DNA of 11,225 bases, taken from NCBI GenBank assembly GCA_000004985.1, contig GG739014.1; one strand, written 5' to 3'. The stretch comes from Naegleria gruberi. Lineage: Eukaryota. Shown in pieces: positions 1 to 11,225 of the stretch. The notes below the pieces were generated by a model. That model was not told the origin of the DNA. It saw nothing but the letters and a program-made list of their open reading frames with translations, and did no database searches. Numbering within the stretch: the stretch's first letter is position 1; each line of letters begins with the position of its first letter. The translations under genes and the position numbers were made by a program.

Positions 1-52
1 AGCCTTTGAATTTTGTGTATTGTTGCTGCTGCTGTTTTTGTTTGGAGCCATT

Positions 53-58
53 TTTTTA
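53..58 (-). terminator. Possible poly(A) signal (AATAAA on minus strand) for the NHL-repeat gene
   Basis: Plus-strand tttatt at 53-58 reads AATAAA on the minus strand, about 140 nt downstream of the minus-strand stop at 195-197. The surrounding region is T-rich and non-coding. Confidence 0.25.
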
Positions 59-194
59 TTTTTGGTTTCTTGTTGGAATTTCACGTTTTTGTTGGAAATT
101 TTTCTTCTTAAAAGTTTGCTTTCCATTTTCCATTGATTGCTTGATTGTTTTTGCTTTTTTAACAGGAATAAGGATGGAATCAATACATTTGATA

Positions 195-873
195 TTAAGA
201 ATAATTGATAACCTGAATACGAGAATTATTTCTATCAACGAGTAATATTTCCTGTTGTCTTCTATTATAGCACAATCCGTATGGGTGATGGAATTGACCA
301 AGAGATTTTCCCTTACTGCCAAATGTTTGTTCTTCCTGACCAGTAAATCGATCTAGTATTTTCAGAGATGAATGATATGAATCTGAAACGATCAATTTGT
401 AATTGAAGGGACTAACTTGATCTATACAAATTCCAAAAGGAGAATAGAGTGAATTATTTCCAATCTCCTTGACAAGAATCCATTCATTTGGACTAATTTC
501 TCTAATAATATGAATGTTATTCTTGTCTGGACTTGCTATAATTACCTCTCCAAACTTTGTGAAACATTCCACATTGACAATGTTCGGATTCTTCACATGA
601 ATTTCTTTACCCAATGAATAACTCACATATCGAGTAATTGATTGTAAGATACTTCCATCCACAGTTGAAACAATCTTGATAGCATGATTGTAATTATCAG
701 CCACAAACACCACATTATCCCTGAATGTCTTTCCATACGAAATGGAAATTGATGATGGTTCCTTAAATTCTGTCCTCCCACTTTCATCCAAAATTCCTAC
801 ACACCACGTATAATCCCTATCAAGAGCTCCCAACTTGATATTATTGGTCTTCCACAATACCTTTAAATTCACC
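195..873 (-). CDS. C-terminal fragment of an NHL-repeat (six-bladed beta-propeller type) protein; upstream part lost in assembly gap
   Basis: Open minus-strand frame from gap edge 873 down to stop TAA (revcomp of 195-197). The translation contains several units matching the NHL repeat pattern, e.g. GSKGKSLGQFHHPYGLCYNRRQQEILLVDRNNSRIQVIN, LYSPFGICIDQVSPFNYKLIVSDSYHSSLKILD, FGEVIIASPDKNNIHIIRE and DNVVFVADNYNHAIKIV (Gly-x-Phe...hydrophobic-Val/Ile-Asp...Asn-x-Ile/Val). Confidence 0.7.
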
Positions 874-3800
874 NNNNNNNNNNNNNNNNNNNNNNNNNNN
901 NNNNNNNNNNNNNNNNNNNNNNNNNNNNNNNNNNNNNNNNNNNNNNNNNNNNNNNNNNNNNNNNNNNNNNNNNNNNNNNNNNNNNNNNNNNNNNNNNNNN
1001 NNNNNNNNNNNNNNNNNNNNNNNNNNNNNNNNNNNNNNNNNNNNNNNNNNNNNNNNNNNNNNNNNNNNNNNNNNNNNNNNNNNNNNNNNNNNNNNNNNNN
1101 NNNNNNNNNNNNNNNNNNNNNNNNNNNNNNNNNNNNNNNNNNNNNNNNNNNNNNNNNNNNNNNNNNNNNNNNNNNNNNNNNNNNNNNNNNNNNNNNNNNN
1201 NNNNNNNNNNNNNNNNNNNNNNNNNNNNNNNNNNNNNNNNNNNNNNNNNNNNNNNNNNNNNNNNNNNNNNNNNNNNNNNNNNNNNNNNNNNNNNNNNNNN
1301 NNNNNNNNNNNNNNNNNNNNNNNNNNNNNNNNNNNNNNNNNNNNNNNNNNNNNNNNNNNNNNNNNNNNNNNNNNNNNNNNNNNNNNNNNNNNNNNNNNNN
1401 NNNNNNNNNNNNNNNNNNNNNNNNNNNNNNNNNNNNNNNNNNNNNNNNNNNNNNNNNNNNNNNNNNNNNNNNNNNNNNNNNNNNNNNNNNNNNNNNNNNN
1501 NNNNNNNNNNNNNNNNNNNNNNNNNNNNNNNNNNNNNNNNNNNNNNNNNNNNNNNNNNNNNNNNNNNNNNNNNNNNNNNNNNNNNNNNNNNNNNNNNNNN
1601 NNNNNNNNNNNNNNNNNNNNNNNNNNNNNNNNNNNNNNNNNNNNNNNNNNNNNNNNNNNNNNNNNNNNNNNNNNNNNNNNNNNNNNNNNNNNNNNNNNNN
1701 NNNNNNNNNNNNNNNNNNNNNNNNNNNNNNNNNNNNNNNNNNNNNNNNNNNNNNNNNNNNNNNNNNNNNNNNNNNNNNNNNNNNNNNNNNNNNNNNNNNN
1801 NNNNNNNNNNNNNNNNNNNNNNNNNNNNNNNNNNNNNNNNNNNNNNNNNNNNNNNNNNNNNNNNNNNNNNNNNNNNNNNNNNNNNNNNNNNNNNNNNNNN
1901 NNNNNNNNNNNNNNNNNNNNNNNNNNNNNNNNNNNNNNNNNNNNNNNNNNNNNNNNNNNNNNNNNNNNNNNNNNNNNNNNNNNNNNNNNNNNNNNNNNNN
2001 NNNNNNNNNNNNNNNNNNNNNNNNNNNNNNNNNNNNNNNNNNNNNNNNNNNNNNNNNNNNNNNNNNNNNNNNNNNNNNNNNNNNNNNNNNNNNNNNNNNN
2101 NNNNNNNNNNNNNNNNNNNNNNNNNNNNNNNNNNNNNNNNNNNNNNNNNNNNNNNNNNNNNNNNNNNNNNNNNNNNNNNNNNNNNNNNNNNNNNNNNNNN
2201 NNNNNNNNNNNNNNNNNNNNNNNNNNNNNNNNNNNNNNNNNNNNNNNNNNNNNNNNNNNNNNNNNNNNNNNNNNNNNNNNNNNNNNNNNNNNNNNNNNNN
2301 NNNNNNNNNNNNNNNNNNNNNNNNNNNNNNNNNNNNNNNNNNNNNNNNNNNNNNNNNNNNNNNNNNNNNNNNNNNNNNNNNNNNNNNNNNNNNNNNNNNN
2401 NNNNNNNNNNNNNNNNNNNNNNNNNNNNNNNNNNNNNNNNNNNNNNNNNNNNNNNNNNNNNNNNNNNNNNNNNNNNNNNNNNNNNNNNNNNNNNNNNNNN
2501 NNNNNNNNNNNNNNNNNNNNNNNNNNNNNNNNNNNNNNNNNNNNNNNNNNNNNNNNNNNNNNNNNNNNNNNNNNNNNNNNNNNNNNNNNNNNNNNNNNNN
2601 NNNNNNNNNNNNNNNNNNNNNNNNNNNNNNNNNNNNNNNNNNNNNNNNNNNNNNNNNNNNNNNNNNNNNNNNNNNNNNNNNNNNNNNNNNNNNNNNNNNN
2701 NNNNNNNNNNNNNNNNNNNNNNNNNNNNNNNNNNNNNNNNNNNNNNNNNNNNNNNNNNNNNNNNNNNNNNNNNNNNNNNNNNNNNNNNNNNNNNNNNNNN
2801 NNNNNNNNNNNNNNNNNNNNNNNNNNNNNNNNNNNNNNNNNNNNNNNNNNNNNNNNNNNNNNNNNNNNNNNNNNNNNNNNNNNNNNNNNNNNNNNNNNNN
2901 NNNNNNNNNNNNNNNNNNNNNNNNNNNNNNNNNNNNNNNNNNNNNNNNNNNNNNNNNNNNNNNNNNNNNNNNNNNNNNNNNNNNNNNNNNNNNNNNNNNN
3001 NNNNNNNNNNNNNNNNNNNNNNNNNNNNNNNNNNNNNNNNNNNNNNNNNNNNNNNNNNNNNNNNNNNNNNNNNNNNNNNNNNNNNNNNNNNNNNNNNNNN
3101 NNNNNNNNNNNNNNNNNNNNNNNNNNNNNNNNNNNNNNNNNNNNNNNNNNNNNNNNNNNNNNNNNNNNNNNNNNNNNNNNNNNNNNNNNNNNNNNNNNNN
3201 NNNNNNNNNNNNNNNNNNNNNNNNNNNNNNNNNNNNNNNNNNNNNNNNNNNNNNNNNNNNNNNNNNNNNNNNNNNNNNNNNNNNNNNNNNNNNNNNNNNN
3301 NNNNNNNNNNNNNNNNNNNNNNNNNNNNNNNNNNNNNNNNNNNNNNNNNNNNNNNNNNNNNNNNNNNNNNNNNNNNNNNNNNNNNNNNNNNNNNNNNNNN
3401 NNNNNNNNNNNNNNNNNNNNNNNNNNNNNNNNNNNNNNNNNNNNNNNNNNNNNNNNNNNNNNNNNNNNNNNNNNNNNNNNNNNNNNNNNNNNNNNNNNNN
3501 NNNNNNNNNNNNNNNNNNNNNNNNNNNNNNNNNNNNNNNNNNNNNNNNNNNNNNNNNNNNNNNNNNNNNNNNNNNNNNNNNNNNNNNNNNNNNNNNNNNN
3601 NNNNNNNNNNNNNNNNNNNNNNNNNNNNNNNNNNNNNNNNNNNNNNNNNNNNNNNNNNNNNNNNNNNNNNNNNNNNNNNNNNNNNNNNNNNNNNNNNNNN
3701 NNNNNNNNNNNNNNNNNNNNNNNNNNNNNNNNNNNNNNNNNNNNNNNNNNNNNNNNNNNNNNNNNNNNNNNNNNNNNNNNNNNNNNNNNNNNNNNNNNNN

Positions 3801-4933
3801 NNNNNNNNNNNNNNNNNNNNNNNNNNNNNNNNNNNNNNNNNNNNNNNNNNNNNNNNNNNNNNNNNNNNNNNNNNNNNNNNNNNNNNNNNNNNNNNNNNNN
3901 NNNNNNNNNNNNNNNNNNNNNNNNNNNNNNNNNNNNNNNNNNNNNNNNNNNNNNNNNNNNNNNNNNNNNNNNNNNNNNNNNNNNNNNNNNNNNNNNNNNN
4001 NNNNNNNNNNNNNNNNNNNNNNNNNNNNNNNNNNNNNNNNNNNNNNNNNNNNNNNNNNNNNNNNNNNNNNNNNNNNNNNNNNNNNNNNNNNNNNNNNNNN
4101 NNNNNNNNNNNNNNNNNNNNNNNNNNNNNNNNNNNNNNNNNNNNNNNNNNNNNNNNNNNNNNNNNNNNNNNNNNNNNNNNNNNNNNNNNNNNNNNNNNNN
4201 NNNNNNNNNNNNNNNNNNNNNNNNNNNNNNNNNNNNNNNNNNNNNNNNNNNNNNNNNNNNNNNNNNNNNNNNNNNNNNNNNNNNNNNNNNNNNNNNNNNN
4301 NNNNNNNNNNNNNNNNNNNNNNNNNNNNNNNNNNNNNNNNNNNNNNNNNNNNNNNNNNNNNNNNNNNNNNNNNNNNNNNNNNNNNNNNNNNNNNNNNNNN
4401 NNNNNNNNNNNNNNNNNNNNNNNNNNNNNNNNNNNNNNNNNNNNNNNNNNNNNNNNNNNNNNNNNNNNNNNNNNNNNNNNNNNNNNNNNNNNNNNNNNNN
4501 NNNNNNNNNNNNNNNNNNNNNNNNNNNNNNNNNNNNNNNNNNNNNNNNNNNNNNNNNNNNNNNNNNNNNNNNNNNNNNNNNNNNNNNNNNNNNNNNNNNN
4601 NNNNNNNNNNNNNNNNNNNNNNNNNNNNNNNNNNNNNNNNNNNNNNNNNNNNNNNNNNNNNNNNNNNNNNNNNNNNNNNNNNNNNNNNNNNNNNNNNNNN
4701 NNNNNNNNNNNNNNNNNNNNNNNNNNNNNNNNNNNNNNNNNNNNNNNNNNNNNNNNNNNNNNNNNNNNNNNNNNNNNNNNNNNNNNNNNNNNNNNNNNNN
4801 NNNNNNNNNNNNNNNNNNNNNNNNNNNNNNNNNNNNNNNNNNNNNNNNNNNNNNNNNNNNNNNNNNNNNNNNNNNNNNNNNNNNNNNNNNNNNNNNNNNN
4901 NNNNNNNNNNNNNNNNNNNNNNNNNNNNNNNNN
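874..4933. other. Assembly gap (4060 N)
   Basis: Uninterrupted run of n. Frames reported across it by the ORF track are meaningless. Confidence 1.
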
Positions 4934-5301
4934 TGAGTGAGAGCATTAATTGCTTTATGAGTGTCTGAACTTAACGAAATATCTAATATATTATTGGTTT
5001 TCAATTGATTCTCAATGGTTTTCAATAAACTTTCCTGATCTGAAGCATCTACTTTTTCTGCAATATGAATTTTCTTCCACTTTTCAATGCCTGCTTTTTT
5101 TTTTTTTTGAACCTTAATTTCCAATTCTGTCATGTCAGCCAATTTGATTCCAATGGTGTCTGGAATAACAATCTTTCCTTCTTTATCCACAATGATGAAA
5201 TAACTATCATCCTTTGTCTCCATTTGATCTTTGTTTTCGGAAACTGCAAGTTGATATTCTTGTGCATTGATTTGTTTAAATCTTCTAAATTCGAAACCCA
5301 T
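4934..5301 (-). CDS. N-terminal fragment of a protein-coding gene (MGFEFRRFKQINAQEY...), continues into the gap; may be the same gene as the NHL fragment
   Basis: ATG (revcomp of 5299-5301) in an A-rich Kozak-like context (aaaaaATGG). The frame is open for about 122 codons down to the gap edge at 4934. Charged, lysine-rich sequence with a coiled-coil flavour. No family recognised. Confidence 0.5.
5095..5108 (-). repeat. A14 homopolymer inside the coding sequence (T14 on plus strand) encoding Q-K-K-K-K
   Basis: tgc-T14-gaacc on the plus strand reads gtt caa aaa aaa aaa aaa gca ggc (VQKKKKAG) on the minus strand. Confidence 0.8.
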
Positions 5302-6142
5302 TTTTTATGTTTAATTTTATGTGCAAAGTTTTTAGTAAGATTACTTCTTGATTTTAGAATTTTTAATGAAAAAGGAAGATCAACATATTTATACTAGTGT
5401 CATTTTAGTCTTGTTTCTTTTCAAGCACAAAATGTTTTCATATTGTATCGTAATTCAGATCCATTCCAATGTAATAACTTTTGATTGGAGGTAAAGAAGG
5501 GTCCAAGTTGTGAAATTAGTTCTACTTATTAGAGTTTTACTCAAAGCCATCAATAAGAACGAAGCTCCAATCTGCAATCTGGAGTGGAACATACACCATA
5601 GCTTCTATCAATAGCAGAAAGAAAGCCATTGTATGATCAGCCGAATACAATGATCAACAATTCAAATACAAATATTATTCTCTACCTCATTAGATGCAGT
5701 ACCAAGCCATTTCATAATCTTCCAAAGAGTAAGAATTAAAAAACTTCAAAATCATTAGAGTTTCAACATATAAAATATGCATCTCATCCCGTTCAATAAG
5801 AGGAAGTGACACACAAGAAGAACTTTCTATACATTTTGTTGATTTGGGCACTCCCGTTTATTCCCCACACAAAAAACCCGAAATGTTTCTATAATCGGAG
5901 CTATTACAGTGTGACTATGGGGTCGATATCTCTCCTTTGCTGCGTGGAATTACTGATTGGAATATTAAGGGAGAGGGATAACAAGTTCATCCATTGATCG
6001 TAACATCTTTTTACTGCAGTTTCACCATCCAATCATCATGAACTATGCGCGTAATTGAAAGCAGTAAGGCCGGTTTACACCACCCAAACGAGGTCATCAA
6101 TTGAAGATTCAGTGGGTGATATTCTTCGACTTAGATAAGCTG

Positions 6143-6150
6143 TATAAATA
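6143..6150 (+). promoter_or_regulatory. TATA box (TATAAATA) for the downstream small secreted-protein gene
   Basis: Canonical tataaata about 55 bp upstream of ATG 6206. The leader between them is A-rich (cacaaaaaaaacaaaacaaaATG). Confidence 0.4.
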
Positions 6151-6205
6151 CAGAGCATCCTCTCCATCTCTTTGAAAACATTATTCACAAAAAAAACAAA
6201 ACAAA

Positions 6206-6566
6206 ATGAACGCAAAGATTATCATTGCCTGTCTCTTGATCGCTGTCTTGTGCTTTGCCACTTTCGGTATGGCTGCTGTGAGTATTTTCAATTTTAAATA
6301 TGCTTATTAATAATCTATTAATCCTTAATAATATTCAGGCTGCTAAGAAGAACCTTAGAAAGGCTCCAGTTGCTAGAAGAGCTTCCACTAAAGCTGTTAG
6401 AACTACCAAACCAACCAAGACTACCAAGACTTTTAAGCCAAAGAAAGCCGGTAAGCCAAAGAAGGCTCCAGTTGTTGTCAAGAAGAGCACTGTTTCCACC
6501 AAGAGTGTTGGTTCTGCTCCAGCTGTCAAAAAGCCTTTCAAGCTTAAGCCAATCTATAATTTTTAA
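6206..6566 (+). CDS. Small secreted, highly basic (Lys/Arg/Pro/Thr-rich, histone-H1-tail-like) protein; two exons (6206-6277, 6339-6566) with a 61-nt phase-0 intron
   Basis: Exon 1 starts at ATG 6206 and encodes MNAKIIIACLLIAVLCFATFGMAA, a typical hydrophobic signal peptide. GTGAGT at 6278 and ...ttcag ending at 6338 define a 61-nt intron that carries in-frame stops. Exon 2 continues in the same frame as AAKKNLRKAPVARRASTKAVRTTKPTKTTKTFKPKKAGKPKKAPVVVKKSTVSTKSVGSAPAVKKPFKLKPIYNF and ends at TAA 6564-6566. Codon usage (gct, aag, cca, ggt, aga) is consistent with the other genes. Confidence 0.6.
6278..6338 (+). other. Spliceosomal intron (GTGAGT ... CAG), 61 nt
   Basis: 5' splice site gtgagt at 6278-6283 and 3' acceptor ttcag at 6334-6338. 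The interior is AT-rich with in-frame stop codons. Length is typical of short fungal introns. Confidence 0.55.
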
Positions 6567-6569
6567 TTC

Positions 6570-6575
6570 AATAAA
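6570..6575 (+). terminator. Possible poly(A) signal AATAAA just after the stop of the small basic protein gene
   Basis: ttcaataaaatg lies immediately 3' of TAA 6564-6566. Confidence 0.3.
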
Positions 6576-6646
6576 ATGTTGAACTTGGAGCAATTACTTT
6601 GCAATACTTTGTTATTATTATTTGTAAAGTACGTTTATCAAAATAT

Positions 6647-7093
6647 CTAACCCAATTTATGGGCACTAATCTTGTGGGGGACTCGTTTGTAAATTGAATT
6701 AATTAAGGAATTATATTTTAGATTTTCATCAATATCTATAGTAACAAGAGTTATTACATTACACCCCTTTTCCAATAAATCATCCATAAACAATAAAAAT
6801 CCATATAGAGCTAGATCGTGAGAGTACTCTCCACATAATGTGTCATTAGAAAATTCAATATCGCTGCCGTATTGTTCCACGTGTCGGTAGAATAAAGTAT
6901 GAGCAAATTCTCTAGCAACAAGATTGACGAGACCAACTTGAATCAAACTAAATTCGGGATCGCTCAAAATAACTGTTGTTGGTCTTTTTAATTGGTCCAC
7001 AAGCACTGGCAGTCCAACTATCAACATTTCGGCTAATAAATTCATAAAATCCAAATACCTAAAGGATGTAAGATTTGCACATGCTGTAAACAA
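6647..7093 (-). CDS. Hypothetical protein fragment (no ATG; ORF-track 'M' is a TTG); open frame ends flush against the left 104-bp repeat
   Basis: 148-codon minus-strand open frame ending at TAG (revcomp of 6647-6649). The first codon at 7091-7093 is TTG, not ATG. The codon above it (7094-7096) is still open, and the frame is only closed by a TAA inside the repeat (7112-7114). Contains a degenerate HExxH-like stretch, AREFAHTLFYRH. Family not recognised. Confidence 0.35.
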   Translation of the reverse strand: MFTACANLTSFRYLDFMNLLAEMLIVGLPVLVDQLKRPTTVILSDPEFSLIQVGLVNLVAREFAHTLFYRHVEQYGSDIEFSNDTLCGEYSHDLALYGFLLFMDDLLEKGCNVITLVTIDIDENLKYNSLINSIYKRVPHKISAHKLG

Positions 7094-7096
7094 AAC

Positions 7097-7200
7097 TGTT
7101 CTTATCGAAGTTTACTGAGATAAAGTAGTGTTTCTTGAAAACAACAATTGAATAAACTAATAATAGAAAGTATGCTCAAAAAAATTGTCATACTATGGTC
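7097..7200 (+). repeat. Left copy of a perfect 104-bp direct repeat (LTR-like or att-like); contains the recombinase ORF start codon
   Basis: tgttcttatcgaagtttactgagataaagtagtgtttcttgaaaacaacaattgaataaactaataatagaaagtatgctcaaaaaaattgtcatactATGgtc is identical base-for-base to 10690-10793. The flanks diverge immediately outside. ATG 7195-7197 lies in the last 6 bp. Confidence 0.9.
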
Positions 7201-8256
7201 GCTAAGAAGCCTCAAGATATTGACTCCTCTTCATCTGATGAAGATCTCCCAGCAGTTGAAGTAGAATACCCCACAACACCAGTGAAAGCAAGAAAACAAC
7301 AAGCTGCTAAGAAGCTTAGAAAGTTAAAGGCCATGTCACCTGTAGCTAATAGAAATAAGCGCAAACAATCTACTTCAGTTTCATCATCTAACAGTGCCTT
7401 AGATGATGGTATTTCAACTGTTGTTTCCAGTTCGTTGCTAAGCAATTCAACTTTGTTGGATAGTTCTTCAACTGCACCCTCTTCGTCAAACAATTCGTCT
7501 TCTTCCAATTCAGGTAGAGATAGTTTTGCCAGTAGTTCATCTGAACATGATATCATGGCGATCAAAGCCCAAATGCAAGAAATGATTGGAGTTTTGAGAA
7601 CCGTAATAGGAAATATCTCTGAACTTACTAAGAAAGTTCAGGAGAGAGAAGAAGAATCAGATGATGATTTTGTTAATCCAGAAGCTATATCTCCAGAAGT
7701 TTGGTTACGTCAAACTTATAGAGACCTTAGAAGTTCTTACAATGTTCCTTCATCCATTGGAGATGATTTATTACTATCTGCAGTATCCTCCGAGATACTT
7801 AAAGACCGTAAACAAGAGGAGACCAAGAGAAGAATTCAATATTTGCTCCTTAAATACAAGGATGTGATTTCCAAGTTTGCCCCAGACATTAGATTGGATG
7901 AGATTAACAGTATTGGTTATTCTAAACTAGTAGAGTTAACTCAAATCAAAATTGAATTGTTGGAATATGCATTGAATTCTCCACTTGATTTTACAGTCAT
8001 GACAGAGATTACAGAACTTTGTAGAATGATTTGCAAAGTTGAAGCCCTCTTCCTTAAAGAAGGTTTACAAGTTTCCACTTTCGATGTTGGTAGAGAATTC
8101 CTTAACAGATACATTTCTACTAATAGTTTCGAAACTGCTGCCGAAAGTGAACTTCATAATATTAGAACAACATATCATTACTACAAAGCAACCAAGCAGC
8201 AACAAGGTCCAAAGGGAATTACCAAGAAGTATTCTAAGAAGAAACCGTTTCAAAAG
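7195..8256 (+). CDS. N-terminal part of the element ORF: Ser-rich, acidic/basic low-complexity region with NLS-like basic cluster, then a helical region; runs into the gap
   Basis: ATG 7195 in a good context (actATGg). It opens a 354-codon frame to the gap edge, with codon usage like neighbouring genes. The N-terminal stretch runs MVAKKPQDIDSSSSDEDLPAVEVEYPTTPVKARKQQAAKKLRKLKAMSPVANRNKRKQ... through to ...KKYSKKKPFQK at the gap edge. No RT, RNase H or integrase motifs are visible in this part. Confidence 0.6.
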
Positions 8257-9893
8257 NNNNNNNNNNNNNNNNNNNNNNNNNNNNNNNNNNNNNNNNNNNN
8301 NNNNNNNNNNNNNNNNNNNNNNNNNNNNNNNNNNNNNNNNNNNNNNNNNNNNNNNNNNNNNNNNNNNNNNNNNNNNNNNNNNNNNNNNNNNNNNNNNNNN
8401 NNNNNNNNNNNNNNNNNNNNNNNNNNNNNNNNNNNNNNNNNNNNNNNNNNNNNNNNNNNNNNNNNNNNNNNNNNNNNNNNNNNNNNNNNNNNNNNNNNNN
8501 NNNNNNNNNNNNNNNNNNNNNNNNNNNNNNNNNNNNNNNNNNNNNNNNNNNNNNNNNNNNNNNNNNNNNNNNNNNNNNNNNNNNNNNNNNNNNNNNNNNN
8601 NNNNNNNNNNNNNNNNNNNNNNNNNNNNNNNNNNNNNNNNNNNNNNNNNNNNNNNNNNNNNNNNNNNNNNNNNNNNNNNNNNNNNNNNNNNNNNNNNNNN
8701 NNNNNNNNNNNNNNNNNNNNNNNNNNNNNNNNNNNNNNNNNNNNNNNNNNNNNNNNNNNNNNNNNNNNNNNNNNNNNNNNNNNNNNNNNNNNNNNNNNNN
8801 NNNNNNNNNNNNNNNNNNNNNNNNNNNNNNNNNNNNNNNNNNNNNNNNNNNNNNNNNNNNNNNNNNNNNNNNNNNNNNNNNNNNNNNNNNNNNNNNNNNN
8901 NNNNNNNNNNNNNNNNNNNNNNNNNNNNNNNNNNNNNNNNNNNNNNNNNNNNNNNNNNNNNNNNNNNNNNNNNNNNNNNNNNNNNNNNNNNNNNNNNNNN
9001 NNNNNNNNNNNNNNNNNNNNNNNNNNNNNNNNNNNNNNNNNNNNNNNNNNNNNNNNNNNNNNNNNNNNNNNNNNNNNNNNNNNNNNNNNNNNNNNNNNNN
9101 NNNNNNNNNNNNNNNNNNNNNNNNNNNNNNNNNNNNNNNNNNNNNNNNNNNNNNNNNNNNNNNNNNNNNNNNNNNNNNNNNNNNNNNNNNNNNNNNNNNN
9201 NNNNNNNNNNNNNNNNNNNNNNNNNNNNNNNNNNNNNNNNNNNNNNNNNNNNNNNNNNNNNNNNNNNNNNNNNNNNNNNNNNNNNNNNNNNNNNNNNNNN
9301 NNNNNNNNNNNNNNNNNNNNNNNNNNNNNNNNNNNNNNNNNNNNNNNNNNNNNNNNNNNNNNNNNNNNNNNNNNNNNNNNNNNNNNNNNNNNNNNNNNNN
9401 NNNNNNNNNNNNNNNNNNNNNNNNNNNNNNNNNNNNNNNNNNNNNNNNNNNNNNNNNNNNNNNNNNNNNNNNNNNNNNNNNNNNNNNNNNNNNNNNNNNN
9501 NNNNNNNNNNNNNNNNNNNNNNNNNNNNNNNNNNNNNNNNNNNNNNNNNNNNNNNNNNNNNNNNNNNNNNNNNNNNNNNNNNNNNNNNNNNNNNNNNNNN
9601 NNNNNNNNNNNNNNNNNNNNNNNNNNNNNNNNNNNNNNNNNNNNNNNNNNNNNNNNNNNNNNNNNNNNNNNNNNNNNNNNNNNNNNNNNNNNNNNNNNNN
9701 NNNNNNNNNNNNNNNNNNNNNNNNNNNNNNNNNNNNNNNNNNNNNNNNNNNNNNNNNNNNNNNNNNNNNNNNNNNNNNNNNNNNNNNNNNNNNNNNNNNN
9801 NNNNNNNNNNNNNNNNNNNNNNNNNNNNNNNNNNNNNNNNNNNNNNNNNNNNNNNNNNNNNNNNNNNNNNNNNNNNNNNNNNNNNNNNNNNNN
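8257..9893. other. Assembly gap (1637 N) inside the element ORF
   Basis: Run of n. About 545 codons could be hidden here. The reading frame across it is undefined. Confidence 1.
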
Positions 9894-10657
9894 AAGGTCA
9901 AACATCTCGTGTTGAAGCCTTGAGACCATCCCTTCAATTTTGGGCCAATATTGAGAGAAGAGTTTTTCCAATTTCATGGTCTTATGATAAGATTAAAAGA
10001 GGAATTACTCTTATTTGGTCCTTGATTGATAGAAAAGCTTTGAAACGTGATCCAATTTTCTATCATCATATTGAAGGTTTCATTCAGAGAAAAGATCATT
10101 ATGATCCTTTCATTTTCAAACTCACTAGTGCCATGTTAGTCATTGGTTTCAGACTTTTCGCTAGACCAGGTGAATTAGCTAGACTCAAGTGGGGTTATGT
10201 TACAAAGCTTAGAAATGGTAACATCAAATTAGATCTCAGTGGTCACAAAACAGATTTCTTTCTACTAGAAAAGCCGATTACTATTGACAAGCATCTTGAA
10301 AATCCTTCAGTGTGTCCAGTGAAATTGCTTTTTGATTACATGAACACTGTACAGCATTTCAAAAAAGCAGATTCACCATTGTTTTCATTGCAGGACAATA
10401 TTTTCTTCAACACTGAAGATGTTTCTCAACTTATCAAGAATGCTATGTTCTCTGTTGATTCAGAAATCACTGTTTCTGGTCACAGTTTACGTATTGGTGC
10501 AACTACTGAGAGTATTATCAAGGGAATTCCTACTCAGGATATTATTATGGGGACTAGACATAAGGATGTGAAATCTTTACAACCTTATCAAAGACAAGAA
10601 GCTCTTGCAGCTCGCCACTTGTCTACTACTCTCCTTTCTCGGGACAATATCCATTAG
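9894..10657 (+). CDS. C-terminal part of the element ORF: tyrosine recombinase (phage-integrase-fold) catalytic domain, ends at TAG 10655-10657
   Basis: Translation from the gap edge begins GQTSRVEALRPSLQFWANIERR. It continues through LFARPGELARLKWGYV (box-I Arg in the RxxELxxLxW pattern) and LDLSGHKTDFFLL (beta-hairpin Lys). It then reaches VSGHSLRIGATTESIIKGIP (box-II HxLR). It ends with IMGTRHKDVKSLQPYQRQ (conserved His plus the Tyr nucleophile). The full R-K-H-R-H-Y catalytic set is present in canonical order and spacing. Y sits about 25 aa from the C-terminus. Confidence 0.85.
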
Positions 10658-10689
10658 TTTATTTATTGTTGGTTTTCTTTTAAGAAACA

Positions 10690-10793
10690 TGTTCTTATCG
10701 AAGTTTACTGAGATAAAGTAGTGTTTCTTGAAAACAACAATTGAATAAACTAATAATAGAAAGTATGCTCAAAAAAATTGTCATACTATGGTC
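10690..10793 (+). repeat. Right copy of the perfect 104-bp direct repeat; carries AATAAA (10744-10749) 3' of the recombinase stop
   Basis: Identical to 7097-7200 and starts 32 bp after TAG 10655-10657. Its internal ATG (10788) would give only an 11-codon ORF (MVPPLPTLYYY*). Confidence 0.9.
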
Positions 10794-10810
10794 CCACCCT
10801 TGCCCACCCT
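10794..10810 (+). repeat. CCACCCT tgc CCACCCT: GC-rich 7-bp direct doublet abutting the right repeat
   Basis: ccaccct at 10794-10800 and 10804-10810. It is strikingly GC-rich in an AT-rich context and starts exactly at the repeat boundary. Confidence 0.6.
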
Positions 10811-10832
10811 CTATTATTATTAGTTTATTCAA
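10810..10832 (-). repeat. Inverted copy of 20 bp of the 104-bp repeat (pairs with 10741-10760), potential long hairpin across the right element boundary
   Basis: tctattattattagtttattcaa is the reverse complement of ttgaataaactaataataga (10741-10760 in R2; 7148-7167 in R1), with a 3-bp insertion. Confidence 0.6.
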
Positions 10833-10834
10833 AT

Positions 10835-10852
10835 CAAAGGTTCTAACCTTTG
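10835..10852. repeat. Perfect 18-bp palindrome caaaggtt-ct-aacctttg
   Basis: 8-bp arms caaaggtt / aacctttg are exact reverse complements with a 2-nt centre. Confidence 0.7.
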
Positions 10853-11018
10853 TCCTTAATACTTTGGAATGTGATTTTTTAATCAATCCCCAAATATTTT
10901 CTCAATTGATTGAAAGATTTCACTCTATTTGTATTATTGAAAGATGATTGTTATCATCTTTTTATCTTTGTATTATTATTTGATATTTGACATCATTTAT
11001 TGATGTTTTTTATCATGA

Positions 11019-11060
11019 TTGGTGATCTAAAACCAATTGTTGGTGATCTAAAACCGACAG
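11019..11060 (+). repeat. 21-bp tandem repeat x2 (ttggtgatctaaaacc + 5 variable nt)
   Basis: ttggtgatctaaaaccaattg at 11019-11039 and ttggtgatctaaaaccgacag at 11040-11060. The first 16 nt are identical. Confidence 0.7.
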
Positions 11061-11116
11061 ATCAACTTTATGTTGATTAGAAGGTATCTGATACCTTTCC
11101 CTTACTATTAGTAAGG
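11061..11116. repeat. Cluster of short perfect inverted repeats: atcaac-tttat-gttgat (11061-11077), aaggtatc-t-gatacctt (11081-11097), ccttacta-t-tagtaagg (11100-11116)
   Basis: Each pair of arms is an exact reverse complement. The two 17-bp palindromes have 8-bp arms and a single-nt centre and are separated by 2 bp. Confidence 0.7.
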
Positions 11117-11225
11117 CAATATGTACTGAACATACCTCTTTTCTCATTCTCGTTTTGATTCGTAAGTGTCAAGACGGTTGAGTAGGTTTTTTAATTCTTA
11201 ACTTTTTGGTTTTTACCGATTTTTC

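What the first reader, a model, noticed from the sequence alone, without database searches (positions are those of the whole stretch)
7097..10793. Tyrosine-recombinase gene bracketed by perfectly identical 104-bp direct repeats: candidate eukaryotic YR mobile element with an atypical terminal architecture
Two 104-bp segments (7097-7200 and 10690-10793) are identical at every base, and the sequence outside them diverges immediately. Between them lies one long ORF, gap-interrupted, whose C-terminus is a complete tyrosine-recombinase catalytic domain.

Perfect identity of the repeats implies a recent duplication or insertion event, or ongoing homogenisation. In eukaryotes, YR-encoding elements fall into two groups. 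Cryptons are DNA elements that encode a recombinase alone, often with a DNA-binding domain, and have no long terminal repeats. DIRS/Ngaro/PAT-like elements are retroelements whose pol carries RT and RNase H with the YR domain at its C-terminus. Their termini are inverted repeats plus an internal complementary region, or split direct repeats (A1...B1A2B2).

Here the repeats are simple LTR-like direct repeats. The only other structure is a 20-bp inverted copy of an internal piece of the repeat placed just outside the right copy. That combination matches neither textbook layout and may represent an undescribed variant.
Basis: partly seen in the sequence, partly recalled or inferred. Interest (0 to 1): 0.85.

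Follow-up and report, generated by a model that had tools for sequence, protein, structure and literature searches.

The report
Naegleria tyrosine-recombinase retrotransposon, gap-interrupted copy
The repeats and the recombinase gene are real, but they belong to a roughly 4-kb retrotransposon of a known kind (DIRS order, PAT/DIRS1-like) that has landed inside a Naegleria gruberi gene; its reverse transcriptase sits in the assembly gap.

Summary
The two 104-bp repeats (7097-7200, 10690-10793) are identical, and the C-terminal ORF is a complete tyrosine recombinase (YR).

- **Source:** the window is a whole 11,225-bp Naegleria gruberi scaffold.
- **Ungapped copy:** a metagenome contig (L031) is 99.2-99.6% identical to the element. 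It shows three ORFs: a gag-like ORF1, a pol with reverse transcriptase plus a weak Dam-like methyltransferase match, and the YR. The unit is 4018 bp.
- **Class:** this is a YR retrotransposon of the DIRS order, not a Crypton and not a new class.
- **Left end:** it is fixed at 7097. L031 has a different flank there, and homology to the N. gruberi gene NAEGRDRAFT_52787 stops at 7096.
- **Copy number:** N. gruberi gene models place the family on eight scaffolds.
- **Termini:** they are not simple LTRs.
  - The 37 nt before the right repeat are an inverted copy of the repeat's middle.
  - The junction forms a near-palindrome.
  - More distant relatives show split direct repeats with the same C-run, and a second B copy about 350 nt further on.
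- **Right end:** no second B copy was found in the 432 nt left before the scaffold ends, so the right end is unresolved.

Interest is modest.

The parts
6650..7096 (-). Host gene fragment. It encodes the C-terminal 149 residues of a copy or allele of N. gruberi NAEGRDRAFT_52787, and is cut off exactly at the element's left end.
   Evidence: tblastn of P0137 (678 aa) matches residues 530-678 at 98% identity over 7096..6650. Nothing upstream of residue 530 is found anywhere in the window. The intact gene exists on a 297-kb N. gruberi scaffold and in an environmental contig (P0139).
7097..7200 (+). Left repeat A1 (104 bp). It is the left terminus of the element and holds the 5' leader and the first two codons of ORF1 (ATG at 7195).
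   Evidence: Identical to 10690-10793. Copy L031 has a different flank up to the same first base, TGTTCTTATCG.
7170..7189 (+). Conserved leader motif GTATGCTCAAAAAAATTGTC inside A (also at 10763-10782). It may be a promoter or start-site signal.
   Evidence: The same 20-mer lies upstream of ORF1 in L030, whose ORF1 protein is only 37% identical. ATGCTCAAAAAAAT is present in L006, and CATGCTCAAA at the 3' end of contig L032.
7195..8256 (+). ORF1 (gag-like position), first 354 of about 375 codons; the rest is in the gap.
   Evidence: 100% coverage match to the N. gruberi 375-aa proteins P0014, P0141 and P0143. Homologous to the ORF1 of relatives L001 and L030. No Pfam hit. The ORF1 of distant relative L007 carries a CCHC zinc knuckle.
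8257..9893 (.). Assembly gap (1637 N). It replaces about 2080 nt: the end of ORF1, the whole pol (RT, RNase H-like, Dam-like methyltransferase) and the first 73 or so codons of the YR.
   Evidence: The window sequence on both sides aligns to L031 61-1211 and 3292-4182. The L031 pol matches RVT_1 at 3e-26, RVT_3 at 0.017 and Dam at 7.8e-4.
9896..10657 (+). C-terminal 253 codons plus stop of the tyrosine recombinase.
   Evidence: 99% identical to N. gruberi P0001 and P0145.
10653..10689 (+). B1: the spacer between the YR stop codon and A2. It is an inverted, slightly degenerate copy of the middle of A (7129-7161 / 10722-10754).
   Evidence: no equal match in 500 shuffles. The same B-to-A complementarity is seen in L007, L011 (where it covaries) and L006.
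10681..10697 (+). Near-palindrome TAAGAAACA|TGTTCTTA spanning the B1|A2 junction. It is the internal image of the presumed circle junction and a candidate recombinase core site.
   Evidence: Read directly from the sequence. AACATG recurs at the corresponding place in L006 and L032. Its function is inferred.
10690..10793 (+). Internal repeat A2 (104 bp).
10793..10809 (+). C-run motif CCCACCCTTGCCCACCC (four C3 runs) exactly where A1/A2 identity ends. The complement fits the G-quadruplex sequence rule.
   Evidence: It is the only such motif in the window, and none arose in 300 dinucleotide shuffles. The same kind of motif sits at the A2 end in L007, L011, L014 and L015, and downstream of the YR in L006 and L012.
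10815..10832 (+). Inverted arm, perfectly complementary to A positions 10741-10758. It forms a 17-18-bp stem with the C-run in the loop.
   Evidence: Folds of 10645-10840 give z=-4.95 (RNA) and z=-5.33 (minus-strand DNA). An analogous arm follows the C-run in L007 and L011.
10833..11225 (+). Downstream segment of unsettled status. It is probably the element's 3' non-coding segment (called 'C' here), with the scaffold ending before the expected second B copy.
   Evidence: It does not encode the missing upstream part of the interrupted host gene. In relatives the C-run-to-B2 distance is 343-406 nt. No copy of B1 is found here.

Best explanation
**What it is**
The feature is one copy of a retrotransposon family with a 4018-bp unit, about 4.1 kb from the first base of A1 to the end of A2. 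The family encodes a tyrosine recombinase and belongs to the DIRS order, in the methyltransferase-bearing PAT/DIRS1-like group. It encodes a gag-like ORF1, a pol with RT, an RNase H-like region and a Dam-like methyltransferase region, and a YR whose reading frame overlaps pol. This copy sits inside the coding sequence of a copy or allele of N. gruberi gene NAEGRDRAFT_52787.

**What the repeats are**
The 104-bp repeats are the 'A' parts of a split-direct-repeat system.
- A1 is the left terminus.
- A2 is internal. It is preceded by B1, an inverted copy of the middle of A. It is followed by a four-C-run motif and then a second inverted copy of A.

**How it probably works (inferred from what is known of the DIRS order)**
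1. The element is transcribed from A1.
2. The RNA is reverse transcribed.
3. The cDNA is closed into a circle whose junction looks like the internal B1|A2 junction (TAAGAAACA|TGTTCTTA). The A/B complementarity helps bring the ends together.
4. The YR integrates the circle, either into new sites or into resident copies. Integration into resident copies gives head-to-tail tandems.

**Shown:** gene content, the repeats, the left junction, copy number and a tandem copy.
**Inferred:** every mechanistic step.
For: - Source: the YR fragment is 99% identical to N. gruberi proteins. The contig length recorded for gene model P0142 equals the window length.
- Ungapped copy: L031 is 99.2-99.6% identical on both sides of the gap and carries ORF1, pol and YR. 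RVT_1 scores 3e-26 and Dam-like 7.8e-4.
- Relatives L001, L033, L007 and L014 have the same gene order. The Dam-like match is above Pfam's cut-off in L007 and L014.
- The YR frame stays open for about 340-700 codons over pol in L031, L001, L007 and L014. Piednoel 2011 (PMC3266345) describes this overlap for DIRS1-like elements.
- Left end: two different flanks meet the same first base, and host-gene homology stops at 7096.
- Multi-copy: gene models lie on eight N. gruberi scaffolds.
- L031 shows a head-to-tail second copy that has diverged by 3%.
- Split direct repeats with B1 abutting A2 occur in L007, L011, L014 and L015, and B1/B2 in L006.
- B is complementary to A in four families, and the pairing covaries between L007 and L011.
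- The C-run sits at the A2 end in every family where that end can be defined.
Against: - The RT is not visible in the window itself. It is inferred from a 99%-identical copy elsewhere.
- No N. gruberi pol protein appeared among the best 120 pol homologues.
- The methyltransferase match in this family is weak (19.6 bits against a cut-off of 28.1).
- No B2 copy was found in the 432 nt after A2, so the split-direct-repeat assignment for this family rests on analogy.
- In relatives B2 does not abut A2, as the textbook A1-[ORFs]-B1A2B2 scheme (PMC8547959) would have it. It lies about 350 nt further on.
- The two halves of the element are joined only across a scaffold gap and could come from different copies.
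Confidence: 0.85

Rival explanations
1. The right repeat is simply the start of a second, truncated head-to-tail unit. On this reading an integrated concatemer or tandem was cut off six bases after the ATG, and A2 is not a designed internal repeat.
For: In L031, from the same family, A2 is followed by a second ORF1 start (97% identical, ATG changed to ATA). L033, L034 and L035 also run from the YR through 138 nt into ORF1.
Against: - The truncation point coincides with a four-C-run motif in at least three unrelated families, followed in two of them (the window family and L007/L011) by an arm complementary to A.
- In those relatives a second B copy follows.
- Together these argue for a canonical architecture rather than an accident.
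Confidence: 0.15
2. Scaffolding artefact. The contig carrying the host gene, A1 and ORF1, and the contig carrying the YR, B1 and A2, belong to different copies of the family and were joined across the 1637-N gap. The perfect A1/A2 identity would then say nothing about the age of one insertion.
For: - The window is a small scaffold made of three contigs.
- The family has near-identical copies on eight scaffolds.
- The gap length is wrong by about 440 nt.
- The interrupted host gene does not resume after A2.
Against: - Both halves are in the correct order and orientation for one element.
- The window-specific residues in ORF1 (Ile) and in the YR (Met-Asn) are not found together in any other copy seen.
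- Even if the join is wrong, what the element is does not change.
Confidence: 0.2
3. A genuinely new terminal layout: plain LTR-like 104-bp direct repeats with the element ending at or just after A2 (about 10832).
For: No B2 copy longer than 11 nt lies within the 432 nt after A2. The 11-mer ATTAGTTTATT occurs on both sides of A2 (10653-10663 and 10819-10829).
Against: - The host gene does not resume after 10793 or after 10832.
- The closest relative with 3' sequence (L006) and more distant ones place B2 343-406 nt after the C-run, which is about where the scaffold ends.
- In relatives the B1/B2 pairs are 97-100% identical over 53-99 nt, unlike the 11-nt match here.
Confidence: 0.07
4. A Crypton-type DNA transposon, or a domesticated cellular recombinase gene.
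For: In the window alone only a YR domain and an N-terminal ORF without known domains are visible.
Against: - The 99%-identical ungapped copy has an RT between them.
- The family is multi-copy, lies in different flanks and interrupts a host gene.
Confidence: 0.02

Closest known systems
PAT-like elements (Pat1, TOC, Kangaroo): DIRS-order retrotransposons with a methyltransferase domain and split direct repeats
   Same: Gag-like ORF, RT/RNase H plus a Dam-like methyltransferase region, a YR, and direct rather than inverted repeats with the internal copy downstream of the YR. The closest named pol hit outside Naegleria is a protein from Panagrolaimus, a nematode of the group in which Pat1 was found, at 29% identity.
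   Different: - B2 was not found for this family.
- In relatives B2 lies about 350 nt beyond A2 instead of abutting it.
- A four-C-run motif marks the A2 end.
- B is an inverted copy of part of A.
- I found none of these last three features in the papers I could search.
DIRS1-like elements (Dictyostelium DIRS-1 and relatives)
   Same: Same domain set, with a long overlap of the YR frame with pol. There is internal sequence complementary to terminal-repeat sequence, which recalls the internal complementary region shown to be essential for DIRS-1 (PMC7192593). It also tends to sit next to or within other copies.
   Different: There are no inverted terminal repeats. The complementary segments match the middle of A, not the outer ends of the element.
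Ngaro and VIPER elements
   Same: YR retrotransposons with the split direct repeats A1-[ORFs]-B1A2B2 (PMC8547959).
   Different: Ngaro and VIPER lack the methyltransferase domain and usually lack ORF overlap (PMC3266345). Here a Dam-like region and a long overlap are present.
Cryptons
   Same: They encode a YR and produce no long terminal inverted repeats.
   Different: Cryptons have no RT. This family has one.
LTR retrotransposons
   Same: Direct repeats bracket gag and pol, and the RT is of the Ty3/Gypsy-related type.
   Different: - It has a YR instead of a DDE integrase.
- The repeats are only 104 bp and include the ORF1 start codon.
- No tRNA primer-binding site was recognised.

Membership tests
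DIRS order (tyrosine-recombinase retrotransposons) | Reverse transcriptase encoded in the same element as the YR | tested here: met
   The RT is hidden by the gap in the window. It is present in L031, which is 99.2-99.6% identical on both sides of the gap (RVT_1 at 3e-26).
DIRS order (tyrosine-recombinase retrotransposons) | Tyrosine recombinase with the catalytic R-K-H-R-H/W-Y residues | tested here: met
   These positions are conserved in the alignment of 11 homologues. Pfam PF00589 scores below its cut-off for this copy (22.6 bits) and above it for homologue P0004 (38.9 bits).
DIRS group sensu Szitenberg 2014 (DIRS1-like plus PAT) | Methyltransferase-like domain at the C-terminus of pol | tested here: inconclusive
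   The Dam (PF05869) match falls at the same place in every pol. It scores 19.6 bits in L031 and 24.8 in L001, both below the 28.1 cut-off, and 28.9 in L007 and 31.2 in L014, both above it.
PAT-like | Split direct repeats: A1 at the left end and B1-A2-B2 at the right | tested here: inconclusive
   A1/A2 are present and identical, and a B1-like segment is present. No B2 lies within the remaining 432 nt of the scaffold. Relatives L006, L007, L011, L014 and L015 do have B1/B2.
DIRS1-like sensu stricto | Inverted terminal repeats plus an internal region complementary to the outer ends | tested here: not met
   Neither the window nor L031 has terminal inverted repeats. The only inverted copies match the middle of A.
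DIRS1-like sensu stricto | Long overlap of the YR and pol reading frames | tested here: met
   The YR frame is open over 2136-4046 in L031 while pol ends at 3150. The same holds in L001, L007 and L014.
Ngaro / VIPER | No methyltransferase domain and usually no ORF overlap | tested here: not met
   A Dam-like region and a long overlap are both present.
Crypton | YR-only DNA transposon without an RT | tested here: not met
   An RT lies between ORF1 and the YR in the ungapped copy.
LTR retrotransposon | DDE integrase, LTRs with a tRNA primer-binding site, and target-site duplication | tested here: not met
   No integrase domain turned up in any ORF. There is no tRNA or Rfam match. The C-run does not keep the TGG that a tRNA primer-binding site needs across families. 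Target-site duplication cannot be tested because the right end is missing.

The most novel reading that the evidence does not exclude
Two features shared by these split-direct-repeat YR retrotransposons could be the cis signals for priming and for closing the cDNA into a circle. The first is a motif of four C3 runs, a G-quadruplex-type sequence on the cDNA strand, placed exactly at the end of the internal A repeat. The second is a B repeat that is the inverted complement of part of A, with covariation between families. For DIRS-order elements the primer of reverse transcription is still unknown (PMC7192593). I found neither feature described in the papers I could search.
Probability: 0.25. Interest if true: 0.6.

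Novelty: new member of a known kind. Interest (0 to 1): 0.35.

Why it matters
- **Annotation:** it corrects a chimeric N. gruberi gene model (NAEGRDRAFT_76524).
- **Activity:** Naegleria holds an intact, recently active YR retrotransposon family. An earlier survey could only call DIRS1-like elements there uncertain and degraded (PMC3266345).
- **Natural filled-versus-empty site:** the interrupted NAEGRDRAFT_52787-like fragment can be compared with the intact gene on a 297-kb scaffold.
- **Wider point:** the conserved C-run and the A/B complementarity give concrete sequences to mutate when asking how DIRS-order elements prime reverse transcription and rebuild their ends. That question is still open.

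Tried and rejected
- **Fetching N. gruberi DNA:** P0001, P0002, P0003, P0014 and P0137 are not indexed, so no other genomic copy and no empty site could be read.
- **Searching for B2:** local alignments of the sequence upstream of A2 against 10794-11225 gave only the 11-mer ATTAGTTTATT. An alignment with the L006 3' end gave no convincing match.
- **Long inverted terminal repeats or an ICR** in the window and in L031: none found.
- **The C-run as a tRNA primer-binding site:** rejected, because the TGG needed at its 5' side is absent in L006 and L014.
- **Homology ending at 7096 as an exon boundary:** rejected. There is no AG acceptor on the minus strand there, and L031 independently puts the element's first base at 7097.
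- **Searches that found nothing useful:**
  - The PDB sequence search with the YR fragment gave only chance hits.
  - The viral-contig scan found no relatives.
  - There were no Rfam families and no tRNAs.
- **L029** (YR 76% identical) is truncated within the YR and has no 3' region.
- **L001** has a truncated YR followed by a new ORF1 start, so it says nothing about termini.
- **Literature:** a search for G-quadruplexes in YR retrotransposons returned nothing relevant.
Full report
**1. The observation**

The two 104-bp segments 7097-7200 and 10690-10793 are identical at every base, and identity stops at both edges. An 18-nt perfect inverted copy of an internal piece of the repeat lies at 10815-10832, 21 nt beyond the right repeat. 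No equal match arose in 500 shuffles.

The C-terminal fragment 9896-10654 scores just below Pfam's cut-off for Phage_integrase (E=1e-4). Several of its homologues carry precomputed PF00589 hits, and P0004 scored above the cut-off when tested (38.9 bits). An alignment of 11 of them keeps the catalytic Arg, Lys, His-x-x-Arg, His/Trp and Tyr positions.

**2. Where the window comes from**

- The YR fragment and ORF1 are 99-100% identical to 'predicted proteins' of Naegleria gruberi.
- One of these, P0142 (NAEGRDRAFT_76524, 569 aa), is recorded on a contig of exactly 11,225 bp and carries the window-specific residues. The window is therefore a complete small scaffold of the NEG-M assembly.
- That gene model splices ORF1 directly onto the YR across the N run, so it is a chimera.

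**3. What is in the gap**

- A metagenome relative (L001) first showed the gene order: ORF1, then a 642-aa pol with RVT_1 (1.8e-23) and a Dam-like region, then the YR.
- A search with that pol led to contig L031. It is the same family as the window element: 99.2% identical to 7097-8256 and 99.6% identical to 9894-10793.
- L031 is ungapped and has three ORFs:
  - ORF1 of 372 aa;
  - pol of 637 aa (RVT_1 at 3e-26, RVT_3/RNase H-like at 0.017, Dam-like at 7.8e-4);
  - YR of 297 aa.
- The 1637 N in the window stand for about 2080 nt, and the repeat period is 4018 bp.
- The YR frame stays open for about 340 codons over the end of pol. L001, L007 and L014 show the same overlap. Piednoel et al. describe this overlap for DIRS1-like elements (PMC3266345).

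The element is therefore a tyrosine-recombinase retrotransposon of the DIRS order, in the methyltransferase-bearing group. It is not a Crypton.

**4. Evidence that it is mobile, and where it starts**

- L031 has an unrelated flank up to the same first base, TGTTCTTATCG.
- On the minus strand, 7096..6650 encodes residues 530-678 of N. gruberi NAEGRDRAFT_52787 at 98% identity. Homology stops at 7096, one base before the element. The first 529 residues are encoded nowhere in the window.
- The intact 678-aa gene lies on a 297-kb scaffold, and an intact 679-aa version is in an environmental contig. This copy therefore interrupts a coding sequence, either of an allele or of a close paralogue.
- Gene models of the family lie on eight N. 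gruberi scaffolds.
- In L031 the element is followed head-to-tail by a second copy that has diverged by 3% and has lost its ATG.

**5. The termini**

There are no inverted terminal repeats, so the DIRS1 layout is not met. The repeats are not bare LTRs either.

- The whole 37-nt spacer between the YR stop and A2 (10653-10689, here called B1) is an inverted copy of the middle of A.
- The B1|A2 junction reads TAAGAAACA|TGTTCTTA, a near-palindrome centred on the element's first base.
- A2 ends in CCCACCCTTGCCCACCC. This is the only motif with four C3 runs in the scaffold, and none arose in 300 dinucleotide shuffles.
- The 18-nt arm follows and pairs with A2. The region 10645-10840 folds far better than shuffles, with z=-4.95 as RNA and z=-5.33 as minus-strand DNA.

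**6. Comparison with relatives**

A metagenome scan with the YR alignment returned more distant elements with the same gene order.

- L007/L011 and L014/L015 have split direct repeats: A1 at the left, B1 abutting A2, and B2 further right.
- L006, an AT-rich Naegleria-like relative, shows the YR, B1, an A-like segment with the ORF1 start, a C-run, about 340 nt, and then B2 at the contig end.
- In every family where the end of A2 can be defined, it coincides with a four-C-run motif:
  - CCCACCCACCCACCC (L007);
  - CCCACCCCCCCACCC (L011);
  - CCCTCCCTCCCTCCC (L014/L015).
- In L007 and L011 the motif is followed by an arm complementary to the 3' part of A.
- B is complementary to an internal part of A in the window family, L007, L011 and L006, with no equal match in 500 shuffles in each case. 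Between L007 and L011 both partners change together.
- The distance from the C-run to B2 is 343-406 nt. The window has only 432 nt after A2, and no B2 was found there. For this family the right end is therefore unresolved. It probably lies at or beyond the scaffold end. This fits the host gene not resuming after A2.

**7. How it most likely works**

By analogy with the DIRS order (PMC3266345, PMC7192593, PMC8547959), the steps would be:

1. transcription from A1;
2. reverse transcription;
3. formation of a circular DNA whose junction is mirrored by the internal B1|A2 junction;
4. YR-mediated integration without target duplication, sometimes into resident copies. That would explain the tandem seen in L031.

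The A/B complementarity could bring the two cDNA ends together, much as the internal complementary region does in DIRS-1. The C-run and hairpin next to A2 could mark a priming or strand-transfer point. None of these steps is shown here.

**8. What is already known**

- Piednoel et al. 2011 counted seven DIRS1-like copies in N. gruberi. They called their presence uncertain because the copies looked degraded.
- RepeatMasker reports 89 DIRS fragments in N. lovaniensis (PMC6125883).

The kind of element is therefore known, and so is its presence in the genus. What this analysis adds:

- the element's sequence in full through A2, taken from the 99%-identical copy;
- an exact left junction inside a host gene;
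- the correction of a chimeric gene model;
- two conserved non-coding features that I did not find described in the papers I could search.

**9. Caveats**

- The RT is inferred from a 99%-identical copy, not read in the window.
- The two halves of the element are linked only by a scaffold gap, in a genome with many near-identical copies. The perfect A1/A2 identity is therefore weak evidence for a recent single insertion.
- The methyltransferase match is weak in this family.
- The split-direct-repeat assignment rests on relatives.

Noticed in passing
window 7195-10657 (gene model P0142 / NAEGRDRAFT_76524): The deposited 569-aa N. gruberi protein joins ORF1 (to ...KKYSKKKP) directly to the YR (GITLIWSL...) across the N gap. 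It is a chimera of two ORFs of the retrotransposon.
   Followed up: yes
window 195-873 (-) and 4934-5301 (-): The left part of the scaffold holds the C-terminal part of an NHL-repeat protein (Pfam NHL at 4.3e-10) and, beyond a 4060-N gap, what looks like the N-terminal part of a gene on the same strand. They may be one gene.
   Followed up: partly
window about 6206-6566 (+): A small gene for a lysine-rich protein with a signal-peptide-like start (MNAKIIIACLLIAVLCFATFGMAA...). It appears to be split by a short AT-rich GT...AG intron at about 6280-6338.
   Followed up: no
window 7170-7189 and 10763-10782; L030 8-27; L006 about 689-702: The 20-mer GTATGCTCAAAAAAATTGTC in the leader of A is kept intact in a family whose ORF1 protein is only 37% identical. 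A shorter core, ATGCTCAAAAAAAT, is kept in a third family. It may be a promoter or start-site signal.
   Followed up: partly
L031 4079-4324: In the environmental copy of the same family, A2 is followed by a second ORF1 start that has diverged by 3% and has ATG changed to ATA. This is a head-to-tail tandem of two copies of different age.
   Followed up: yes
L007 4766-5024 and 5105-5376; L014 7361-7868: The more distant relatives carry arrays of 50-110-nt tandem repeats between the YR gene and B1. The Naegleria family has none.
   Followed up: no
window 11019-11034 and 11040-11055: There are two exact copies of TTGGTGATCTAAAACC, 21 nt apart, in the segment downstream of A2.
   Followed up: no
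window 7151-7156 and 10744-10749: A contains AATAAA inside the segment that pairs with B1 or with the downstream arm. If it is used as a poly(A) signal at A2, the RNA would end inside A2, as in a retroviral R region. AT-rich sequence gives this hexamer often by chance.
   Followed up: no
L001 3560-3740: In this relative the YR is cut short after GHSLRIGAT. About 20 nt later a new ORF1-like start (MSNKLAPSASVDDISDSDSS...) follows. This looks like another nested or tandem arrangement.
   Followed up: partly

What the first reader, a model, noticed from the sequence alone, without database searches (positions are those of the whole stretch)
7097..7200. The repeat is bifunctional: it supplies the start codon and 5' region on the left, and the AATAAA and 3' end on the right
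ATG 7195 is 6 bp from the end of the left copy, so the upstream 98 bp of the repeat is the only element-borne 5' region available to drive the ORF. The same sequence sits 32 bp after the TAG stop in the right copy and contains a canonical AATAAA (10744-10749). This is the U3-R-U5-like logic of LTRs, but compressed into 104 bp.

A 6-bp inverted repeat (agtatg / catact, 7169-7174 and 7189-7194) with a 14-nt A-rich loop sits immediately in front of the ATG. The right copy's own ATG opens only an 11-codon ORF (MVPPLPTLYYY*). This would be a constitutively produced upstream/terminal micro-ORF if read-through transcripts exist.
Basis: inference. Interest (0 to 1): 0.6.

Follow-up and report, generated by a model that had tools for sequence, protein, structure and literature searches.

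The report
Terminal repeat of a Naegleria retrotransposon
The 104-base repeat is real and is the end-repeat of a mobile element of the amoeba Naegleria gruberi that copies itself through RNA and encodes a tyrosine recombinase. It is a known kind of element with somewhat unusual ends, and the proposed promoter and poly(A) roles remain untested.

Summary
Every sequence fact in the finding checks out: two identical 104-bp copies (7097-7200, 10690-10793), ATG 7195 six bases from the end of the left copy, AATAAA at 10744, the 6-bp inverted repeat and the 11-codon ORF.

The single ORF does not hold. A run of N (8257-9893) interrupts it, and the ATG and the TAG are in different frames. Relatives carry three genes: gag-like, reverse transcriptase/RNase H/methyltransferase-like, and tyrosine recombinase. 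The element is therefore a DIRS-order retrotransposon of Naegleria gruberi, not an LTR element. The window is an 11,225-bp gapped scaffold, and the two repeat copies lie on different contigs.

A contiguous 98%-identical relative (L011) has the same repeat at both ends, but its right copy runs on into a second gag, head to tail.

Two features are new here. The 37 nt before the right copy pair with the first 65 nt of the repeat in a 40-bp hairpin, which recurs with a different sequence in a distant relative; AATAAA lies in its 3' arm.

The "5' leader on the left, 3' end on the right" logic is plausible but untested. Interest is modest.

The parts
7097..7200 (+). Left copy (A1) of the 104-bp direct repeat. 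It holds the whole element-borne 5' leader and the first two codons of ORF1.
   Evidence: Identical to 10690-10793. The left boundary is fixed by the end of the host-gene match at 7096 and by the same TGTTC boundary next to a different flank in L011.
7195..8256 (+). ORF1, gag-like. The readable part is 354 codons and runs into the N-run; it is 375 aa in N. gruberi paralogues.
   Evidence: Near-identical to P0014, differing at one of 354 readable residues, and P0142 starts with the same residues. Homologous ORF1 is present in L003, L001 and L011. No Pfam domain.
8257..9893 (.). Run of N, most likely an assembly gap. By homology it replaces the pol gene (reverse transcriptase, RNase H-like, Dam-like methyltransferase domain).
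   Evidence: The readable flanks align to L011 61-1211 and 3292-4185 at 98.4%. The missing L011 stretch carries RVT_1 (3e-26) and Dam (8e-4). The JGI model P0142 jumps this stretch as an 'intron'.
9896..10657 (+). Tyrosine recombinase ORF, readable C-terminal 253 codons plus the TAG stop.
   Evidence: 99% identical to P0001. Pfam Phage_integrase E 1e-4, below the curated cut-off. R, HxxR and Y are invariant in the family alignment. The family profile hits XerA and Cre in the PDB at about 1e-4.
10638..10657 (+). Motif CTCGGGACAATATCCATTAG over the recombinase stop codon, conserved at the nucleotide level; its last bases begin the 5' arm of the hairpin.
   Evidence: Alignment of window, L011, L004, L007, L005 and L006. 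In L006 the motif lies after the stop codon, so it is not conserved for coding reasons.
10653..10689 (+). Segment S: 37 nt directly upstream of the right copy, complementary to positions 33-65 of the repeat. It resembles the DIRS internal complementary region (ICR) in position.
   Evidence: Local alignment score 38, against 18.2 +/- 2.5 (maximum 27) for shuffles, I3.
10653..10754 (+). Long hairpin of 40 bp formed by S plus the first 65 nt of the right copy. The start of the repeat lies in the 5' arm and AATAAA in the 3' arm.
   Evidence: RNA -39.1 kcal/mol, z -5.4, 0 of 200 shuffles. DNA z -6.2 on either strand. The same architecture with a different sequence occurs in L005 (z -5.6 RNA, -4.7 DNA). 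The left copy with its own flank does not fold this way (z +0.6).
10690..10793 (+). Right copy (A2) of the 104-bp direct repeat.
   Evidence: It lies on a different contig of the scaffold from the left copy (N-run between them).
10744..10749 (+). AATAAA in the right copy (7151-7156 in the left copy). A candidate poly(A) signal or part of a TATA-like stretch.
   Evidence: AAUAAA is the top poly(A) hexamer in N. gruberi (PMC11529991). It is also present at repeat position 45 in L005. Its frequency in the window is not above chance.
7170..7189 (+). Conserved leader motif GTATGCTCAAAAAAATTGTC (right copy 10763-10782).
   Evidence: 20 of 20 nt identical in L003, whose gag is only about 40% identical. 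The 14-nt core is identical in L005 and L011. Only these two matches occur in the window.
10788..10823 (+). 11-codon ORF opened by the right copy's ATG (MVPPLPTLYYY*).
   Evidence: In L011 the corresponding ATG is ATA and the sequence continues as a second gag.
10815..10832 (+). 18-nt perfect reverse complement of repeat positions 52-69, lying 21 nt beyond the right copy. Unexplained.
   Evidence: It can pair with the right copy as an alternative hairpin (DNA -16.9 kcal/mol, z -6.8).
6650..7096 (-). Interrupted host gene: the 3' part of a NAEGRDRAFT_52787-like gene (residues 530-678 of 678).
   Evidence: Residues 1-529 are not encoded anywhere in the readable window.

Best explanation
**What it is.** The 104-bp repeat is the terminal direct repeat ("A") of a recently active, multi-copy DIRS-order retrotransposon of Naegleria gruberi. 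Its genes are gag-like ORF1, then pol (reverse transcriptase, RNase H-like, inactive-type Dam-like methyltransferase domain), then a tyrosine recombinase (YR).

**The replicating unit.** The unit is A + genes + a 37-nt segment S, 4,018 nt in the complete relative L011.
- The left copy of A provides the only element-borne upstream sequence: a TATA-like AT-rich stretch, the conserved motif ATGCTCAAAAAAAT (a likely initiator or leader element) and the gag start codon.
- The right copy of A is the same sequence met again after one full turn of the unit. It acts either as the leader of the next unit in a head-to-tail array or circle, or as a lone extra A.

**Inferred mechanism.** An A...S-A arrangement lets a promoter inside A1 make an RNA that ends inside or just after A2, and so carries all unit information with a short terminal redundancy. 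Reverse transcription with a template switch across A then gives a unit-length circle, or a longer product. The recombinase, or homologous recombination within A, inserts it, often into resident copies, which would give the tandem arrays seen.

**The hairpin.** S plus the first 65 nt of A2 form a conserved 40-bp hairpin. It exists only at the S|A junction, never at the left end. It is the best candidate for the cis element used in replication: either a 3' fold-back primer for cDNA synthesis or the palindromic recombinase site.

**Shown:** the anatomy, the family assignment, conservation of the motif and the hairpin, and the tandem arrangement.

**Inferred:** the promoter, the poly(A) use, the circle, and the role of the hairpin.
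For: **Identity**
- The YR, gag and host proteins are N. gruberi proteins.
- Relatives L001 and L011 have gag / pol (RVT_1 2e-23 and 3e-26; Dam 2e-5 and 8e-4) / YR in that order.
- The YR catalytic residues are conserved, and the family profile hits XerA and Cre.
- DIRS-like copies were already counted in N. gruberi (PMC3266345) and N. lovaniensis (PMC6125883).
- N. gruberi proteins place the family on at least six contigs.

**Left terminus**
- The host gene match ends at 7096.
- L011 has the same boundary with another flank.

**Same repeat at both ends on one contiguous contig**
- L011 61-164 and 4079-4182.

**Order YR-S-A-gag in relatives**
- The full order is seen in L011 and L005, and a truncated YR gene followed by a gag leader in L001/L002.
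- SNPs in L011 are distributed as a crossover within A would leave them.

**Hairpin**
-.

**Leader motif**
-.

**AAUAAA usage in N. gruberi**
- PMC11529991.
Against: - No transcript data could be consulted, so the start site and poly(A) site are guesses.
- AATAAA is no more frequent here than chance. It lacks the UGUA and U-rich auxiliaries described for N. gruberi and is buried in the hairpin in the right copy.
- The two copies in the window lie on different contigs of a gapped scaffold. The right flank does not continue the host gene that the left end interrupts, so they may belong to two different insertions.
- The right end of the repeat (ATGGTC|) is seen at only one junction and could be a random truncation of a next tandem unit.
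- The L011 SNP pattern could come from a chimeric metagenome assembly.
- Integration of a unit-length circle cannot by itself create an A...S-A insertion at a new site. No junction-complementary ICR or B repeat that would solve this was found.
Confidence: 0.6

Rival explanations
1. LTR-type logic exactly. A = U3-R-U5: transcription starts inside the left copy and polyadenylation occurs inside the right copy. A linear double-stranded DNA with a full A at each end is rebuilt by two strand transfers and inserted as such.
For: - Identical copies at both ends, with one clean right end at ATGGTC.
- AATAAA at repeat position 55, also present in a distant relative, and AAUAAA is used by N. gruberi.
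- A TATA-like stretch and the conserved motif lie upstream of the ATG.
- From memory, not checked here: the yeast Ty1 gag ORF also begins inside the 5' LTR.
Against: - The element encodes a tyrosine recombinase and no DDE integrase, and such enzymes act on circular or site-bearing DNA.
- There is no TG...CA terminal signature. No conserved TGG primer site follows the left copy, and no polypurine tract precedes the right copy in the window, L005 or L007.
- R would be at most about 15 nt.
- The right-copy AATAAA is sequestered in a -39 kcal/mol hairpin.
Confidence: 0.2
2. The right copy has no function of its own in the window. It is the first 104 nt of a second tandem unit (or of an older resident copy) that was truncated, or the pairing of the two copies is an artefact of scaffolding. 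The position of the right boundary of the repeat, 6 nt past the ATG, would then be accidental.
For: - In all three relatives readable past the recombinase gene, the sequence continues into gag.
- The copies are on separate contigs joined by N. The JGI model bridges the gap.
- The right flank does not encode the rest of the interrupted host gene.
- Truncated copies exist in the genome (P0015, P0140, P0146, P0147).
Against: - A lone A...S unit could not regenerate its own 5' end from an internal promoter, so some second A is expected for autonomy (inference).
- The break falls exactly where the leader and start codon end.
- An 18-nt perfect complement of the repeat lies 21 nt beyond the break, which is odd for a random deletion.
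Confidence: 0.2

Closest known systems
DIRS1-like retrotransposons (Dictyostelium DIRS-1)
   Same: - Gene set and order: gag-like, RT/RH with a Dam-like methyltransferase domain, and a tyrosine recombinase.
- A short complementary segment lies directly upstream of the right terminal repeat, where the DIRS-1 ICR lies (PMC7192593).
- A 3' hairpin has been proposed as the cDNA primer in DIRS-1.
- Insertion into resident copies is common to both.
- N. gruberi copies were assigned to this superfamily by TBLASTX (PMC3266345).
   Different: - The terminal repeats here are direct, not inverted.
- S is complementary to the interior of the repeat (positions 33-65), not to the joined outer tips of the two termini. 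No junction-complementary region exists in the complete relative.
[quoted passage not shown] B1-A2-B2)
   Same: - An A repeat at the 5' end is repeated near the 3' end, downstream of the last ORF.
- PAT-like elements also carry the methyltransferase domain.
- The best named non-Naegleria RT hit is from a panagrolaimid nematode, the group in which PAT was found (the PAT host is from memory).
- VIPER and TATE occur in kinetoplastids, which are placed with Naegleria in Discoba (placement from memory), and TATE forms tandem clusters (PMC6681497).
   Different: - No B1/B2 pair: the sequences before and after the right copy are unrelated, with an alignment score at shuffle level.
- The gene order differs from VIPER, which is gag-YR-RT.
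- At 104 bp, the A repeat is shorter than the A repeats of the best-characterised VIPER copies with the A1 ... B1-A2-B2 pattern, which measure 136-414 bp.
LTR retrotransposons and retroviruses (U3-R-U5 logic), and pararetrovirus terminally redundant RNAs
   Same: - The direct terminal repeat carries the 5' leader and a candidate poly(A) signal.
- The start codon lies inside the repeat, as in yeast Ty1 (from memory).
- A greater-than-unit-length RNA made from a tandem or circular template is the hepadnavirus/caulimovirus solution (from memory).
   Different: - No integrase.
- No TG...CA ends.
- No PBS or PPT found.
- The repeat is only 104 bp.
- A tyrosine recombinase is encoded instead.

Membership tests
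DIRS order (tyrosine-recombinase retrotransposons) | Encodes a reverse transcriptase/RNase H | tested here: met
   Not readable in the window (N-run). In the 98.4%-identical contiguous relative L011, the corresponding stretch carries RVT_1 (3e-26). L001 has RVT_1 at 2e-23, and there is a weak RNase H-like hit in L005.
DIRS order (tyrosine-recombinase retrotransposons) | Encodes a tyrosine recombinase instead of an integrase or endonuclease | tested here: met
   Window 9896-10654 hits Phage_integrase at E 1e-4, below Pfam's cut-off. R, HxxR and Y are invariant in 8 family members. The profile hits XerA and Cre at about 1e-4.
DIRS1-like superfamily | Inverted terminal repeats | tested here: not met
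   The repeats are direct. There is no inverted similarity between the start and the end of the repeat.
DIRS1-like superfamily | An internal complementary region that matches the joined outer ends of the two terminal repeats | tested here: not met
   A junction probe (last 30 + first 30 nt of A) finds nothing above shuffle level in the body of L011. S is complementary to the interior of A instead.
DIRS1-like / PAT-like | Methyltransferase-like domain in pol | tested here: met
   Pfam Dam hits at 2e-5 to 8e-4, below the curated cut-off, in four relatives at the same position. Unreadable in the window itself.
PAT-like / Ngaro-like / VIPER-like (split direct repeats) | A1 at the 5' end repeated as A2 near the 3' end | tested here: met
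   Window (across a gap) and L011 (contiguous).
PAT-like / Ngaro-like / VIPER-like (split direct repeats) | B1 directly before A2 repeated as B2 directly after A2 | tested here: not met
   Alignment of the region before A2 against the region after A2 scores 22, against 21.5 +/- 3 for shuffles. Only one right junction was available, and L011 runs into a second gag instead.
LTR retrotransposons | DDE integrase, a tRNA primer-binding site after the 5' LTR, and a polypurine tract before the 3' LTR | tested here: not met
   No integrase domain in the three ORFs of L011. The sequences next to the repeat are not conserved as TGG... or as purine runs in the window, L003, L005 or L007. This part was by inspection only.
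LTR-like function of the repeat (promoter in the left copy, poly(A) site in the right copy) | Transcripts start in the left copy and end in the right copy | not testable with these tools
   No RNA data are accessible. Only the general use of AAUAAA in N. gruberi is documented.

The most novel reading that the evidence does not exclude
The Naegleria elements may be a distinct, fifth structural type of tyrosine-recombinase retrotransposon. They would have short LTR-like direct repeats and no ITR/ICR or B repeats. They would replicate from tandem or circular templates through a terminally redundant RNA. The conserved 40-bp hairpin at the S|A junction would then be both the fold-back primer for cDNA synthesis and the palindromic recombination site. 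If so, they would give a simple system in which to test how DIRS-order elements prime reverse transcription, which is still unknown.
Probability: 0.15. Interest if true: 0.55.

Novelty: new variant of a known kind. Interest (0 to 1): 0.3.

Why it matters
How DIRS-order retrotransposons start reverse transcription and rebuild their ends is still largely a model (PMC7192593). A compact element of about 4 kb, recently active in a culturable amoeba, could be a convenient test case. Its termini are a plain 104-bp direct repeat plus one conserved hairpin.

For genome annotation the practical points are these:
- The JGI model NAEGRDRAFT_76524 is an artificial gag-recombinase fusion across an assembly gap.
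- This small scaffold carries a transposon-disrupted copy of NAEGRDRAFT_52787.

The "bifunctional repeat" idea itself is ordinary transposon biology.

Tried and rejected
- **Single 1,154-codon ORF.** Rejected because of the N-run, the frame mismatch and the three ORFs in relatives.
- **Crypton (a DNA transposon with only a recombinase).** Rejected once a reverse transcriptase gene was found upstream of the recombinase gene in L001 and L011.
- **Split direct repeat B1/B2.** Searched for and not found.
- **DIRS1-type ICR and inverted terminal repeats.** Searched for in the complete relative and not found.
- **Relics of older element copies in the flanks.** tblastn with gag, pol and recombinase proteins found none.
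- **Known RNA families.** Rfam found nothing relevant in 6900-11225.
- **Deletion of about 443 nt in pol.** First inferred from the N-run length, then withdrawn. The run is probably an assembly gap of estimated size.
- **More family DNA.** The metagenome scan gave 2 short loci. The viral scans gave none. The prokaryote genome scans gave none for the protein and one chance 20-mer hit in a Maribellus genome. N. gruberi contigs themselves are not retrievable.
- **Literature on Naegleria promoters and start sites.** The search returned nothing usable.
- **Empty-site test.** The right flank does not continue the host gene, so no clean empty site could be reconstructed.

Full report
**1. The observation**

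The two 104-nt copies (7097-7200 and 10690-10793) are identical, and the identity cannot be extended by one base on either side. The other details are also correct:
- ATG 7195 lies 6 nt before the end of the left copy.
- The TAG stop is at 10655-10657, 32 nt before the right copy.
- AATAAA is at 7151 and 10744.
- AGTATG/CATACT lie at 7169-7174 and 7189-7194 with a 14-nt loop.
- The right copy's ATG opens MVPPLPTLYYY*.

Two details are no more than chance would give:
- AATAAA occurs 8 times on the + strand of 5,528 readable bases, against 6.4 expected.
- The 104-nt repeat folds no better than shuffled sequence (z +0.31).

**2. What the window is**

The window contains two runs of N, at 874-4933 and 8257-9893.

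The proteins it encodes are Naegleria gruberi proteins. One gene model, NAEGRDRAFT_76524 (P0142, 569 aa), sits on a contig of exactly 11,225 nt, which is the window's length. That model joins the gag-like part (...KKP) to the recombinase part (GITLIW...) with a GT...AG "intron" that spans the N-run.

I conclude that the window is a whole small scaffold of the NEG-M assembly and that the N-runs are most likely assembly gaps. Two things follow:
- The gap length (1,637) is an estimate. My early inference of a frame-shifting 443-nt deletion in pol cannot stand.
- The left copy (contig 4934-8256) and the right copy (contig 9894-11225) are linked only by scaffolding, in a genome whose proteins place this family on at least six contigs.

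**3. What the element is**

The "ORF" of the finding is not one ORF. ATG 7195 and TAG 10655 are in different frames at face value. The database has separate proteins for the two ends:
- A 375-aa ORF1 product (P0014).
- A 326-aa recombinase (P0001).

The C-terminal part is a tyrosine recombinase:
- Pfam Phage_integrase at E 1e-4, below the curated cut-off.
- Invariant R, HxxR and Y in eight family members.
- Family-profile hits to XerA and Cre.

Relatives recovered from metagenome assemblies show what lies in the gap.
- L001 has a gag-like ORF, a 642-aa pol with RVT_1 (2e-23) and a Dam-like domain (2e-5), and the recombinase.
- L011 is a contiguous 4,324-nt contig, 98.4% identical to both readable parts of the window element. 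It has gag (372 aa), pol (637 aa; RVT_1 3e-26, Dam 8e-4) and recombinase (297 aa).

This is the gene set of DIRS-order retrotransposons of the DIRS1/PAT type (definitions in PMC6681497). DIRS-like copies were already counted in N. gruberi (7 copies in 6 families, not described structurally; PMC3266345) and in N. lovaniensis (PMC6125883).

**4. The ends**

*Left end.* The minus-strand ORF at 6650-7096 is 98% identical to residues 530-678 of the 678-aa protein NAEGRDRAFT_52787, which lies on another, 297-kb scaffold. The match stops exactly at 7096. L011 has an unrelated flank abutting the same TGTTC. So 7097 is a true element terminus, and the 98 nt before the ATG are indeed the only element-borne upstream sequence.

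*Right end.* ...CATACTATGGTC|CCACCC is the only right junction available. Residues 1-529 of the host protein are not encoded in 10794-11225. So the right flank is not simply the other side of the same insertion. It could be another copy brought in by scaffolding, a complex insertion, or a rearrangement.

*Relatives.* In L011 the same 104-nt repeat stands at 61-164 and 4079-4182. The right copy, however, continues for 142 nt more as a second, 97%-identical gag whose ATG is ATA. L005 also runs recombinase-spacer-repeat-ATG-gag-like codons. L001/L002 run from a truncated recombinase gene into a leader and gag start.

The k-mers used for the L011 (k127) and L005 (k141) assemblies are longer than the 104-nt repeat in L011 and the about 101-nt leader in L005. 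So the order S-A-gag must exist in reads of those samples. Head-to-tail arrays (or circles) are therefore usual in this family.

In L011, the variants that match the window lie in the 3' part of the left copy and the 5' part of the right copy. This is the pattern expected if a circle recombined with a resident copy inside A. A chimeric assembly could give the same pattern.

**5. Tests of known terminal architectures**

- No B1/B2 pair flanks the right copy (score 22, against 21.5 +/- 3 for shuffles).
- No inverted terminal repeats, and no internal region complementary or identical to an A-end|A-start junction, exist in the complete relative.

So the defining termini of DIRS1-like elements (ITR + ICR) and of PAT/Ngaro/VIPER-like elements (A1...B1-A2-B2) are both not met. 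This rests on one right junction.

**6. New features found**

*(a) A conserved long hairpin.* The 37 nt before the right copy (S, 10653-10689, overlapping the stop codon) are the reverse complement of repeat positions 33-65 (score 38, against 18 +/- 2.5). S plus the first 65 nt of the right copy fold into a 40-bp hairpin, 10653-10754:
- RNA -39.1 kcal/mol, z -5.4.
- DNA z -6.2 on either strand.
- 0 of 200 shuffles fold as well.

L005's recombinase is only 44% identical, and its arms have a different sequence. It forms the same structure at the same place (z -5.6 RNA, -4.7 DNA), with the repeat start TGTTC in the 5' arm and an AATAAA in the 3' arm. The left copy with its own flank does not fold this way (z +0.6).

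*(b) A conserved junction.* The junction reads AACA|TGT in the window, L005 and L007.

*(c) A conserved motif at the stop codon.* CTCGGGACAATAyCCATTAG at the recombinase stop is conserved at the nucleotide level even where it is non-coding (L006).

GTATGCTCAAAAAAATTGTC is identical over 20 nt in L003, whose gag is only about 40% identical. The 14-nt core is identical in L005. The flanking 6-nt stem is not kept. The motif lies 9, 20 and 34 nt before the gag ATG in the three lineages and is preceded by AT-rich, TATA-like sequence. It also contains an out-of-frame ATG (MLKKI...), which argues that transcription starts within or after it (inference).

**7. How it most likely works**

*Shown:*
- A DIRS-order element with a unit A + genes + S.
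- A at both ends.
- Tandem junctions.
- A conserved hairpin at the S|A junction.
- A conserved leader motif.

*Inferred:*
- A1 acts as promoter and leader.
- The RNA ends in or just beyond A2. This gives a terminally redundant template from which reverse transcription can regenerate a full unit as a circle or multimer.
- The recombinase or homologous recombination integrates this product, often into resident copies.
- The hairpin is the best candidate for the priming or recombination element. A 3' fold-back primer has been suggested for DIRS-1, and its ICR, located at the same relative position, is essential (PMC7192593).

*On the AATAAA:*
- For: N. gruberi does use AAUAAA (PMC11529991).
- Against: the hexamer here lacks the UGUA and U-rich auxiliaries and is base-paired in the right copy only.
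- So its use as the poly(A) signal is uncertain. It could equally be part of the TATA-like region of the promoter.

*Open problem.* A unit-length circle cannot by itself produce an A...S-A insertion at a naive site. Either the integrating molecule carries two A copies, or A...S-A copies arise by insertion into a resident A.

**8. Verdict**

- The left-copy role is well supported by anatomy.
- The right-copy role is plausible but weakened by the hairpin, by the tandem continuation in relatives and by the scaffold caveat.
- The "single ORF" and the analogy to LTR elements as a family are wrong.

This is a known kind of element, already reported from this species, with a terminal architecture that does not match the described DIRS superfamilies. 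It is of modest interest, mainly to transposon specialists.

Noticed in passing
window 874-4933 and 8257-9893: Two runs of N. The window length equals that of the contig carrying NAEGRDRAFT_76524, whose 569-aa model fuses gag to the recombinase across the second run. The runs are therefore probably assembly gaps, and that gene model is an artefact.
   Followed up: yes
window 6650-7096 (-) and 10794-11225: The element's left end cuts a 98%-identical copy of NAEGRDRAFT_52787 between residues 529 and 530. The intact gene is on a 297-kb scaffold. The sequence to the right of the element does not encode residues 1-529. The scaffold may be an insertion haplotype joined to the 3' end of a different element copy, or a rearranged locus.
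   Followed up: partly
window 10815-10832: An 18-nt perfect reverse complement of repeat positions 52-69 lies 21 nt beyond the right copy. It can form an alternative hairpin with the right copy (DNA z -6.8). It shares ATTAGTTTATT with the start of segment S. It could be a target preference, a relic or chance.
   Followed up: partly
window 7172-7264; L003 10-45; L005 1774-1854: The conserved leader motif starts with an ATG that is out of frame with gag. It would open a 30-codon upstream ORF (MLKKIVILWS...) overlapping the gag start if it were transcribed.
   Followed up: partly
L001 3585-3665 and L002 2400-2480: In two different samples the recombinase ORF is cut right after HSLRIGAT. It is followed by ATGCATACTATTCTTGGCTTGATTTGC... 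and a new gag-like start (MSNKLAPS...). CATACTAT resembles the end of the repeat and TTCTTGGCTTGATTTGC its start, so this may be a fixed end-to-start junction or a nested insertion.
   Followed up: no
L009 470-1020: A degenerate recombinase fragment (76% identical to the window's) is broken after ...TESIIKG. The flanking sequence appears to encode an unrelated gene on the other strand (read by eye, not tested). This would be another truncated relic, broken within 24 nt of the L001 break point.
   Followed up: no
window 195-5301 (-): A large gene with C-terminal NHL repeats (Pfam NHL 4e-10) is interrupted by the first N-run.
   Followed up: no
window 6300-6566 (+): An 88-codon Lys/Ala/Pro-rich ORF (histone H1-like composition) with no Pfam hit lies between the NHL gene and the interrupted host gene.
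   Followed up: no
window 11019-11055: The 16-nt sequence TTGGTGATCTAAAACC occurs twice, 21 nt apart, in the AT-rich right flank.
   Followed up: no

What the first reader, a model, noticed from the sequence alone, without database searches (positions are those of the whole stretch)
9894..10657. Complete R-K-H-R-H-Y catalytic signature at the extreme C-terminus of the element protein
All six residues are read directly from the translation, in canonical order and spacing, as listed in the 9894-10657 feature. The characteristic box-I pattern R-P-G-E-L-x-x-L-x-W is also present.

The Tyr lies about 25 residues from the stop, so there is no room for a C-terminal DNA-binding domain of the kind found after the recombinase in fungal Cryptons. 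C-terminal placement of the YR domain is instead the arrangement seen in Ngaro/PAT-like pol proteins. Together with the roughly 545 codons that could sit in the gap, this leaves open that an RT/RNase H domain is hidden there.
Basis: partly seen in the sequence, partly recalled or inferred. Interest (0 to 1): 0.7.

Follow-up and report, generated by a model that had tools for sequence, protein, structure and literature searches.

The report
Naegleria DIRS-type retrotransposon tyrosine recombinase
The flagged stretch encodes a genuine Cre-like tyrosine recombinase at the 3' end of a recently active DIRS-type retrotransposon of Naegleria gruberi, whose reverse transcriptase lies in the assembly gap, so it is a real but known kind of mobile element.

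Summary
Window 9896-10657 encodes R-K-H-x-x-R-H-Y in canonical order, with 22 residues after the Tyr. The six positions are conserved across a family reaching about 20% identity. A family profile aligns them to Cre R173/K201/H289/R292/W315/Y324 (E=4e-12), and an AlphaFold model matches Cre over its full length.

The window is an 11,225-nt Naegleria gruberi scaffold. A copy 98.5% identical on both sides of the gap (L001) shows what the N run hides. ORF1 (gag position) stops 21 codons into the gap. It is followed by a 637-aa pol (RT, RNase H, degenerate Dam-like methyltransferase) in another frame, and the recombinase ORF lies in pol's -1 frame.

The idea of one continuous protein was wrong, and Ngaro is excluded by the methyltransferase domain. 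The element belongs to the DIRS group. Whether it is Dirs1-like or PAT-like is unresolved, because the right end is not defined.

DIRS1-like sequences in N. gruberi were already listed by Piednoel et al. 2011, though called uncertain.

Side observations: a conserved ~100-nt palindrome spans the unit junction, head-to-tail copies occur, and the public gene model NAEGRDRAFT_76524 is an artefactual gag-recombinase fusion.

The parts
7097..7200 (+). A1: the left terminal 104 nt of the element. It holds the 5' leader and the ORF1 start codon (ATG at 7195) and is repeated exactly as A2.
   Evidence: Two copies with different flanks share the left boundary TGTTCTTATCG... (window 7097 and L001 61). 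Homology of the flanking gene to P0026 stops at 7096. A1 and A2 are identical at 104 of 104 positions.
7195..8256 (+). ORF1, visible part (354 of 375 codons). It occupies the gag position, is serine-rich at the N-terminus, helical in the core and has a basic tail.
   Evidence: It matches the 375-aa P0014 with one mismatch. Full copies end ...KFQGKDKDKSE*, 21 codons into the gap. It has no Pfam family. The AF2 model is too poor to use (pLDDT 44).
8257..9893 (.). Assembly gap (1637 N). By inference it hides the ORF1 end, the whole pol ORF (RT, RNase H, methyltransferase-like) and the first ~73 codons of the 326-aa recombinase ORF.
   Evidence: L001 aligns at 98.4% to 7097-8256 and at 98.6% to 9894-10793. 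The stretch between them is 2080 nt in L001 (1212-3291). It contains a pol with RVT_1 at E=3e-26, Dam at E=8e-4 and RVT_3 at E=0.017.
9896..10657 (+). Tyrosine recombinase ORF, visible part (253 codons plus the stop). It covers the end of the N-terminal core-binding domain and the whole catalytic domain.
   Evidence: It is 100% identical to the last 253 residues of P0017 (NAEGRDRAFT_54063).
10163..10588 (+). Span of the catalytic residues: R 10163-10165, K 10247-10249, H 10481-10483, R 10490-10492, H 10559-10561 and Y 10586-10588.
   Evidence: Coordinates are.
10653..10754 (+). Junction palindrome of about 102 nt that folds as one long hairpin. It spans the point where the unit's 3' end meets a copy of its 5' end (10689|10690).
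   Evidence: MFE -33.7 kcal/mol, z=-6.7, and none of 200 shuffles folds as well. L001 has the identical structure. The sister family L029 has an equivalent hairpin directly after its YR stop (z=-5.8). A1 alone does not fold better than chance (z=+0.3).
10690..10793 (+). A2: an exact direct copy of the element's first 104 nt, placed 32 nt after the recombinase stop codon.
10815..10832 (+). An 18-nt perfect inverted copy of the A-core sequence TTGAATAAACTAATAATA (7148-7165 and 10741-10758), 21 nt beyond A2. With A2 it forms a second hairpin across the A2/right-flank junction. Whether it belongs to the element or to the target is unresolved.
   Evidence: I5, I6. None of 3000 composition-matched random flanks reaches 18 nt (maximum 15). 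The hairpin over 10741-10832 has z=-4.9.
6650..7096 (-). Left flank: the C-terminal 149 codons of a paralogue of a 678-aa protein (P0026), cut off exactly at the element's left end.
   Evidence: The exhaustive search gave E=6e-88. tblastn maps P0026 residues 530-678 to 7096-6650 at 98% and finds nothing to the right of the element.

Best explanation
Window 9896-10657 is the 3' part of the tyrosine recombinase (YR) ORF of a DIRS-order retrotransposon of Naegleria gruberi. The repeating unit is about 4.03 kb. It consists of a 104-nt leader (A), ORF1 in the gag position (375 aa), a pol ORF with reverse transcriptase, RNase H and a degenerate Dam/PCIF1-like methyltransferase domain (637 aa), and a YR ORF in the -1 frame of pol. 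[quoted passage not shown]

Shown here:
- The recombinase has the full catalytic hexad and a two-domain Cre-like fold.
- pol lies immediately upstream of the YR in a near-identical copy and in 19 related loci.
- The -1-frame overlap is maintained by strong avoidance of stop codons.
- The left end of the element is at 7097.
- The first 104 nt are repeated exactly after the YR.
- A conserved palindrome spans that junction.

Inferred from what is established for DIRS-1 and related elements: the element is transcribed and reverse-transcribed by pol. The internal junction copy (B1-A2), possibly with the hairpin acting as primer or annealing guide, is used to rebuild and join the ends into a circular DNA. 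The YR then integrates this circle by conservative site-specific recombination through a 3'-phosphotyrosine intermediate at Tyr 10586-10588, without target-site duplication, and often into or next to existing copies, which would give head-to-tail arrays.

The identical A1 and A2, the intact visible ORFs and several copies at 97-99% identity point to recent activity.
For: - YR identity.
- Organism and copy number: P0001 and P0017 (326 aa) and P0014, P0022 and P0024 (375 aa) are on several N. gruberi scaffolds. ORF1 and YR models carry consecutive accession numbers (EFC46443/46444, EFC36891/36890, EFC35641/35640).
- Hidden pol: L001 carries ORF1 at 159-1277, pol at 1237-3150 (RVT_1) and YR up to 4046. 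It is 98.4-98.6% identical to the window on both sides of the gap.
- pol domains: RVT_1 in 19 of 19 family members, Dam in 16 of 19 (best 9e-8) and RT_RNaseH in 8 of 19. The best PDB match is the Ty3 RT/RNase H at E=9e-50. The YxDD aspartates and RNase H D383/E412/D440/D491 are invariant.
- Gene order: pol lies upstream of YR on the same strand in all 19 loci with enough upstream DNA.
- Frame overlap: the YR ORF is in the -1 frame of pol in 20 of 21 loci, with 0-1 stops in most loci against 20-50 expected.
- Termini and palindrome.
- Left boundary inside a gene paralogue.
- Head-to-tail copies: L001 and L002/L003.
- Literature: DIRS1-like hits in N. gruberi (PMC3266345), DIRS hits in N. lovaniensis (PMC6125883) and the DIRS-1 mechanism (PMC7192593).
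Against: - pol is not visible in this copy. Its presence here is inferred from another copy, and the N run (1637 nt) is 443 nt shorter than the corresponding stretch in L001, so an internal deletion cannot be excluded.
- L001 comes from a metagenome assembly whose organism is not stated.
- The Pfam match of the YR is below the gathering threshold when taken alone.
- The right end is not defined. No B2 repeat and no long inverted terminal repeat were found in the 432 nt available, and the right flank does not continue the interrupted gene.
- In this family the long YR frame has three stops and pol has no nearby ATG, so how pol and YR are translated is unknown.
- No experiment shows transposition, circles or recombinase activity in Naegleria.
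Confidence: 0.92

Rival explanations
1. It is a Crypton-type DNA transposon: a YR-only element that moves as DNA, with ORF1 and the YR as exons of one transposase gene.
For: The visible window shows only ORF1 and a YR domain. The public gene model P0023 joins them into one 569-aa protein.
Against: A copy 98.5% identical has a 637-aa RT-RNase H-MT ORF between them. All 19 related loci with upstream DNA have pol upstream of the YR. ORF1 ends at a stop in four full copies. P0023 treats the N run plus about 100 nt of coding sequence as an intron.
Confidence: 0.02
2. It is an Ngaro-like or VIPER-like YR retrotransposon, which is the reader's suggestion and would fit the kinship of Naegleria with kinetoplastids.
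For: The YR lies after RT/RNase H at the 3' end. A direct repeat of the 5' end follows the YR, as in split-direct-repeat elements. VIPER and TATE occur in Discoba (PMC6681497).
Against: pol has a Dam-like MT domain (E=8e-4 in this family, 16 of 19 relatives, best 9e-8). The YR ORF overlaps pol over 1-2 kb. Ngaro and VIPER lack the MT domain and usually lack ORF overlaps (PMC3266345, PMC4157794).
Confidence: 0.04
3. It is a dead relic: the YR signature is intact by chance in a decayed copy, and the element is no longer mobile.
For: Piednoel et al. found the N. gruberi copies too frameshifted to analyse. In this family the long overlapping YR frame has three stops. L002/L003 carry a YR that has lost its Tyr.
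Against: Both visible ORFs in the window are open. The YR is 100% identical to another genomic copy, and ORF1 differs at 1 of 354 residues. A1 and A2 are identical over 104 nt. In the split-repeat model such identity marks a recent insertion (PMC6681497). L001 has all three ORFs open with the catalytic motifs intact.
Confidence: 0.15

Closest known systems
DIRS-1 of Dictyostelium discoideum and Dirs1-like elements
   Same: Three ORFs (gag position, pol with RT-RNase H-MT, and YR). The YR ORF overlaps pol over a long stretch, with the catalytic domain in the non-overlapping 3' end. The RT/RNase H is closest to Ty3/gypsy. An internal sequence near the 3' end is complementary to part of the left terminus. 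Copies tend to lie next to other copies.
   Different: No long inverted terminal repeats were found. Instead the first 104 nt recur as an exact direct copy after the YR. The only inverted matches are short (25 nt at 80% and 18 nt at 100%) and lie 40-70 nt inside the left end, not at the tip. The right end is undefined.
PAT-like elements (Pat1, kangaroo, TOC)
   Same: An MT-containing pol, with a direct repeat of the 5' terminus (A1/A2) placed after the YR. The more distant metagenomic relatives L007, L011, L014 and L015 show full split direct repeats (A 127-187 nt, B 53-99 nt).
   Different: No B1/B2 pair could be found in the window (score 15 against 14.1 +/- 1.9 for shuffles). In the relatives an unrelated stretch of 343-405 nt separates A2 from B2, whereas the textbook layout is B1-A2-B2.
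Ngaro and VIPER/TATE
   Same: YR retrotransposons with the YR downstream of RT/RNase H and with direct-type repeats. VIPER and TATE occur in the related Discoba lineage.
   Different: They lack the MT domain and usually lack ORF overlap. Both features are present here.
Cryptons
   Same: A eukaryotic YR with the same catalytic residues.
   Different: Cryptons have no RT. Fungal Cryptons carry a C-terminal DNA-binding domain, whereas here only 22 residues follow the Tyr.
Cre recombinase (phage P1)
   Same: Best sequence-profile and fold match. It has two domains (a helical core-binding domain and a catalytic domain) and aligned R/K/H/R/(W or H)/Y residues.
   Different: About 15% identity. The window protein has His at the Cre W315 position. 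The recombination site is unknown. The candidate is a ~100-nt palindrome rather than a 34-bp lox site.

Membership tests
Tyrosine recombinase superfamily | Catalytic residues R, K, H-x-x-R, H/W and the Tyr nucleophile, in that order | tested here: met
   All are present, conserved in the family and aligned to Cre R173/K201/H289/R292/W315/Y324.
Tyrosine recombinase superfamily | Two-domain fold: a helical core-binding domain and a catalytic domain | tested here: met
   AF2 model with pLDDT 78.5. Foldseek top hits are full-length Cre, XerA, IntI and lambda Int at probability 1.00.
Tyrosine recombinase superfamily | Match to Pfam Phage_integrase above the curated threshold | tested here: not met
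   22.6 bits against a cut-off of 27.1 for the window fragment, and 21.6 for the 326-aa protein. The relatives P0012 and P0013 pass at 50 and 45 bits. This marks a divergent member, not a non-member.
Tyrosine recombinase superfamily | DNA cleavage and strand exchange through a 3'-phosphotyrosine | not testable with these tools
   This needs biochemistry.
DIRS order (YR retrotransposons) | RT/RNase H and YR encoded in the same element | tested here: met
   Seen in the near-identical copy L001 and in 19 related loci. In the window itself pol is hidden by the gap, so it is inferred.
DIRS group (Dirs1-like plus PAT) | Methyltransferase-like domain in pol | tested here: met
   Dam PF05869 at E=8e-4 in L001 pol (below the curated cut-off), but 16 of 19 family members match, best at 9e-8, and 2 also match PCIF1_WW. 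Motif IV reads VPPI, so the domain is probably inactive, as reported for DIRS1 MT domains (PMC4738411).
Dirs1-like | Long overlap of the YR ORF with pol, with the catalytic domain in the non-overlapping 3' end | tested here: met
   346 open codons in L001 and 615 in L002, and none of 5000 shuffles reaches these values. The same holds in 20 of 21 loci.
Dirs1-like | Inverted terminal repeats plus an internal complementary region matching both extremities (two consecutive inverted pairs) | tested here: inconclusive
   Two short inverted pairs exist in the right order (7137-7161/10653-10677 and 10741-10758/10815-10832). They are 18-25 nt long and do not lie at the extremities. No long ITR was found. 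The right end was not reached.
PAT-like | Split direct repeats A1 ... B1-A2-B2 | tested here: inconclusive
   A1/A2 are present (104 nt, identical). No B2 was detected in the 432 nt available. Distant relatives have complete split direct repeats.
Ngaro / VIPER | No MT domain and usually no ORF overlap | tested here: not met
   An MT-like domain and a long overlap are both present.
Crypton | YR-only DNA transposon without RT | tested here: not met
   pol lies between ORF1 and the YR in L001 and in related loci.
DIRS superfamilies (any) | Placement in an RT/RH phylogeny with reference elements | not tested
   No reference DIRS1, PAT, Ngaro or VIPER sequences could be retrieved. Nearly all pol homologues found are unnamed metagenome proteins.

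The most novel reading that the evidence does not exclude
The Naegleria family may have a terminal architecture between Dirs1-like and PAT-like. It has an exact direct repeat of the 5' end after the YR, as in split-direct-repeat elements. It also has two consecutive short inverted pairs in the Dirs1-like order, and a conserved ~100-nt palindrome centred near the circle junction that would serve as hairpin primer or recombination site. Szitenberg et al. 2014 note that such intermediate forms between the two repeat types 'are not observed'. In sister families gag and the YR ORF also share one frame separated by a single stop codon, which leaves open a read-through Gag-X-YR fusion encoded across the whole of pol in its -1 frame.
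Probability: 0.15. Interest if true: 0.55.

Novelty: new member of a known kind. Interest (0 to 1): 0.3.

Why it matters
It settles a small open point. Piednoel et al. 2011 listed DIRS1-like hits in N. gruberi but called their presence uncertain, because the copies they found were too damaged to analyse. Here an apparently intact family is described with all three ORFs, intact catalytic motifs and identical terminal repeats. This extends well-supported MT-containing DIRS-group elements to Heterolobosea (Discoba), and so bears on how old this element type is.

It also corrects the public annotation. NAEGRDRAFT_76524 is a gag-YR fusion artefact, and the pol genes of this family are not annotated at all.

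The junction palindrome and the head-to-tail copies give concrete, testable candidates for the recombination site or the reverse-transcription primer. That step is still unknown even for DIRS-1.

Tried and rejected
- Exact-protein look-ups of the N. gruberi models P0001, P0002, P0003 and P0014 found nothing on record. The genome copies and their flanks therefore could not be read.
- A metagenome scan for a 26-mer of the terminal repeat found nothing.
- P0029's contig has pol followed by a YR, but no DNA was available.
- A single-sequence PDB search with the window fragment gave only noise. The family profile was needed.
- A search for a B1/B2 repeat in the window's right flank scored no better than shuffles.
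- The right flank and L001's 60-nt left flank have no other similarity to the unit or to each other.
- I tested whether precise excision of 7097-10793 restores the interrupted gene. The minus-strand frame stays open across the join, but the extra 38 codons do not match P0026, and tblastn finds no further P0026 homology. A simple insertion with 10793 as the right end is therefore not supported.
- The ORF1 structure prediction gave pLDDT 44 and is unusable, so no fold search was run.
- Conservation of the overlap-frame polypeptide gave only a weak excess over the control frame (7 of 24 against 0 of 24 distant pairs). This is confounded by the stops in the control frame.
- Rfam and tRNA scans of the window found nothing.
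- The pol homologue search returned almost no named proteins, so no reference-based tree was built.

Full report
**1. What the window is**

The 11,225-nt window is AT-rich eukaryotic DNA with three N runs. Protein searches identify it as Naegleria gruberi. The visible C-terminal fragment is 99% identical to the predicted protein P0001 and 100% identical to the last 253 residues of P0017. One cluster member, P0023 (NAEGRDRAFT_76524, 569 aa), lies on a contig of exactly 11,225 nt, so it is this scaffold's own gene model.

**2. The observation**

Translating 9896-10657 gives 253 codons and a stop.

| Residue | Motif | Window coordinates |
|---|---|---|
| Arg I | FARPGE | 10163-10165 |
| Lys | GHKTD | 10247-10249 |
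| His II | GHSLRIG | 10481-10483 |
| Arg II | GHSLRIG | 10490-10492 |
| His III | TRHKD | 10559-10561 |
| Tyr | LQPYQ | 10586-10588 |

The box-I string is RPGELARLKW, and 22 residues follow the Tyr.

Taken alone, Pfam Phage_integrase gives only E=1e-4 at 22.6 bits, below the 27.1-bit cut-off. The case therefore rests on three stronger tests:
- **Conservation.** In ten family members reaching about 20% identity, R, K, H, R and Y are invariant. The fifth position alternates H/W, as in known tyrosine recombinases.
- **Profile match.** A profile of the family hits Cre at E=3.9e-12 and pairs these positions with Cre R173, K201, H289, R292, W315 and Y324.
- **Fold.** An AlphaFold2 model of the 326-aa protein (pLDDT 78.5) finds Cre over its whole length as the best PDB match, followed by XerA, IntI4, lambda Int and XerH, all at probability 1.00.

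The protein is a two-domain Cre-like recombinase.

**3. What the gap hides**

ORF1 (7195-8256 visible) matches a 375-aa N. gruberi protein, P0014, with one mismatch. P0014 and three near-identical paralogues end ...KFQGKDKDKSE, only 21 codons beyond the gap edge. On three scaffolds the ORF1 and YR models carry consecutive accession numbers.

A 4,324-nt ENA contig (L001) carries members of both protein clusters. It aligns to the window at 98.4% over 7097-8256 and at 98.6% over 9894-10793. Between these stretches lie 2,080 nt, against 1,637 N in the window, so the gap size is only an estimate and says nothing about reading frames.

That stretch contains three things: the ORF1 stop, a 637-aa ORF in another frame, and the first part of the YR ORF. 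The 637-aa ORF hits RVT_1 (E=3e-26), RVT_3 (E=0.017) and Dam (E=8e-4).

A 19-member alignment of pol relatives gives the following:
- RVT_1 in 19 of 19, Dam in 16 of 19 (best 9e-8), RT_RNaseH in 8 of 19 and PCIF1_WW in 2.
- Ty3 RT/RNase H as the best solved relative, at E=9e-50.
- Invariant YxDD aspartates and RNase H D-E-D-D residues.
- An MT motif IV that reads VPPI, which fits the published view that DIRS MT domains are inactive (PMC4738411).

The idea of one protein spanning the gap is wrong. The public model P0023, which splices ORF1 to the YR across the gap, is an artefact. The N. gruberi annotation contains no pol protein of this family at all.

**4. Architecture across relatives**

Sister-family contigs have the same order of gag, pol and YR. 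These are L002, L003, L004, L005, L029 and L030, with pol 46-61% identical. Every one of the 19 retrieved loci with enough upstream DNA has a pol homologue upstream of the YR on the same strand.

In 20 of 21 loci the YR ORF lies in the -1 frame of pol. Where the pol ORF is complete, the overlap is about 1.85-2.15 kb. That frame holds 0-1 stops in most loci, against 20-50 expected (3-15 in the short or GC-rich loci). The other alternative frame behaves as chance predicts.

In L002 and L029 the YR frame opens at the codon directly after the gag stop, so gag and YR share a frame with one stop between them. In L001, the window's family, that frame has three stops and the YR ORF is open from 2109.

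A long YR/pol overlap with the catalytic domain in the non-overlapping 3' end is described for Dirs1-like elements. Ngaro and VIPER lack both the MT domain and the overlaps (PMC3266345; PMC4157794).

**5. Termini**

The left end is at 7097 (TGTTCTTATCG...). L001 shares this boundary with an unrelated flank. The left flank of the window is the C-terminal 149 codons of a paralogue of a 678-aa protein, and its homology stops exactly at 7096.

The first 104 nt (A1, which includes the ORF1 ATG) recur 32 nt after the YR stop as A2 (10690-10793), identical at 104 of 104 positions. In the split-repeat replication model, such identity marks a recent insertion (PMC6681497).

Beyond 10793 the sequence is unrelated to the unit, except for an 18-nt perfect inverted copy of an A-core motif at 10815-10832. 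None of 3000 random flanks reaches that length. The right flank does not continue the interrupted gene, and no B1/B2 repeat is detectable in the 432 nt before the contig ends.

Distant relatives (L007, L011, L014, L015) have clear split direct repeats and no inverted terminal repeats. In them, 343-405 nt of unrelated sequence lie between A2 and B2. A B2 in the window could therefore lie at or beyond the contig end.

In L001, A2 runs on into a second, diverged ORF1 (ATG changed to ATA, among other changes). In L002/L003 a truncated YR is followed 25 nt later by a new gag-like start. Head-to-tail copies therefore occur.

The element is MT-containing and so belongs to the DIRS group. Whether it is Dirs1-like or PAT-like cannot be decided from this window.

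**6. Junction palindrome**

The region 10653-10754 folds into one long hairpin (-33.7 kcal/mol, z=-6.7). The unit junction 10689|10690 lies inside a 9-bp stem. Sister family L029, with a quite different sequence, has an equivalent hairpin right after its YR stop (z=-5.8). A1 alone does not fold better than chance.

The full palindrome exists only where the 3' end of the unit meets the 5' end, that is, at the internal B1-A2 junction, in tandem copies or in a circle. Two roles are plausible:
- A self-priming or annealing structure for reverse transcription. A 3' hairpin has been proposed as primer for DIRS-1 (PMC7192593).
- The recombination site of the YR.

Neither role is tested.

**7. Mechanism**

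- **Shown:** the coding capacity, the catalytic residues, the fold, the repeat and palindrome anatomy, and the left insertion boundary.
- **Inferred from DIRS-1 work** (PMC7192593) **and the split-repeat model** (PMC6681497): transcription; reverse transcription by pol; restoration and joining of the ends using the internal junction copy; a circular double-stranded intermediate; and YR-mediated conservative integration without target duplication, often into or beside resident copies.

**8. Novelty**

Piednoel et al. 2011 already list 7 DIRS1-like hits in N. gruberi, but call their presence uncertain because the copies were too damaged to analyse. The N. lovaniensis genome paper reports 89 RepeatMasker DIRS hits.

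This is therefore a new, well-preserved member of a known kind. It yields some useful corrections to annotation and a few unexplained terminal features. It is not a new kind of system.

Noticed in passing
window 7195-10657 (gene model NAEGRDRAFT_76524 = P0023): The public 569-aa model joins ORF1 residues 1-351 directly to the recombinase at ...GITLIWSL. It treats the N run plus about 100 nt of coding sequence as an intron. It is an artefactual gag-YR fusion.
   Followed up: yes
N. gruberi proteome: No N. gruberi protein was returned for the pol of this family. ORF1 and YR are annotated as neighbouring genes, and the ~1.8 kb RT-RH-MT ORF between them is unannotated.
   Followed up: partly
L002 997-3645, L029 1201-3981 and 18 other loci: The YR ORF overlaps almost the whole pol ORF in its -1 frame, with 0-1 stops against 20-50 expected in most loci. 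In L002 and L029 it opens at the codon right after the gag stop, so gag and YR share a frame separated by one stop. This would allow a read-through fusion. The overlap-frame peptide is only weakly more conserved than the control frame.
   Followed up: partly
window 10653-10754; L029 about 3995-4110: A ~100-nt palindrome or hairpin spans the unit junction directly after the YR stop. The structure is conserved, but the sequence is not, between two families with 52% pol identity (z=-6.7 and -5.8).
   Followed up: partly
window 10815-10832: An 18-nt perfect inverted copy of TTGAATAAACTAATAATA (from the terminal repeat) lies 21 nt beyond A2. It forms a second hairpin across the A2/right-flank junction and is not reached by 3000 random flanks. 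Its origin, element terminus or target site, is unexplained.
   Followed up: partly
L001 4079-4324; L002 3664-3738: Copies are arranged head to tail. In L001, A2 continues into a second, diverged ORF1 (ATG changed to ATA, with the K-to-N variant also seen in N. gruberi P0021). In L002/L003 a YR lacking its Tyr is followed 25 nt later by a new gag-like start.
   Followed up: partly
window 6650-7096 (-): This is the C-terminal 149 codons of a paralogue (98%) of a 678-aa protein of unknown function (P0026; a second relative, P0027, is 31% identical). It is cut off exactly at the element's left end, and the rest of the gene is not on this scaffold.
   Followed up: partly
L007, L011, L014, L015: These are metagenomic DIRS-group elements (pol about 29% identical) with split direct repeats. 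A2 and B2 are separated by 343-405 nt of sequence unrelated to the rest of the element, rather than being adjacent. L014 and L015 also carry 54-nt tandem repeats upstream of B1.
   Followed up: no
window 6206-6566 (+): A small gene, read from the sequence only. Exon 1 (6206-6277) encodes a signal-peptide-like MNAKIIIACLLIAVLCFATFGMAA. A 61-nt GT-AG intron (6278-6338) follows, then a lysine-rich exon 2 to the stop at 6566.
   Followed up: no
window 195-873 (-) and 4934-5301 (-): An NHL-repeat protein fragment (Pfam NHL E=4e-10) runs into the 4,060-nt N run from one side. A 122-codon N-terminal fragment with no family match runs into it from the other side. They may be the two ends of one gene.
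   Followed up: no
window 11019-11055: The 16-mer TTGGTGATCTAAAACC occurs as two exact copies 21 nt apart in the right flank.
   Followed up: no
L001 pol residues 554-557 (nt 2896-2907): The methyltransferase-like domain has VPPI where N6-adenine methyltransferases have (D/N)PP(Y/F). It is probably catalytically dead, in line with published remarks on DIRS1 MT domains.
   Followed up: partly
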